Below, piece after piece: positions 1-64,000 of a DNA stretch of 64,000 bases. The DNA comes from an uncultured bacterium. GTDB lineage: Bacteria; Bacillota_I; Bacilli_A; RFN20; CAG-826. The position numbers and the translations under genes were made by a program. Numbering within the stretch: position 1 is the first letter of the stretch; the number at the start of each line of letters is the position of its first letter. The notes under the pieces were generated by a model. The model made no database searches and was not told where the DNA came from. It saw nothing but the letters and a program-made list of their open reading frames with translations. The stretch is taken from NCBI GenBank assembly GCA_949299165.1, contig CASFZJ010000002.1, positions 4,924 through 68,923 on the forward strand. The letters run 5' to 3'.

Positions 1-470
1 TTGAGTGTGTCTTTTTCACCATTTGGTAAATCGACATTAATTGTGTCGAGTTTGCCAGAATTGCTTCCATCATAACTTGCAAGAAAACTAGAGACATTTC
101 CTAAATAATTCGGCATTAATTCTCTATCAATTGCATCATGAAAAGAAGTTACTAAACCTTCGCGTGCCAAACGCTGAATCATATAATCACTACAACAAAT
201 TAAATCATAAGTTTGTTTACCAGTTTTTAAAGTGTTGTACATGGTTTCGTTGGTATCGTAAGTTTCATAAACTACTTTTACTCTTTTGCCATCTCTTTCA
301 TAGATCATATCTTCAAAAGAAGTTAAGAGTTCTTCATCGATATAATCTTCAGCATTTAATGCATAAATATAATAATCGTAGTCTCCTCCGCTTGAACAAG
401 ATGTCAAAATTGGAGAAAGAATTCCTAAAAAAGATGCGCAAACTAAAGCTTTTTTCATTAATTTAGACAT
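1..470 (-). CDS. potD: Spermidine/putrescine ABC transporter substrate-binding lipoprotein PotD (5' portion of gene; C-terminus runs off window start)
   Basis: Minus-strand translation from ATG at 470 gives a signal peptide plus lipobox (LTSCSS) and a PotD-like periplasmic binding domain. It is the last gene of a potA-potB-potC-potD arrangement. ORF-track +strand ORF 131-466 is the antisense artefact. Confidence 0.75.
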   Translation of the reverse strand, partial: MSKLMKKALVCASFLGILSPILTSCSSGGDYDYYIYALNAEDYIDEELLTSFEDMIYERDGKRVKVVYETYDTNETMYNTLKTGKQTYDLICCSDYMIQRLAREGLVTSFHDAIDRELMPNYLGNVSSFLASYDGSNSGKLDTINVDLPNGEKDTL

Positions 471-472
471 TT

Positions 473-1333
473 TTAATCCATCCTTTCTCTCATTCTTTTT
501 CTTAAAGCACTCTTGTAACGTGTGCCTTTATTACGGTAAATTGAAATACCAATAACAACAAGTAACACTATTATAAAGATAATAGTTGTCAAGGCCCTCA
601 TTTCAGGTGGAATTGGACCTTTTTTAATTTTAGCTTGAACAAGAGTTGAAATCGTTTCGATGTTGTTTGCTCCACTTAAAAGCCCAGAACCTCTTGTAAA
701 AGCAGTAACAATAAAATCATCAAGTGATAAAGTTATTGCAAGCATAAAGCCACTAAAAATTCCTGGGAGAATTTCAGGGAAAACAACTTTATAAAGTGCT
801 TGACGAGGCGCACAACCTAAGTCAAGTGCAGCTTCATATAAAGAAGGATCCATTTGTTGAAGTTTAGGTTTAACATTTAAATAAACAAATGGGGCACTAA
901 TTACGATGTGACCTGCAAGAAGTGTCCAAAATGAGAATAAATTTTGTCCACCAAAAATCATGTTGCCAATAAACACAAACATGACTACAAGAGAAAGCGC
1001 CATAACAATTTCAGCATTTACTACTGGAATTTGGTTGATGTTTTCAAGTGCGGCTCTACTTTTCTTTTTTAAATAGTGACCACCGACTGCACCAAGTGTG
1101 CCTAAAATAGTTGAACACACAGCACTAATTACAGCAATAATTAAAGTATTGCCAATTGCAACCATAATTTCTTCACTTTCGAATAAAGAAACATATAAAT
1201 CGAAAGAGAAGCCATTCCATGTTCCAATGTAAGTTGCGTTTGTAAAAGAGAATAAAATGAGGACTAAAATTGGAACATACATTAAGAGTAAAATTAAATA
1301 AACATAGCTATAAGCTAAAACTTTTTTTACCAT
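473..1333 (-). CDS. potC: Spermidine/putrescine ABC transporter permease PotC
   Basis: 286 aa, multi-TM, ABC permease EAA-like motif (EAALDLGCAPRQALYKV). Confidence 0.85.
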   Translation of the reverse strand: MVKKVLAYSYVYLILLLMYVPILVLILFSFTNATYIGTWNGFSFDLYVSLFESEEIMVAIGNTLIIAVISAVCSTILGTLGAVGGHYLKKKSRAALENINQIPVVNAEIVMALSLVVMFVFIGNMIFGGQNLFSFWTLLAGHIVISAPFVYLNVKPKLQQMDPSLYEAALDLGCAPRQALYKVVFPEILPGIFSGFMLAITLSLDDFIVTAFTRGSGLLSGANNIETISTLVQAKIKKGPIPPEMRALTTIIFIIVLLVVIGISIYRNKGTRYKSALRKRMRERMD

Positions 1334-2124
1334 CTTGTTTCCTCCTTTCCTTCATCTTTTTCTGTAAAATTACGCGTGATTAGCATGGAAATTCCAATAA
1401 TTATAAGCATAATTACCGCCATAAATGATGATGAATTCCATTGGTTATTAGCAAATCCCAAATAAATTGAGTTACCAAATAAGACAATTTTTCCTTCAGA
1501 TAAAGTTTCAGGGATGACATAGCTTGACATCGTTGGCATGAAAACCATTTGTGCTGCTGCTACGACTCCCGGAATTGATTGAGGAATGATTGATTTTGTA
1601 AAAACTTGAACGCGATTACACCCAAGATCAATTGCAGCTTCAATTTGTGATTTATCAAGTTTAAGCATTGTTGTATACAAAGGAAGGATTACAAATGGAA
1701 GATAGTTATAAACTAGTCCAATCATCGTTGCAACATAAGGACTTGTGCCTCCATTTATACCAAGCCAAGTTAAAACATCACGAGTTGCGCCGGTTCTTAA
1801 AACAAAGTTAATCCACATTGGCATAACGAATAAAAGCACAATTACATAATTAGAATTTAATTTTTTATTCGATAAAATGTAAGCAATTGGATAACCAATT
1901 ATTAAACAAATAATGGTGTTTAGCGTGGAAAATAATAAAGATTGCACTAAAACATTAATTTTATTAGTGGTTGTAAAAAACTCAACAACTGAATCAAAAG
2001 AAAAATTTCCTGTGCCATCTGTAAAGGCATAATAAACAATAAAGAAAATAGGAATAATGACAAATAAAATTAAGAAAAGAAAATAAGGAATACAGAGATA
2101 TTTTCTTTGAAATCTAAATCTCAT
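1327..2124 (-). CDS. potB: Spermidine/putrescine ABC transporter permease PotB
   Basis: 265 aa, multi-TM, EAA motif (EAAIDLGCNRVQVFTK). Overlaps potC and potA starts, typical operon coupling. Confidence 0.85.
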   Translation of the reverse strand: MRFRFQRKYLCIPYFLFLILFVIIPIFFIVYYAFTDGTGNFSFDSVVEFFTTTNKINVLVQSLLFSTLNTIICLIIGYPIAYILSNKKLNSNYVIVLLFVMPMWINFVLRTGATRDVLTWLGINGGTSPYVATMIGLVYNYLPFVILPLYTTMLKLDKSQIEAAIDLGCNRVQVFTKSIIPQSIPGVVAAAQMVFMPTMSSYVIPETLSEGKIVLFGNSIYLGFANNQWNSSSFMAVIMLIIIGISMLITRNFTEKDEGKEETRW

Positions 2125-3787
2125 AGGCGTTTACCTCTTTTTTAAGACGTAACTTGATATCTTCTTTCTTAACTTGAAGTCCTACTTTATCGTTTAAGTT
2201 ATATGTATATGGAGAAACGAAGACAAAATCTTCTTCATTTTCAGTTCTCACGATGTAACGATAATGATCACCAACATAAATTGAGTCAACAATTTCACCA
2301 ACTACTTCACAATCTTCACTTTCAATATCGTCAATAACATCGATTTTATCGAGTGGGATTTCGGCAACTACATCAGCATCATTGAAGTTATATTTATGTT
2401 TGCCATCTTTTGAGACAACATTTCCTTCTTCATCTAAATGACCACCACTTACAAGTTGCTCAACATTACATGCAAATGGTCTATCATCAATCATAACTTC
2501 ATTATTTTTGTTAATCCAAGCATCGGTATAAACATTAGTTGCAAAATCTTTTTTCATGATGTGGATTCCATCTGGATCAATTGAAAGATAAGCAAGAGAA
2601 TTTACTTCGTAACTTGATGTGCTTTTTACCATTAATTCGTTTTTACCAATCATGATGGTGTATTGATAGTTCATACCTTTAAAGATTTTGTTAACGATTG
2701 TGCCTTTAATCATTGCTTTTTCTTCTTTGACAAAGTGAACGTCTTCTGGACGTACAACAACGTCAACTTTTTCATTTAATGGGTAATCATCGAGGCAAAC
2801 AAAGTTATAATCAAGGAATCTTACTTTCTTTGTTCCAATCATTGTTCCATTATAAATATTAGATTCACCAATAAAATCAGCGACAAAAGCATTTTTTGGT
2901 TCGTCATAAATCATTTTTGGTGTGCCAATTTGTTGAATAACACCATCTTTCATAACAACGATTGTGTCACTCATTGTTAAAGCTTCTTCTTGATCATGAG
3001 TAACATAAATGAATGTGATTCCAAGTTTTTGATGCATCTCTTTTAACTCAAGTTGCATATCTTTTCTCATTTTTAAATCGAGCGCACCTAAAGGCTCATC
3101 TAAAAGAAGAATTTCTGGCTCATTAACAATAGCACGAGCAATCGCAACTCTTTGTTGTTGTCCACCACTTAAAGTTGAAATATCTCTATCTTCTAGAGCT
3201 TCAAGATCAACAATTTTTAAAGCTTTAGCAACTTTTTGATCAATTTCTTTATTAGAAAGTTTTACATACGAATAACTTTGAGTTGGAGTTGTTTTAAGTT
3301 TGTTGATTTTTTCTTCTAAATCTTCAAGTTTAGCTTTTTTGACTTCTTCTTCAAGATGTCTATTTCTCTTTATTAAAGAATATTCTCTTTTAAGTTCTCT
3401 AATTTTTTTGTGGTCCACTTTTAAAACTGGATTACCATCTTTGTCTTTTTTAAGAACAGGAATACGTTTTAAACGTAAACCGAAAGCGATGTTATCATAA
3501 ACATCTAAATGAGGAAAAAGAGCATATCTTTGAAATACCATATTAATAGGTCTTTTATTAGGAGGTAAATTTGAAATATCTTTACCATTTAATAAAATTT
3601 CACCTTTTGATGGAAATTCAAATCCAGCAATCATTCTAAGCGTAGTGGATTTACCACATCCAGAAGGACCTAAAAAAGTAATAAATTCTCCCTTCCTTAC
3701 ATAAAGGTTAAAATTGTCTACAGCTATAGTATCATCATCGAAGATTTTACTAACATTTTTTAGATCAATAATATAGTTGTTTTTCAT
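2114..3787 (-). CDS. potA: Spermidine/putrescine ABC transporter ATP-binding protein PotA with an approximately 90-aa low-complexity insertion
   Basis: Walker A GPSGCGKST, signature LSGGQQQRVAIARA, Walker B LLLDEP, C-terminal TOBE-like domain. Probable true start is ATG at 3787, preceded by a GGGGG Shine-Dalgarno; the ORF track extends to 3871. Confidence 0.85.
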   Translation of the reverse strand: MKNNYIIDLKNVSKIFDDDTIAVDNFNLYVRKGEFITFLGPSGCGKSTTLRMIAGFEFPSKGEILLNGKDISNLPPNKRPINMVFQRYALFPHLDVYDNIAFGLRLKRIPVLKKDKDGNPVLKVDHKKIRELKREYSLIKRNRHLEEEVKKAKLEDLEEKINKLKTTPTQSYSYVKLSNKEIDQKVAKALKIVDLEALEDRDISTLSGGQQQRVAIARAIVNEPEILLLDEPLGALDLKMRKDMQLELKEMHQKLGITFIYVTHDQEEALTMSDTIVVMKDGVIQQIGTPKMIYDEPKNAFVADFIGESNIYNGTMIGTKKVRFLDYNFVCLDDYPLNEKVDVVVRPEDVHFVKEEKAMIKGTIVNKIFKGMNYQYTIMIGKNELMVKSTSSYEVNSLAYLSIDPDGIHIMKKDFATNVYTDAWINKNNEVMIDDRPFACNVEQLVSGGHLDEEGNVVSKDGKHKYNFNDADVVAEIPLDKIDVIDDIESEDCEVVGEIVDSIYVGDHYRYIVRTENEEDFVFVSPYTYNLNDKVGLQVKKEDIKLRLKKEVNAYEI

Positions 3788-3923
3788 AATCAAACCCCCA
3801 TTTATTGAAAGTAAAGTTCTTTCAATGCTTTTAAACGATAAAAATATATTCTTTAATTTTAAAAAATACAATAAAAATTTTTCAGATATTGATATTTTGT
3901 GAAAACTTTATTTACGAAACAAT

Positions 3924-3953
3924 AAAAAAATGCGAATTTAATCGCATTTTTTC
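3924..3953. terminator. Bidirectional rho-independent terminator between glyA and potA
   Basis: Hairpin TGCGA-ATTTAA-TCGCA flanked by an A-run and a T-run. Confidence 0.6.
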
Positions 3954-4012
3954 TTTAATTTAAAATTGTAATTTTTTTGCTAAATTTCCGTGAAAACTTT
4001 TTACTTTTTTGA

Positions 4013-5239
4013 CTAAATTTCGTCAATTTGTTTCCACGATTTTGTTAAAGTTTTCACGCGAGAAATTGCATCTTCTTTTTTGATATTATTTTTTAAATAT
4101 CCATCAATAATTCTAGCAATTTCAATGGCATCTTCTTTAATTGCGCCTCGCGTTGTAACAGCTGCAAATCCAATTCTTACTCCACTTGTTACACTTGGTT
4201 TTTCATCATCATTTGGAAGCATATTTTTATTAAGTGTAATTCCAATTTCTTCAAGTTTTTCTTGAGCATCTTTTCCAGTTACACCAAAACTCTTTTTTGT
4301 ATTTAAAAGGAATAAATGATTTTCTGTGCCACTATTTATATCACCAAGTCTAGTAAGTTCATCAGAGCAAGCTTTAGTATTAATTTTGACTTGTTTAATA
4401 TATTCTTTATATTCAGGTTGAAGAGCTTCGTAGAAACATTCAGCTTTTGCACCAATTATATTTTCTAGTGGCCCTCCTTGAAGTGCTGGGAAACAAGCTT
4501 TATTAACTTTCTTAATAATTTCTTCGTTATTTGTTAAAACAATTCCGCCTCTTGGTCCTCTTAAAGTTTTGTGGGTGGTTGAAGTAACAATATCAGCATA
4601 TTTTAACGGATTATCAAGTTCACCTGCTGCAATAAGACCTGCAATGTGAGCCATATCAACCATAAAATAGGCGCCAACTTCTTTAGCTACATCTTTTATC
4701 TTTTGATAATCTATTTCAAAAGGGTAGGCGCTAAATCCAGCAAGAATTAAATTCGGGCGATATTCAAGAGCTTTTTCTCTTAAAGCTTCATAATCAATTC
4801 TTCCATTTTTATTTAAGTGATAAAAATCAACATTATAGTAACGAGAAGAAAAACTGACTTTTGAACCATGAGATAAATGTCCACCTTCATCAAGAGATAA
4901 AGAAAGAATTTTGTCTCCAGTATTTAAAAGAGCATAATAGGCAATCATATTAGCTTGTGTGCCTGAATGAGGTTGAACACAAGCATATTTTGCGCCAAAT
5001 AATTTAGTTACAAGTTCAATTGCGCGATTTTCAATTTCATCAATATGAACGCATCCGCCATAATATCTTTTCCCAGGAAATCCTTCAGCATATTTATTAG
5101 TTAAAATCGAACCACAAAGAGCACGAACATTTTTACTAGCAAAATTTTCACTTGCAATTAGTTCAATTCCTCCATTTTGTCTTTTTGTTTCACTTTCTAA
5201 ATAAGAAAATAATAATTCATCTCTATTCAATATTATCAC
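4013..5239 (-). CDS. glyA: Serine hydroxymethyltransferase
   Basis: 408 aa with a PLP-lysine motif context (TTHKTLRGPRGG). Likely TTG start at about 5230, 6 nt after a GGAGGTGA Shine-Dalgarno. Confidence 0.9.
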   Translation of the reverse strand: MIILNRDELLFSYLESETKRQNGGIELIASENFASKNVRALCGSILTNKYAEGFPGKRYYGGCVHIDEIENRAIELVTKLFGAKYACVQPHSGTQANMIAYYALLNTGDKILSLSLDEGGHLSHGSKVSFSSRYYNVDFYHLNKNGRIDYEALREKALEYRPNLILAGFSAYPFEIDYQKIKDVAKEVGAYFMVDMAHIAGLIAAGELDNPLKYADIVTSTTHKTLRGPRGGIVLTNNEEIIKKVNKACFPALQGGPLENIIGAKAECFYEALQPEYKEYIKQVKINTKACSDELTRLGDINSGTENHLFLLNTKKSFGVTGKDAQEKLEEIGITLNKNMLPNDDEKPSVTSGVRIGFAAVTTRGAIKEDAIEIARIIDGYLKNNIKKEDAISRVKTLTKSWKQIDEI

Positions 5240-5242
5240 CTC

Positions 5243-6523
5243 CTAGAAAATATCTTCTTTAATAATTGTTTCATTATGATCTGGACCTACAGAAATTAAG
5301 CAAGCATGTGCATCAATTTCTTTTTCAATAAATTTAACATAATTTTGAGCATTTATTGGTAAATCCTCAAATTTTCTAACTTTAGAAATATCTTCTTTCC
5401 AACCAGGTAAAGTTACATAAACTGGTTTGCATCTATAAGTTTCTTTTAAACTTGCTGGAACATAATCAATAATTTTTCCATCAAGTTCATAGCTTGTACA
5501 AACTTTAATTTCATCAATTCCAGATAAAATATCTAAAAGCATTAAAGCAAAATAATCAAATCCATTAACATTACGAGAATAGCGAAGTTGATTTAAATCA
5601 AGGTAGCCAATTCTTCTTGGACGATGAGTAACAACGCCATATTCATGAGCTTTTTCACGAATATTATCAGCTAAATCGTTAAATAATTCAGTGACAAATG
5701 GACCTTCACCAACTCTTGTTGTATAAGCTTTTACAATTCCTACTACGCCTTCAATATAGCCAATTCCAATTCCACTTCCAGTGATTGCGCCTCCTGCTGA
5801 AGAATTAGAACTTGAAACATAAGGATAAGTTCCAAAATCAATGTCGAGCATTGTGCCTTGAGCACCTTCAAATAAGATTTTTTTACTAGCTTTTTTAGCT
5901 TTTGCAAGAATAGAAACCGTTTCTTTTACATAAGGTTTGAAAAATTCTGAAAGTTTTTCATACTCTTTCAATGATTTTTCAAGATCAATAGGTGTTCCAC
6001 CATATCGAGCGATTTCTTCATTTTTTTCTTTTAAATGTTCAGCATAAATTTTTGGAAAATCTTCATCGATAAAATCAGCAAAACGGATTCCATCACGTGA
6101 AATTTTATCAGTATAGCAAGGCCCAATACCTTTTTTAGTTGTGCCTATCTTTTTATCTTTTAAATGTGCTTCTTTTAAACCATCAAGTTCAAGATGATAA
6201 TTTAAATCAACATTTGCTCTTGAAGAAATTACCATGTTATTTAATTTAAAACCAGCATCAAGTAATGTTTTCATTTCAGAATAAAGGCTAATTGGATTAA
6301 TAACCATGCCATTCCCAAGTATATTTAAAGTTTTTTCATTAAAAATTCCACTTGGAATTGTTTGAAGATGGAATTCTTGACCATCAAATTTTACTGTGTG
6401 GCCGGCATTATTTCCGCCTTGATAACGAACAACAATATCAGCTTTTGCAGAATAGTAATTTGTTACTTTTCCTTTTCCTTCATCTCCCCATTGACTTCCA
6501 ACAACAACAATTGATCTCATCAT
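5243..6523 (-). CDS. purA: Adenylosuccinate synthetase
   Basis: N-terminal GSQWGDEGKGK P-loop, 426 aa. Confidence 0.9.
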   Translation of the reverse strand: MMRSIVVVGSQWGDEGKGKVTNYYSAKADIVVRYQGGNNAGHTVKFDGQEFHLQTIPSGIFNEKTLNILGNGMVINPISLYSEMKTLLDAGFKLNNMVISSRANVDLNYHLELDGLKEAHLKDKKIGTTKKGIGPCYTDKISRDGIRFADFIDEDFPKIYAEHLKEKNEEIARYGGTPIDLEKSLKEYEKLSEFFKPYVKETVSILAKAKKASKKILFEGAQGTMLDIDFGTYPYVSSSNSSAGGAITGSGIGIGYIEGVVGIVKAYTTRVGEGPFVTELFNDLADNIREKAHEYGVVTHRPRRIGYLDLNQLRYSRNVNGFDYFALMLLDILSGIDEIKVCTSYELDGKIIDYVPASLKETYRCKPVYVTLPGWKEDISKVRKFEDLPINAQNYVKFIEKEIDAHACLISVGPDHNETIIKEDIF

Positions 6524-7818
6524 TTAACACCTACCTTCTTATATATTTTATCAACGTTTTTGAATACATATTGATAAGAAAAGAGTTCATCAAGCTCTTC
6601 TTTTGTAACTAGTTTCATAAAATAAGAATCTTTTAAAATTAAGTCTTTTAATTGAGTTTTAGTTTCCATCGCTTTAAACGCTAAAAGCTGGATTTTATCG
6701 TATATTTCTTCTCTACTAACTTCATTTTTTTCAATGATATAATTCATTACGCGTCCTGAAAAAATTACACCAAAAGTTGAAAAAATATCTTCTTTCATTT
6801 TCTCTTCGTGAACAACGAGATTTTTTAAAATATTATTAAGTCTATTTGCTGTATAAATTATTAAAGATATATCATCTGGCAAATAAATTCTTTCATTTGA
6901 TGAATGAGAAATGTCTCTTTCGTGCCATAAAATATTGTTATCTAAAGCTATAGAAATTGATGATTTTACAATACGAGATAATCCACAGATATTTTCGCAA
7001 CCAATTGGATTTCTTTTATGTGGCATTGCACTACTTCCTTTTTGATTTTTTGAAAAATATTCATTAACTTCATTTACTTCAGTTCTAGATAAATGTCTGA
7101 TTTCTGTGGCGATTTTTTCAAAAAGAGAAGCAATCAAAGCAAGCGAAGCAACATATCCAGCAAGTCGATCGCGGCTTAAAACTTGGGTTGAAATTGCTGG
7201 TCGATTGAGTGATAAATCTTGAGCGACAAGCTCTTCGACTTCATATGGTAAATTTGAAAAATTTCCGACTGTGCCGCTAATTTTTGCAACTTCAACAAAA
7301 CTTCTTTCGAAATTAAATCGATCAATATCTCGGTTTAACTCATCAAGAAAAAGCGCCCATTTTAAGCCAAAGGAAGTAACTTCACCATGAATTCCATGAG
7401 TTCTTCCAATAATTGGAGTATATTTATACTTTTTAGCAAGGTCATTTAATGTATTTTTAAGTTCACTTAAACGTTTAAGTATAATTTCATTTGCTTCTTT
7501 TAAGTTTAAGCTTAAAGCGGTATCAACTACATCAGTTGAAGTTAAATTATAGTGAATCCACTTTTTTTCTTCACCAAGTTCAAGAGAGAGTGAACGAGTA
7601 AATGCAATTACATCGTGTTTGGTTTCCTTTTCAAGTTCATTAATTTTATCAAGGTCAACTTTAGCGTATTTTAAAATTTTTAAGTAATCTTCTTCAGGAA
7701 CAATGCCTAATTTAACGTAAGCTTTTAAAACACTAAGTTCAACTTTCAGAAAAGTTTCATAACGATTTTCTAGAGAAAAAATATTTTCTATTTCTTTAAT
7801 TGCATATCGTTCAATCAT
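6520..7818 (-). CDS. purB: Adenylosuccinate lyase
   Basis: 432 aa; fumarate-lyase signature region (SSAMPHKRNP). Overlaps purA by 4 nt. Confidence 0.9.
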   Translation of the reverse strand: MIERYAIKEIENIFSLENRYETFLKVELSVLKAYVKLGIVPEEDYLKILKYAKVDLDKINELEKETKHDVIAFTRSLSLELGEEKKWIHYNLTSTDVVDTALSLNLKEANEIILKRLSELKNTLNDLAKKYKYTPIIGRTHGIHGEVTSFGLKWALFLDELNRDIDRFNFERSFVEVAKISGTVGNFSNLPYEVEELVAQDLSLNRPAISTQVLSRDRLAGYVASLALIASLFEKIATEIRHLSRTEVNEVNEYFSKNQKGSSAMPHKRNPIGCENICGLSRIVKSSISIALDNNILWHERDISHSSNERIYLPDDISLIIYTANRLNNILKNLVVHEEKMKEDIFSTFGVIFSGRVMNYIIEKNEVSREEIYDKIQLLAFKAMETKTQLKDLILKDSYFMKLVTKEELDELFSYQYVFKNVDKIYKKVGVK

Positions 7819-7821
7819 ATT

Positions 7822-9462
7822 TTACATTAACTCCTTTGCCTCGCATCCGAGTAAATTTAAAACAGTTTTTAGAACAATTCCACAAGATTTAATCAATGCT
7901 AGTCTTTCTTTTGTTAACTCTTCGCTATTTTCATCAATAACTTTTACATTGTTATAATATGAATGGAATAATTGCGCTAGTTTATAGGCGTAATTACATA
8001 AAATGTTAACTTCTTTAACTTTAGCAATATCGATTAAGACATTTTTAAGTTCACCTAAATGTTTAATAAGTTCGATTTCTTTTGAATCAACAAGTAATGG
8101 ATAACTTTCTTTAACTTCGTAATCATTTCTTTTTCTTAAAATCGAAGCCATTCTAGCATAGGCATATTGGATGTAATAAACTGGATTTTCGTTTGATTGA
8201 TTACGTGCTAGATTTAAATCAAAGTCGAGGTGAGAAATAATTGGTTTTGATATAAAGAAATAACGTGCCACATCAACACCAACATCTTCACATAGTTCAC
8301 GAATTGTTACGGCATTACCGGTTCTTTTTGACATCTTTACTTCTTCACCATTTTCCATAAGTCTAACAATTTGAATCATTTTGACTTCAAGATTATCAGG
8401 ATTATAGCCCATGATTTTGATGCCAGCTTTTAATCTTGCAATATATCCATAGTGGTCTGCGCCTAAAATATCAACAAGTTTAGTGTAGCCTCTATCAAAT
8501 TTATCTTTGTGATATGCAATATCTGGTGTGAAATAGGTATAAGTTCCATCACTTTTTATTAAAACACGATCTTTATCATCTTTAAATGCAGTAGTTTCGA
8601 GCCAAGTTGCACCATCTTTTTCATAACAATAAGGACTATTTTTAATAACTTCGAGTGCTTTTTTAACTTTTCCTTCTTTATATAAACTTCTTTCGCTTTG
8701 ATAGTGATCGAAATGAACGCGATATAAATCTAAATCTTTTTTAATCTTATCTAGTTCAAGTTTAATTCCGATATCTTTAAAATATTCTTTTCTATTTTCT
8801 GAATCATCATTTACCCATTTATCTTTATCATCTTTGGCAATTTGTTTAGCAAGTTTAATGACATCTTTTCCTTGATAGCCAATTTTATCTAAATCAAAAG
8901 GTAGTCCAAGAGCTTCTTTATATCTTTCATAAAGCGAATTTCCTAAAACTTCAATTTGATTTCCTGCATCGTTTACATAATATTCACGCAAAACATCATA
9001 TCCAACGAAAGATAAAATTCGTGTGAGTGTATCTCCATATGCTGCCCCACGAGCGTGCCCAAGATGAAGATCTCCAGTTGGATTTGCGCTAACATATTCG
9101 ACCATAATCTTCTCATTTTTTCCAAAGTCTGAAGAACCAAATTTATCGCTTTCTGTTAAAATAGTGTGCAAAAGTCCAGTTAAATTTTCTTTTTTAACAT
9201 AAAAATTTAAGAAACCTGGGCCGGCAATTTCAACTTTTTCAACAAAGTTTCCTTCTTCAAGGAGAGGCAATAAAGTTTTAGCAATTTCAATAGGTGCTTT
9301 ATGTAAAACTTTAGCAAGACGCATTGCTACGCTACTTGCATAATCGCCATGACTTTTATCTTTTGGAATTTCAACAACAATTTCATTTGTTGCGTCATGG
9401 TTAAATGCTTTCTCAATTGAATCTTTAAGTAAATTTTTAATTTCTACATTTAAGTCTTTCAT
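7822..9462 (-). CDS. argS: Arginine--tRNA ligase
   Basis: 546 aa; class I HIGH-like motif (PTGDLHLGHARGA), KMSK motif (KMSKRTG), C-terminal anticodon-binding domain. Confidence 0.9.
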   Translation of the reverse strand: MKDLNVEIKNLLKDSIEKAFNHDATNEIVVEIPKDKSHGDYASSVAMRLAKVLHKAPIEIAKTLLPLLEEGNFVEKVEIAGPGFLNFYVKKENLTGLLHTILTESDKFGSSDFGKNEKIMVEYVSANPTGDLHLGHARGAAYGDTLTRILSFVGYDVLREYYVNDAGNQIEVLGNSLYERYKEALGLPFDLDKIGYQGKDVIKLAKQIAKDDKDKWVNDDSENRKEYFKDIGIKLELDKIKKDLDLYRVHFDHYQSERSLYKEGKVKKALEVIKNSPYCYEKDGATWLETTAFKDDKDRVLIKSDGTYTYFTPDIAYHKDKFDRGYTKLVDILGADHYGYIARLKAGIKIMGYNPDNLEVKMIQIVRLMENGEEVKMSKRTGNAVTIRELCEDVGVDVARYFFISKPIISHLDFDLNLARNQSNENPVYYIQYAYARMASILRKRNDYEVKESYPLLVDSKEIELIKHLGELKNVLIDIAKVKEVNILCNYAYKLAQLFHSYYNNVKVIDENSEELTKERLALIKSCGIVLKTVLNLLGCEAKELM

Positions 9463-9471
9463 AAAACCCTC

Positions 9472-12400
9472 CTATGACAATAAGAATTTAATATCTTCAT
9501 CGCTTAGTGAAACAACGCCCTTTTCACCTTCACCAATAAATTTATCCATCAAATCTTTCTTGGCTTCCTGAAGTTTAATGACTTTTTCTTCAATGGTGTC
9601 TTTGCAAATCATTTTGATGACATTTACAGTTCGTGTTTGACCGATTCTGTGCGCTCTGTCACTGGCTTGATTTTCAGCTGCAACGTTCCACCAAGGATCA
9701 AGATGAATAATAATATCTGCGCCGATTAAGTTTAAACCAGTTCCGCCAGCTTTTAAAGATATTAAAAACACTTTTGTGTCATCTTTTTTGTTAAACTCTT
9801 CACACATCTTTAAACGGTCACTTGCTTTTGTTTGTCCATATATATAATAAGTTTTTATTTCCTCTTCCTTAAGCATTTCGAGTAAATGTTCTAAGGATTT
9901 TGTAAAACTTGAGAAAATAAGCACTTTGTGCCCATCGTTTATGGCATCTTTTATTAAAGAAATGGCTGCTTCAAGTTTTTCGCTTACATCATCATAATTT
10001 TCTAGAAACATCGATGGATCAAGACAAATTTGTCTTAAACGAGTTAAGGCACGCAAAATTAAGAACTTATTTTTATCATTATCTTCATCTTCAAATGTCT
10101 TTTTAGCATCTAACAAATATGAGTCATAAAGTTCGGATTGTTTTTCATTCATTTTAACAACATAACTTGTTTCAATTTTTGGTGGTAAGTCTTTTAAAAC
10201 GTCTTTTTTCACTCTTCGCAAAATAAATGGAGCGATACGACCTTGAAGACGTTTTTCAGTTAATTCATCTTTATCTAAAATTGCGTTTTCAAATTCTTCT
10301 TTAAAATGAGAGTAACTATATAAATAACCTGGCATTAAAAAATCAAATATAGACCATAAATCAGCTAAAGAATTTTCAATTGGTGTGCCAGTAAGGACGA
10401 ATTTAGTTTTTGCAACAAGTTGTTTTGTAGCCATTGTTTTTTGAGCGTGTGAATTTTTAATATATTGTGCTTCGTCTAAAACAAGTAAATTGTAAGCAAC
10501 TTGTGAATAAATATCTAAATCATTTCTTAATGAATCATAAGTTGTGATGAAAACAGCTTTTTTATTGTTTTTTAAATTTTTAAGAATTTCTAAACGTGCT
10601 TCTTTATTTCCACTTACAACATAAGTTTTTATTGAATCATCCCACATTTTAAATTCATGTTCCCGGTTAAAAATTAAACTTTTTGGGGAGATGATTAAAA
10701 TTGGTTCTTCTTCTTTAAGTGAGGTGATAAAACTAATCATTTCAAGAGTTTTACCTAGTCCCATATCATCAGCTAAAATTCCAGAAAGATTGTATTTTCT
10801 TAAAATTGACATCCATTTAAAAGCGTCAATTTGATAATTTCTTAAGATGTTTTTATAGCGTGAATCAGGTAAAAACCCTGCAGTTCTAAACTCTTTTACT
10901 TCATTTAAAATGTTTTTAATCTTTTCATCCATATTAATATCTAAAGAATCTTTATAAGAATTTACTTTAAATATTTCATAAAGAGGGACTTCTATTTCAT
11001 CATTATCGATTGAAAAATCATCACTTAAAGAGTTAAGTAAAGCGACGTCTTCATCACTAAGTGTGACAATTGAATTGTCTTTTAAACGAATGAATTTCTT
11101 TTTTCTTTTGTATTTTGCTAAAATTTCTTTAATTTGTTCGTCACTTAATTCATTTGAATGAAGTTTTAAAGCGAGCCAATCTTGTTTTAAAACTGAAGTT
11201 AAATTAAATTTAATTTTCTTACGATTTTTAATGCGCGTTAATTCATCACTTAAATAAATTTCATAGTAATTTTTGATGTCGCTAATATCATCAGTTAAAA
11301 AATCAACGATGATATTTTCATCTTCAATTTTTCCTTCTTCAATTAAGTTATGGTCTTTTAAAGTTCTTTCAGCGTCAAGTAAATATTTTTGATAATCTTC
11401 GTTTTCAAAAAGATCAACTTTAGTAACTTCTTCATCTTTTAAGTAATATCTAGTTTTGACTAGAAGATCGTTGTCTCTAGTAAGTTCAGCAAAATATTTA
11501 AATTTTAAATTTGAATCGAATAATTTTGATAAAAGTCTTGGCGAAACTTTGGCTTGATTCTTAACGCGTGGTGCCAAATTATTTTTAATTAAATCTTTCA
11601 CCATTTCAAAAGGATAATTTGGATTTTGAACTGTAAATAGGAAGAGTCTTCTTGTAAATTCGTTCACAAATTTTAAATAACTAACGTGATATTCAACTTC
11701 ATCTATTTTTTCAATTATGAGAAGAGCATTACCATCAAGATATAATCTTGTTGATTCATTGAGTTTTAAATCGGGTTGAAAAGTGAGCTCTCCATTTTCG
11801 CTAATTTCGTAATATCCATCTTCAAATTTTTGATATTGAATTATGGCTGGCTTATAAAAACTTGCGCTATAATCGGATTTATTCCGTGCCACCTCTTGTT
11901 TTGCAATAGTTATGTCGTTTGTTAAACAAAAATCTAATAAAGAAATAATTTGTTCAAGATTTAGAGCTTCATAGTAAAATGAATCGCTAGTAAGGACAGT
12001 AAATGAATTTATTAAGTGAATAAGTTTTTGACTTACTTCGTCAAAATTTTCTTCAGAAAAATCAATGTTTTTCTTTTCGCTTACATATTTTCTTGAAACT
12101 TTTTCAGAAAGCTTATAATATTCTAAATTTTTCGCAACAACTTTATTTGTTTGTAAATCTAAAATATCAAAACTAGCATGAAAATTTAAAGAATAATAAT
12201 ATAAGCCGGCACCAATTGAAATATTAAGTTTAATCTTATATGAGTGCTTAGTTTCGGAAGTCGTTTTACTTTCTTTAGGTAAGTTATTTAAAAACTCTAA
12301 AAATTTATTTCGTTTTTCATAAATTTGTCTAGCTTTTAAATTATCGCCTTCAAAATAAACGATATTTTCATTAATATCCTTGTAAAACTTAACTTTTTCT

Positions 12401-12690
12401 TCAGAATTTAAGTTTTGATATTTAGAAACAATATAGGCTAATAAAGCATTTGCTTTTGTAGGCGCGCTTCTTTCTTTCAATCCAGAAAATGGTGAAATTG
12501 AGAAATATACCACTACATCATCATCAAGATATGTAAAATAATAATTTAAGTTCTTTTTTATTGCGTAACAATAAATATCACTGCTTAATTCATCATATCT
12601 AAAATAAATGTCATATAGATTAGATTCTAAATCACATAATAATTTATTATCGCATGAATAGCTTGAAACAAAGGCAAAGTCAAAATACAT
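9472..12690 (-). CDS. SNF2-family helicase (YwqA/RapA-like) with an approximately 560-aa N-terminal domain of unknown function
   Basis: C-terminal half has the SNF2 N-domain (ILADDMGLGKT, DEAQYIKN) and helicase-C (motif VI-like QASDRAHRIGQ). The N-terminal half has no recognisable motifs. Confidence 0.8.
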   Translation of the reverse strand: MYFDFAFVSSYSCDNKLLCDLESNLYDIYFRYDELSSDIYCYAIKKNLNYYFTYLDDDVVVYFSISPFSGLKERSAPTKANALLAYIVSKYQNLNSEEKVKFYKDINENIVYFEGDNLKARQIYEKRNKFLEFLNNLPKESKTTSETKHSYKIKLNISIGAGLYYYSLNFHASFDILDLQTNKVVAKNLEYYKLSEKVSRKYVSEKKNIDFSEENFDEVSQKLIHLINSFTVLTSDSFYYEALNLEQIISLLDFCLTNDITIAKQEVARNKSDYSASFYKPAIIQYQKFEDGYYEISENGELTFQPDLKLNESTRLYLDGNALLIIEKIDEVEYHVSYLKFVNEFTRRLFLFTVQNPNYPFEMVKDLIKNNLAPRVKNQAKVSPRLLSKLFDSNLKFKYFAELTRDNDLLVKTRYYLKDEEVTKVDLFENEDYQKYLLDAERTLKDHNLIEEGKIEDENIIVDFLTDDISDIKNYYEIYLSDELTRIKNRKKIKFNLTSVLKQDWLALKLHSNELSDEQIKEILAKYKRKKKFIRLKDNSIVTLSDEDVALLNSLSDDFSIDNDEIEVPLYEIFKVNSYKDSLDINMDEKIKNILNEVKEFRTAGFLPDSRYKNILRNYQIDAFKWMSILRKYNLSGILADDMGLGKTLEMISFITSLKEEEPILIISPKSLIFNREHEFKMWDDSIKTYVVSGNKEARLEILKNLKNNKKAVFITTYDSLRNDLDIYSQVAYNLLVLDEAQYIKNSHAQKTMATKQLVAKTKFVLTGTPIENSLADLWSIFDFLMPGYLYSYSHFKEEFENAILDKDELTEKRLQGRIAPFILRRVKKDVLKDLPPKIETSYVVKMNEKQSELYDSYLLDAKKTFEDEDNDKNKFLILRALTRLRQICLDPSMFLENYDDVSEKLEAAISLIKDAINDGHKVLIFSSFTKSLEHLLEMLKEEEIKTYYIYGQTKASDRLKMCEEFNKKDDTKVFLISLKAGGTGLNLIGADIIIHLDPWWNVAAENQASDRAHRIGQTRTVNVIKMICKDTIEEKVIKLQEAKKDLMDKFIGEGEKGVVSLSDEDIKFLLS

Positions 12691-12691
12691 A

Positions 12692-13513
12692 TTATTGGTA
12701 CCTCACAAAGCCTTTCTTGGCGATATTTTCATTGTTACCACTTATAAGTAAGAAAACCTCATTCAATTTTCGATAATCAATGTATTTTTTAACGTTTTCT
12801 TCTTTTATTAACATTTCGTATTGAATTCTATCATCTACATAAAGCGAAAGAAGTAAACCATCAATAAAATCTGAAGTAACTGTTTTGCCACATTTTCTTT
12901 TAATAATTTTTACAAGTGCACCAATATAATATTCTGGATAAAGCTTTTTAATAACATATCTAGAATTTAAGAAATAAAAATCATCAATCTTTGTAGATAA
13001 ACTTGTAATACTTTTTTTAGCGCTAGAAAAAATAAAATTATAAGGGCTCTCTGAAGATTTAAATAAATGTTCTAAGTGTACAAATGGAGCATCTATTACA
13101 CCATTATCAGCTAAATTAATAGATTCTGAATAAATCATCATCGCTAGATCATGACTAATGTCGCTCATCAATAATTCTTTAAAGAATTTCAATTTATCTT
13201 CATTAAAAAATGATGATGAATAATAGTACTTAATGTAGTCCGAATCACAATAAGGAGCAAAAAATGTATAAAATCTCATATCAAGTGTAAAACCCCTCTT
13301 GATATATGTTTCCACAAAAGATACTTTATCTTTTAAAAAATACGATTTTGCAACAAAGGTACAATAAAAAAACTCATCGGCATTACTGACGATTCTTTTG
13401 TTTAAAACCTCGTGTTCGAACCATTCAAAACGAAATCGATAATAAGAATCTGCAAAACCATTGACGGCTTTTTCTATTCTTTGTTTTCTTTCGGGAGATA
13501 CATTAATTTGCAT
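12692..13513 (-). CDS. Hypothetical protein, likely co-transcribed with the SNF2 helicase
   Basis: 273-aa ORF ending 1 nt before the helicase start; no motifs recognised. Confidence 0.4.
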   Translation of the reverse strand: MQINVSPERKQRIEKAVNGFADSYYRFRFEWFEHEVLNKRIVSNADEFFYCTFVAKSYFLKDKVSFVETYIKRGFTLDMRFYTFFAPYCDSDYIKYYYSSSFFNEDKLKFFKELLMSDISHDLAMMIYSESINLADNGVIDAPFVHLEHLFKSSESPYNFIFSSAKKSITSLSTKIDDFYFLNSRYVIKKLYPEYYIGALVKIIKRKCGKTVTSDFIDGLLLSLYVDDRIQYEMLIKEENVKKYIDYRKLNEVFLLISGNNENIAKKGFVRYQ

Positions 13514-13664
13514 AAAAAACTCAACACATTATTTTAATAAAAAAACACTTTTTGAACAACAACTACTATCGAAGTTATAGACCATCATCAACAAGGCCAA
13601 GCAAAAATTTATTTTGTCTTTTTATTGTTCAAATTTTATATATTTTTAAAAGTTTATAAAAAAA

Positions 13665-13697
13665 TGTTGCTCAGTTTGATTGAGCAACAGCCTTAGT
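13665..13697 (-). terminator. Rho-independent terminator downstream of tRNA-Arg
   Basis: Perfect 9-bp stem TGTTGCTCA/TGAGCAACA with a 7-nt loop, followed by a T-run on the minus strand. Confidence 0.65.
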
Positions 13698-13705
13698 TTG
13701 GTAGT

Positions 13706-13782
13706 TGGTGACCTTGAGGCGACTCGAACGCCTGACCCACAGCTTAGAAGGCTGTTGCTCTATCCAACTGAGCTACAAGGCC
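13706..13782 (-). tRNA. tRNA-Arg (anticodon TCT)
   Basis: 77-nt cloverleaf on the minus strand: acceptor GGCCTTG, D-loop AGCTCAGTTGGATAGAGC, anticodon stem ACAGC/GCTGT with loop CTTCTAA, T-arm GGTTCGAGTCC, 3' CCA encoded. Confidence 0.85.
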
Positions 13783-13797
13783 AACTCGTGCCCTAAT

Positions 13798-13826
13798 ATT
13801 ATCTCAAACCAAAACCTAAATGTAAA
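13798..13826 (-). promoter_or_regulatory. Sigma-A-type promoter for tRNA-Arg (-35 TTTACA, 17-bp spacer, -10 GATAAT)
   Basis: Read on the minus strand immediately upstream of the tRNA 5' end. Confidence 0.45.
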
Positions 13827-13891
13827 TAACAAATTTAAAGAAATTTTAAAGGATTTTTAAAGTGGTTTTTCAGAGAAAAACCCAGCAAAAC

Positions 13892-14677
13892 TTAACTATT
13901 TTCAAATTTTTCAGAAAAAATTACTTCATTTTTCTTTTTTAAATTAAAGAAATTAATAGCTAAAATTACAAAAATAAGTACTATTGGGATCAATAAAATT
14001 AAATTAGGTAATATTGAAAATAGATAGTTTGATTCCTTTTGAAAAACAGGATTTAAGAAATAATAATAAGAAAAGCTTGCACATACTCCTGCTGAGAACG
14101 AAAGAATTAAAAACAAGTAATCGATACCATTTACAAGCTCTTTTTTATCATGTTTTTCTTCAGCGTTAACTAAAGAATGGACCATTCTTTGAAGATTAGC
14201 AGTCATCATTGTAGATGTAAAATTAATGGAGTTCATCTTCCTAAAACTTTCAAGCAAAAAAGCGCCAATTAAAGAAAGGAGTACGTTACCAAAAACATTA
14301 GAAAAACTAAAATCTTTAGCCTCTAATATTGTGCCTACTTGATCAAATTCAACAGGGACAAAAATAATAAATAAAAGAAGAAAAGCGCTTATAAATAGCT
14401 CAATAGGATGATAATCTTTTTGATGTTTAGTACAAAAATATTCAATTAAATTCGCAATCACGAGACCAATAATAAAAGATAATACTGCTATTAAAGAGAT
14501 TCCTAAGCTACTCCGATCTAGTCTAATTAAGTTTGTGAAAATACTGATTAAATTTCCGGTTTGCATTAAAGCAAAATAGCCACGATTAAATAATGAATAA
14601 GTTTCTAAAACTCCACCAATAAAGCCCAAAGTAAGAGCTAACACCAAGCTATATGTTAAATTTTTACTTTTTCTCAT
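13892..14677 (-). CDS. DUF1275 (YoaK-like) family membrane protein
   Basis: 261 aa, about 6 TM segments. N-terminal motif GGVLETYSLFNRGYFALMQTGN resembles the DUF1275 signature. Confidence 0.55.
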   Translation of the reverse strand: MRKSKNLTYSLVLALTLGFIGGVLETYSLFNRGYFALMQTGNLISIFTNLIRLDRSSLGISLIAVLSFIIGLVIANLIEYFCTKHQKDYHPIELFISAFLLLFIIFVPVEFDQVGTILEAKDFSFSNVFGNVLLSLIGAFLLESFRKMNSINFTSTMMTANLQRMVHSLVNAEEKHDKKELVNGIDYLFLILSFSAGVCASFSYYYFLNPVFQKESNYLFSILPNLILLIPIVLIFVILAINFFNLKKKNEVIFSEKFENS

Positions 14678-15323
14678 TTAAAAATTCATTAATTTTTTCT
14701 TTTAATTCTTTAACATCTTTGCATACACTATTTGGATTTAACTTTTCAAGTTCATTACTGATTGATGGATCGTTATAGGTAACACTAATGATATCCACAC
14801 CAATTACCTTACATTGTTCAACATCACTAATTGTGTCGCCAACATAAATCAATTCTTCAGGTTTAAAATTATGGTTATCGCAAATTTCTTTTAAACGCTT
14901 TGTTTTTACTGCTCCTTCTAATCCACCAGTGTAAACACATTTAAAGTATTTGAACGCGTCAAGTTTAACCAAGGAAATCATAGTTGTTTCTTTTGAACGG
15001 CCGGTTAATAGATAAACAGGTATATTTTTCTTATTTAACTCTTCCAAAATTTCTCTAATGCCAGGAATAAAGTCTTTTAACATTTCATCATGAAATTCAT
15101 AATATTTTTCTAGATAACGATAAAAACATTTCTTCGCATCACCTTTATTAGAAATAATTTTGTTAATTATTCCTTCTTCAGTTGGCCCCATAATACTTTT
15201 TTGTTCTTCTTCGGTTAAAGGCACATTTCTGAATTCTTGAATTGCTTCAACAATTTTACTAACTACTAGTGGAAACGATAAACATAGCGTTCCATCAAAA
15301 TCAAAAATAACTGCTTTTTTCAT
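14664..15323 (-). CDS. HAD-superfamily hydrolase (phosphatase)
   Basis: N-terminal DFDGTL motif I, later GRSKE and C-terminal VGDTISD motifs. Confidence 0.75.
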   Translation of the reverse strand: MKKAVIFDFDGTLCLSFPLVVSKIVEAIQEFRNVPLTEEEQKSIMGPTEEGIINKIISNKGDAKKCFYRYLEKYYEFHDEMLKDFIPGIREILEELNKKNIPVYLLTGRSKETTMISLVKLDAFKYFKCVYTGGLEGAVKTKRLKEICDNHNFKPEELIYVGDTISDVEQCKVIGVDIISVTYNDPSISNELEKLNPNSVCKDVKELKEKINEFLNEKK

Positions 15324-15506
15324 AAAAATCTCACTTACTCAATAATTATAATGATTCACGAGTTTATGCTCTATAAAATTTTCAAAAATTAATAATTAAA
15401 TAAACAATGAAACTTAAAATAATTTAGACTCAATTTTTTTGACAAACTATCTTGTAAATTTATTTAACTCGAATACAATAATTATTGTATTTAAAGGAGA
15501 TTTTTT

Positions 15507-15941
15507 ATGTTTATATCAAAGAAAAGACTTATCGCTCTATCTTCCATAATAATCTCTGTAATAATTTTCGCCTTCCTTGGTACGGCCTGCTATCGCTATA
15601 CTGGTTTTATCACTAAAGGTGATTTTTATTCAAGTTACGATTTTGGATTTGGCGGTAATGTTATTATTGAATCATTCAATATTATTTTAGTTGTTGTTTG
15701 TGCCATTTTACTTGCATTAAACCTTTTAGCTTTTTTTGTTGAAAAAGTAAATGAAAAACCACTTGCAATAACCAACTTAGTGTTATGGGTAATCGTTTTA
15801 GCTTTTGCGATTTGCGCAATGTGCTCCAAATATGTGAACGAAAGCTATAACCCAACAATTTCAATTACATTTGTAATGCTCCTTTCTCTTATTGGTTTAA
15901 TTTCAAGTTTTGCTCCATTATTTATTCAAGATAAAGATTAA
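15507..15941 (+). CDS. Small integral membrane protein (4 predicted TM)
   Basis: 144 aa, four hydrophobic segments; the antisense ORFs at 15635-15864 are artefacts. Confidence 0.5.
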   Translation: MFISKKRLIALSSIIISVIIFAFLGTACYRYTGFITKGDFYSSYDFGFGGNVIIESFNIILVVVCAILLALNLLAFFVEKVNEKPLAITNLVLWVIVLAFAICAMCSKYVNESYNPTISITFVMLLSLIGLISSFAPLFIQDKD

Positions 15942-15966
15942 AATGTTTTATTAAAAAACTAAAAAA

Positions 15967-15991
15967 CTCGAGGCAAATCCTCGAGTTTTTT
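15967..15991. terminator. Bidirectional terminator (downstream of both the membrane protein gene and rplT)
   Basis: Perfect hairpin CTCGAGG-CAAAT-CCTCGAG flanked by A6 and T6. Confidence 0.7.
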
Positions 15992-16010
15992 GATGTCAAT
16001 TTAATTTAGC

Positions 16011-16361
16011 TTATTTAGCGTTTTTAGCAAGTGTAACGAGTTCGCTGAATCCTTTTGGATCATGAATTGCGATTTCACTTAACATTTTTCTGTTAAGATC
16101 GATTTTAGCGACTTTTAAACCATGCATAAACTTTGAATAGGAGATGTCGTTTAATCTGCAAGCAGCATTAATTCTTTTAATCCAAAGTTTTCTGAAGTCT
16201 CTCTTAATATTTCTTCTATCAATGTAAGCGTATCTTTTTGAACGCATTACTTGTTCTTTAGCTGTTTTGAAAAGAAGATGTTTGCTGCCAAAGTAACCTT
16301 TAGCTTGTTTTAAAATCTTTTTTCTTCTTAAATGTGTAACTTTACCACCTTTTACTCTCAT
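16011..16361 (-). CDS. rplT: 50S ribosomal protein L20
   Basis: 116-aa basic protein with a conserved L20 sequence, last gene of infC-rpmI-rplT. Confidence 0.95.
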
Positions 16362-16376
16362 GACGATTACCTCCTA

Positions 16377-16571
16377 CTATTGTTGAATGAGATATTTAAT
16401 TCTCTTCATATCTGCACTTGATACAGATGTTTCTTTTCTAAGATGTCTTTTTTGTTTATGTGTTTTATGAGGTGCTAAATGGCTGACATAAGCGTGGTGT
16501 CTTCTGACTTTTCCACTTCCTGTTACTTTAACTCTTTTTGTTAAAGCTTTTTTACTTTTCATTTTTGGCAT
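16377..16571 (-). CDS. rpmI: 50S ribosomal protein L35
   Basis: 64 aa, MPKMKSKKALTKRVKVTGSGK... Confidence 0.95.
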   Translation of the reverse strand: MPKMKSKKALTKRVKVTGSGKVRRHHAYVSHLAPHKTHKQKRHLRKETSVSSADMKRIKYLIQQ

Positions 16572-16597
16572 ATATAATCTCTCCTTTATAAACTAAC

Positions 16598-17164
16598 TTA
16601 TTTCTTTGGTTTACTTGCAAGAACACAAGTGAGCCATCTGCCATCTAATGTAGGTTTTTTCTCTACATTAGAATAGTCTTTCACGTATTCAAGGAACTTA
16701 TTCATCGTTTCATCGCCAATTTCGGTGTGAGACATTTGTCTTCCTTTGAAACGAACACCAACTTTTACTTTGTTTCCATCTTCAAGAAATTTAATAGCAG
16801 CTTTGACCTTTGTTTCAAGATCATGAAGTCCTATTTGTGGAGTAAGTTGAATTTCCTTAAGTTCGATAATTTTTTGATTCTTCTTAGCTTCTTTAGCTTT
16901 CTTTTGCGCCTCAAATTTGTATTTTCCATAATTAAGGATTTTACAAACTGGTGGATTTGCTTGTGGTGCAACACAAAGTAAGTCTAAATCCATACTTTCC
17001 GCTTTTTTATAAGCTTCGAAACGTGACATTTTACCGTAACTAGTGCCGTCAGGACCAATTACAAGAACTTCTGGAAATCTAATTTTTTCATTTACAAGAT
17101 CACCGTTATAACGGTCTCTTTTATTTTGTCCAAAATTTGGACGTTCATTGAAGTTTGCTATAAT
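16598..17164 (-). CDS. infC: Translation initiation factor IF-3 (probable AUU start)
   Basis: IF3 N- and C-domains are present. An ATT codon at 17164-17162 lies 6 nt downstream of a GGGAGG Shine-Dalgarno, and AUU starts are known for infC. The ORF-track GTG start at 17206 lies inside the leader hairpin and is unlikely. Confidence 0.85.
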   Translation of the reverse strand: MIANFNERPNFGQNKRDRYNGDLVNEKIRFPEVLVIGPDGTSYGKMSRFEAYKKAESMDLDLLCVAPQANPPVCKILNYGKYKFEAQKKAKEAKKNQKIIELKEIQLTPQIGLHDLETKVKAAIKFLEDGNKVKVGVRFKGRQMSHTEIGDETMNKFLEYVKDYSNVEKKPTLDGRWLTCVLASKPKK

Positions 17165-17194
17165 TCTTTCCCTCCCAAAATAGAAACTAAAATA

Positions 17195-17226
17195 AAACGG
17201 GCGCACAATATGCGTCCGTTAATAAT
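17195..17226 (-). promoter_or_regulatory. infC operon leader terminator/attenuator hairpin (candidate L20-responsive leader)
   Basis: On the minus strand, AACGGACGCA-TATT-GTGCGCCCGTT hairpin followed by a U-rich run, located 15 nt upstream of the infC Shine-Dalgarno within a 240-nt 5' leader. Confidence 0.45.
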
Positions 17227-17446
17227 CAAATTTTTCTAAATTTAATCATAGCCTTGAACCAATCGACCTAGTCAATCTGGTGAGAAGCGGACGCTCTCTT
17301 TCTACGTGCTTAATAATTCTAATCGGTCGAAATAGGTTTGTAAAGAAAAACTTACAAATTTTTGGCACATTTTTCACGATTTTTTTGAGCAAATTTATAT
17401 GAACTTAAAACTTAATATATAAAATTAAGCAAATATTTTCTAACTT

Positions 17447-18607
17447 TTAATCCTTAATAATTTTTAATTCGGCATTTTTTATTGCTTCATCAATTAGTGT
17501 TTCAAAATCAAATTTCTTTTCAATTTCGTAACATTCATCTAGCTTTGGTGATGTTTTTGGTCTAACAGGGGCAAAAATCGTACAGCAATCTTCATATGGT
17601 CTGATTGAAATATCGTATGTGCCAATCTTTTCACTTATTTTAATAATGTCTACTTTATCATAAGTACATAAAGGTCTTAAAATAGGCATATTTGTAACTT
17701 CATTGATAACATTTAATGAATCAATCGTTTGCGAGGCAACTTGTCCAATGCTTTCACCATTTGCTAAACAATTTATTCTTAATTTTCTAGCAAGTCGATC
17801 AGCAATTCTATACATCATTCTTCTCATAATTGTAATTGGATAGCCCTCAATTGATACTTCATATATTTTTTCTTGTATCTTAGTAAAAGGAATTACATAA
17901 AGTTTTATTTTTGTTTGATACTTAGTTAGTTTATGTAAAATATCTTCTAATTTATCGATAACTCCACTATTTGTATATGGAGGTGAAGCATAATGGATGC
18001 AAGTTATATCAACACCTCTTTTAAGTAATAGATATGCTGCAACTGGAGAATCAATTCCACCACTTAACATAACTAAACTTTTCCCGATTGTGCCGCTTGG
18101 ATATCCGCCAATTCCTTTAATTGTTTCAGTAAATAGATAAGCACCATCTTCTCTAATTTCAATATCAAGCAAAACGTCAGGATTATGAACATCCACTCTT
18201 TTTTCAGTATTTTTTAAAACAACTGTTGCAACTTTTCGATTGATTTCATCACTTATATAAGGATAAGATTTATCGATTCTTCTTGTTCTAATTTTAAAAG
18301 TGTTTCCTTTTTCTTTTTTTAAGATATCTAAAGCAACATCTAATATGTTATCTAAATCTTGATCAATTTTTAAAGCGAGTGAAAAAGAATACATTCCACT
18401 AATATCTTTTAACTTATCAACAATATCTGGAATTTCATTTATTAAATTTAAATAGATATGATCGTGGCGCACTACCATTTCATAGTCGTTTTCATTTTCT
18501 CTTAAATTATGTCTTATCGAACGAGCTAAAGAGTTAATAAAGTCTCTTTTATTTTTTCCTTTTGTAGACATTTCGCCAAAGCGAACAATAATTGTGTTGT
18601 ATTCCAT
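17447..18607 (-). CDS. thiI: tRNA 4-thiouridine(8) synthase ThiI
   Basis: THUMP plus PP-loop ATPase motif (LSGGIDSPVAAY). Confidence 0.9.
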   Translation of the reverse strand: MEYNTIIVRFGEMSTKGKNKRDFINSLARSIRHNLRENENDYEMVVRHDHIYLNLINEIPDIVDKLKDISGMYSFSLALKIDQDLDNILDVALDILKKEKGNTFKIRTRRIDKSYPYISDEINRKVATVVLKNTEKRVDVHNPDVLLDIEIREDGAYLFTETIKGIGGYPSGTIGKSLVMLSGGIDSPVAAYLLLKRGVDITCIHYASPPYTNSGVIDKLEDILHKLTKYQTKIKLYVIPFTKIQEKIYEVSIEGYPITIMRRMMYRIADRLARKLRINCLANGESIGQVASQTIDSLNVINEVTNMPILRPLCTYDKVDIIKISEKIGTYDISIRPYEDCCTIFAPVRPKTSPKLDECYEIEKKFDFETLIDEAIKNAELKIIKD

Positions 18608-18610
18608 ATT

Positions 18611-19738
18611 CTAACCTCTGATTGTCGATAAAATTTCTTTAAATATTTCAATAAATTTTTCACATTCTTCAAGTGTCGTATCTTTAGATAAAGATAATCT
18701 TATTGAATTGAACGCTTCTTTCATAGTTTTTCCTAGAGAAAGCAGAACATAAGATGGTTCTTCTTTTTTTGAATTACACGCTGAAACACTTGAACAATAT
18801 ATTTCATGGTTTGATAAAGCTTCAACTATAACGCTAGCTTTCTTGCTTTTTAAAGAAAAATTAATAATGTAAGGAGAACAATTTGAATTACTATTTAAAG
18901 AAACTTCCTCAATTTTACTGAGTTCATTTAACAAAAAACCTTGCAAAACCTTAATATTTTTATAATTTTTATCAAAATTAGCAATTGCATTATTTAATGA
19001 AACATTAAACGAAACAATTGAAGGATAATCAAGTGTGCCGCTTCTTAATCCGTTTTCTTGACCACCACCATAAATAATTGGATTTAGCAAAATTTTCTTT
19101 TTCTTAATTAAAGCGCCAATTCCTTTAATACCATAAATTTTATGAGCGCTGATTGTTATCAAATCAGATAATGAATAATCGAAATTTTCTTTGCCTAAAG
19201 TTTGGGCACAATCGCAATGCAAAACACATTTAGGATATTTTTTGATGATTTCTTTGATATCTTTGACATTTAAGATACATCCAATTTCGTTGTTAACTGG
19301 CATAATTGAAACCAAAATAGTTTGAGAATCAATTATTTTTTCAAATTCATTGACGTTAATCTTTCCATTTTCATCAACATTTAAATAACTAACTTGGAAA
19401 CCTTGAGTTTCTAAATATTTGAAAACATTTAATACACTCTCGTGTTCAATTTTTGTGGTGATTAATTTGTTACCTCTATTTTTATTTCTTAAGGCGTAAC
19501 CAATGATAGCTAAATTATTTGACTCACTAGCCCCACTTGTAAAAATAACTTCATAAGAAGTATCAAGTTTTAGCTTTTTAAGGAAATTGTCTTTTATTCG
19601 ATTAATTTCATTAAAAAGTTTCATGGCTGGACCATGGATGGAGTTAGGGTTATAAAATGAATTTAAGCTCGCTTCATAAAAAGCATCTAAACACTCTTTT
19701 GAAGGCTTAGTACTACTTGCGTTATCTAAATAAATCAT
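18611..19738 (-). CDS. Cysteine desulfurase (NifS/NifZ-like, class V aminotransferase)
   Basis: 375 aa, PLP-lysine context SAHKIYGIKGIGAL. Adjacent to thiI as in Bacillus nifZ-thiI. Confidence 0.85.
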   Translation of the reverse strand: MIYLDNASSTKPSKECLDAFYEASLNSFYNPNSIHGPAMKLFNEINRIKDNFLKKLKLDTSYEVIFTSGASESNNLAIIGYALRNKNRGNKLITTKIEHESVLNVFKYLETQGFQVSYLNVDENGKINVNEFEKIIDSQTILVSIMPVNNEIGCILNVKDIKEIIKKYPKCVLHCDCAQTLGKENFDYSLSDLITISAHKIYGIKGIGALIKKKKILLNPIIYGGGQENGLRSGTLDYPSIVSFNVSLNNAIANFDKNYKNIKVLQGFLLNELSKIEEVSLNSNSNCSPYIINFSLKSKKASVIVEALSNHEIYCSSVSACNSKKEEPSYVLLSLGKTMKEAFNSIRLSLSKDTTLEECEKFIEIFKEILSTIRG

Positions 19739-21474
19739 TGTTTATCTCTAAAATTAAGTTTGTTAAGAGCTTGCTCTGTCATGTCGTATGCTGATTTAAA
19801 ATCACCATTTAAATATAATGTTTCAGCTTGTGAAACTATATTGTTGATTTCAGCAAATTTCATTCTATCGCGATTAATAAGCAATATATTTTCACTAGCT
19901 AAATTACGATAGTTATTCAAATCTTGAATTTCTTTAACAAGATTATTTGTTTTATCATTAAGTTCTCTTTGATATTGATTCACTTGATTAACCTCAATTG
20001 GAACTTTGACTAAAAGTTTTGAGATATCATCAATTAAAGCATAACAATCGTCGAAACGATCTTTAAAATAATCTTGATATTTATCGACTTTTAGTTCTCT
20101 TATAATCAATTCGTGTTCTTTTAATTGATCGTATTTTGCTCTTATATTTTTATAAGCAGTTTCACTATCATTTTTTAAAGAAATTAAATAATCGTTGAAC
20201 GAGTTAATACGATTGCTGATTTCTCTTGTGCCATTTTCTAACACTTTTAATTTGTTTAAAAGCTCACTATAAGGATAAGGCTCAATATTACGCATATATT
20301 GATCAAGTTTTCTTTTATCTCTACTAACATCTTCAACTTTGTTACGAATATTCTTTAATTCTTGAGCATGGTCTTCATCAATAACATAAATTTTATTAAA
20401 TCTAGCGATATTGTTATTGATTTTGACAAGTTCTTTATCATAATTTAAGAATTCATTGATGATAATATCTTTCTTTTCATTGAATTCTTTATAAGCAACA
20501 TCTTCTTCTTTAAACTTTTCAAATAAATCATCAATAATTTTATTAATTTCGATAGTTTCTTTTTTAAGATTTGAAATAGCTAAATTCTTAATGTTGCTAC
20601 GTTCTGTTTCAAGCGCATCATTAATTTCACTAATAAGTAGTTCAACATTAAGATGATTTAAAGGTCTTCCTTCTTTAACTAATTTTTCATATTCATCATT
20701 TAAACTTTTAACTTTGGCAGGAATGTTTTCATTCACTTCTTTAGTTAAAGCTGGGATTTCATCAATTAATCTATCGAGTAAATTTAAAACTTTATCAAGT
20801 TCAGGAATAATAGCTTTGGCATCATCATAATTTGCGTTTTCGACTAAATCTTCAAAATCATTAAATTTGCGATCAATTTTTGCAAAAACTTGTTGGAAAG
20901 ATGAAGCAACAAAAACTAATTCGTTTTCATTAAAATTAAATTTAGACTTAACATCACGGAATTTTTCTTTCTCGCTTAGCATCATTTGACGTGCATCTTC
21001 TTCTGGTTTAATGACATTAACTAAATCGTTATTTAAATTATTAACCGCATCTTCATATTGCTTAATGATTGGGGTTTTTTCTTTTAAAAATAATTTAAAT
21101 TCACGGCACTTATTCTCATCTAAAAATGCTTGAAGTTGGAAAATTACATCTTGATATTTTTGGTCAATAGTTTCGCGAATTTCTTTGCTTCTTTTAAAAT
21201 AAGAAGCATGGATATCGCTATATAAAAGATTTGTTCGAGAAATAATTTCAAGTCTTTGGATATATGAATTATCTTGTCCAGTTAATAAAGCATGTAAATA
21301 TTCATATTTCGATTGTAGTGAATCAAGTTGTTTTTGACATTTCTTTCTATTTAAATAAAATTTCGATAATAAAAAGTAAGTTAAAAAACTTAATAATAAA
21401 ACTGCAATTAAAACCGATACAACAACTGCGACTATGACTTCCATAGCCAAACCATCTAAAACAAAAATATTCAT
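19735..21474 (-). CDS. ezrA: Septation ring formation regulator EzrA
   Basis: N-terminal single TM followed by about 550 aa of coiled coil; the C-terminal patch resembles Bacillus EzrA; conserved position upstream of nifZ-thiI. Confidence 0.75.
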   Translation of the reverse strand: MNIFVLDGLAMEVIVAVVVSVLIAVLLLSFLTYFLLSKFYLNRKKCQKQLDSLQSKYEYLHALLTGQDNSYIQRLEIISRTNLLYSDIHASYFKRSKEIRETIDQKYQDVIFQLQAFLDENKCREFKLFLKEKTPIIKQYEDAVNNLNNDLVNVIKPEEDARQMMLSEKEKFRDVKSKFNFNENELVFVASSFQQVFAKIDRKFNDFEDLVENANYDDAKAIIPELDKVLNLLDRLIDEIPALTKEVNENIPAKVKSLNDEYEKLVKEGRPLNHLNVELLISEINDALETERSNIKNLAISNLKKETIEINKIIDDLFEKFKEEDVAYKEFNEKKDIIINEFLNYDKELVKINNNIARFNKIYVIDEDHAQELKNIRNKVEDVSRDKRKLDQYMRNIEPYPYSELLNKLKVLENGTREISNRINSFNDYLISLKNDSETAYKNIRAKYDQLKEHELIIRELKVDKYQDYFKDRFDDCYALIDDISKLLVKVPIEVNQVNQYQRELNDKTNNLVKEIQDLNNYRNLASENILLINRDRMKFAEINNIVSQAETLYLNGDFKSAYDMTEQALNKLNFRDKQ

Positions 21475-21536
21475 AATTATTCCCTTCTAGTATTTTATAC
21501 TAGAAGTTGAGATTTTTCTATATTGACTCATTAATA

Positions 21537-21575
21537 AAAACAGCCACCAATTTTGAATTGATGACTGCTTAAACT
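21537..21575 (-). terminator. Probable terminator downstream of rpsD
   Basis: 12-bp imperfect stem with G-U pairs, followed by TTTTT on the minus strand. Confidence 0.4.
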
Positions 21576-21594
21576 TGCTACATTTAAATTACAA

Positions 21595-22221
21595 CTAGAT
21601 AATTCTGTTGTAGTATTCAACGATTAATGCTTCGTTGATATCTTTAGATAATTCACTTCTTTCAGGTAATCTAAGGAATTTACCTTCTTTCTTTTCCTTA
21701 TCAACTTCTACATAAGGAACTGTAACAGTTGTGTTGTCTAAAGAAGTTTTGATAACAGCGATGTCTTTGCTGTTTTCTTTAATTCCAATTACATCATTTA
21801 CATGGCATAAATATGATGGGATATCAATAGTTCTGCCATTAACAACGATGTGTTTGTGGTTTACGAGTTGGCGAGCTGCTCTTCTTGTTGGAGCAAAACC
21901 AAGTCTGTAAACTAAGTTGTCAAGTCTAGATTCAAGAATTGTCATGAATGCAGTACCAGTAACATCTTTTGACTTACGAGCCATTAAGAACAATCTCCTA
22001 AATTGGCGTTCGTTGACTCCGTAAAGATCTCTTAATTTTTGTTTTTCATTTAATTGTTTTCCGTACTCAGATAATTTTTTCTTTTCAGCACCGTGCATAC
22101 CTGGAGCATAATCTCTATGATCGCCTTTCTTTAAAGTATGACCATTAAATTCTTCTCCAGTTCCTAGTAATGAAAATCCTAATCTTCTAGCACGTTTCCA
22201 TTTAGGTCCTACATAACGCAT
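21595..22221 (-). CDS. rpsD: 30S ribosomal protein S4
   Basis: 208 aa, conserved S4 N-terminal sequence MRYVGPKWKRARRLG and S4 RNA-binding domain. Confidence 0.95.
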   Translation of the reverse strand: MRYVGPKWKRARRLGFSLLGTGEEFNGHTLKKGDHRDYAPGMHGAEKKKLSEYGKQLNEKQKLRDLYGVNERQFRRLFLMARKSKDVTGTAFMTILESRLDNLVYRLGFAPTRRAARQLVNHKHIVVNGRTIDIPSYLCHVNDVIGIKENSKDIAVIKTSLDNTTVTVPYVEVDKEKKEGKFLRLPERSELSKDINEALIVEYYNRII

Positions 22222-22475
22222 ATTTTAATCTCCTTTGTGTTCTAACGATGTAAAGAAAGATTCATAAATTCCTTTTCTCAGGATGAATTGACTAGAGTTT
22301 CTGTTGTGTAGCTCAACTTACTTCTTTGGAATAATCCTCAATTCATTTGACAGAAAGTATTTACATGCTGCTTTACATGCGCTGTATAAAAGTAATACAA
22401 AATGCAAGAAATGTCAAGTTTAACTTGCAGTAAAGTTCACGCGGTAGCTCCAACAGCCTTAGAAGCTTTTCTTTC

Positions 22476-22581
22476 TTAAAGCTCTTAAGTTCTTACTTCA
22501 ACGCCCCACCTATCAATTTAGGTGTTTTGTGAGCTCCATAAGCTTGAATTCCGGGTCAGACCTCCGTACTAAATTTAATCT
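22476..22581 (-). ncRNA. Candidate TnpB right-end / omega-RNA (reRNA) scaffold immediately 3' of the tnpB stop
   Basis: Non-coding 105 nt starting at the tnpB stop (minus strand ATTAAATTTAGTACGGAGGTCTGACCCGGAATTCAAGCTT...). It is about 70% identical over about 95 nt to a second copy at 48728-48820. Confidence 0.45.
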
Positions 22582-23928
22582 TTAATTATGTGGAATTGCA
22601 TCTATTCTTTTATCAAAATTTGCTTGATTAGCAAGATTTTTAAACGAATTAGATACATTTATTGGTTCAACGAAAGAATAATTAATGCCGTTTTTTATAC
22701 AATCAGTAATTATTTTATCTTTCTCCGCAATCGTTAATTTGGACGTTCCAAATCCTATTTTCTTTTTCATATACTTAAATAAATTGCACGCCGCATTAAA
22801 ATCACGATCAATGGCGACGCCGCAATTGTCACATCTATAAATTCTATCATTTAAATCCAAGTTGTTTTTAATAGCACCGCACTTAACACATCTTTTAGAA
22901 CTAGGATAAAATTTTCCTGCTTCAACAAATACTCTGTCCGCTATCGAATTGCATTTGTTTTTAATAAGCACTTTTAAATTATTAAAGCCTATATCATTAT
23001 TTTTTCGAGAAAAAAACTTCTTTTGCATTAAATTATCGATTTCCAAATCTTCCATGCAAATACCATCAAAATTTCTAACTAGAACTGAAGTAACCTTATT
23101 ATTGTAATTCTCTCGTTTATTCAAAGCTTTTAAATAAAATTTCGCTAATTTTTGTTGCATTTTCAAATAATTATTTGATTTTTTATATGTTCCATCCTCT
23201 TGCATAACTAGTGACTTTCTTTGCAATTCCTTGTTTAAATGCTTTAAACGCCTTAAATTTTTATACAAGAATAAAGGAGCATCAATTACTAGTCCGCATG
23301 AAGTAGTAAGTGTATTTTTAAGGCCCAAATCAATTCCAATTGTTTTTCCGTTTCTCAAAAATTTGTAAGAGTGAGTAGCTTCGAAATAAGACTTAGGTAT
23401 TTTGAAAAGCATAGCTACATAATATTTGCCATCTGTTCTTTTAAAAGTGCAGGAAATTAATGTTCCATGAAAACGTAATTTATCCAATATTTTTATTGGT
23501 CCGCTTAACCCACTAAAGTATATGAAGTTTTTAACGCTACTTTCTTTGGCTCTTATAGAAACACTTCCTCCCTTTAAATAGAAAGCATTTGATAAATATT
23601 TTTTCTTAAACTTTAACTTTAGTAAACCGCCTTCTTTAGTTTTTGTTTTAGCGACGCGAACTGCCTTATTAAGATTTTGAAACACTTTATTTTCAAGATT
23701 GATATCAATCCCGTTTAAAAAATCGAATTCTTTTTTCTTTTTTAAATAAATATTTCTGATTAAGTCTCCATTTAACTTTTCTTTTTCCGTTTCACTTGCG
23801 TTATTAAAGTATTCAACTCCAAAGTTATAAATAAATCTCGCTTTCCCAAATAAATTCTCCAAAACTTCAATTTGAGACTTATTAGGATCTAATCTAACTT
23901 TTTGTGCTATATAAATAAATTCTTCCAT
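22582..23928 (-). CDS. tnpB: TnpB (OrfB_IS605) RNA-guided nuclease-type transposon protein with intact RuvC triad and zinc finger
   Basis: N-terminal HTH. RuvC-I IGIDLGLKN, RuvC-II ICMEDLEID, zinc finger CVKCG...CDNCG, RuvC-III AIDRDFNAACN. Confidence 0.9.
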   Translation of the reverse strand: MEEFIYIAQKVRLDPNKSQIEVLENLFGKARFIYNFGVEYFNNASETEKEKLNGDLIRNIYLKKKKEFDFLNGIDINLENKVFQNLNKAVRVAKTKTKEGGLLKLKFKKKYLSNAFYLKGGSVSIRAKESSVKNFIYFSGLSGPIKILDKLRFHGTLISCTFKRTDGKYYVAMLFKIPKSYFEATHSYKFLRNGKTIGIDLGLKNTLTTSCGLVIDAPLFLYKNLRRLKHLNKELQRKSLVMQEDGTYKKSNNYLKMQQKLAKFYLKALNKRENYNNKVTSVLVRNFDGICMEDLEIDNLMQKKFFSRKNNDIGFNNLKVLIKNKCNSIADRVFVEAGKFYPSSKRCVKCGAIKNNLDLNDRIYRCDNCGVAIDRDFNAACNLFKYMKKKIGFGTSKLTIAEKDKIITDCIKNGINYSFVEPINVSNSFKNLANQANFDKRIDAIPHN

Positions 23929-24181
23929 AATAATTTCACTCCTTTCTAATCAACTAATTTTTTGTTTTTCCTTTCTAAGTCATAATTTCATCCTTTCTAG
24001 TGGTTTAAGTTATTTGGAATTTGATTCTTTTTTCAAAATAACTTTTTACCCCTTTACTAATACAACGGGGATGAAAATCAATTTTGTTAAAAAAATTTTA
24101 AAATTTTTCAAAAAAAGTTTTTTCAGTGTTAAAAAAGGCACAAAATTTCAAAGATTTTTAAGGATATGATAAAATCTTCTT

Positions 24182-25279
24182 ATGGAAAAATTATATTTAA
24201 GCAAAGATAAATCTTTAGTAAATTTAGGAAATTCAATTTTAAAAGCATTTGGAGTTAAACCATTTCACGAAACTTATAATACAGTCGATGAGATTATCAA
24301 AAAATCTAGTAAAGAAAAGATAGCTCTAGTTTTATTTGATGGATTTGGTGTAAACATAGCTGAACACTATAAAGAAAATATCCCTTATATTTATTCACAC
24401 AAAGTTGAAGCATTTAATAGTGTTTATCCTCCAACCACAGTAGCCGCAACCACCGCCTTAACTACCGGCACTTATCCTATTGAAAACGGACACATTGGTT
24501 GGACTCAACATTTTAACGAATATAACGCTGATATATGTGTTTTTTTATCAACTGATAAATTTGATAATAAGAAAATTTATCCAAATGTTTCAAATATATT
24601 AAAACCAAAATTTATTCGGGAATACATCAATGAAACACAAAAATTTAACGCCGCTTCTATCAGTTGTTTTCATTTTAAGAACAAAGATAAAACAGATGAT
24701 TTTGAAACTTTCTTTGAAGAAGCTGATAAAACTATCAAAAATCACGATTTTACTTATGTTTATTCTTCAAACCCAGATCATTTACTTCATGAACTTGGTT
24801 GTTATAACGATACTGTAAAAGAAAATTTGATTTACTTAGAAGGAAAACTTAAAACTTTAATCGAAAACAATAAAGATACGCTCTTTTTGCTTGTTGCTGA
24901 TCATGGATTTAGGGATATTGAAGAAATACCTCTAAACGAGCGCCCTGATTTTTTAGAGACTTTATCCAGAAAATATGTAACCTATGAGCCATCTTTTTCC
25001 GGCTTTTATGTCAAAGATAGTCAAAAGTTTATTGAATTAGCAAACAAGTATTACTCTGATAAGTTTTTTATTTATTCAAAAGAAGAAATTTTAAAAGATC
25101 ATATTCTCGGGTATGGTAAGATGTCTCAATACGTAAAAGAAACTTTACCAGATTTCTTCTTAATTGCTAAAGATAAATATAGTTTTTATGATGGCGAAAA
25201 GCCTGTTGGATTTAAAGGTCACCATGCAGGTGGCACCAAAGAGGAACGCGAAATTTATCTTTACGCTTTTAATAATTAA
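24182..25279 (+). CDS. Alkaline-phosphatase-superfamily protein (type I phosphodiesterase / nucleotide pyrophosphatase-like)
   Basis: Metal-ligand motifs VLFDGFG (N-terminal) and LVADHGF (C-terminal). 365 aa, too short for PglZ. Confidence 0.55.
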   Translation: MEKLYLSKDKSLVNLGNSILKAFGVKPFHETYNTVDEIIKKSSKEKIALVLFDGFGVNIAEHYKENIPYIYSHKVEAFNSVYPPTTVAATTALTTGTYPIENGHIGWTQHFNEYNADICVFLSTDKFDNKKIYPNVSNILKPKFIREYINETQKFNAASISCFHFKNKDKTDDFETFFEEADKTIKNHDFTYVYSSNPDHLLHELGCYNDTVKENLIYLEGKLKTLIENNKDTLFLLVADHGFRDIEEIPLNERPDFLETLSRKYVTYEPSFSGFYVKDSQKFIELANKYYSDKFFIYSKEEILKDHILGYGKMSQYVKETLPDFFLIAKDKYSFYDGEKPVGFKGHHAGGTKEEREIYLYAFNN

Positions 25280-26385
25280 GCTTCCTTATTTTCTATATTT
25301 TCAATTTTATTATTTTGAGCGTTTTCGCTCTCTTTTCTTTTACGCATATAACGAACTAAGAAATAAGCAGCTAATGCACAAATCACAAATAATGGAATAC
25401 CTACTCCTAAATCAATAGCCATTTTTGTTGAATCAGTAGGCCAAACATTTAAATACACATTGTTGACATCGGAATTGTAGAAAACAGAAACAACCGAACC
25501 AAATGTTAAACCAGTCATCAAGAAATACATATTCTTGTACCACTTCTTAAAACAAAGTGACATTAACTTACTTAAAAAGAAGAATCCAACAACAAAACCT
25601 AAAACAAATACAAAGAAGAATAAAATCCAAAGTGGTTGATCAATTAAAACACTAAAATGAACAGCGTTCATCATTGGTTTAAAGAAACCAATAGACATAA
25701 GTAATACAGTTGCTGATAATCCAGGTAAAATTTGAGTCAAGGAAACAAGGGCACCAACTAAAAATCCTACAATATGAATCCACCAAGGAAATGTATCAAA
25801 AGTTCCACTAACATCAATTTCTGTAACATTTGCAAATACTGAACTCAAAACAATTGGAAATGCAAAACCAATAATAACTAAAGAGATTCTAATTGGTGTT
25901 AACTTTTCTTTTTTGATAACCTGATAAATTTCCGGCGCAGCGCCTAACATCAATCCACCAAATATACAAACAACAATAAATGTGAATTGTTCAATTACAC
26001 TTTGAACAGCAAAGAAACCCAAAACAAATCCCAATAATCCACCAATTAAAATTGGTAATAAAAACAAGAAGCAGATTTTAAATTTCTTAAAAATATTGCT
26101 GACCGCATAAAGTAATTTATCGTAAAGCTTAAATAAAATCGCAATTGTAGATCCACTAATTCCTGGCAAAATTACAGCTAATCCAATTAAAAACCCTGCA
26201 AAAGCTGACTTAAACCAAGATTTCTTGTTGTGTTTTTCTAACGTCACTTCTTCTTTTTCTTCGATTAGTTCTTTCTCTTCCATAAGTCTCTCCAAACACG
26301 ACTTAATATATACTGAGCCCATAAAAAAGTAAATATATATAATTTTTAAACTTTTGATATAATAGATGTGCTGCCGCTTTTGCAT
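25276..26385 (-). CDS. DUF368-family polytopic membrane protein
   Basis: About 8 TM segments with the ILPGISGS motif typical of DUF368. Confidence 0.65.
   Translation of the reverse strand: MQKRQHIYYIKSLKIIYIYFFMGSVYIKSCLERLMEEKELIEEKEEVTLEKHNKKSWFKSAFAGFLIGLAVILPGISGSTIAILFKLYDKLLYAVSNIFKKFKICFLFLLPILIGGLLGFVLGFFAVQSVIEQFTFIVVCIFGGLMLGAAPEIYQVIKKEKLTPIRISLVIIGFAFPIVLSSVFANVTEIDVSGTFDTFPWWIHIVGFLVGALVSLTQILPGLSATVLLMSIGFFKPMMNAVHFSVLIDQPLWILFFFVFVLGFVVGFFFLSKLMSLCFKKWYKNMYFLMTGLTFGSVVSVFYNSDVNNVYLNVWPTDSTKMAIDLGVGIPLFVICALAAYFLVRYMRKRKESENAQNNKIENIENKEA
26354..26362 (+). promoter_or_regulatory. Extended -10 element (TGATATAAT) 10 nt upstream of tRNA-Thr
   Basis: TGnTATAAT match positioned correctly relative to the tRNA 5' end. 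Confidence 0.4.
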
Positions 26386-26448
26386 AGTTGGTAGTGCAGT
26401 TCATTCGTAATGAAAAGGTCATAGGTTCGAGTCCTATAAGCGGCACCA
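26373..26448 (+). tRNA. tRNA-Thr (anticodon CGT)
   Basis: 76-nt cloverleaf: acceptor GCCGCTT/AAGCGGC, D-stem TGCA/TGCA, anticodon loop TTCGTAA (CGT at positions 34-36), T-arm ATAGGTTCGAGTCCTAT, encoded CCA. Confidence 0.85.
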
Positions 26449-26501
26449 GCTTATAACTAACATTTTGATACAAAGTAAGGGTCTCAAAATGAACGATATT
26501 T

Positions 26502-26523
26502 GCTCGAGGAATCGAGCTTTTTT
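26502..26523 (+). terminator. Rho-independent terminator after tRNA-Thr
   Basis: GCTCGA-GGAA-TCGAGC hairpin followed by T6. Confidence 0.7.
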
Positions 26524-26535
26524 ACATTTCAAGCG

Positions 26536-26641
26536 TTTTGCTAGTAGAGAAAAATTGATTTGAATCTACGGATTTTAGAATTTTAGTTCTACTAGAAAAA
26601 TGAAAGCCTACTAGCAAAACGTATCTCTACTAGAAAAATGA
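26536..26641. repeat. Cluster of four CTAGTAG/CTACTAG-AAAAATGA-type direct and inverted repeats next to the tRNA
   Basis: Exact 16-mer TCTACTAGAAAAATGA at 26588-26603 and 26626-26641. Perfect 12-bp inverted pair TTTTGCTAGTAG (26536-26547) / CTACTAGCAAAA (26608-26619). Confidence 0.5.
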
Positions 26642-26726
26642 TACCTGTGTTATGAAAAATAATGTTTGTACAAGTTCAATTTGATTTATTACCAACTATT
26701 TGAGAAAATTACATTGGTAATAAAAG

Positions 26727-28142
26727 TTGGTAATAAATATGAATATTAAAGAGTTATTGTCTGAATTATTACAATTTTCAAAAGAAAGAGAATGGTTTGA
26801 ATTTAAAGAAAATTGGTTTGAACCAATTGCACTTGGTGAATATGTTTCTGCACTTTCAAATGCTGCAGCGTTGGTAGGAAAAGAATTTGCTTATTTCGTT
26901 TGGGGTGTTTCCGACAAAGAACATGCCTTGGTAGGTACTGAATTCGACCAATACCAAGATTATAAGAATGAACCATATATCAATTTTCTAAACAGGAATT
27001 TAAACCCAAGAGTCAAAATCGATTTTTTCGAAGATAATATCAATGGCAAGAGAATAGTTGTTTTAAGAATTGAATCTGCCAAAGATATTCCAACAGCATT
27101 TAATAGAGTCAGATATATTCGTATCGGTTCTTCGAAAGACACAATGGAAAAAAATCCAAGAATTGAGAAAGAATTATTTAGAATTTTAGAACATGGATAT
27201 CCAACGATAGTAAATACAAAATCTCAGTATAATGATTTAACTTTTAATAAGCTTTTTATGTATTATGGTTCAAAGGGAATATCGCTGAGAAAAGAAACAT
27301 TCAAGAAAAATTTATGTTTATTAACAAAAGACGGTTCTTATAATATTCTTGCTCAACTCCTTTCTGATAACTCGCACTTACCTCTTAGAGTCTCTATTTT
27401 TGAAGGCACAACCAAGGGATCGAATCTTTATTCGATTAAAGAATTTGGGTTTGACTGTATTCTCTATTCTTTAAAAAACCTTCTCGATTATGGTGATGTT
27501 TTAAATGTCATCCAATCTGATGAAACAAATAGAAAAGAAGAAAGAAAAGAAATCCCTTTGTTCGACATTAAATCTTACAATGAGGCGACAGTGAACGCTG
27601 TCCTTCATAACAAGTGGGTTGAAGGCAATGAACCTATGATTACTGTTTTTTCTGATCGAATTGAAATATTATCGAGAGGAACTATTGCTCCAGCTCAAAC
27701 GCTTGAAGGGTTTTATTTAGGAGAATCAGTACCAGTAAACGAAAAACTTTCCGAGATTTTTGCCCAGTTGAGGATAAGCGATAAATCTGGTAGAGGTGTG
27801 CCAAAAATCGTTGAAACATACAGTAGAAATGCTTTTCAGTTTAGAGATAATTCGATTGTAGTAACAATTCCTTTCAATTCGATTAAAAAAGTTGGTGATA
27901 AAATTGGTAATAACATTGGTGATAAACCTGTTATTACAAGAAAGCATGGATTAAATTTGACTAGAGAAAGAATACTTTCTGAAATGAGACATAATCCTAA
28001 CATTACCAAGTCTGAACTGGTCATTTTAATTGGAATCAGTGATACAGCAATCGATAACAACATTAGATATTTAAGAAATAACGGATATATAAAGCGTATT
28101 GGTGAAAATAAAAATGGTTATTGGGAGGTTATTAAACAATAA
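26727..28142 (+). CDS. AlbA_2 (Schlafen-like) domain protein with C-terminal histidine-kinase-like ATPase (HATPase_c_4-type) and wHTH
   Basis: The N-terminal FAYFVWGVSDKEH...ALVGT block matches the AlbA_2 divergent-AAA/Schlafen core. The C-terminal half is paralogous to ORF 49752-51080 (NAVLHNKW...SRG...GRGVPKI versus NAIVHNDW...SHG...GHGIPTI). Confidence 0.65.
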   Translation: MVINMNIKELLSELLQFSKEREWFEFKENWFEPIALGEYVSALSNAAALVGKEFAYFVWGVSDKEHALVGTEFDQYQDYKNEPYINFLNRNLNPRVKIDFFEDNINGKRIVVLRIESAKDIPTAFNRVRYIRIGSSKDTMEKNPRIEKELFRILEHGYPTIVNTKSQYNDLTFNKLFMYYGSKGISLRKETFKKNLCLLTKDGSYNILAQLLSDNSHLPLRVSIFEGTTKGSNLYSIKEFGFDCILYSLKNLLDYGDVLNVIQSDETNRKEERKEIPLFDIKSYNEATVNAVLHNKWVEGNEPMITVFSDRIEILSRGTIAPAQTLEGFYLGESVPVNEKLSEIFAQLRISDKSGRGVPKIVETYSRNAFQFRDNSIVVTIPFNSIKKVGDKIGNNIGDKPVITRKHGLNLTRERILSEMRHNPNITKSELVILIGISDTAIDNNIRYLRNNGYIKRIGENKNGYWEVIKQ

Positions 28143-28465
28143 TGTCCAAAATGATTGCATATTGTGGTATAGATTGCAGCAAATGTGATGCTTATATCGC
28201 TACAATTACGAATGATAGTGAGTTAAAGACAAAAACAGCAAAAGATTGGTCTAAACTAAACAGCGCAACAATTCTTTCTAACCACATTAATTGTAACGGA
28301 TGCAGAAAAGACGGTGCAAAAACAATATTTTGTTCAAATTTATGTCCTATAAGAAAATGTGCTATAAAGCATTCTGTTGACAATTGCACTCAATGTAAGA
28401 AATACAATGATTGCGACACTATCCAAACATTTTTAAAAACAAACCATTCTATAATTAATCATTAA
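28142..28465 (+). CDS. Cys-rich zinc-ribbon-like small protein (DUF3795-like), translationally coupled to the upstream gene
   Basis: 107 aa with CGxDCxxC, CNGC and CxxC clusters. Its ATG overlaps the upstream TAA (TAATG). Confidence 0.5.
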   Translation: MSKMIAYCGIDCSKCDAYIATITNDSELKTKTAKDWSKLNSATILSNHINCNGCRKDGAKTIFCSNLCPIRKCAIKHSVDNCTQCKKYNDCDTIQTFLKTNHSIINH

Positions 28466-28611
28466 ATGTTTACTAATACTTTCATCGGTATCGTTTTTCT
28501 AGTAAGCGTATCATTTTGCTTTAGGGGTATCGTTTTTTATTAAAGCGATAGCACAAAGACACATCTATTATTGATGCGCTTACTCCCGGCACATTTATTC
28601 AAAAGTTAAAA

Positions 28612-29391
28612 TTAATCTTTATTTTTAATTAAACTATGAAGCTCAATATATGTATGAGCTTTTTTTAATACATTTCTATCGCTATCATAAGTAATTTTAA
28701 AAAGTGCTTCTTCGTATTCACACCACTCAAATGAATTAACTTCTTCATCGTGTAAATCTTGCGGAGCTGCTTTTTGATCAATTGGTGTAGCTAGATAAAA
28801 ATACACATCTTTAATGGCAAGTTCATTAGGTTGATAAGTAATCTTAACTTTAAAGTCAGTATTTAAACTTACATAAAGATTAGTTTCTTCTTTAATTTCC
28901 CTAATAGCTGTTTCTTGATCGGTTTCACCTTCTTCTTGATGACCTTTGCATAAAGAAGTGTGTCCATAATTCATTTTTAAAAGAAGGTAATATGTTTTAT
29001 TGTTTTCCCTTTTATAAATTACTGCACCGCAACTTTTTTCTTTTACTAATCGAGTAAAATAAAATCCATTAGTTATATAGAAAACATTAACAATGATTAA
29101 AGCTAAAACACATAAAATCGCAAATATTATGAACGAATAATATAAAAGATCATAAAATTTAGAATCTTTTCCATTCACGAGTAAACAATAAAATGCGTTA
29201 AAGTTATCACTACTTGTCTCACATACATCAGCAGGTATTTCACTATTAGTTAAACCTGCAAGATAAGAAAATCCAAAACAAGCTATAACACAAAAGAAAA
29301 TCAAAAATATTGATATAAAGACATAAAAAGCAATGCGTGAATAAAAAGTTCTTGCAATGACGTATTTATATTTTCTCTTCTTTTGATTCAT
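28612..29391 (-). CDS. Membrane-anchored NUDIX hydrolase
   Basis: Two N-terminal TM segments followed by a Nudix box GHQEEGETDQETAIREIKEETNL. Confidence 0.75.
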   Translation of the reverse strand: MNQKKRKYKYVIARTFYSRIAFYVFISIFLIFFCVIACFGFSYLAGLTNSEIPADVCETSSDNFNAFYCLLVNGKDSKFYDLLYYSFIIFAILCVLALIIVNVFYITNGFYFTRLVKEKSCGAVIYKRENNKTYYLLLKMNYGHTSLCKGHQEEGETDQETAIREIKEETNLYVSLNTDFKVKITYQPNELAIKDVYFYLATPIDQKAAPQDLHDEEVNSFEWCEYEEALFKITYDSDRNVLKKAHTYIELHSLIKNKD

Positions 29392-30193
29392 CTATACCAT
29401 CTTCCTTTTTCTTATAAACATAATAATTATAAGTAGAATATTTTTCACAAGTTTCTACCATCCACTTATAACATTCATTTCTCAAATATTCTTTATTTTC
29501 ATTTACTGACAATTCTTTTTTAGGATAAATTGCCTCGCCAATATAAATTGTAATTTTAGGTTTATCAGAAAATTTCTTTTTGGTAAAACATGAAACTACT
29601 GGCACAATTGGTGCATTTAATTTAGCTGGATATTTAAATGAAGTTGAAATAAATGGTCTAATTTTAGTGTAATAAGGCCAAACGTGAGCTTCAGGGAAAA
29701 TAACTATAAATCTTTTTTTCTTTTGATAATAATCTAATGCTTCGGAAAATTTACGATAATCACTTAGAGAAGTTGGAAGAGCAATAAAACCAAGTCCTTC
29801 AACAATTAACTTAATTGGTTTTGGTAAAGTTAAGGCATCAGTATAGCCAATAATGTTGCATCTTTTCCATGTCACAACACTAACTTGATTAATTACCATA
29901 TCCCAAAACGAAGTGTGATTCATATAAATAAAGGCACCGTCGCCAGCTTTCTTAACCTTTTTGATGTTTTCTCTACCCTTAATTTTAATTCCAGCAAAGA
30001 AACAAATAATATGCAGCACTGGTTTTGCAACTAACCAATAAATCCAAAAAGAGAATGCTTTAAAAAATGGGTTAGTATGAATGTATTTATAATCTTTTGG
30101 AAGGTCAATTCTTTTTAAAGTTTTGGTCTTTTCAAAATCATCGTTTAATTCATCTTGATAATAAAATACATGTCCTCTATCTTCTTTTGCCAT
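29366..30193 (-). CDS. Lysophospholipid/glycerol-3-phosphate acyltransferase family protein (LPLAT)
   Basis: HxxxxD motif (NHTSFWDM), membrane-associated N-terminus, overlapping gene boundaries with neighbours. Confidence 0.65.
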   Translation of the reverse strand: MAKEDRGHVFYYQDELNDDFEKTKTLKRIDLPKDYKYIHTNPFFKAFSFWIYWLVAKPVLHIICFFAGIKIKGRENIKKVKKAGDGAFIYMNHTSFWDMVINQVSVVTWKRCNIIGYTDALTLPKPIKLIVEGLGFIALPTSLSDYRKFSEALDYYQKKKRFIVIFPEAHVWPYYTKIRPFISTSFKYPAKLNAPIVPVVSCFTKKKFSDKPKITIYIGEAIYPKKELSVNENKEYLRNECYKWMVETCEKYSTYNYYVYKKKEDGIDESKEEKI

Positions 30194-31499
30194 CTTCCTC
30201 GCTCCTTAGCGCTTGTTCATCAATGATATTTCCAGTGTGTTCAATTGTTTTCCAATCAGTTCTTTTCTCTTTATGAAATAAACCATTAAATAAGGCCATT
30301 ACGAAACTTGAAAAGAAAATAATATAGGTTAAACAAATAACAATACATTGTGAAGTTGTGAACTTTAAATTTTTATTATCAATTGCAATTGTAAACGCAC
30401 TTATGAAAATAAATATCAAATAAAGAATTGTAAATTGAAATAAGAAATGAACAAAAAGCCATCCAGATTGAGCTGAATTATCGATAAGACTAGCTATAAA
30501 TAAGCCAAATGAAGCAAATGAAGTCAAAGTAGCGACAACCGCAAAAGCAATAAATGGATAAATCGAAGAGTTATACTCAATTAAAGAAAATCTTCTTTTT
30601 AATTTGTTATCACATGGATAAACATTAGTTTGCTCTTTAAAACGTTTCCTTGAAGCAAAAAATCCCCATAACCAACGCACATGTTGCTTATTTAAAATAG
30701 AAAATTTTTCAGGTTGTTCATCGAAATAACGAGCGAATGGATAATAGTGCATTTTGATATTGTGATAATAACAATAAGTTGTGAGTTGAACATCTTCAGT
30801 CATACCATTCCATATCCAACCACCTTCATTATCAACAATTTCTCTCTTGATAAAATATCCAGTACCAGTCAAAGTAGCTTTTTCAAAAAACTTACTTCTT
30901 CCTCTTGAAGTGAATTGATTCATAAAGCTGAATAAAGTTGCACTACATCCACAAACCCAGTTTTTTGTTGCGTTTGTAAAGCTTCTATATCCAACACCAA
31001 CTTGATATCCTGCTTGATAAACGTCATTCATCAATTTTAAATAATCTGAGTTCATAACGTTATCCGCGTCAAAAATCATAAATGCATCGTAAACTATTCC
31101 ACTCTTCTTAATTTCTTGATATGCATCATCCAAAGCAAAACCTTTTGTTCTTCGGTTTGTTAAATCGCCTCTAACTACTACTTTAAATCCATATTCTTCA
31201 ACAATATTACAAGTCGGATCATCAATTGACTCAACAATTACGTAAACTTCAAATTTGTCACGAGGATAATTTAGTTTTGAGCAGGCATTTAAAATATTTC
31301 TAATGACTTTCGATTCATTTCTTGCAGGGATTAGCAATGCAAATTTTGCATAATTAAACGACCTTGGCAAACGTTTTGGTCTTTTTGCAGCGACTGCAAA
31401 ATATAAAAAGTAATACCAAAGGAACAATGAGAAAAAAAGGAATGCAAGAACAAGAGCAACATCTAACCAGTTAACTATCGCTTGGTAATCCATATACAT
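30177..31499 (-). CDS. Processive family-2 glycosyltransferase (membrane-embedded, cellulose/chitin/glucolipid synthase-like)
   Basis: DxD (FDADN), QxxRW motif (QHVRWLWG), N-terminal TMs and four C-terminal TMs. Confidence 0.8.
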   Translation of the reverse strand: MYMDYQAIVNWLDVALVLAFLFFSLFLWYYFLYFAVAAKRPKRLPRSFNYAKFALLIPARNESKVIRNILNACSKLNYPRDKFEVYVIVESIDDPTCNIVEEYGFKVVVRGDLTNRRTKGFALDDAYQEIKKSGIVYDAFMIFDADNVMNSDYLKLMNDVYQAGYQVGVGYRSFTNATKNWVCGCSATLFSFMNQFTSRGRSKFFEKATLTGTGYFIKREIVDNEGGWIWNGMTEDVQLTTYCYYHNIKMHYYPFARYFDEQPEKFSILNKQHVRWLWGFFASRKRFKEQTNVYPCDNKLKRRFSLIEYNSSIYPFIAFAVVATLTSFASFGLFIASLIDNSAQSGWLFVHFLFQFTILYLIFIFISAFTIAIDNKNLKFTTSQCIVICLTYIIFFSSFVMALFNGLFHKEKRTDWKTIEHTGNIIDEQALRSEEDGKRR

Positions 31500-31651
31500 A
31501 AATTATAATTTTTTAAAATTATAATTCAATTGCTAAAAGTCAATATCTAGGCATAAGCTTAATTTTCAGTCATTTTTTTTGATATTAAAAATTATGTCAA
31601 AGAACAATTTTCTGATTTAACGTTAATTTTGCAGTCTTTTTTTCTAAAAAC

Positions 31652-32623
31652 TTAGATCAAAGCGCTAAAATCAGAATCAGAAATAAGTTGATACATTTTG
31701 TTTTTATAAGAAAAGATTTTCTCCGAATAAATAGAAATCTTGTCAATAAATGGCGAAGTAAGATAACCTAAATCATCTTCAACTTCTCCTTCATAAGGAA
31801 TAAATTCAAGATATGAAAGACTATCGAACTCTTTTGTGGTTTCTTCATATGTTCCTATTGATGTTTTCACATAATAAGCGAAAACATTATTCCCTTTAAA
31901 GAGGTTATTAAATGTGAACGAGCTCAACTTCACATCATTAAAATCAAACAAACCTCTTACGTTATTGACGAATTCAAATAAATTATTTCGTCCAAAATCA
32001 CCATCACTTATTCTGTTATTAGTAATTTGATAAGTCTGTTCATAATCATACTCATCGTTAGGAAAATAAGTGATTAACATATAATTTCCTCCTGAAGGTT
32101 GTCCATCACTTCTTTCTAACTTTTCTTCAAATAACGATAATGCTTTTTCTAAGTCATCTTCATTATCGCTATAATAAACTTGATTTAATGATCCCGGCGC
32201 TACACCAACATAACCAAATTCAGCTCTTACTTCTTTTACTTCTCCGTTTTTAATGAAGTCATCTACCATTAAGAAATCATCAAGTATAAAAGTATCTTTT
32301 AGATAGTATGGATCAGCACTAATAACAAGAGTTGAATCATAACTTGGCATTTCAAATTCAAATATCCAATGGTTATCAGCTTCTCTGCTTGTTATGGATT
32401 TATCATTCAAGTAGACATAAATACCAGCATCCATTAATTTGTGAGTTACTACTTGTAAAACTTCGCCTTCTTTATAATCGCCAGTACGTGGTGAAGTTAC
32501 AATAACGTCCGAATTAAAATAATCTAAAACTTCCAAGTGATAGCTTTTTCCAGAATCACAAGATGATAAGGAAGTGCATAATAACCCCAAAAGTAATATT
32601 GTTTTAAGAATTTTGTGTTCCAT
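31652..32623 (-). CDS. Hypothetical lipoprotein
   Basis: Signal peptide with lipobox LSSC; 323 aa, acidic, no recognised domain. Confidence 0.5.
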   Translation of the reverse strand: MEHKILKTILLLGLLCTSLSSCDSGKSYHLEVLDYFNSDVIVTSPRTGDYKEGEVLQVVTHKLMDAGIYVYLNDKSITSREADNHWIFEFEMPSYDSTLVISADPYYLKDTFILDDFLMVDDFIKNGEVKEVRAEFGYVGVAPGSLNQVYYSDNEDDLEKALSLFEEKLERSDGQPSGGNYMLITYFPNDEYDYEQTYQITNNRISDGDFGRNNLFEFVNNVRGLFDFNDVKLSSFTFNNLFKGNNVFAYYVKTSIGTYEETTKEFDSLSYLEFIPYEGEVEDDLGYLTSPFIDKISIYSEKIFSYKNKMYQLISDSDFSALI

Positions 32624-32757
32624 ATCTATATTTTAAACCAAAAAACAAAATGTATCACAAATAAAATATTTAAAACATTTATAGGCACAAATCCAGAAAA
32701 AACATCTAATTTTGCAGGTTTTTTAAATGTTTTAACTGCTTTTTTTCGTAGCAGAAA

Positions 32758-35349
32758 CTATTCTTTTGAACGAATAATTTCAATTGGTTTATTTGTCTTT
32801 ATTACAAGCAAAGGAATAATAAGAGCTATTAAAACAAAGATAATTAAAACTATAAATAGAACAATTGTTGAAACTAGATTGTAATTTAAGAAAACTAATC
32901 CTGGAATTGAAACCAGCTCATAATGTCTTGTAAAACTTTCAATTAATATTGAAGAAACTAACTTGTTACCTAACTCAGTTCCAATGAATAGAAAGATAGA
33001 AGAGAAGACCAAGATCGACAATAAAACTTCAATATATAAAAGATTTATTTCTTTAACTTTTAAACCAAGCGCTCGGAATATACCAATATTTTTCTTATCT
33101 TTTTTAAGAATCAAAACAACTATCAAGAGCACAAATACGAAAGATAATACACTCATTACAATAAGCAAAGTTATGAAAACATCTTTGAAGAGTAAGACGG
33201 TTTCTTCTATTGCATCAAAAGTTAATTCGTATACACTAGTTAACGAAATTCCAGTTGCTTCAAGAGCAGCAAATAAAGTTGTAAGTTCATCAGAGTTATC
33301 AAAATATACTCTTACTGGCACAATTGTTTCTTTAGCAATGTTTCGATATACATTTTTAGAAAAACGAACTCGTTTATTCTCATTTATTGGTCTTACTTCT
33401 TTAACTTTTAAACTTTTAAGAGCAACCTTTTCTTGATCACTTTTATAAGATGTAAAGAAAGAAACATCAATTACCATGTTTTCTAGTTCTTCTTCAGTGA
33501 CTTGATCAGGTTGTAAATAATCTTTTCCAGTTAATTCATTAAAAACCTGCAAAGTGATTGAAACCTCATCATCTTTTAATTCGTCTAAATAAGATATATA
33601 TGTGTCATCGAAAAATAAATCTAAATTTTTACCATTATATGTGATTCTTTCTTTATTCACATAAGTTGAAGAATAAAGATTTTCAATATTAAGTTGATGC
33701 TCAATAAAGTCATCTATGTAGTTCTCATTAAACGTGTATAAAGAAGCAAGATTTAAATAAGCATAGTCATTAAAATCTAAGAGTTCAGTTCTATTAACAC
33801 CTTTTTCGATGTTCGATAACAAGTCGGCATAATTTTCCTTATAATGAGAATTAATAATGGCACCAATTTTTAATGTGTCAAATTCGTGCCCCATTAAATC
33901 GTCATAATTTTTTGGCAAAAAATTGCTGTAAGTATTGTGCATTAACGAATCAGCTAGAAAATCAGTAATAATTACATCAGTCGGACCACAATTAAGGGAA
34001 CCTGCTAAAACTTCTAATTCTCCGTTTTTTCCACCATAAAGTTCTTTTAAATAAGATTCTTCAGTAACAATTAATCCATTAGTTTGATCATAGATATATG
34101 GTGGTACCAAGTAAGATATATTACCTGTTGTTCTTTGTCGAATCATATAGTAAAAAAGCGAAATAGGATACATCTTATAGTATTTGCCATCATAATTATC
34201 ATCGATAATTTTTAAGTCACTTTCTGTAATTTCTTCTAAAGAGTCGCCATTTTTATTTTCTGTTTGAAATTCAACAGTTTTTGAAACTAATCTATTTTCA
34301 CAATAATTGTTATAGAAGTTTTCTTTAGATTCGGCGACAGAATAGTCGGACAAGTTATAAGAAACATTCCCAACAACAAGGAGGAAAGCGACGATAAAAG
34401 ACATCAAACAAATCGTAATTAATCTTTTTGATAGGAGTTTAAAACCATATTTAAACAAATGTTTAGGTTTCCTATCATCGATAACTTCTTTTTCTCTATT
34501 TACGTTTACGTATCTAGTTTGTCCAAAATCAAATCGAGATTGATAAATTCTTGTATATGGATTTTTTGAAAGAGAATTTAAAGTTTGAACCTCTCTTTCG
34601 TTTAATGGTTTAGCGTAAGGTAAATAGATATTTCGGTTGATTACTTTAAACGAATTGTCAGTCGAACCATTCTTTGTTAAATCTTCGATGATTTTGCCAT
34701 CTTGTAAACGGATGATTCGATCTGCATATTCTAATGCATTATCTTGGTTATGAGTTACCATGCCGATTAATAGTTCATGAGAATGTCTTTTTAAAAAATC
34801 TAAGATTAATTTAGCTGTTTTATGATCTACATTTCCTGTTGGTTCATCAGCAAACAAAACTTTTGGTTTTTTAATGATCGCTCTTAATAAACTAACTCTG
34901 GCACGCTCTCCGGCTGATAGTTCACTTGGATACTTCTTTAAATAATCCTTCTTAAGACCAATTTCTTCTAAATAATTTTCGTAAAATTTAGAATTAGTTA
35001 TTTTACTCTCACCATAAGAATCAATAACAAGCGACAAGTTATCTTTAACTGTAAATTCTTCAATCAATGAATCATTTTGAAAAGCAAATCCAAACGAATG
35101 ATTTCTTAAGATTGTTTTCTCTTTATCAGTTAGATTATCAAAATCATTTTGATTATAAATAATCTTGCCACTACTTTTTTCATCTAAAGTCGATAAAAGA
35201 TTTAAAAGAGTAGATTTACCACTACCAGATTTACCAAGGATACAAGTAAGTCCAGTTTCTCCTAAAGTGAATGAAATATTATCAACTGCTTTAGTTTCAA
35301 CTTTCTTATTCTTTGAATAAATCTTAGTAAGGTTCTTAACTTCAAACAT
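32758..35349 (-). CDS. Fused ABC transporter ATP-binding protein / FtsX-MacB-type permease
   Basis: N-terminal Walker A GKSGSGKST, signature LSAGERARVSLLRA, Walker B LFADEP. About 560-aa extracytoplasmic region; C-terminal 4-TM FtsX-like bundle. The antisense ORFs 32615-32884 and 32963-33436 are artefacts. Confidence 0.8.
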   Translation of the reverse strand: MFEVKNLTKIYSKNKKVETKAVDNISFTLGETGLTCILGKSGSGKSTLLNLLSTLDEKSSGKIIYNQNDFDNLTDKEKTILRNHSFGFAFQNDSLIEEFTVKDNLSLVIDSYGESKITNSKFYENYLEEIGLKKDYLKKYPSELSAGERARVSLLRAIIKKPKVLFADEPTGNVDHKTAKLILDFLKRHSHELLIGMVTHNQDNALEYADRIIRLQDGKIIEDLTKNGSTDNSFKVINRNIYLPYAKPLNEREVQTLNSLSKNPYTRIYQSRFDFGQTRYVNVNREKEVIDDRKPKHLFKYGFKLLSKRLITICLMSFIVAFLLVVGNVSYNLSDYSVAESKENFYNNYCENRLVSKTVEFQTENKNGDSLEEITESDLKIIDDNYDGKYYKMYPISLFYYMIRQRTTGNISYLVPPYIYDQTNGLIVTEESYLKELYGGKNGELEVLAGSLNCGPTDVIITDFLADSLMHNTYSNFLPKNYDDLMGHEFDTLKIGAIINSHYKENYADLLSNIEKGVNRTELLDFNDYAYLNLASLYTFNENYIDDFIEHQLNIENLYSSTYVNKERITYNGKNLDLFFDDTYISYLDELKDDEVSITLQVFNELTGKDYLQPDQVTEEELENMVIDVSFFTSYKSDQEKVALKSLKVKEVRPINENKRVRFSKNVYRNIAKETIVPVRVYFDNSDELTTLFAALEATGISLTSVYELTFDAIEETVLLFKDVFITLLIVMSVLSFVFVLLIVVLILKKDKKNIGIFRALGLKVKEINLLYIEVLLSILVFSSIFLFIGTELGNKLVSSILIESFTRHYELVSIPGLVFLNYNLVSTIVLFIVLIIFVLIALIIPLLVIKTNKPIEIIRSKE

Positions 35350-35971
35350 ACTTTAATTATAAACATTAGGTATTACTATTTTAAGAAGTAAACTTCTTTT
35401 ATCTTTTAATTAAATTTCCTATAAAACAATTGATAAACCTGCAAATCTCAATCATTTTCTGAAAATTTAATTAAACAAAAGCAATATTATTCTTAAAATT
35501 AAACCAATTTAAATTAAAGAAGTGGTCTTTCGAAGTATGTCTTGCCTTCAAAATTAGCATTTTTTTACAAATCCAGTTAAATTCTTTAAATATTTAGCTA
35601 AAAAGGTGATAAAAACTGCTCCCTTAAGGTTTAAACCAGCCAAGTCTCTAACTATCATTAAAGCATTTTCTGCCTAGTCAAAAAGTATGTCTAAAATTGA
35701 ATTGTCTATAATCTAAAATAAAACCTTGCAAATGTCAAACATTTTTTTGAAATTTTTTTGAGAATATTTTTCTCATCTTAAAATGTGCGAATAATATGCT
35801 TTTTTTCCTTTGAAATTCTTTTGATAAAATTTAGCCTTCTTCAATAAATAATTGCTGTTCCGGCACATCTACCCTAAACTGCGAACTTAAACAATTCACA
35901 AAATCAAATATAAGTTCACTCATAAATGAACTAAAATAATAGTTAGATTAGAACAATAGGGAGGAAATTTC

Positions 35972-38059
35972 ATGAAACATAAAAAGTTGGCTAGCCTATT
36001 GCTTTTTAGCACATTAACTTTTTCAGTTGTTGGATGTACAAATGTAGATAATGATCCAAATAAAATAATAAAATCAATTAATCTAACTTCAACTAGTGGT
36101 GATGAAGAAAGTGGCTTGACTTCTACTTACACTATTACTTTTTTAGATGGAACTACATATGAATTCACTGTTAAAAACGGAAAAGATGGGGAGCCAGGAA
36201 TTGAAGGAAAACCAGGACAAGATGGCCACACTCCTAAAATTGAAATAGGGGAAAACGGTAACTGGATAATAGATGATAAGGACACTGGAATAAAAGCGAC
36301 CGGAACGGATGGAAAAGATGGCATTTCGATTATATCTATTACAAAAACTTCGACTGAAGGTTTAATCGATACTTACACTATTACTTATAGTGATGGATCA
36401 ACTTCTACCTTTAATGTTGTTAATGGAAAAGATGGAGAACAAGGTATTGCTGGCACTCCTGGCAAAGATGGCCATACACCAGAAATTAAAATAGGAGAGA
36501 ACGGTAATTGGATAATTGATAATGAAGATACCGGGATAAAAGCTGTTGGCACTAACGGTAATGATGGAAAAGATGGCGCTAATGGAGAGGATGGTTTATC
36601 CGCTTATGAAATCTATATTAAATATCATCCAGAATATGAAGGTAGCGAAGAAGATTGGATTAATGATTTAATTAACAATCGCTTAAATGATGATTATAAA
36701 GAATATTGCACTGTCACTTTAAATCCAAATGGTGGCACGATTGAAACGCCACTTACATTTAAAGTAAAACACGGTAGTTATATTGGCGAACTTCCTACTC
36801 CAATAAAAGGGAATAGATATTTTATGGGATGGTATGCTGGCACTTCAGAATATGATAATCCAGTTAATTCATTGTTCGTCGTTGAAAACGATGTAACATT
36901 AACTGCAAAGTGGGATTCAGCTGTCATTACTCTTTTAGATCATAACAACAACCCTATAAAAGAAGTTCTTTATTACGGACGTCAAAAAATTGAAAACCTA
37001 AATATTCCCATTGAAAATCTTACTTATAATGGTTACCAATATTTTTACGACTTTTATCCTTATATTACCCCTCAAATTGTGCCTGATTTAACACTTAAAC
37101 CAACTTATGCGTTTGATTTAGCCAAAACAAGAGCTGATTTTGGGATTGTGAACGATGAAGAGTTTACTATCCGAGTCAGAAGATATAGTTTTGACCCAAC
37201 CGAACTTATTATCGAAATCATTTTAGATTCCTATTCGAAAGACACATTAACTTTCCCGAATGAATATGAAGGTTTAAAAATCGGTTCCTTAATATTAAAT
37301 TATTGTTCATTTAAAAATTTAACACTTCCTAATGAGATGAATTTTTTACATTTTAATAATTTTGAAAATCAATCTCTAAAAATTAAAACAAAAATATTAA
37401 ATGAATTAGGCGTATCATTTTCAAATACCTTAGAAAATTTGGATTTAAGTGAATGTGAATTTGACCAAAATAATCCTTCAATTTCTTTTAATGATTTAAA
37501 CGCTTTAAAAACTCTAGTCTTTCCTCCATATAACGAAAACAACGAGCAAAAAATGCTTACAATTAATATGAACAGAGTAGCATATTACGACAATCTCGAT
37601 TATGTTAATTTTAAAGACTTATCGAATTATATTCTAGAAATTAACATAATTAACACTGATGGATTAAATATAAATAATACCGAAATATACAATGCTAGAC
37701 TTACAATGAATTCGGATACGCTTTATTTCGACGATCAGGGCGAAAGTTTTATTCTTAACAATTGTCGCTTTTATGGAAACCTCGAAATTTATGGACAATA
37801 TTTAAAGCAAATTGATTTAACTGGTACTACTTCAATACAAAATCTTAAACTTACTACACCAAACTTGGAAGTATTAGATTTAAGTAATATCACTTATATT
37901 TCTCTGCCTGATGTTATGTTTACGGATGAATTAACTCCAAATCTAACCGATATTTATTTTGGTGGAAGCGAACAATATCGGAACTCACTCCATATAGATA
38001 GCGGTAACACTAAACTATTTGATGGTTCAGTTAATATTCACTTCAATTCAATAAAATAA
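35972..38059 (+). CDS. Surface lipoprotein with collagen-like G-x-x stretches, Flg_new (Listeria-Bacteroides) repeat and C-terminal leucine-rich repeats
   Basis: Lipobox VVGC. Duplicated 82-aa modules containing GKDGEPGIEGKPGQDG / GKDGEQGIAGTPGKDG. Flg_new-like block CTVTLNPNGG...YFMGWYAG...VTLTAKW. LRR-like LxxLxLxxN repeats in the last approximately 300 aa. Confidence 0.65.
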   Translation: MKHKKLASLLLFSTLTFSVVGCTNVDNDPNKIIKSINLTSTSGDEESGLTSTYTITFLDGTTYEFTVKNGKDGEPGIEGKPGQDGHTPKIEIGENGNWIIDDKDTGIKATGTDGKDGISIISITKTSTEGLIDTYTITYSDGSTSTFNVVNGKDGEQGIAGTPGKDGHTPEIKIGENGNWIIDNEDTGIKAVGTNGNDGKDGANGEDGLSAYEIYIKYHPEYEGSEEDWINDLINNRLNDDYKEYCTVTLNPNGGTIETPLTFKVKHGSYIGELPTPIKGNRYFMGWYAGTSEYDNPVNSLFVVENDVTLTAKWDSAVITLLDHNNNPIKEVLYYGRQKIENLNIPIENLTYNGYQYFYDFYPYITPQIVPDLTLKPTYAFDLAKTRADFGIVNDEEFTIRVRRYSFDPTELIIEIILDSYSKDTLTFPNEYEGLKIGSLILNYCSFKNLTLPNEMNFLHFNNFENQSLKIKTKILNELGVSFSNTLENLDLSECEFDQNNPSISFNDLNALKTLVFPPYNENNEQKMLTINMNRVAYYDNLDYVNFKDLSNYILEINIINTDGLNINNTEIYNARLTMNSDTLYFDDQGESFILNNCRFYGNLEIYGQYLKQIDLTGTTSIQNLKLTTPNLEVLDLSNITYISLPDVMFTDELTPNLTDIYFGGSEQYRNSLHIDSGNTKLFDGSVNIHFNSIK
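36116..36590 (+). repeat. Internal 246-bp (82-aa) tandem duplication within the surface lipoprotein gene
   Basis: Unit 1 at 36116-36361 and unit 2 at 36362-36590, about 75% identical at the protein level (LTSTYTITFLDGTTYEFTVKNGKDG... versus LIDTYTITYSDGSTSTFNVVNGKDG...). Confidence 0.7.
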
Positions 38060-38084
38060 GTTGCAAAACCTCAATTAATTTTGA

Positions 38085-38116
38085 AAAACTTCACTCGCTT
38101 AAGGGTGAAGTTTTTG
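38085..38116 (+). terminator. Rho-independent terminator after the surface lipoprotein gene (also serves the convergent operon)
   Basis: AACTTCACTC-GCTTAA-GGGTGAAGTT hairpin followed by a T-run. Confidence 0.6.
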
Positions 38117-38154
38117 TTTAGACATTTTTTATGGATAATATAAATAAACACAAG

Positions 38155-41130
38155 TTAAGGCTGAATAGGATTTCCTATATACAAAACATAATTCTTTAAA
38201 ATCATGAATAAGTCAACTGGATTATTGCCATCAGTTGAACCAGAAGCATTAAATATTCTTCCAGTTGTGCTACTACCACTATATTCATAATAAGCAATAG
38301 TTTGCCCAGTAACTGCATCAATAATTGGATAAGTTCTGGCAATCTTGTTGTCTGTGGTTAAATTAAAATAGTCATTTAAAGCTTTTAAGAAAGTAACATT
38401 CGGATTTTTGACATCATTTTCATTTGTAGTAAGCATCTCACCAAGATAAGTTTGGCCTTCCCAGATTAATGTCTTTTTTGTATAACTTCCTTGTGGTTCA
38501 CCAGTAATCAAGTCGTCCCCGGTTTGTTTATGGCTTACAAATGTTTTGCTTTCTTCGTCGCTAACTTTGAATTCAAAAGTACCAGGATTTTCATCAAATA
38601 GTTTAATAAAACTATTTGTGTGACGATTGATGTACATGTTGTAAACTCTAACAGTATTGCCATTAGGGCGTTGATAACTACCATTTGATACAAGCATAAT
38701 GTCATAAACTCCACGAGAGTAGAAATCTTTAAGTTTAAAGCCTTGTCTTTCTATAGTAGTTGTTGATCCATCGCTATTTTTAATAGTTCCAGTAGCATTC
38801 GCATTTTGAATAAACATGTCTTCTGATTTATCAACAATCGTGTTTTGGGAATAAAGCTCTATAGTTACTCCATCAGCTACTTCGTAAGATACATAATTAT
38901 TTGGAATAGAAAGACCACCTAAGTTCTTATCATTCCCATAATCATCAAAATTAGTTACAACATGCAATGAATCGTTAATGTATTGATTCGAGAATCTAAT
39001 TTGGAAATAAAGATGATTAACATATCTAAAGTCTGCGTTTTGAATGATATAAACATATGGGGAAGTAATTGTACGTTTGGTTGATTCTATTTGATTTCCA
39101 TTATCATCTTTATTATATGTTTCCACTCCACTGGCTATAACAAAGTTATCAGCGTTAATCATACCATTATGAATGCTTTCATCAATTGCGTTCCAATCTT
39201 GATCGGCTGTAGGAACGCCTTTTTCATCTTCTTTAATATCAATATTAGAAACAAGTCTCATGTTGGTGACTTTTTCGAGGTAGAGAGCAATAGGACGTTC
39301 TTGATAAGATGATTTTAAATCTAAACTATTGCACATATCTTTATAGTAATCGCCACTACCTATATTAGAATAAGTTAAAAGATTTTTCTCTCGAAGTTGG
39401 GTAAAAGCGCTATCCGCACTAACAGCATAATTGCCAATAGCACTTAAATTTTGCCATTCTTGTGTTTTTTCCTTAGGGAAATCTCTAGTATTATAATCGC
39501 TATTGTTACCTATAAAGAAATAGAACGTGTATAAGCCTTCACCATATCCATCAATAAAATCGTCAATTTGAGCAGAAGTTATTGTAAATTGTTGATACCA
39601 AGTTCCGCTAAATTCTCTATCATATGATGGACAAATATAAAAAGTTATAGATTCATAGTAATTTTTCTTTAACTCGAGATTTTTTAAAACAGCATAATTT
39701 ACATCATAATGAGCGGTTCTCCAATCTTCAATAACCGGCCCCGGCCAGGCATCATATTGAAAGGAATACTTATCAGAACAAGTATCACTAGAATAAGTTA
39801 ATTTTGTATTAATTGTAGCTTTTTCAACAGTAGGCACATTATTTTTATAAACATATTCAGCTTTAATCGCATCTCTGGCGCCTTCATTTAAATTTTTTGT
39901 AGTTGTATTTTTTCCATTACTAAAAACAGGATAAAGTCTTATAACACCATTTTCATCATATGAATCAGGATTTTGCATAATATCGAAAATGTTATCGACG
40001 TCTTTTGCGGTAAATCCATTTACAGCTGTTGTATAAGTCGATGCACTATTCAAATTATAAGTCCAAACATTAGATGTGAAATCAAAATAACCGTTATTAT
40101 CAAAACTAGCATTTAATAAGGTTGGCAAAATCTCACTTAAAGTGTCGGGAGTTAAATTGCCATTAACGGTAATTTTAATTGGTAAATATCTACTCCCACC
40201 AGTAAAATCACTAGGGATAAGATTCATATTATTTGAGTCTTCCCTATCATAAAAACTAGTCCAAAAGCCAAAACGATCGTTACGATATTGTCTTCTTTTT
40301 TGGAATTGTTCTTCATATCTTGTCTTATAACCATAATTGTCATTTTCTTCAGCAGAAAATAAATCTGATTGCGAACCATTAATAAATTTTTTTACTTGAC
40401 TATTTAATGGATCAGTCATACGAGCAATATGAAATTCATCAGTCGGAAAATTTAAATCAATTGAATAAGTATCGTTACCATAAATAGGCGAAAAAAATTC
40501 TTGTTTTTTATTAAGACCAGAATAATTCCCCTGAGAAGCACTATTAAAACTAGGATGATTAATAACGTATGGGTCGTTGCGATGATAAGACTGATTTTCT
40601 ACACCAGTATCTCTATTGAGAGTACCATCAGGCGCCAAATAATAAATACGATTATAATTCAAACTACTCGCTAAAAGACCGTTATATGTCTCATATTGAT
40701 TAGAACCATTTTGTGAACTAAAACTATTTCCGTTAAAACTAACCCCACGTCTCCCATCTGTAACAATATCATACATTACATCCCCATTTTGATCTGTTCT
40801 AGGAATACCAAAATCATCAAGTACTACTTCGTTATAACCAAAAACATTTTCCGGATCAGTAATTCCATCATGATAAAATTCGTTATATAAAGTAGATGGG
40901 AAGAAAATATAGGTATAGGTTCTATTTAGATTGCGTTTGGCACCAAATTCATAGTTTTCCAATATGTTATCAGCAAAGACTTCATCATCACTTCCCGTAG
41001 TTGTTGAGTTTTCGATAATGACTTCGTCTTTTGCTCCTTTGCCAAGATAAAACATTGAAAAACCAGTTGCAATAGCTGCAACAAATGTAATACCAATTAA
41101 AGAAAATAATAATTTAAATTTGTTAAACAT
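38155..41130 (-). CDS. Large secreted/cell-surface protein (991 aa) of unknown function, last gene of the SipW/TasA-like operon
   Basis: The N-terminal hydrophobic segment with ATGFSMFYLG resembles the SipW-cognate signal class. N/S/T/Y-rich, no known domain recognised. Confidence 0.45.
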   Translation of the reverse strand: MFNKFKLLFSLIGITFVAAIATGFSMFYLGKGAKDEVIIENSTTTGSDDEVFADNILENYEFGAKRNLNRTYTYIFFPSTLYNEFYHDGITDPENVFGYNEVVLDDFGIPRTDQNGDVMYDIVTDGRRGVSFNGNSFSSQNGSNQYETYNGLLASSLNYNRIYYLAPDGTLNRDTGVENQSYHRNDPYVINHPSFNSASQGNYSGLNKKQEFFSPIYGNDTYSIDLNFPTDEFHIARMTDPLNSQVKKFINGSQSDLFSAEENDNYGYKTRYEEQFQKRRQYRNDRFGFWTSFYDREDSNNMNLIPSDFTGGSRYLPIKITVNGNLTPDTLSEILPTLLNASFDNNGYFDFTSNVWTYNLNSASTYTTAVNGFTAKDVDNIFDIMQNPDSYDENGVIRLYPVFSNGKNTTTKNLNEGARDAIKAEYVYKNNVPTVEKATINTKLTYSSDTCSDKYSFQYDAWPGPVIEDWRTAHYDVNYAVLKNLELKKNYYESITFYICPSYDREFSGTWYQQFTITSAQIDDFIDGYGEGLYTFYFFIGNNSDYNTRDFPKEKTQEWQNLSAIGNYAVSADSAFTQLREKNLLTYSNIGSGDYYKDMCNSLDLKSSYQERPIALYLEKVTNMRLVSNIDIKEDEKGVPTADQDWNAIDESIHNGMINADNFVIASGVETYNKDDNGNQIESTKRTITSPYVYIIQNADFRYVNHLYFQIRFSNQYINDSLHVVTNFDDYGNDKNLGGLSIPNNYVSYEVADGVTIELYSQNTIVDKSEDMFIQNANATGTIKNSDGSTTTIERQGFKLKDFYSRGVYDIMLVSNGSYQRPNGNTVRVYNMYINRHTNSFIKLFDENPGTFEFKVSDEESKTFVSHKQTGDDLITGEPQGSYTKKTLIWEGQTYLGEMLTTNENDVKNPNVTFLKALNDYFNLTTDNKIARTYPIIDAVTGQTIAYYEYSGSSTTGRIFNASGSTDGNNPVDLFMILKNYVLYIGNPIQP

Positions 41131-41145
41131 TTAATCATTACTCCT

Positions 41146-41928
41146 TTATATATAAGAGAAATAGCTAACTAAACGAATTCTAAATTCCCATTTGCCTTCA
41201 CTAGATGCATGAGATAAAGCATAAAACTTATCAAAATCTAATGGTTTCTTATCAGTGTTTTCATAACGTAAGAATTGATTTAAAGCAACTGAGTATTGAA
41301 TGTATTTTGTCTCATATGGTGTTTCACCACTAGAAACAGGAAACTGATCATTTCCTTCAGTGATTTCAAAATTAAGAGTAGTTTCAGCATATGATTCATT
41401 ATCAGTAATAAAGAAATAATAATCACCTTGGTTATTAATTTGTCGATAACCATAATTTGGATTTCTTAAGTTACTAGATATTTCTAGATAATCTTCCATT
41501 GGTTGACTTTGATCACCATTAGTAAGTAAATCAAACGCAATCCCAACATGTAATTTTAAACCAGTAACATTTTCATCAACTAAATCAGGATCTTCATAAT
41601 AATATCTAAAGATAAATGTTGAATCGGTGTCGGTTGTTGTTAAATCGTTTTGTTCATCGACAACTTTATTTGTATAAAAAGTGATTCCATCAAATAAACT
41701 AGATTCTCCAAGTGTTCCTTCTGAAAATACTAAAAGAGATGGGGATTGAACAATAACAAATGTGCCATCTTCAACTAAATTTGTAACTTTAACTTCGTTG
41801 CTAACTTTGTCGTTGGCTTTAGGAAGATCGCCATTAAAAGCCCATAAAGCAAAACCAGTTCCAATTATTGTCGCAACTCCAAGCGGCGCTACAACTAGCC
41901 CTATTAATTTATAAGGAGAAAACATCAT
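41146..41928 (-). CDS. TasA/camelysin-like secreted protein (SipW-cognate signal peptide)
   Basis: N-terminus LIGLVVAPLGVATIIGTGFALWAFN matches the TasA-type signal pattern (hydrophobic core, GxG, AxF); 260 aa. Confidence 0.5.
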   Translation of the reverse strand: MMFSPYKLIGLVVAPLGVATIIGTGFALWAFNGDLPKANDKVSNEVKVTNLVEDGTFVIVQSPSLLVFSEGTLGESSLFDGITFYTNKVVDEQNDLTTTDTDSTFIFRYYYEDPDLVDENVTGLKLHVGIAFDLLTNGDQSQPMEDYLEISSNLRNPNYGYRQINNQGDYYFFITDNESYAETTLNFEITEGNDQFPVSSGETPYETKYIQYSVALNQFLRYENTDKKPLDFDKFYALSHASSEGKWEFRIRLVSYFSYI

Positions 41929-42983
41929 ATTTTCTCCACCACCCTTTTCATTTTCTTGCTTCTGATATCAAGAATAACTTTTTTCGCATCAATCTCTTTA
42001 GCGATTTCTTGAATACGTTTGTCGTAAGCTTTTTCGATGCAGCTTTCAGTTATTTGATAAGATAATAAGAATAAGAATGCAGCAAGTATTGCGATTAAAC
42101 CAATATTGCTTTGAACATATATAATTAAGACACCAAGTCCATAGTTTTCAAATCCATTAAATTCACCAACAATTTGATCAAAATCAACGACAAGTTCATA
42201 ACCTAGTGATTCAGTGTTGGCATCACCTCTAAACATATAAGTTGTAATGCCAGTTTCTGGATTAGTATAAATTCTAATTAATCTATGAATGATTAAAACA
42301 CCATCGTTATTTTTGAAACCATAAATGTTATAGAGTTTCATTTCGCTTTGTTCGTGAACTCTGTTTAATCCAATTAAGGAATATTGAGTAATTTGATCTT
42401 CAGGATCAGTTAAGCCTTCATCAAATAAATAATCATTTTCTTCATTTGCCGTTTCCATTGATCCTGTTAAAACTGTAACAAGCGTTGTATCACCAATATA
42501 AACTTCTTGATTGTTCAAGCGGAAAGTTAAAGCGACTGCAAAGAAACAAAGGAAAATAACATAAAAAATAGCGAAGAAGACATTAGACATAACTTTATAT
42601 TTCTTTGATTTTCTTTTTTCTTCAAAGATTGCTTCTAGAACAGTTGTTGGTTCGCTAGGTTGCTCAACTTGTTTTTCACCAACAAGGACGAACGTTTTTA
42701 CGTTTTCCATATCTTGAAGCATTACATAATCAGGTTCATTAGCATTTTTAAAATGTTCAACATCTGAAATTTTTAAATCTTCTTCAGCTCTTTTCTTTAT
42801 AATATCTTTATATTTTTTTCTTAAACTATCTTCTAATTTCTTGTCTTCATGACCATATGAAATATGTTTGACTTTGTAAAATCCATAAATAGCAAAAAGA
42901 ATAGCAAACATTAAAGCTAATCCAATAATGACTGCTATTGATACATAAAAAGCTACATTACCTAATATTTCTTGGCCAGACAT
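41925..42983 (-). CDS. SipW-like type I signal peptidase (archaeal/ER-type S26B) with an approximately 150-aa N-terminal extension
   Basis: Catalytic boxes VLTGSMET (SGSMEP-like), IIHRLI (box D, THRV-like) and FRGDANTE (box E). TM anchors at both ends; overlaps the downstream gene start (ATGA). Confidence 0.65.
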   Translation of the reverse strand: MSGQEILGNVAFYVSIAVIIGLALMFAILFAIYGFYKVKHISYGHEDKKLEDSLRKKYKDIIKKRAEEDLKISDVEHFKNANEPDYVMLQDMENVKTFVLVGEKQVEQPSEPTTVLEAIFEEKRKSKKYKVMSNVFFAIFYVIFLCFFAVALTFRLNNQEVYIGDTTLVTVLTGSMETANEENDYLFDEGLTDPEDQITQYSLIGLNRVHEQSEMKLYNIYGFKNNDGVLIIHRLIRIYTNPETGITTYMFRGDANTESLGYELVVDFDQIVGEFNGFENYGLGVLIIYVQSNIGLIAILAAFLFLLSYQITESCIEKAYDKRIQEIAKEIDAKKVILDIRSKKMKRVVEKI

Positions 42984-43067
42984 CTAATAAATCCTTTAAT
43001 AGATATTGAAATGTATGGGACATGGAGTCCCATACATAAGTTAGTTAAATAAAGTTAATGAGAATAA

Positions 43068-43919
43068 TTAAGCACCTGGTGTCAAATCTGCAACTAAACC
43101 AATTGAATAGTTGATAACAAAATGTTCACCCACAGGTTTATTCACAGTTAAATCGTGAACCATTGCATTATATTCATAAGTTGTTGTTGGTTTACCGCCA
43201 GTTAAATAACCGCCCTCGTCTGTTGTTTTTTCTTTATATGTAAGATAAGAATTTACTAAACCACCATTTTCTTCTGCTTCTTTTGTAGCGACATCCATTG
43301 TTAAAGTCCAAGTATCACTAGTTTCTGTAGTGTAATATTCTAAACTTGGATAGTATACGTAAGAATAGGTAGTATAAACATCGCCTTTTGTTTCATCTGT
43401 AATGCCGAATTTCACATCAGTTCCGAAACCTTCTACAATTCTTGTAACGCTAAATTCAGCATCTTGATTAACTTCAACATACTTTAATAAAGGATTTGAA
43501 ATTTGAATATCAACTCTAATTTCAATCTTTAATTCGTTTGCTTTTAATCTTGCTAAATTTAATGTTGCATCATCATAAGTAGCATCAATTTTTAAATCAA
43601 AGGCAGTTTGTGCTGTGGCATCAGTTGCGTCAGCATAATTTGTAAAGAAAATACCTCTATCTGTGTAATTACCTGCATTAACATCTGCACCGCCTTGATC
43701 TAAGACTAATTTAGTGCCTTCTTTAACATCACTTGCATCATTGAGAACAATTTCTAAATTACTTGTTGTAATTGTATCGCCGAAATCAACAGCGATGCCG
43801 TTTTTTCCATCATCGCCAATGACTGTATCACTAAAATACCATGCACTAAAACCACTACCGACGAGTGTTGCGCATCCAACGATAGGTAAAACTACTGCTA
43901 AAAATTTTCTTTTCATCAT
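43068..43919 (-). CDS. TasA/camelysin-like secreted protein (SipW-cognate signal peptide), first gene of the operon
   Basis: N-terminus MMKRKFLAVVLPIVGCATLVGSGFSAWYFSDTV closely follows the TasA/CalY signal consensus (...LVGGGTxAxFxD); 283 aa, T/D/Y-rich. Confidence 0.55.
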   Translation of the reverse strand: MMKRKFLAVVLPIVGCATLVGSGFSAWYFSDTVIGDDGKNGIAVDFGDTITTSNLEIVLNDASDVKEGTKLVLDQGGADVNAGNYTDRGIFFTNYADATDATAQTAFDLKIDATYDDATLNLARLKANELKIEIRVDIQISNPLLKYVEVNQDAEFSVTRIVEGFGTDVKFGITDETKGDVYTTYSYVYYPSLEYYTTETSDTWTLTMDVATKEAEENGGLVNSYLTYKEKTTDEGGYLTGGKPTTTYEYNAMVHDLTVNKPVGEHFVINYSIGLVADLTPGA

Positions 43920-43994
43920 AAATTTTCCTCATTTCTATTTCTGCTAATAATTTTAATGAAATTAAAAACTTTCAAAAATATTAAAAAGTAAAGA

Positions 43995-44002
43995 GGGGGG
44001 GG
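43995..44002. repeat. G8/C8 homopolymer tract in the promoter region of the SipW/TasA-like operon
   Basis: Eight consecutive G's 76-83 bp upstream of the operon start. This is exceptional in a 28% GC genome and a typical slipped-strand phase-variation substrate. Confidence 0.7.
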
Positions 44003-44010
44003 CACTTCTT

Positions 44011-44050
44011 ATTGCAAAGTTTTTGCAATTATTATGAATAAGTTTGCAAT
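44011..44050. promoter_or_regulatory. Putative operator: ATTGCAA-N5-TTGCAAT inverted repeat plus a third TTTGCAAT copy in the divergent promoter region
   Basis: Perfect 7-bp inverted repeat at 44011-44029 and a direct copy at 44043-44050, between the divergent operon start (43919) and gene start (44275). Confidence 0.4.
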
Positions 44051-44274
44051 TTTCATATTTTTCAAAATTTACTCCCTTTAATCTTTTAAATTTCTTTACA
44101 ATTTGAGGTCAAAATTAATTAATTTTTTAGAATTTAATTCGACAAGTGTTGACCTAGATTTTCTCTTTTCTTCTTAGAAGAAAAAATAACACTATTCTAA
44201 TATTAAATTTACTACCATATATCCATAATAAATTGACAGATCACTTTTTTTGATACACTTTTTTAAAGCAAGAT

Positions 44275-44910
44275 ATGGCACACTATTTCAAACACTTTCA
44301 CACAATTATGAAACATAAATGGTTAGTAATGGTTCATTCATTTAAATGTGGTATTCCTCTAAGAGGAATACTTCATGATTTAAGTAAGTTTTCACCAAGT
44401 GAATTTATTCCTAGCGCTAAATACTACAATGGCCATTACTCTCCAATAGTTAACGAAAGAAGAAATAAAGGATTATATTCAAGTGTTTTTACTCACCACA
44501 CCAATCATAATAAACACCATTTTGAATATTGGATTTCTGAATATAAAGGCGATTTTGTTTTAAAAGCGATGCCATATAAATATGCACTTGAATATGTTTG
44601 TGACATGATTGCTGCAAGTAAAACCTATCTTGGTAAAGAATATAAAAAAGATGAACCTCTTAAATTCTTCTTGTCTCGTTATGACCACTATTTAATGCAT
44701 TCAGCAACCAAGGAATTTGTCAATACTTTGTTAACTAAATATGCCGAAAAAGGATTTAAATCCATCAAGAAAAAGGAAACTAAGAAAATATACGAAAATA
44801 TTTCCAAAAAATTTCCAAATAATGAATATATTCGTTGCTATTCGTTAAATAATGAATTTATAAAGGAAGAAATAAACCAAGAATTTATAAAGAAACAGAA
44901 TGAAAGGTAA
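44275..44910 (+). CDS. His-rich conserved hypothetical protein (possible metal-binding, DUF5662-like)
   Basis: 211 aa with H-clusters (HFH, ILHDLSKF, THHTNHNKHH). Family assignment is from memory only. Confidence 0.35.
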   Translation: MAHYFKHFHTIMKHKWLVMVHSFKCGIPLRGILHDLSKFSPSEFIPSAKYYNGHYSPIVNERRNKGLYSSVFTHHTNHNKHHFEYWISEYKGDFVLKAMPYKYALEYVCDMIAASKTYLGKEYKKDEPLKFFLSRYDHYLMHSATKEFVNTLLTKYAEKGFKSIKKKETKKIYENISKKFPNNEYIRCYSLNNEFIKEEINQEFIKKQNER

Positions 44911-44918
44911 GTATAAAT

Positions 44919-45680
44919 ATGGATAAGAAAACAAGAAAATTTAATGAGTTGAAGCTTTTAAGAATTTTTAAAAATAATCGCTCATATGCACTAAATTTTA
45001 TAAGACGCAGCCTTGCTCATCTTTCAGAAGAAAAAATAAAAGATGAACTTGATATACATGGAAATATTCCTGACATAAAAGAGCCAAAATTTACTTTTGA
45101 TGAACTTATCAATAAATTAGATTCACTTGGCACAATAAAAGCTAAGAAAACAATTCACTACGAATATTATGATTCAGGCGATGAAATCTTAACTACTATT
45201 GATTTTAAAAATAAAAAGGATGAAAAGTTAATTTACGGCGCCTTAGATTATATTAAATATGCATATAAAATCTCAGAATATAAAAATGTGATTATATTAT
45301 TTAAAAAACTTAAATCACTATCATTAGATGCTAATGTTTATCAAGAATTTAGCAAAAAATTATATTCTCAAGAGCTTACCAATTTAATCGATTTAGATAT
45401 TTTAGATTTAGACATATATCTTCCTTTGCTTTTAATAAGTATCATAAGATCAAAAGATGTTGATTCAATTAAAATGTTATTTCGCCTTGATTTAAACAAC
45501 AATACTTTTTCTTTATTAGAAGAAGATGATAAAGTTGTTTTAAATGAACTTATTGAAAAATACTTTGAGATCGCTCTAAATAACAAAGTAACTAATCGCG
45601 CAAAATATACATATTACTTGATTCAAGAATATCTTAAAAATGGTTATCTTGAAGATGAAGAATTAATATTTGCCAATTAA
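44919..45680 (+). CDS. Hypothetical protein
   Basis: 253-aa ORF, acidic C-terminus, no motif recognised. Confidence 0.35.
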   Translation: MDKKTRKFNELKLLRIFKNNRSYALNFIRRSLAHLSEEKIKDELDIHGNIPDIKEPKFTFDELINKLDSLGTIKAKKTIHYEYYDSGDEILTTIDFKNKKDEKLIYGALDYIKYAYKISEYKNVIILFKKLKSLSLDANVYQEFSKKLYSQELTNLIDLDILDLDIYLPLLLISIIRSKDVDSIKMLFRLDLNNNTFSLLEEDDKVVLNELIEKYFEIALNNKVTNRAKYTYYLIQEYLKNGYLEDEELIFAN

Positions 45681-45704
45681 TTTAACTTAATAAAAAGCTA
45701 CAAG

Positions 45705-45736
45705 TCTACCACTTAAGTAAAACTTGTAGCCAATTA
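45705..45736. terminator. Bidirectional terminator-like hairpin between convergent genes
   Basis: Perfect 8-bp stem CTACAAGT/ACTTGTAG with a 16-nt loop and flanking A/T runs. Confidence 0.4.
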
Positions 45737-45754
45737 TAGAAATAAATAATTTAA

Positions 45755-46801
45755 TTAGAGAGTTTTAACAACCTTTTTCTCTTCTTTTTCCTTTTGTCTC
45801 TCTAATTCGGCTTTTTGGAAATTATATCCATCTAAGCAAGCATCTTTAATGTCGTAAAGACATTTAAAACCAAGTTCATTTTCTGCTTTTTCAGTTGCAG
45901 CGTAGTTAATTGGTACATCTCCTGCTCTACGAGGAGCAAATTTATAAGGAATTTTGACTCCTGTTGCTTCTTCATAAGCGTGGATAACTTCAAGAACGCT
46001 TGTCCCTTTTCCTGTGCCTAAGTTATAAATAACTAAACCAGGATTTGTTTCAAGTTTTCTCAAAGCTAATACGTGACCTCTTGCAAGATCTACAACGTGA
46101 ATATAATCTCTAACGCCAGTTCCATCAACTGTTTCATAATCATTACCATAGACACTTAATTCCTTTAAAACACCAACGGCGACTTTGTTGATATATGGTA
46201 ATAAATTATTTGGAATACCATTTGGATCTTCACCAAGTAAACCAGATTTATGTGCACCAATTGGGTTAAAGTATCTAAGTATAGCAATGTTCCGCTCTTT
46301 ATGGATGAAAGCCATATCTTTTAAGATTCTTTCAATCATGACTTTAGTTTCGCCATATGGAGAAGTTGCATCTTTTACAGGTGAATCTTCAGTTAATGGG
46401 ACTCTATCTGGTAAGCCATAAACTGTGGCGCTTGATGAAAAAACAAAATTTCTAACATCATATTTTTCCATCGCTCTAAATAAAGCAAAACAGATATCAA
46501 GATTATTTTGGTAATAATTTAAAGGTAATTTAACGCTTTCACCAACTGCTTTATATCCTGCAAAATTGATGATTGCATCAAAATGTTCATTTTTAAATAA
46601 TTCATCCATGTCACTAACACTTGTACAATCAAGTTTATAAAATTTAGGTCTTGTGCCTGTTATTTTTTCAATTCCATCGAGTGCGTCCATTTTTGAGTTA
46701 TAAAGATTATCAACAATCACTACTTCGTATCCATTTTCAAGTAAAGAGACGACAGTGTGAGAACCAATAAATCCAAGTCCGCCAGTAACTAAAACTTTCA
46801 T
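45755..46801 (-). CDS. galE: UDP-glucose 4-epimerase
   Basis: 348 aa, N-terminal GGLGFIGSH Rossmann motif, YxxxK catalytic pair; full-length GalE-like. Confidence 0.85.
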   Translation of the reverse strand: MKVLVTGGLGFIGSHTVVSLLENGYEVVIVDNLYNSKMDALDGIEKITGTRPKFYKLDCTSVSDMDELFKNEHFDAIINFAGYKAVGESVKLPLNYYQNNLDICFALFRAMEKYDVRNFVFSSSATVYGLPDRVPLTEDSPVKDATSPYGETKVMIERILKDMAFIHKERNIAILRYFNPIGAHKSGLLGEDPNGIPNNLLPYINKVAVGVLKELSVYGNDYETVDGTGVRDYIHVVDLARGHVLALRKLETNPGLVIYNLGTGKGTSVLEVIHAYEEATGVKIPYKFAPRRAGDVPINYAATEKAENELGFKCLYDIKDACLDGYNFQKAELERQKEKEEKKVVKTL

Positions 46802-46816
46802 AAATTCCTCCTTTAA

Positions 46817-47461
46817 CTATCTATTACTAAGTTTTTTTGCTTCCTTATCTAATATTTTCTTTTCAAGAAGTTTTTCCTTCTTGTCTTCTTTTAAGGCAGA
46901 AGAAGGTAAAACAGTTTCGCTAAGATAATTCATAATTGAATCAGCGATGATCTTTTTAGTTGAACTTTCAATATAAAGTCTTAAAGCTTTGTTTGCTAAT
47001 TTTTTTGAAAAGTCTTCTTCGCTAAGTGATTCATGAAGATTTTTAATCTCTTCTTTTAAAGGAGAGCTAGTTCTCATTACGGACTCTTCTTCAAGCTCTT
47101 TACAAAAAGTGTATAACTCTTCTTTATTTCCAGAATAAGCTTTATCAAAAGAAAATAAAGAAGCGATGTTTTTTAGTGAAGTTATGTTTTTAAGTAGACT
47201 AATAAATAAAATGTAGCCAATTTGTTCATTTGTATAATGTTTATCAATTGGTGAAGAAACAATTTTTGCCTTAACATAATTATTAATCATATAATTAGTG
47301 ACTAAATTGTTATCGTCATTATAAAAAGGAGCCAAAATTTCATTTAAATAGTTAATTGTTTCTTCCATTTTGATATTATTTGGAATTTCTAAATAATTTG
47401 GAAGTTTATATCCATTTAAAGTATCAAGATAATCGATTAAATCTTCAAGTTTTTGCTTCAT
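46817..47461 (-). CDS. Hypothetical protein
   Basis: 214-aa ORF directly upstream of galE; no motif recognised. Confidence 0.35.
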   Translation of the reverse strand: MKQKLEDLIDYLDTLNGYKLPNYLEIPNNIKMEETINYLNEILAPFYNDDNNLVTNYMINNYVKAKIVSSPIDKHYTNEQIGYILFISLLKNITSLKNIASLFSFDKAYSGNKEELYTFCKELEEESVMRTSSPLKEEIKNLHESLSEEDFSKKLANKALRLYIESSTKKIIADSIMNYLSETVLPSSALKEDKKEKLLEKKILDKEAKKLSNR

Positions 47462-47749
47462 CTTTTTATTCTACTACATTTGGGTAAAGAATATAAGGTA
47501 GCGAAATTAATCACGAGGTGCTTTTCTTGAAGACTATTCCGAGTAAGAAGTAGCAAATAATGAATTAAAGTCACTTATACTTTTGGTCTCTGAATTTCTT
47601 TGCTTTTTGAACAAATAATTAGAAAATAATTCGAGATTTGCATGGTTTTTGCTTTAAATTAAGCAATTATTGAAACGAAAATAGGAAAAATAAAATGAAA
47701 ATTTATCTTGAGCCAAACTGCTCTTAACAAGAATTCATTTTGTGAAAAA

Positions 47750-48226
47750 TTAATGTCCATAATATCTTTTAACAACTTCGATAAGTTCTTTATCTGTAAT
47801 TTTTTTCGTAATAGTTTTATTAGATTTTTTCAAAATCGAAAACATTTTAATATTGTTTTTTTCAAAAATTTCAAATTCTAAATAAAAATCACCAATTTTT
47901 TCATATTCTAATTGAATGCTATTTCTCGCCGTAGGAAAAATATCTGGCTGTGAATCTAATTTATCAATAATTGTTCTTGCATATTCAACTAATTCTTTTG
48001 AAAATCGTTTGGCTCCATATTGATTCCAATTATCACTTAAACTAGCAATCCTATTTAGCGTTTCATAACTTTGAATCTTACATAAATCAATATTTCTTGT
48101 ATCAAAATTTTGTTTTGGACTATTATCGGTGCCAACAGAATTAGGAATAATATCAATATTATTAAATGAATAAGAAAAGTTGCGATTATTTTTTGAATAA
48201 TCTGATGCTGATAGAATTAGATTCAT
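47750..48226 (-). CDS. Cassette gene B1 (unknown function; paralog of 54648-55130)
   Basis: 158 aa. Shares a conserved block with B2 (NWNQYGAKRFSKELVEYARTIIDKLDSQPDIFPTARNSIQLEYEK...LEFEIFEKN versus NRNGYGAHSFDKKTIQRFLSIINFLEIQPKISPTGRKTLVLAYEK...LSFEIFENK). Its start overlaps the A1 stop (ATGA). Confidence 0.5.
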   Translation of the reverse strand: MNLILSASDYSKNNRNFSYSFNNIDIIPNSVGTDNSPKQNFDTRNIDLCKIQSYETLNRIASLSDNWNQYGAKRFSKELVEYARTIIDKLDSQPDIFPTARNSIQLEYEKIGDFYLEFEIFEKNNIKMFSILKKSNKTITKKITDKELIEVVKRYYGH

Positions 48227-48645
48227 ATCCTTTTTCCTCCTTCAACTGTTATTAATCTTTCGCCAAGTAATTCATCATTAAGATAAATCTTGGTTGAATA
48301 TAAACCACTTTCTTTAAAAAGAATATTTTTAAACTCAAATCTTAAGTTTATGCTAGTTAAGTTTTTATCGTTAATTTCTTCTTTTTTAACTTTAGGAATA
48401 GTAATTTCGCCAGAATTAAATAAAATTTCTTTTGTCCCGAAATCTTGTTGAAAAACAAGTTTTATTTTGTTTTCTTTTTCATTATCAACACCTAAAAGCG
48501 AAAATACGACTGAAAAAGTAATGGCTCCAGGTAAACAATCTGATTTTAAAGCGCACAAAACATTCAATGCATTAATTGCATTAAGGTCACTAGATATTTG
48601 GCTATCTGCACAATAAACAAAGTTTGTTAAAGTTACCATAATCAC
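48223..48645 (-). CDS. Cassette gene A1 (unknown function; paralog of 54218-54664)
   Basis: 140 aa. Shares TLTNFVYCADSQ / TVTNFIFCENSK and NILFKESGLYSTKIYLNDELLGERLI / NILFKKEGECIAKIFFDDELIGEKHI blocks with A2. Confidence 0.5.
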   Translation of the reverse strand: MIMVTLTNFVYCADSQISSDLNAINALNVLCALKSDCLPGAITFSVVFSLLGVDNEKENKIKLVFQQDFGTKEILFNSGEITIPKVKKEEINDKNLTSINLRFEFKNILFKESGLYSTKIYLNDELLGERLITVEGGKRI

Positions 48646-48727
48646 CTCTTGTTTTTATTATAATTTAAAATTAGGTGAACGACTATTGGAGAAAGAGCTG
48701 TCGTTCGTGATCGTTTGTTCATATTCT

Positions 48728-48820
48728 CTAAAGAGCTTCTTGCTTCATAGATGCCACTATTTCAGGTATTTCATCTCCACAAGCTTGAATTCCGGGCATG
48801 ACTTCCGTACTGAATTTAAT
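48728..48820 (-). ncRNA. Orphan IS605 right-end / omega-RNA-like element without an adjacent tnpB
   Basis: About 70% identity over 93 nt to the element abutting the tnpB stop codon at 22476-22579. It includes the shared core AAGCTTGAATTCCGGG...GAC-TCCGTACT-AATTTAAT, has the same relative orientation, and lies directly upstream of cassette gene A1. The ORF-track ORF 48686-48901 overlapping it is probably non-coding. Confidence 0.45.
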
Positions 48821-49057
48821 AGCTGGTTATTTTTGTTATTTTGCTATGTGTATACATACACTTCTTCCGTTTTGTCTCATATAGCTATCATTAATGAGTA
48901 GAAGCAATATTTCGGTGTAGCAGACCTACTTTCCTTAAAATTTAAACTTTAAGTTAAGTCATTTGAAAATACCTCCTCACTTATTACAAAGGAGATTAAA
49001 ATCAAAAACGTTAAAAATATTTTTCAAAAATTAAATTTTCTTCAAATTTCTATGAAA

Positions 49058-49225
49058 TGAAAAACCTAACTTTTTGCAAATTTCTTTATTTTATAAACAT
49101 AGAATTTTGCAAATTTTGCTATTTTGAAAACCTAGAATTTTGCAAATTTTGGTGTTTTAGAAACATAGAATTTTGTAAATTTTCATATTTTTAGAAACTA
49201 AGTTTTTACAAATTTCGAGATTATA
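49058..49225. repeat. Approximately 34-bp tandem repeat array (about 5 units) with a palindromic TTTGCAAA core in each unit (iteron-like)
   Basis: Units such as AAACATAGAATTTTGCAAATTTTGCTATTTTG repeated head-to-tail with progressive degeneration; non-coding, AT-rich. Confidence 0.6.
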
Positions 49226-49652
49226 AATATCATTTTTATGTAAACACTTATTAAATTTATTTTTTTTGCGGATAAGATTAATTAATCACAATTTTTTTAA
49301 ACTTTCTTTCGTTGTATAAAGTAAATCAAACTTTTTAATAAAATATGATCTAGTATAAACGAATTTAAGAATTCAGTAGCAAAAATATAAAGAAATTTTC
49401 TAAAAGAGTTTATCAGTTAATATATGCTTCTTCGTGTGTCAAGAATACAACTAATTTAATTAATATTTTTTTATTTCTAGACTCAGCGTATTGAAGCTTC
49501 AAAAAATATTATTCAAAAAAATAGGAATTTTTTAAAATTAGCGACAAAATTTGAAAAATAATAAAATATGGTATTTCTGCGATGTTTTTTAACTTAAATA
49601 TTAGTTTTTTTATTAATTTTCAAAAAAATTAAATCTTAAATTTCCGGCACTT

Positions 49653-49720
49653 TGTCGCTTTCGTGTCGCTTTCGTGTCGTTTTCGTGTCGTTTTCGTGTC
49701 GCTTTCGTGTCGTTTTCGTT
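49653..49720. repeat. 11-bp tandem repeat array TCGTGTCG(C/T)TT, about 6 units, abutting a promoter -10 element
   Basis: TGTCGCTT then five full units TCGTGTCGCTT/TCGTGTCGTTT, then TCGTT, immediately followed by TGATATAAT. Confidence 0.75.
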
Positions 49721-49728
49721 GATATAAT
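49720..49728 (+). promoter_or_regulatory. Extended -10 promoter element (TGATATAAT) for the downstream Schlafen-like gene
   Basis: TGnTATAAT 33 nt upstream of ATG 49761, the same 9-mer as upstream of tRNA-Thr. Confidence 0.4.
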
Positions 49729-49751
49729 TTCTTTTTTATGCTAAATTAACT

Positions 49752-51080
49752 TTGTGTTTTATGGATTTATTTGAGTCAAACAGAATAGAATTTAAAGCAA
49801 AAATTACTGATCAACTTGTACGTGAGATAGTCGCGTTTTTGAACACTGATGGCGGAAAAATATATATAGGTATTAGCGATGATGGCAAAGTTATTGGTAC
49901 AAAAAATATTGATGAATCGCTTAGAATCATATCTGATATTGTTTGCTCTCAAATTGAACCATCTCCAATAGAATTAGTAAAAAGTGATATTCATTTTTTA
50001 GAGAACCAACCAGTTATTGTGGTTAATGTTGATAAAGGGACTGAATCAATTTATTGTATTAAAAAATATGGTTTTTCAAGTGTAGGCTGCCCAATAAGAG
50101 TTGGATCTACTTGCCGAGAAATGAGTCAAGAGCAAGTTCAATACAGATATAAAATGCGCTATTCTGATGATGATTTGTTAGTTTCATCACCGACAAACTT
50201 ACCTGAACTTTCGTTTGTTACTTTAAAAAATTATTATTCAAATATTGGCCTTAAATTAAATGACGAAAATTTCAAAAACAACCTCAATCTCCTGAACAAA
50301 AAAGGCCAATATAATAAATTAGCAGAATTAGTTTCGGATAATAGTCGCTATTCATTTATCTTTGTTAAGTTTGAAGGAGCAAATAAGGCTTCACTTTCAC
50401 AAAGAAGCAACTATGGAAACAAATCTATATTATTTGCTTATGAACAAATGAAAAATCGAATTGAAGCTGAAAACATCTGCATCTCTGATACAACCACAAG
50501 ACCAAGAATCGATAAATTTCTATATAACATCGAATCTGTTGATGAAGCCATTATCAATGCAATAGTCCACAATGATTGGAGTGTTGGAGAACCACAAGTT
50601 GCTTTTTTTAACAATAGAATTGAGATTATCTCTCATGGTGGTTTACCACATAATTTAACTAAGGAAGAATACTTTGCTGGAATTACAAAACCTAGAAATG
50701 CCGCTTTAATGAAAATATTTTCTGATTTAGATATCGCAGATAATACTGGACATGGCATTCCAACTATTATTGAACATTATGGTAAAGATGTTTTTGATAT
50801 TGAACCAAATCACATTATAATAAGCATTCCGTTTGATAAAGATATACTAGAAAGATTCAAAAGAGAGCATACCGATATAATCAATTTTGATTTGAATGAA
50901 CCAGAAAAGTTGATATTAGAACAACTTTCACTTGACCCAACAACTACTGCACAAAAAATCGCATTAAAACTCAAAAAAAGTCGAAGAACTATCGAGCGTT
51001 ATTTAAAATCCTTACAAGCAAAAGATTATATTGAACGAGTTGGAACCATACGAAATGGTTATTGGAAAATAATAAAGTAA
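49752..51080 (+). CDS. AlbA_2 (Schlafen-like) domain protein with C-terminal histidine-kinase-like ATPase and wHTH (paralog of 26727-28142)
   Basis: N-terminal AFLNTDGGKIYIGISDDGKVIGT AlbA_2 core; C-terminal block paralogous to the first copy. Likely ATG start at 49761. Confidence 0.65.
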   Translation: MCFMDLFESNRIEFKAKITDQLVREIVAFLNTDGGKIYIGISDDGKVIGTKNIDESLRIISDIVCSQIEPSPIELVKSDIHFLENQPVIVVNVDKGTESIYCIKKYGFSSVGCPIRVGSTCREMSQEQVQYRYKMRYSDDDLLVSSPTNLPELSFVTLKNYYSNIGLKLNDENFKNNLNLLNKKGQYNKLAELVSDNSRYSFIFVKFEGANKASLSQRSNYGNKSILFAYEQMKNRIEAENICISDTTTRPRIDKFLYNIESVDEAIINAIVHNDWSVGEPQVAFFNNRIEIISHGGLPHNLTKEEYFAGITKPRNAALMKIFSDLDIADNTGHGIPTIIEHYGKDVFDIEPNHIIISIPFDKDILERFKREHTDIINFDLNEPEKLILEQLSLDPTTTAQKIALKLKKSRRTIERYLKSLQAKDYIERVGTIRNGYWKIIK

Positions 51081-51643
51081 CTAATTATTTAAAAACAAAT
51101 ATCTCTAATATTTAAAACCAATCCAAAATAAATATTAAGTGCCGGCACTTGTTCTTTTTACTTGTTCGCATTAGATTGGTCAAATTCTTCGACATTCTGA
51201 CGCTTCTATATTTTATTTCAGAAATTAGATCAGAGAATAAACAATAAATTCATTCAAAATGTAGCAAGCTATTTTTAAAACAAAATTAATTTGAACAGTT
51301 TAACCGTTTTATATTGCTTTTATCTTTTTGCGATTATAGTCTTTTTTTAACTTCAATTACTTCATCAATTGAAAATAAAATAAATAACTTCGTGCGAAGT
51401 TCGTGCGAACTAATCGTTCTCTTACCTCTTTTGTCATTATCATTTGAAAAATGATATAAAATCACTTGAATATTGAATAATAATAAGCAACAATACGCGA
51501 AAAAAATTGAGTTTTGCAGGGTTTTTACTTTAAATGTAACTAAAAACTTTTACGTCAATATATAAAATTACTTTAATAAAACTTTTCCTTTCTAGTTAAA
51601 ATACTAAGTGCCGGCACAACTTCTCCATCATTTTTCACATCAA

Positions 51644-52933
51644 CTATTTAGACTGGTCATCGTTATTCTTTTCTTCGCCAATCAATCTTACAAGGTCACT
51701 CCTTTTAAGTATTTTATTTTTAACTACTTCATCTGCGATTATACTTAGTACCTTTTTATATTTTCTAAGTCTTCTTTTTACAATGTGATAGGTTTTCATC
51801 ATGAATTTATTTACTCTTTTTGCGTAAGTCTTTTTCTCATATTCACTTATTGACTCACCACGATATCTTAAAGATTTAGGTGCGTGGAAATCGATTGCGT
51901 TTATGTTTACTCCGTTCAGTAAATTAAATGAAGAAGTGTAGGCTTTTTCTAAATCATTAGAACATCCTATATCGTGTTTTTTATAGAAAAGTTCTTCAGC
52001 GACTAATCCTGCAAGTGCTATTTGAATGTCTTCAATCTGATTTTCTCGATTATCCTCAAAAAGATCAGTTGAATAGGTATATCCTCTTTGCTCATAACAT
52101 CTAATTCTAAAAAACTTTTTGCTTCTAGAAAATTTATAAATATATAAGGCGTGTCCTGCTTCATGAAGTGCGATGACTCTAGGCACAACATAGTCTTCTT
52201 TACTTTCAACACATCCCGTATCTAAAAAAGTTAATTCATTAATAAAATCATCAAGTTCTGCCTCTTTACCCTTTTTAAAATAAACCATATTAAAAAGTGT
52301 TTTGATTTTGCTAATTGATGAGCCAGATAAATGTTGTCTTAATTCTTCAATTTCGTCGTCCACTCTTTCAATATTAAAACCTCTATCTTTTAATAAATGC
52401 TTGATGATCTCTTTTAATTCTTTATTATTAAAAACTTTAATTTCATATTTTCGATCAAAACGACCTTCTCTTACTAAAGAATCTGGTAAGTCGTAATAAA
52501 AATTGGCACTAGCGAGTGTTAAAACATTCCCTTCTTTTTTAAATCCATCAAGTTCAGTTTGTAAAACTCTTTCAAGTTTTGTATCGCGCTCTACAAGACG
52601 ATCTACCTCATCAATTATTATAATTGCGCCTTTTTCTTCTTTTTTAGCTTCTTTATAAGTCGAAACTAAAACTTCATCTAAATTTTCTTTATCTCCTTCG
52701 ATAACAAAAATTTTATAGTCAAAAGTTTTAGCGAATTCTCTCATGAGCAAAGTTTTCCCTTGCCCTGGATCGCCATAAAACAAAATTCCATGAGGTAAAA
52801 ATTCTCTTTTATCTTCTTCTAATTCATTATTTAAATACCATCCTAAAATCTCATATAACTCATCTTTAACGCCTTGATATCCATAAACTTTTGATAAAAA
52901 CTCATTTCTTGAATTCATAATTTTTAGCCTCAC
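51644..52933 (-). CDS. Soluble FtsH-like AAA+ ATPase with C-terminal M41-type zinc metalloprotease domain (no transmembrane region)
   Basis: Walker A GDPGQGKT, Walker B IIIIDEVD. HEAGHAL zinc motif and downstream GCSNDLEKAY matching the FtsH peptidase region (HEAGHA... / GASNDIERAT). 429 aa, lacking the FtsH N-terminal TM and periplasmic part. Confidence 0.65.
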   Translation of the reverse strand: MRLKIMNSRNEFLSKVYGYQGVKDELYEILGWYLNNELEEDKREFLPHGILFYGDPGQGKTLLMREFAKTFDYKIFVIEGDKENLDEVLVSTYKEAKKEEKGAIIIIDEVDRLVERDTKLERVLQTELDGFKKEGNVLTLASANFYYDLPDSLVREGRFDRKYEIKVFNNKELKEIIKHLLKDRGFNIERVDDEIEELRQHLSGSSISKIKTLFNMVYFKKGKEAELDDFINELTFLDTGCVESKEDYVVPRVIALHEAGHALYIYKFSRSKKFFRIRCYEQRGYTYSTDLFEDNRENQIEDIQIALAGLVAEELFYKKHDIGCSNDLEKAYTSSFNLLNGVNINAIDFHAPKSLRYRGESISEYEKKTYAKRVNKFMMKTYHIVKRRLRKYKKVLSIIADEVVKNKILKRSDLVRLIGEEKNNDDQSK

Positions 52934-53015
52934 TTTCTAAGTGAGTTCATTATAAAAAGAAAAATGTCCTAAAAAAGGGACATCAAATAATAAATTGATA
53001 AAGATAGCGCCAACA

Positions 53016-54020
53016 CTAACCTTTTAAATAATCTAACAAGATATTTTTAATTTTATCTTTTAAGAAAGATGGAGAAATTACTTTTACTACTTGAAGATAT
53101 TGTAAACACCAAAATAAAATTGCATTTTCATTACCTTTAATATAGGCAAAAATTTCATCATTTTCATTTACGATATAAGAGTTTTCATTAAACCAATCTT
53201 TAACAAATAAAACTGCGTGTTCGTTTTTGAGTTTAATTTTAGCTTCAATTATTTCTCCACCATAAAAATAAATATGGTTATTAATATATTCAGTGATTTC
53301 AAAATCTTTATATTTAGAATCTAGATCTTTTAATGCAGTGTAATATTTATCGCTTTCAATTATTTCAACATCCTTTAAATAATCAATTCGAAAAGTGTTA
53401 AGCGTTTTATAATCAGCTCGATAATTACATAAAAGATAGTATCGTCCTGAATTATTTACGAGGAAATAAGGCGAAACTTTATAAATAAATCCATTCAAGC
53501 GATAAACTTCTTTTCCATATTTATCATAATCAATTACTTTAAAAGCTACTCGCTTTTTGTTTTTAATCGCTTCAAGAAGAAGCGAAATAGTATACATTAT
53601 TTCATTATTTTTAGTTCTAGCAACTTCGCTAGTTTTATAGAGATATGAAGAGTTAAAATTAAAAAGTTCTTTTTCTTTATTTTGTGAAAATGTCGAAGAT
53701 ATCTTTTTAATTAAATTTTTAGCTTCTTTAGCGTTAATACTCCTACTAGAAAATATTGAATCAATTAAATAATTCGCTTCTGTTTCATCAAAAAGACGAG
53801 AAAATAAAGCAACTCCACCTTTTTCTTTCCTAACTAAGTCATAACCTAATTCTTCAAGTAAATTTAAAGAATAAGCGATAGATTTTCTTTCTAACTCAAC
53901 GCCATATAATTCATATATCTTATTAATAATATCTTGTTGAGTTAAAAAATGTTCTTCATCACTATATTTTTCTAAAACTTTAAGAACTAATAATATTGAT
54001 GCTTTTTTGTTTTCGATCAT
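53016..54020 (-). CDS. HTH-WYL-domain transcriptional regulator (BrxR/CapW-like)
   Basis: N-terminal wHTH region, central WYL-like block RYYLLCNYRADYKTLNTFRIDYLKDVEII, about 330 aa as in BrxR-type regulators. Confidence 0.6.
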   Translation of the reverse strand: MIENKKASILLVLKVLEKYSDEEHFLTQQDIINKIYELYGVELERKSIAYSLNLLEELGYDLVRKEKGGVALFSRLFDETEANYLIDSIFSSRSINAKEAKNLIKKISSTFSQNKEKELFNFNSSYLYKTSEVARTKNNEIMYTISLLLEAIKNKKRVAFKVIDYDKYGKEVYRLNGFIYKVSPYFLVNNSGRYYLLCNYRADYKTLNTFRIDYLKDVEIIESDKYYTALKDLDSKYKDFEITEYINNHIYFYGGEIIEAKIKLKNEHAVLFVKDWFNENSYIVNENDEIFAYIKGNENAILFWCLQYLQVVKVISPSFLKDKIKNILLDYLKG

Positions 54021-54217
54021 AAGTTTTCTCTTGATTATATTATAGAGGAATTATCGTTAAGAAAGAGTTAAAATGTTCATTAATCTAATTAAATTGTGTT
54101 TTTATATATAAAATTCTGAAAAATATTAAGGTTTTGCAAGGATTTTCAATAATATAGACAATATATACGGAAAAATAATTAAAGTCCTGTCACTTCACCT
54201 TTTGCCTTCACTAAGCA

Positions 54218-54664
54218 TTGAAAATATGGCCAAAAACAAATAAAATAATTACTAAGGAGACAAAGAAGATTATGGCAACTGTTACAAACTTTATTTTTTG
54301 TGAAAATTCTAAAATCGACGAAAACGGAAATACTTCTGTCGTTAATATTTTAAACTATTTTTCTTTATCAATATTGCCAACTCAATTTACTTTTGATCTC
54401 TATTTTACAGTAGCTAAATTTGAAACAGGCGATCACAAGATAAAATTTATTATGCTTGATAGTGACAATAATATCCTCGCAGAAACTCCTGACATAAATG
54501 TTAAATTATTAAAAACATCCGACACAATTGATGATGTAAATTTTGTTAATTTCACTTTAAATCTTCGAAATATTCTTTTTAAAAAAGAAGGTGAATGCAT
54601 CGCAAAAATATTTTTTGACGATGAACTAATAGGAGAAAAACATATTTATGCGAACAAGAAATGA
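54218..54664 (+). CDS. Cassette gene A2 (unknown function; paralog of 48223-48645)
   Basis: 148 aa; see A1. Overlaps the B2 start by 17 nt. Confidence 0.5.
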   Translation: MKIWPKTNKIITKETKKIMATVTNFIFCENSKIDENGNTSVVNILNYFSLSILPTQFTFDLYFTVAKFETGDHKIKFIMLDSDNNILAETPDINVKLLKTSDTIDDVNFVNFTLNLRNILFKKEGECIAKIFFDDELIGEKHIYANKK

Positions 54665-55130
54665 AATCTTAGCATTTACTCCTCTTTACACTTTAAGTGC
54701 TACTAGTACGACAAAAAATATTAAAAAAAGTAAGCCAAACTACAATTTTAATCAAGCAAAATTTAATGACTCAACTTTAAATTTAAACCGCTTTATTAAT
54801 ATCAAGGCAATTGAGTCGCTCGAAAGCTTAAAAGAAAATCGGAATGGTTATGGGGCGCACTCCTTTGATAAAAAGACTATTCAAAGATTTTTATCTATTA
54901 TTAATTTTTTAGAAATACAACCAAAAATTTCCCCTACCGGAAGAAAAACTTTAGTTTTGGCTTATGAAAAAGATAAAGATGAAAAACTATCATTTGAAAT
55001 TTTTGAAAACAAGATTGATTGCGCCTATTTAAATATGAAAGATTTTTCAAAATCTTATATCAAACAAGTTAACGAAAGTGATCTTAATCAAGAAATAAAT
55101 AAATTTTATGGAAAAAGTTTATCTATATAG
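54648..55130 (+). CDS. Cassette gene B2 (unknown function; paralog of 47750-48226)
   Basis: 160 aa; see B1. Overlaps the next gene by 23 nt. Confidence 0.5.
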   Translation: MRTRNEILAFTPLYTLSATSTTKNIKKSKPNYNFNQAKFNDSTLNLNRFINIKAIESLESLKENRNGYGAHSFDKKTIQRFLSIINFLEIQPKISPTGRKTLVLAYEKDKDEKLSFEIFENKIDCAYLNMKDFSKSYIKQVNESDLNQEINKFYGKSLSI

Positions 55131-55482
55131 ATCTATTAGTAAAGGTGGAATGGATTATTTTTTAAGCAACTCCAGTTGGGTTGGAGCTTTTTTAGATGAT
55201 AGCAAAGATGGTTGCTCTGTCGAATATCAAGGAAAACGAACTGATTTAGATATTTCTAAAGAATTCAGTATCAGATTCGGAAAAAATAAGGGATTCTATG
55301 GTGTTGCAAAATTGATCGAAAGTCAAATCACGTCTGCTACCAATTTTAATCTTGGTGTAAAAAGCGCACCTAGTAAGAATAATTCAAACCACGCATTAAT
55401 TTACGACTTGAACATTGGTCAAATTAACGTTTTACAAGCAAGTTTTCTTGCAACTATCTGCGAAGTTTATGGATTGATTTAA
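55108..55482 (+). CDS. Hypothetical protein C2 translationally coupled to cassette A2-B2 (no counterpart in the first cassette copy)
   Basis: 124-aa ORF overlapping B2; no motif recognised. Confidence 0.35.
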   Translation: MEKVYLYRSISKGGMDYFLSNSSWVGAFLDDSKDGCSVEYQGKRTDLDISKEFSIRFGKNKGFYGVAKLIESQITSATNFNLGVKSAPSKNNSNHALIYDLNIGQINVLQASFLATICEVYGLI

Positions 55483-55633
55483 ACAAAAAATAAGTCTTAT
55501 ATCATGAGACAAGAGAGATTCAATCTAAAAATCTAAATTACATAATTGATAATCAAAATTCTTAGATATAAAAACGATTTCATAAATTTAATGCAAGTTT
55601 TGCATACTTTTCATTTGAACAAATATTTTTATT

Positions 55634-56160
55634 ATGTTTTTCAATATCCTTTGCTTGAGTGTTAATAATTCGTCTTCATTATCTTTTAGAGGCAATCTTA
55701 TGGCAGAATTTAAATGTGTAAATACAACATCTCCTAACATTAAAGAAAACATTGAAATTAATTCTCCAGATAAGTATATCGAATCATTTGACAACGCTTC
55801 AATAAAAGGCATCACCGTAACGAAAAAAGAATTATCTACATTTCAAGAAAAGTCAAAAACACCATTCTAACTTTTAAAGATAGTGTCCTAAACGAAAATC
55901 AATTTTGTCTAGCTAATTACATCAACGAACTCAGTCAACAAAATGAATGGCCAAGATTTCTTAAGAGTGCGTATTTCACTCTTACTGAATTTGAATTAAC
56001 ATAATTACTTTCCGCAATATTTTTATCGGATATTAATGTATTTACTAAGGAAATTAAAAATCTTTTAGTTGAACGCACAACAAGATATCTAAATACCGAA
56101 CTTTCTGATATTGCTAAAGGATACTTACATCTTTATGCAAGCGAATATAAAAATTAAAAG
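55634..56160 (+). pseudogene. Probable decayed gene remnants (frame-shifted fragments with in-frame stops)
   Basis: Short ORFs in different frames (55634-55870 and 55909-56158, the latter with an internal TAA). The 650-bp region has no intact gene, at the boundary between the accessory island and the polysaccharide locus. Confidence 0.25.
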
Positions 56161-56513
56161 TAAACCACTGTTTAAGATGAGTTGGTGATGATTTTTGCTT
56201 AGTATAAACCTTGCCTTTAATGACAACAAATACCATTTAAATTATTAATTCACCTTTGTGATTTTTAACATCAAAATACCAGCACTTATATTTTTTTCAC
56301 TTTATAAGTTAAATTTAAAAATATAGCGAGTTTGTTTATCAAATATGATATTATCCTCTGTATCAAAATCAAACAATTGAAACTTGTTTAAATTAATTGC
56401 AATTTTTAAAGTGCTTCAAACATTAACTGGTTTTTCTAAAGCCGCTGTAAATGTAATTTCTTCATCTCCAAGTAAAGAATGAATGTAAGTGCTTCTTATA
56501 AGCATAATAATAT

Positions 56514-56819
56514 TTACTTTTTATTTAAGTTATTGATGGCGTTTCCGGCACTTTCTAAAATGTTTTCATTTCCATTCCGAATTTCAGCCGATGTACCGGC
56601 TGCAACAAATAAGGTATAAAACAGACCAATAACTATATCAAAAGGTATAAGAGCAAAAGCCAATATATCAAATATTAGTTGAACTAATTTTAAAGTAAAA
56701 ATATCGGTTATGATATCAACAATCCCCGTGAGAATATCACCAACAATAATTCGATATAAATAAAAAAAGATCCGTAAAGGAAAAAACAGAATAATAGCTA
56801 AAAACTTATTCATAACCAA
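56514..56819 (-). CDS. Small membrane protein (2-3 TM)
   Basis: 101 aa, hydrophobic. Confidence 0.4.
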   Translation of the reverse strand: MVMNKFLAIILFFPLRIFFYLYRIIVGDILTGIVDIITDIFTLKLVQLIFDILAFALIPFDIVIGLFYTLFVAAGTSAEIRNGNENILESAGNAINNLNKK

Positions 56820-56841
56820 ACCCCCTCTACATAATTTTCAT

Positions 56842-57393
56842 TTAAAATTTAAAACTAATTTCTATAAATTTTAAATGCTTCTTATCTTTCTCCGAAAGTA
56901 TGTACTCAGAGTCAATCTCTGGCCACTCAACTCCAATATCAGGATCGTTATACATAATTCCACCTTCATCATTTGGATGATAAAAATCATCACATTTATA
57001 AGCAAATGTCGCAGTCTCAGATAAAACTAAGAATCCATGAGCAAAGCCTCTAGGGATCATAAACATCTTCTTGTTTTCTGCACTTAATCTAACACCAAAC
57101 CATTTCCCATAAGTTTCTGAATCTTTTCTTAAATCAACCGCAACATCAAAAACTTCTCCTTCTAATACTCTAACAAGTTTTGCTTGAGGATATTGTTTTT
57201 GAAAATGAAGTCCTCTTAATACTCCTTTTGTTGAATAAGATTGATTGTCTTGAACAAAGTCATAATCAAGACCTAACTCATGAAAAGCATTTTTGTTATA
57301 AGATTCATAGAAATAACCTCTAGAATCTTCAAATACTTTTGGTTCAATAATTACTAAATCTTTGATAGGTGTAAGTGTTAGTTTCATCTTCAA
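56842..57393 (-). CDS. rfbC: dTDP-4-dehydrorhamnose 3,5-epimerase
   Basis: 183 aa, cupin-fold RmlC sequence (GVLRGLHFQ..., FHPNDEGG). Confidence 0.9.
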   Translation of the reverse strand: MKMKLTLTPIKDLVIIEPKVFEDSRGYFYESYNKNAFHELGLDYDFVQDNQSYSTKGVLRGLHFQKQYPQAKLVRVLEGEVFDVAVDLRKDSETYGKWFGVRLSAENKKMFMIPRGFAHGFLVLSETATFAYKCDDFYHPNDEGGIMYNDPDIGVEWPEIDSEYILSEKDKKHLKFIEISFKF

Positions 57394-57398
57394 TACCT

Positions 57399-58283
57399 CT
57401 AATAAATAATCTTACCTTTAGCAACATTTAAAAGGTGTTGGCCGTATTCGTTCTTTGCCATTGATTCACCAATCTCAATAAGTTTTTCTTTTGATATCCA
57501 TCCATGAATATAAGCAATTTCTTCAGGACAAGAAATTTTGATTCCTTGATGTTCTTCTAAAATCTTGATGTAGCTCGATGCATCAATAAGTGATTCATGT
57601 GTTCCTGTATCAAGCCAGGAATAACCTCTACCTAAAGTTGTAACATGAAGCTTCTTTTCTTTTAGATATACATTGTTAAGAGTTGTGATTTCGAGCTCTC
57701 CTCTTGCAGATGGTTTAATAGTTTTGGCGATAGCACTGACTCCTTTTGGATAGAAATATAAACCAGTAACACAATAATTTGATTTAGGTTTTGCAGGTTT
57801 TTCTTCTATACTAATGGCATTTCTATTTTCATCAAGTTCAACAATACCAAATCTTTCTGGATCCTTGACGTAGTATCCATAAATTGTAGCAATACCTTCT
57901 TCTGCTCTTCTAACACTATTTTCTAAATGCTTTGTTAAACCTGCTCCATAGAAAATATTGTCTCCAAGTATCATGGCACAAGGCTCATCTCCAATGAAAT
58001 CTTCCCCAATTATGAAAGCTTGAGCAAGTCCATCAGGAGATGGTTGAACAGCATATGAGAGCTTAATACCAAATTTTGATCCATCACCAAGTAGTTCTTT
58101 AAATCTTGGTGTATCAGTTGGTGTAGATATAATAAGAATATCCTTAATTCCTCCAAGCATGAGAGTCGATAAAGGATAATAAATCATTGGTTTATCATAA
58201 ATTGGAAGTAATTGTTTACTTGTAACTAAAGTAAGTGGATATAGTCTAGTACCACTTCCACCAGCTAAAATAATACCTTTCAT
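57399..58283 (-). CDS. rfbA: Glucose-1-phosphate thymidylyltransferase
   Basis: N-terminal [18 protein letters not shown] signature, 294 aa. Confidence 0.9.
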
Positions 58284-58306
58284 ATCAAAATCCTCGCAAA
58301 ACTAAA

Positions 58307-59326
58307 TTATTTCTTAGAATATCTTTCCATCCATTTAAGATATTCACCACTTTCAACGTGGTTTAACCATTCTTCATTTTCAAGATTCCATTTGATTGTT
58401 TCTTTAATTCCTGTGTCAAAATTGAATTCTGGTTTCCAACCAAGTTCAGTTTCAATCTTGTGTGGATCAATTGCATATCTTAAATCGTGTCCTGGTCTAT
58501 CTTTGACGTAGTTAATTAAACTTTCAGGTTTTCCTAAAGCATTTAAGATTGTTTTTACTACTTGAAGGTTTGTTCTTTCGTTGTGTCCACCAATATTATA
58601 TACTTCGCCATCTCTTCCGTTTCTTACAACAAGGTCGATTGCTGTACAGTGGTCCCCAACATATAGCCAATCTCTAACATTAGCACCATTTCCATAAACT
58701 GGTAATGATTCATCATTTTTTGCTTTTTGAATCATAAGCGGAATGAGCTTTTCTGGGAATTGATAAGGTCCATAATTATTTGAACATCTTGAAATGGTCA
58801 CTGGAAGTTTAAATGTTCTATTGTAAGCAAGAACAAGTAAATCAGCGCTTGCTTTTGATGCTGAATATGGAGATGAAGTATGTAATGGTGTAGTTTCTGT
58901 AAAGAAAAGATCTGGTCGATCTAAAGGAAGATCGCCATACACTTCATCTGTTGAAACTTGATGGAATCTTTTAATCCCATATTTTCTACATGCATCCATG
59001 AGAACTGAAGTACCAATGATATTTGTCTCTAAGAAAATTTCTGGATTTTCAATACTTCTATCAACGTGACTTTCAGCAGCAAAGTTGATAACGTAATCAA
59101 AATGCTCTTTTTCAAAAAGCTCATAGACTGCTTTTCTGTTACAAATATTTTCGTGAACAAATTTAAAGTTTGTTTTTTTCATGATTGGAACTAATGTTTC
59201 CATATTTCCAGCATATGTTAATGCATCAATACAAACATATTCATCATTTGGATATTTGTTTACCATGATATGGAGGAAATTTCCACCAATGAAACCTGCT
59301 CCACCTGTAACTAAGAATTTTGCCAT
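58307..59326 (-). CDS. rfbB: dTDP-glucose 4,6-dehydratase
   Basis: 339 aa, TGGAGFIG Rossmann motif, YSASK catalytic motif, RmlB-like throughout. Confidence 0.9.
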   Translation of the reverse strand: MAKFLVTGGAGFIGGNFLHIMVNKYPNDEYVCIDALTYAGNMETLVPIMKKTNFKFVHENICNRKAVYELFEKEHFDYVINFAAESHVDRSIENPEIFLETNIIGTSVLMDACRKYGIKRFHQVSTDEVYGDLPLDRPDLFFTETTPLHTSSPYSASKASADLLVLAYNRTFKLPVTISRCSNNYGPYQFPEKLIPLMIQKAKNDESLPVYGNGANVRDWLYVGDHCTAIDLVVRNGRDGEVYNIGGHNERTNLQVVKTILNALGKPESLINYVKDRPGHDLRYAIDPHKIETELGWKPEFNFDTGIKETIKWNLENEEWLNHVESGEYLKWMERYSKK

Positions 59327-59341
59327 ATTAATCCTCCCTAA

Positions 59342-60184
59342 TTATAACAAAGTTGAATTTTTAATTATTTCTAAAATTTTTGCGTTATCCCCATAAATGC
59401 ATGGTGACTCAGATTCTCTTTCTGGATAAACACCCCAGTTTAATTTTAATTTTATATTATTTTCACTTATATACATTAATATTTGTTCTTTCAACGAAAT
59501 AGGTTTTCCACTGGAAACATTAATAATGCCGTTTATTTTATTTTGAGTAATACACATTGATATCAATTTGCATAAACCATTTATATCGATAAAGTCAAAC
59601 TTATTGACTCCACTCGTTAAATTAAACTCTTTAATGCCTGCTTTATATGCTTTTTTAATTTTGCAGAAAACTGATGCTCCAAACTCATCATCACCATATA
59701 TATAAAAAGCTCTTAACCGTTTCCAAGAACAATTGTTTTGTTCGCATAAAAGTTTCGTACATTCTCTTAAACAATTTTTCGAAATCCCATAATAATTAGT
59801 TGGTTTGCATGGTGTATTTTCGTCAACCGCTCCTTCCCGGTAACCTACTTCATGCATTGTCCCCATAATTGCTAAATTTTTAAGTCCATTTATAACAAGA
59901 TTTTCCAAAAATTTGAAGTGTGAAGACAAATCTAAAATATGTTTATTTGAATCATGTTTAAAGCCGTCGCGCCAAGCCAAATGTACACAAACATCTGGTT
60001 CGTCAAAAAAGGAAAACAAATCTTTATTTTCGAAGTTAAAAATATCAAAATTAACAAATCTAGCACGGGAATCTATATGTGAATTATAAAGATCAACCGC
60101 AATAACTTCATGACAATGTTCGCACAAATATGTACAAACCTTTGATCCTATATAACCATTTGCACCTGTTAATAAAATTTTCAT
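59342..60184 (-). CDS. NAD-dependent epimerase/dehydratase (SDR) family protein, possibly dTDP-4-dehydrorhamnose reductase (RmlD-like)
   Basis: 280 aa, TGANGYIGS Rossmann, YxxxK (YYGISK). Its operon position upstream of rmlB-A-C suggests RmlD, but the sequence is not diagnostic. Confidence 0.5.
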   Translation of the reverse strand: MKILLTGANGYIGSKVCTYLCEHCHEVIAVDLYNSHIDSRARFVNFDIFNFENKDLFSFFDEPDVCVHLAWRDGFKHDSNKHILDLSSHFKFLENLVINGLKNLAIMGTMHEVGYREGAVDENTPCKPTNYYGISKNCLRECTKLLCEQNNCSWKRLRAFYIYGDDEFGASVFCKIKKAYKAGIKEFNLTSGVNKFDFIDINGLCKLISMCITQNKINGIINVSSGKPISLKEQILMYISENNIKLKLNWGVYPERESESPCIYGDNAKILEIIKNSTLL

Positions 60185-60269
60185 TTCTTAAAATCCCTTA
60201 ATTTTTAATCTAATTATAATAGATTTGATTTAAAAATTCTCTTTGTAAAGCATAAACTTTTAAGCAAAA

Positions 60270-61763
60270 TTATGCTTTATTTTTTTGAATTTTTTTCAAA
60301 ATAAAGTTGACTATTTGTTTTGAAGTGTTGAAAACAAGAGAATCTTTTAAAATGAGTTCAAAAATATAATACACAAATACACCTTCCAAGATAATAATTA
60401 ATAAAAGAACAAAATCATTGTGAATAACAATTTTAAGAAGATATTTAGTTAAAAAAGTGCATGCAATCATAATAACACTACTAATAAGAGGTTTAAGACC
60501 TTCTTTATAACTTTCTTTAATACCAATAAACCCACGAGAAAAATAAATTAAAAGAGGTAATTGAATAAGCTCAGCACAAACTTTACCAATAGATGTGCCA
60601 ATAGATTGATAAGAAGGTATTAACAAAAGAGTAAGAATTATATTTAAAACACTCGCCCCAAAAATAATCGCGGTTTGAATCCGTATTTTATTTGATGGCC
60701 TAAAATATAGATATCCATACAAACCATTTAAAGGTCCTAAAATAATTTGCGGAGCGAGTATATAAACTAATAAAATAACTTTTTCGTAGCCAGGACCTAG
60801 GAATAAAGGAATAAAAAGTTCGCAGATTGAATATAAACCAAAAAACAACGGCAACGCAATAATCCAAAATGCCGAAAAAGTTTGTTTAATCTTTTTCTTG
60901 ATTTCTTCTTTATCGTTTATCTCCATTAAATAAGAAATTCTGGAAAACATAATTATGCTAATAGATCCGGCTAAAACAGATAATATTTGTACAATTTTAA
61001 TTGCCATACCATAATATCCATTTTCGGCATCACTTACATTCATTATGCCCAATAAAATTTGATTCAAGTAAGTAAATAACGAAACAGATAAAGAAGGTAT
61101 AAAATAAGGAAAAGATTGTTTAATATAAATTAACGGATGAATATCATTTACGCTGATTCTAGCAAATGAGTCTCTTTTAAATCCAAAGAACATAATAACA
61201 GAGGCAAAAAGTTGCCCGGCACCCAATATTAAGCAATAAACCCAGAGATCATCACTATCTTTAATCAAAACAAAAATCAGAATAAGTGTCAAAATACGCA
61301 TTAAAATATTTCTAATACAAATTCCAACAAATCTTTCTTCGCCTTGAAAAAAGAAGGTAAAGTCCAATGCTGTTGCCAAAATATAAAGGCCAAGACTTAA
61401 ATAACATACCCACGTTCTAAGATCATTGCTTGAGAAAAAAACGTAAATTAAAAAAGCACCTAAAACCAAAATTCCAAATATCAATTTACCAATCAAAATA
61501 GAGAAAAACACACTTGTTTTTCTTACTTTATCATCTCTCGCTTCAGATATCGCTTTTGTGCCTAAATCATTAAACCCAAAAGTAGCAATCAAAACAAAAT
61601 AAGAAACTATGCTGAAATACAAAGAATATTGTCCAACAGCCTCCGGACCTAAAGTTCTAGATATAAAAGGAGTTGTGATTAGAGGAACAAGAAGCGTTAA
61701 TATCTGGTAGATAGCATTAAAAATTGTATTTATTTTTAAAGACGAGATTTTACCCATAATCAA
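60270..61763 (-). CDS. Polysaccharide biosynthesis protein / Wzx-type flippase (MOP superfamily)
   Basis: 497 aa, about 12-14 TM segments, typical Wzx topology, within the glycosyltransferase cluster. Confidence 0.7.
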   Translation of the reverse strand: MIMGKISSLKINTIFNAIYQILTLLVPLITTPFISRTLGPEAVGQYSLYFSIVSYFVLIATFGFNDLGTKAISEARDDKVRKTSVFFSILIGKLIFGILVLGAFLIYVFFSSNDLRTWVCYLSLGLYILATALDFTFFFQGEERFVGICIRNILMRILTLILIFVLIKDSDDLWVYCLILGAGQLFASVIMFFGFKRDSFARISVNDIHPLIYIKQSFPYFIPSLSVSLFTYLNQILLGIMNVSDAENGYYGMAIKIVQILSVLAGSISIIMFSRISYLMEINDKEEIKKKIKQTFSAFWIIALPLFFGLYSICELFIPLFLGPGYEKVILLVYILAPQIILGPLNGLYGYLYFRPSNKIRIQTAIIFGASVLNIILTLLLIPSYQSIGTSIGKVCAELIQLPLLIYFSRGFIGIKESYKEGLKPLISSVIMIACTFLTKYLLKIVIHNDFVLLLIIILEGVFVYYIFELILKDSLVFNTSKQIVNFILKKIQKNKA

Positions 61764-62716
61764 AACACTTTTTTTAAAAAAATAATCAAGCGGTTAATTA
61801 TATTTACCATAATGAAACACTCATGCTTTAATAATACTAGTTGAAAATATCTAATATAATTAACTGCTCCTTTTTTTATTTCTAATCCATAATGAAAATT
61901 AAGATTTGTATCATATAAAACATTTTTAGCTAACTTCTTTTTTTCTGAATTTTTCAATTTAATCTCTTTGTGGAAAATTGCTTTTGGTATTACATAGTCT
62001 AGATAAAACATCAAACAAGTTTTTCTAAATTCATTATCATCGAAAAAGGGCTTCATTGCGGACAAACTATCGCTAAATTTTATATAACAATCAGGGTCAC
62101 ATTTTGTACTTGCGTTGTATTCGTTTTTACAATAAACATATAGTGATTCAGTCAAATGATAAATTTTCTTTGAAAATTTACTTGAAGTTTCCATAAATAA
62201 AAAATCTTCGCAAAAAGACAAATCTTCATTAAAAAAAATTTTGTTATCTGTGATAAATTTTTTTCTAAAAATTTTGCTCCATACAACATATTTTGAATTT
62301 ATAGAATCCTTTTTTATTTTATTTTTATAAGATATTGCATTATTGATGTATAAGATGTCCAAGTTGTCACTTAGATGTTTTTTAGACTCTTCAAGAAAGT
62401 TATCTTTAAGATAATCATCAGCATCAACAAAACTTATAAAATCGCCCCTTGCAAGCTCAATTCCCATATTTCTACTGCTAGAGACTCCGCCATTAGTCTT
62501 ATTTAAAATTTTAATTATTTCATTATTAATTCTAGATAAATAATTAATGGTTTCTTCACTATCGCTTCCATCATTGATGACAATTATTTCATACTCAAAA
62601 TCAACATTTTTTTGATTCAAAAGAGAATCCAAACATCTTGAAAGAAAGTCTTTTTTTGTATTATATACAGGAACTACAAAACTAAGAAGCATACTTTTCC
62701 CAAACCTTAAGCTCAA
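61760..62716 (-). CDS. Family-2 glycosyltransferase
   Basis: GT-A N-terminus (VVPVYNT...VINDGSDS), DxD (VDADD). Confidence 0.75.
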   Translation of the reverse strand: MSLRFGKSMLLSFVVPVYNTKKDFLSRCLDSLLNQKNVDFEYEIIVINDGSDSEETINYLSRINNEIIKILNKTNGGVSSSRNMGIELARGDFISFVDADDYLKDNFLEESKKHLSDNLDILYINNAISYKNKIKKDSINSKYVVWSKIFRKKFITDNKIFFNEDLSFCEDFLFMETSSKFSKKIYHLTESLYVYCKNEYNASTKCDPDCYIKFSDSLSAMKPFFDDNEFRKTCLMFYLDYVIPKAIFHKEIKLKNSEKKKLAKNVLYDTNLNFHYGLEIKKGAVNYIRYFQLVLLKHECFIMVNIINRLIIFLKKVF

Positions 62717-63272
62717 AATTATATTTTTTTATTGGCCTTGCGGGTATACCAACGCAAACAGTATATGATGGCAAGTCATTCATTACAATAGCATTAGCTC
62801 CAACTATAACGTTATCCCCTATTGTTACGCCCGGAAAAACTTTTGTATCCATTCCAAAAAAACAGTTATTTCCTATGATTACATCAGAGGTTTCTAAATC
62901 ATTATTCAAAATTGTTTGATTTACATTATCATATTTATGAGAAATTGTTGTAACCATCACTCTAGAAGTAAAAGTACAATTTTTGCCAATATATAATTTG
63001 CTAGCACATGTAATATGAGCATATTGTTCAAATGTTGTACCACTTCCTATAACTATTTCTGGATTAAATTTTTGCCCTCTCCGGCTGTCCAATGCTTCAA
63101 TTCTAGCATATTCACCGAACCTAACATTTTCGCCCAATGAAATGTATTTTTTCCCATAAACTCGAATAGGCTTAAAGAAAACAGCCTTTTTGCCTAATTT
63201 TTTATAAAAAGGTTTATTAACGAAGTAAATTCTTCTTAATATCCCGTTTTTAACATCGTACCAATCTTTCAT
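62682..63272 (-). CDS. Hexapeptide-repeat (left-handed beta-helix) acetyltransferase, sugar O-acetyltransferase-like
   Basis: Repeated [LIV]G-x4 hexapeptide pattern (IGNNCFFGMDTKVFPGVTIGDNVIVGANAIV). Confidence 0.7.
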   Translation of the reverse strand: MKDWYDVKNGILRRIYFVNKPFYKKLGKKAVFFKPIRVYGKKYISLGENVRFGEYARIEALDSRRGQKFNPEIVIGSGTTFEQYAHITCASKLYIGKNCTFTSRVMVTTISHKYDNVNQTILNNDLETSDVIIGNNCFFGMDTKVFPGVTIGDNVIVGANAIVMNDLPSYTVCVGIPARPIKKYNFELKVWEKYAS

Positions 63273-63382
63273 AAATCAATAACTAACCTCCGTTAATTTT
63301 TTTATAAAACAGTCACCCTCAATATATATTATGTCCTAAAGCAATGAAGAACAAATATAAATAATATTCGTGAAATAATCAA

Positions 63383-64000
63383 CTATTTATATAAATAATC
63401 AATAATTTTGGAGAATTTTTCCAACCAAAATTTTTCATTCAATTGTTGCTCATATAAAATACGTGAATTTCTAGAATATCTGGCAATTTCATTCGAGAGA
63501 ATTGAGTTAATAATCTTTTCTGATAAAACAACGTTTTGAGTATAATTGACTTCGGTTTTCCAGCCATTATAGTCATCAATCACATAATCACCTATCCCAC
63601 CAGTATTGCTTGTAAAAATAGGCAAAGAAAACATACAAGCCTCTGAAAATACAATAGCAGAACATTCTGCTTTGGTAGGGAGAAGAAAAAAATCAGCAGA
63701 CGTATACAACTCAACCAGTTTATTAAGTTGGTCTTCATTATTTTTGTTTAACCTACCAAAAAATTTAACGTTATCGCTCAATGATTTCGATAGTTGATTT
63801 ACACCAACAATATTCAGGTTAAATTTCAAATTATATTTATTATTATTAAGCAAATTAATAGTATCAATAGCTGTATCTATCCCTTTTCTTTTATAATCTA
63901 CACCAACTAATAAAGCATTAAATTCTTTCTTTTTATAATTTTTAGGCTCTAATAACGGATTACAATCTTTAACGTATGAAGGGAACGGAATTACAGAACA
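63383..64000 (-). CDS. Family-1 (GT4-type) glycosyltransferase, C-terminal part; N-terminus beyond window end
   Basis: GT-B C-terminal motif region (LLPTKAECSAIVFSEACMFSLPIFTSNTGGIGDYV). The minus-strand frame remains open upstream of the M at 63853 to the window edge. Confidence 0.55.
   Translation of the reverse strand, partial: CSVIPFPSYVKDCNPLLEPKNYKKKEFNALLVGVDYKRKGIDTAIDTINLLNNNKYNLKFNLNIVGVNQLSKSLSDNVKFFGRLNKNNEDQLNKLVELYTSADFFLLPTKAECSAIVFSEACMFSLPIFTSNTGGIGDYVIDDYNGWKTEVNYTQNVVLSEKIINSILSNEIARYSRNSRILYEQQLNEKFWLEKFSKIIDYLYK

Follow-up and report, generated by a model that had tools for sequence, protein, structure and literature searches.

A soluble, WYL-paired FtsH-like AAA+ zinc protease without pore loops as candidate output of a mobile stress/defence module in uncultured gut bacteria

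A soluble FtsH-like AAA+ zinc protease, encoded next to a WYL regulator in an uncultured CAG-826 bacterium, is proposed as the WYL-gated, inducible and conserved output of a mobile stress/defence module; we hold this reading in even balance between belief and doubt, its substrates and defence role being predicted from context. The window, i.e. the whole stretch of DNA that was analysed, comprises 64,000 nt (GCA_949299165.1, contig CASFZJ010000002.1, positions 4,924-68,923 of the forward strand), and the basis of the whole reading is comparative genomics of uncultured organisms.

The open reading frame 51644..52933 (minus strand, 429 aa) is present in the window. The true start of the protease is probably ATG 52918, giving 424 aa, because the listed GTG start at 52933 falls within the ribosome-binding site and close homologues begin at the position equivalent to this ATG. 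No RNA element around the gene was matched in Rfam at E <= 0.1 (47-57 kb searched). Features of the gene and its product are as follows.

51644..52918, minus strand: coding sequence of the soluble FtsH-like AAA+/M41 protease, 424 aa from ATG 52918 (the mechanical open reading frame runs to GTG 52933)
52928..52936, minus strand: ribosome-binding site AAAGTGAGG, 9 nt before ATG 52918
52436..52786, minus strand: AAA ATPase core, residues 50-166 in 429-aa numbering (Pfam PF00004, E 4.4e-20)
52751-52774, minus strand: Walker A motif, G54-T61, within the AAA core
51686..52180, minus strand: Peptidase_M41 domain, residues 252-416 (Pfam PF01434, E 6.3e-12)
52151-52165, minus strand: HEAGH zinc motif, within the Peptidase_M41 domain
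51953-51955, minus strand: third zinc ligand, D327, within the Peptidase_M41 domain

An earlier note on this DNA had described a classical AAA module (Walker A/B) joined to an M41-type peptidase domain, which agrees with the Pfam matches to AAA and Peptidase_M41; both motifs quoted there, ALHEAGHALYIY and GCSNDLEKAY, occur in the translation. Walker B (D108/E109), sensor-1 (N144), the arginine fingers of the SRH (R155/R158) and the zinc site, composed of HEXXH and a downstream Asp (H257, E258, H261, D327), are all retained in the window protein. Walker A, D108, N144, R155/R158, H257-E258-x-x-H261 and D327 are invariant or nearly so in 28 family members, down to ~25% identity, which argues for purifying selection on both active sites. 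Over residues 18-421 the protein can be aligned to the soluble portion of the FtsH structures 2ce7, 8vw9 and 2dhr, and the AF2 model of the protease (pLDDT 85.4) superposes on apo-FtsH 3kds (TM 0.79-0.80).

The transmembrane helices and periplasmic domain of FtsH are missing, as the same note had stated in calling the protein a cytosolic paralogue: its match to the NCBIfam FtsH profile (TIGR01241) starts only at position 161 out of 598, its most hydrophobic 19-mer scores 0.77 (Kyte-Doolittle) versus 2.5-2.9 in true FtsH, and no FtsH_ext domain was matched in the Pfam search. Both substrate-gripping pore loops are deleted family-wide, a feature that the note had missed. When aligned with the family profile, the segments 'mfvgvga' and 'rgsgvgggn' of Thermus thermophilus FtsH appear as insertions; the distance from Walker A to Walker B is 53-55 in the family versus 59 in FtsH, and that from Walker B to xDG is 21 versus 32-33; the aromatic-hydrophobic-Gly pore motif is found in 3/135 family members versus 40/43 FtsH. 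What is left of the first loop in the window protein is given here.

52679..52696, minus strand: remnant of pore loop 1, GDKENL (G80-L85), the FtsH 'MFVGVGA' segment being absent

FtsH is described as an AAA+ protease anchored in the membrane, and the hand-over-hand threading model is taken to depend centrally on the aromatic residue of its pore loop. The deletion speaks against ordinary processive unfolding of the FtsH type: ATPase and zinc residues are kept but pore loops and anchor are missing, so FtsH-like threading is not expected, and ATP would more likely be used for assembly or gating. The same loss, with both loops gone throughout the family, might also mean that proteolysis has been abandoned altogether and that the protein is a decaying relic, i.e. 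an ATP-driven switch, a scaffold or a pseudo-enzyme on its way out in which the M41 domain has no more than a structural role. One WYL-paired homologue (L037) has indeed lost HEXXH, Walker B and the Arg motifs, with pairing and palindrome (see below) kept, and the distant P0048 clade has DD in place of DE at Walker B; HExxH is nevertheless present in 97/97 short cluster representatives, and the invariance of the third zinc ligand, Walker A/B, sensor-1 and arginine fingers across the 28 members likewise makes such decay very improbable.

The protease is a member of a separate family, as yet without a name, which comprises at least 97 clusters (50% identity) and comes mostly from gut and rumen Bacilli/Mollicutes MAGs. 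The window protein scores 101.7 bits against an equivalog cut-off of 600 for NCBIfam FtsH (TIGR01241), and the family profile gives ~141 bits to FtsH and 290-570 bits to members. Long (700-2100 aa) representatives with high scores were rejected as members; they represent true FtsH, in tandem or fused, that carries FtsH_ext and AAA_lid_3, and the high scores add up over several domains. In the phage and plasmid reference collections true FtsH was matched (<=29% identity) but no member of the family; PADLOC-DB v2.0.0 gave no full-length defence-system match, only matches of the AAA module (IetA, PDC-S01, TRIP13, mad8); and literature searches gave no paper that connects M41 or FtsH-like proteases with WYL regulators or with defence. 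Related loci, designated by L numbers, were collected with the narrower family alignment A2. The suggestion that the gene does not serve housekeeping proteolysis is supported by the distance from the FtsH cut-off and the differing, variable contexts of orthologues, among them a close relative (L038) with the same chromosomal flanks as the window and different island content.

Gene order in these loci is a WYL regulator, then 0-2 variable genes, then the FtsH-like gene.

53016..54020, minus strand: wHTH-WYL-WCX transcription regulator, 334 aa, conserved partner, 82 nt upstream of the protease gene

The link with a WYL regulator, for which a co-occurrence check had been proposed, is conserved and reciprocal: of 18 assessable loci, 13 distinct ones have the regulator gene upstream in the same orientation and 2 have it divergent, and in reverse, starting from five WYL homologues, an FtsH-like gene was found 0-2 genes downstream in 5/5. 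Pairwise distances of regulator and protease are correlated (r = 0.84, Mantel p ~2e-4); part of the synteny reflects shared ancestry, since the loci are all from MAGs of related gut Firmicutes. The genes between the two partners encode a GmrSD type IV restriction enzyme, a PD-(D/E)XK nuclease, an ABC-type ATPase and unknowns (447, 327, 372, 264+80, 173 and 194 aa), the latter having no match in Pfam, PADLOC or NCBIfam. Defence-type cargo and neighbours comprise GmrSD/HEC-06, PDDEXK_4/PDC-S26, PDC-S01, AbiH, Fic, HipA, Macro and AAA_15/21 PtuA-like ATPases, and the module occupies variable sites rich in defence genes in uncultured gut bacteria. Cargo is absent in the window, L001, L019, L024, L038 and L039, where the protease is the sole gene behind the palindrome; in the window and its closest relatives the protease itself must therefore be the regulated output.

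The remaining gene setting was claimed to comprise a convergent Schlafen-like gene and bracketing cassettes, and as a description of the window this is accurate.

49752..51080, plus strand: SLFN_AlbA_2 + HATPase_c_4 + wHTH protein, convergent with the protease gene, possible accessory

The block is bracketed by two inverted cassettes of a DUF6941 gene and a ~160-aa gene. As parts of the system the cassettes were rejected, and an obligate partnership with the Schlafen-like gene was not supported. The cassettes are paralogues at ~32% identity with no DNA-level inverted repeat between them, and they do not travel with the module: among related loci they occur only in the near-identical L003, other genes being in place in L038. 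Only the closest loci (window, L001, L019, L038) have a Schlafen-like gene within 5 kb. The 11-nt TGTCG repeats upstream of the Schlafen-like gene were considered as additional WYL sites and discarded; the short repeat differs from one Schlafen orthologue to the next, which points rather to sites of the Schlafen protein itself.

The regulator was matched by Pfam WYL (PF13280, 1.5e-7) and by the PADLOC WYL model (1.3e-20), and the WCX domain (PF25583) was matched on its orthologues. Its AF2 model aligns over the full length to DriD, PafBC, BrxR and CapW, with E ~1e-10 for DriD and PafBC and 1e-5 to 1e-6 for BrxR and CapW in the structure search; a PDB search with the single regulator sequence found nothing, and the regulator profile matched DriD marginally (E ~0.005-0.02). 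Of the earlier description as an adjacent BrxR/CapW-like WYL regulator, the full wHTH-WYL-WCX neighbour stands, whereas the likeness shifts, the model matching the activators DriD and PafBC better than BrxR/CapW. DriD and PafBC govern DNA-damage responses, not defence. In CapW, DriD and PafBC, activity is switched by ssDNA or another nucleic-acid ligand of the WYL domain (PMC11662680, PMC12041258, PMC8635444).

A putative operator and a promoter-like element lie between the two genes.

52965..52982, no strand assigned: palindrome TGTCC-N8-GGACA, putative WYL operator; with a T-run also a terminator-like hairpin after the WYL gene
52949..52954, minus strand: -10-like TATAAT, 10 nt downstream of the palindrome, with no -35-like hexamer at 16-18 nt

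The exact palindrome occurs as a single copy in the 64-kb window (0.03 expected). With <=1 mismatch it is found within 130 nt upstream of 18/30 FtsH-like genes, and with <=2 mismatches of 23/30, the overall number of copies with <=1 mismatch being 31 in 372 kb. The WYL operon, too, has the palindrome in front of it in L011, L014, L026, L029, L031 and L034, and in several WYL operons it lies beside the -10; the window's own WYL promoter has no palindrome. In most loci the palindrome and T-run would also serve as an intrinsic terminator, so that part of its conservation may be at the RNA level. Five loci (L005, L007, L012, L022, L023) have the protease gene, mostly with a palindrome-like site, and no WYL gene nearby, where the binder could be another factor or be encoded elsewhere. 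The half-site includes a GTC triplet, as does the PafBC site tGTCgg-N10-tAnnnT, in which GTC is read by the WYL-family HTH (PMC8635444); the DriD site ATACGAC-N7-GTCGTAT also has GTC/GAC triplets (PMC12041258). The promoter geometry (no -35, site beside the -10) fits activation as well as repression. Most likely the protease promoter is controlled by the adjacent wHTH-WYL-WCX regulator, which would bind the putative palindrome.

The module could also be read as a DNA-damage or stress device that has nothing to do with phage defence: a DriD/PafBC-like activator would induce a soluble quality-control protease after genotoxic stress, and the nucleases nearby would serve repair or be unrelated. 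The regulator model is closest to these two DNA-damage activators, PF13280 and the WCX domain of the orthologues are common to them, and a site beside the -10 with no -35 resembles the 'sigma adaptation' promoters of PafBC (PMC8635444). Such a protease fits poorly with a patchy distribution in contexts that vary by locus, with island content swapped between close relatives and with typical conflict genes as cargo or neighbours (GmrSD, PDC-S26, PDC-S01, AbiH, Fic, HipA); the protease moreover evolves faster than the regulator (55% vs 81% identity to L001), and some loci (L013, L024, L015) have several copies. This account is judged distinctly unlikely.

For the preferred reading, a regulated protease as output of the module, we infer protease activity, signal, targets, defence outcome and binding of the palindrome by the WYL regulator, in the following course. 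The regulator (5') and the protease (3') would form the invariant frame of a small mobile module, with lineage-specific cargo between them. The protease, a soluble FtsH-family AAA+ zinc metalloprotease and probably ring-forming, would be transcribed from its own predicted promoter, with a -10, no -35 and TGTCC-N8-GGACA 10 nt upstream. In characterised regulators of this class, targets are turned on once ssDNA arising from DNA damage or phage attack is bound by the WYL domain; by analogy, the protease would be made only upon such a signal. It may then cleave a restricted range of phage or host proteins that are accessible or presented by an adaptor, and so stop infection.

The target may instead be internal to the module: a regulatory protease would degrade the WYL regulator or a co-expressed cargo nuclease for feedback or reset, in the manner of CapP, ImmA, IrrE or Lon (see below). 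Its pairing with the regulator is tight and co-evolving, the cargo lies between the two genes, whose promoters share one palindrome, so that the protease would rise together with the cargo, and an enzyme devoid of pore loops suits limited cleavage of one dedicated partner. At cargo-free loci, however, this arrangement would leave a sensor and a feedback protease without an output unless the regulator has distant targets, and the 64-kb window holds a single palindrome; known repressor-cleaving proteases, furthermore, are small M78/ImmA-type enzymes with no ATPase. Such a feedback function is regarded as rather unlikely.

With the protease as output, the pair may be a previously unrecognised anti-phage/anti-MGE system of gut Firmicutes, in which an ssDNA-sensing regulator and a non-threading protease form a frame docking swapped-in nucleases (GmrSD, PD-(D/E)XK) and ABC-type ATPases under the same control; this wider proposal is tentative, and we lean somewhat against it. 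If the pair does block phage, a class of ATP-dependent metalloprotease effectors would join the defence repertoire, and the module would show how a regulator-effector frame captures other defence genes. The family, which keeps both active sites and drops anchor and pore loops in at least 97 clusters, offers a natural test of an AAA+ ring without gripping loops. The module would also provide a compact sensor-operator-output case for WYL regulators in Firmicutes (the operator being putative), and its -35-less promoter bears on whether 'sigma adaptation' of the PafBC type occurs outside actinobacteria.

Compared with FtsH, Yme1 and AFG3L2, the protease shares the two-domain cytosolic architecture and fold (TM 0.79 to 3kds), Walker A/B, sensor-1, SRH arginines, the DGF inter-subunit motif and HEXXH + Asp; it differs by the absence of transmembrane helices, periplasmic domain and pore loops 1 and 2, and from FtsH also by its non-housekeeping locus behind a putative WYL-type operator. 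The window regulator has the three-part architecture of DriD and PafBC, its best structural matches, together with a putative GTC-containing (pseudo)palindrome beside the -10 of a promoter without -35; unlike for these activators, the putative target is one neighbouring protease gene together with cargo, not a regulon, and with respect to DriD the spacer is 8 instead of 7 and sequence similarity is marginal. With BrxR and CapW, WYL repressors heading BREX, CBASS and other defence systems, the module has in common a WYL regulator 5' of variable defence genes within islands and a palindromic site at a promoter, here putatively regulated; the structural match is weaker than to DriD/PafBC, and a conserved 3' AAA+/M41 protease in BrxR/CapW systems is not mentioned in PMC9122601 or PMC4012209. 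IetA is the best defence-model match of the protease (PADLOC E 8.9e-10, 36.5 bits; NCBIfam E 3.2e-7, 29.8 bits versus a cut-off of 510), covering the AAA module only. Some IetA proteins have an FtsH-like extracellular domain (10.1101/2023.08.12.553040), which the window protease lacks. Likeness to IetAS lies in a classical-clade AAA ATPase with protease activity (predicted here) in a defence context; the M41 zinc domain is fused here, whereas IetS is a separate subtilisin-like serine protease, and no IetS or serine-protease gene is present among the window neighbours. CapP cleaves CapH, ImmA cleaves ImmR, IrrE cleaves DdrO, and Lon degrades antitoxins; CapP, ImmA and IrrE are of the small M78/ImmA type, with no ATPase and with XRE-type, not WYL, partner regulators. 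CapH/CapP, ImmR/ImmA and DdrO/IrrE nevertheless share with the present pair a DNA-binding regulator and a zinc metalloprotease near defence or mobile-element genes, a possible functional analogy.

Behind a conserved palindrome-promoter, in variable contexts rich in conflict genes, lies the gene for a soluble protein of the FtsH family that has intact catalytic motifs and no pore loops.

51644..52933, minus strand: FtsH-like protease ORF, 429 aa
53016..54020, minus strand: WYL regulator gene, 334 aa

The protease start codon is likely the ATG at 52918, where close homologues start, rather than the GTG at 52933, which lies within the ribosome-binding site (upstream sequence ...TATAATGAACTCACTTAGAAAGTGAGGCTAAAAATTATG). 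Both domains named in the earlier note were recovered by Pfam (AAA, residues 50-166, E 4.4e-20; Peptidase_M41, residues 252-416, E 6.3e-12), and crystal and cryo-EM structures of the soluble part of FtsH align with the protein end to end; apo-FtsH (3kds) superposes on its AlphaFold2 model (pLDDT 85.4, pTM 0.78) at TM 0.79-0.80, and 7tdo, YME1, and AFG3L2 superpose too. The predicted lack of transmembrane helices was borne out: alignment with the NCBIfam FtsH profile (598 positions) starts only at position 161 and the top 19-residue hydrophobic window is 0.77, against 2.5-2.9 in true FtsH, leaving no space for a membrane anchor.

Walker A G57, G59, and K60, Walker B D108, sensor-1 N144, arginines R155 and R158, the DG of the DGF inter-subunit motif, H257-E258-A259-x-H261, and the third zinc ligand D327 are invariant in 28 family members, to about 25% identity, and HExxH is present in 97/97 short family representatives, which indicates purifying selection on both active sites. 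That the gene encodes a non-proteolytic switch, or is decaying, is quite improbable; in its favor stands one paired homologue, at locus L037, without HEXXH and ATPase motifs. This WYL-paired member (L037, 7095-8366) has SKAAQ instead of HEXXH and neither arginine fingers nor the glutamate of Walker B; its position and, with one mismatch, the palindrome are kept, and it may be decaying or a pseudo-enzyme. Of the two distant clades, at L022 and L023 (P0046, P0048), the P0048 one has DD in place of DE at Walker B.

Both pore loops are absent from the soluble family. In profile alignment, pore loop 1 (mfvgvga) and pore loop 2 (rgsgvgggn, plus three further residues) of Thermus thermophilus FtsH are insertions relative to the family, and in the AlphaFold2 model merely six residues (G80-L85) join strand 2 to helix 2.

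Table. Motif comparison of 135 parsed soluble family members and 43 FtsH/Yme1-like proteins.
Walker A to Walker B distance: soluble family, 53-55; FtsH/Yme1-like, 59
Walker B to xDG distance: soluble family, 21; FtsH/Yme1-like, 32-33
Aromatic-hydrophobic-Gly motif: soluble family, 3/135; FtsH/Yme1-like, 40/43

Since FtsH and its mitochondrial relatives touch and pull substrate with these loops (PMC8943139; 10.1101/189316), we infer that classical threading is unlikely in the soluble family.

The protein scores 101.7 bits against TIGR01241 (cut-off 600). With it as query, a word-indexed search gave some 50 clusters of 410-440 aa, each unnamed and without transmembrane helices, below which scores fall sharply to true FtsH and Cdc48; the earlier view of a cytosolic paralogue is supported. 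When 1.84 billion representatives (clusters at 50% identity) were searched exhaustively with a profile, the best 150 matches included at least 97 short clusters (380-500 aa), at 290-570 bits; on A2, the narrower family profile, T. thermophilus FtsH reaches about 141 bits. The long proteins among those matches were rejected as members, being tandem true FtsH with scores summed over several domains. Sources with organism names are uncultured gut/rumen Bacilli, 'Mollicutes', Erysipelotrichaceae, Lachnospiraceae bins, and Candidatus Enteromonas; none of the family was found in phage and plasmid reference sets. The soluble family is distinct, not FtsH, and is classed as a new branch of the FtsH-like proteases, soluble and without pore loops.

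The comparison of gene order drew on 21 loci from genomes and 19 from metagenomes. The proposed adjacency to a WYL gene recurs as one order on one strand, WYL regulator, 0-2 variable genes ('cargo'), FtsH-like gene (the window, L001, L003, L008, L011, L013, L014, L015/16, L017, L019, L024/25, L026/27, L028, L029/30); the WYL gene is divergent in L002 and L006, and no WYL gene was found at L005, L007, and L012 or near the distant members of L022 and L023. Conversely, an AAA(+M41) gene lies 0-2 genes downstream of 5/5 WYL homologues chosen from a WYL search. Regulator and protease distances, taken pairwise, are correlated (r = 0.84, Mantel p about 2e-4), with the regulator more conserved (e.g., 81% vs 55% identity to L001); the partnership is conserved and reciprocal. 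Multi-copy loci hold two or three FtsH-like copies, with paralogues in L013 (1508-4313; 7995-9236), L015 (4801-6219; 7697-9019), and L024 (1235-2464; 7001-8248), the second L024 copy having its own palindrome and being followed by MazG-like and SLFN-g3-helicase genes.

Between WYL stop and protease start lie:

52965-52982, minus strand: palindrome TGTCCCTTTTTTAGGACA
52954-52949, minus strand: TATAAT, ten bases beyond the palindrome

There is no -35-like hexamer in this promoter. Exact TGTCC-N6-9-GGACA occurs once in the 64-kb window (0.03 expected). In nearly all loci the palindrome has an 8-nt spacer and lies 38-82 nt ahead of the start codon; it precedes 18/30 FtsH-like genes at ≤1 mismatch and 23/30 at ≤2, and such sites, these included, total only 31 in 372 kb of loci. 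A second copy stands before the WYL operon, directly upstream of its -10 box, in L011, L014, L026, L029, L031, and L034. In most loci a T-run follows, called by a terminator scan, so the palindrome may also end the upstream transcript; as L017 and L029 lack the T-run yet retain the -10 spacing, and WYL promoters have none, we take it to be chiefly a site at the DNA level, a putative operator. L023 has a variant, TGTAC-N8-GTACA, before a -10 box. In several loci a 60-aa protein with three RD(S/E)HGHK(I/L)GE-like repeats is encoded directly upstream of the WYL operon (L031, 5565-5747; L034, 5566-5748), with a degenerate palindrome copy in front and then a 47-53-aa ORF overlapping the WYL start.

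The regulator, earlier called BrxR/CapW-like, is indeed a WYL protein (PADLOC WYL 1.3e-20; Pfam WYL 1.5e-7; WCX detected on orthologues). Four parts can be told apart in its AlphaFold2 model (pLDDT 76): a winged helix at the N-terminus, a helical linker, a WYL domain rich in beta strands, and an alpha/beta domain at the C-terminus. Among characterised regulators of this kind, binding of ssDNA by the WYL domain always increases expression of the targets (PMC11662680, PMC12041258, PMC8635444). By inference, the WYL protein would bind the palindrome and put the protease under induction by a nucleic-acid signal. That the protease serves the response to DNA-damage stress and has no part in defence is an unlikely reading. 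Contexts are variable and conflict-gene-rich, in keeping with the non-housekeeping role first suggested: L038, whose regulator is 90% identical, shares the window's chromosomal flanks (DUF1836 and an epimerase at one end, polysaccharide genes at the opposite end) with different accessory genes, marking a variable hotspot. Cargo comprises GmrSD-type enzymes (L017, L029), a PDDEXK_4 nuclease (L013; PADLOC PDC-S26), and a 194-aa protein alongside an ABC-type ATPase bearing PtuA/MADS3-like motifs (L034); several other cargo proteins had no database match. Other nearby genes include PDC-S01, AbiH, Fic, HipA, Macro, MazG, and SLFN-g3 helicase.

A feedback or reset protease acting on regulator or cargo is possible but doubtful. 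Six loci are cargo-free (the window, L001, L019, L024, L038, L039), with nothing but the protease behind the putative operator, which argues that the protease is the module's output; at about even chances, it is most likely an effector that would cut a restricted set of targets without threading.

The distant members at L022 and L023, also free of transmembrane helices, adjoin pairs of MoxR-type AAA and DUF2201 genes, AddAB-like helicase-nucleases, an ADP-ribosylglycohydrolase, or replication genes of phage-like type. Three loci have, within 4 kb of the FtsH-like gene, an aminoacyl-tRNA synthetase gene of class Ib (Trp/Tyr-type) (L009, 5609-6769; L010, 4845-6005; L015, 6411-7571). L009 and L010 are near-identical, and in L015 it is flanked by an FtsH-like copy on either side; the synthetase gene could encode a resistant paralogue or be part of a housekeeping flank.

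Around the window's module lie:

47750-48645, minus strand, and 54218-55482, plus strand: DUF6941 cassettes, inverted paralogues
49028-49225: tandem array, 33-nt unit, about six repeats
49642-49729: tandem array, 11-nt unit TGTCGCTTTCG, about eight repeats
51081-51643: non-coding gap of 563 nt separating the protease gene from the convergent Schlafen gene

Each cassette holds DUF6941 (phrog_5881), then a protein of about 160 aa (copies about 32% identical); in the left cassette the 158-aa protein has a weak match to the C-terminus of PADLOC candidate PDC-M32A, and the right copy is followed by a 124-aa ORF. Not being conserved with the module, the cassettes were rejected as part of it. Both arrays lie upstream of the Schlafen-like gene, in 1.1 kb of non-coding sequence, the second ending 22 nt ahead of its start codon. 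Its orthologues in L001, L019, and L038 are each preceded by a short direct repeat that differs from case to case, and these repeats may be sites to which the HTH protein itself binds. The gap has no Rfam match and no ORF >46 aa; two copies of a 19-nt direct repeat, AAATAYTAAGTGCCGGCAC, bound it (51130-51148; 51599-51617), and 51313-51420 is homologous to the region upstream of the L038 Schlafen gene, TTCGTGCGAAGTTCGTGCGAA included, which suggests a relic of rearrangement.

PADLOC models gave no match for the protease except the AAA module of IetA, to which the likeness is limited, and no report linking an M41 protease to WYL regulators or defence was found in the literature searched; the module, probably WYL-controlled, is classed as previously undescribed. 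FtsH shares fold and catalytic site with the protease, which departs from it in three defining tests: anchor, pore loops, and curated score. For the regulator, Foldseek places DriD (6e-11) and PafBC (8e-11) ahead of BrxR (3e-6) and CapW (2e-5), the kinship first proposed. The PafBC winged helix reads the GTC triplet of a -26 element, tGTCgg-N10-tAnnnT, at promoters without -35 (PMC8635444), and the DriD site is a pseudo-palindrome, ATACGAC-N7-GTCGTAT, with GTC in both orientations (PMC12041258); the module's half-site carries the same triplet.
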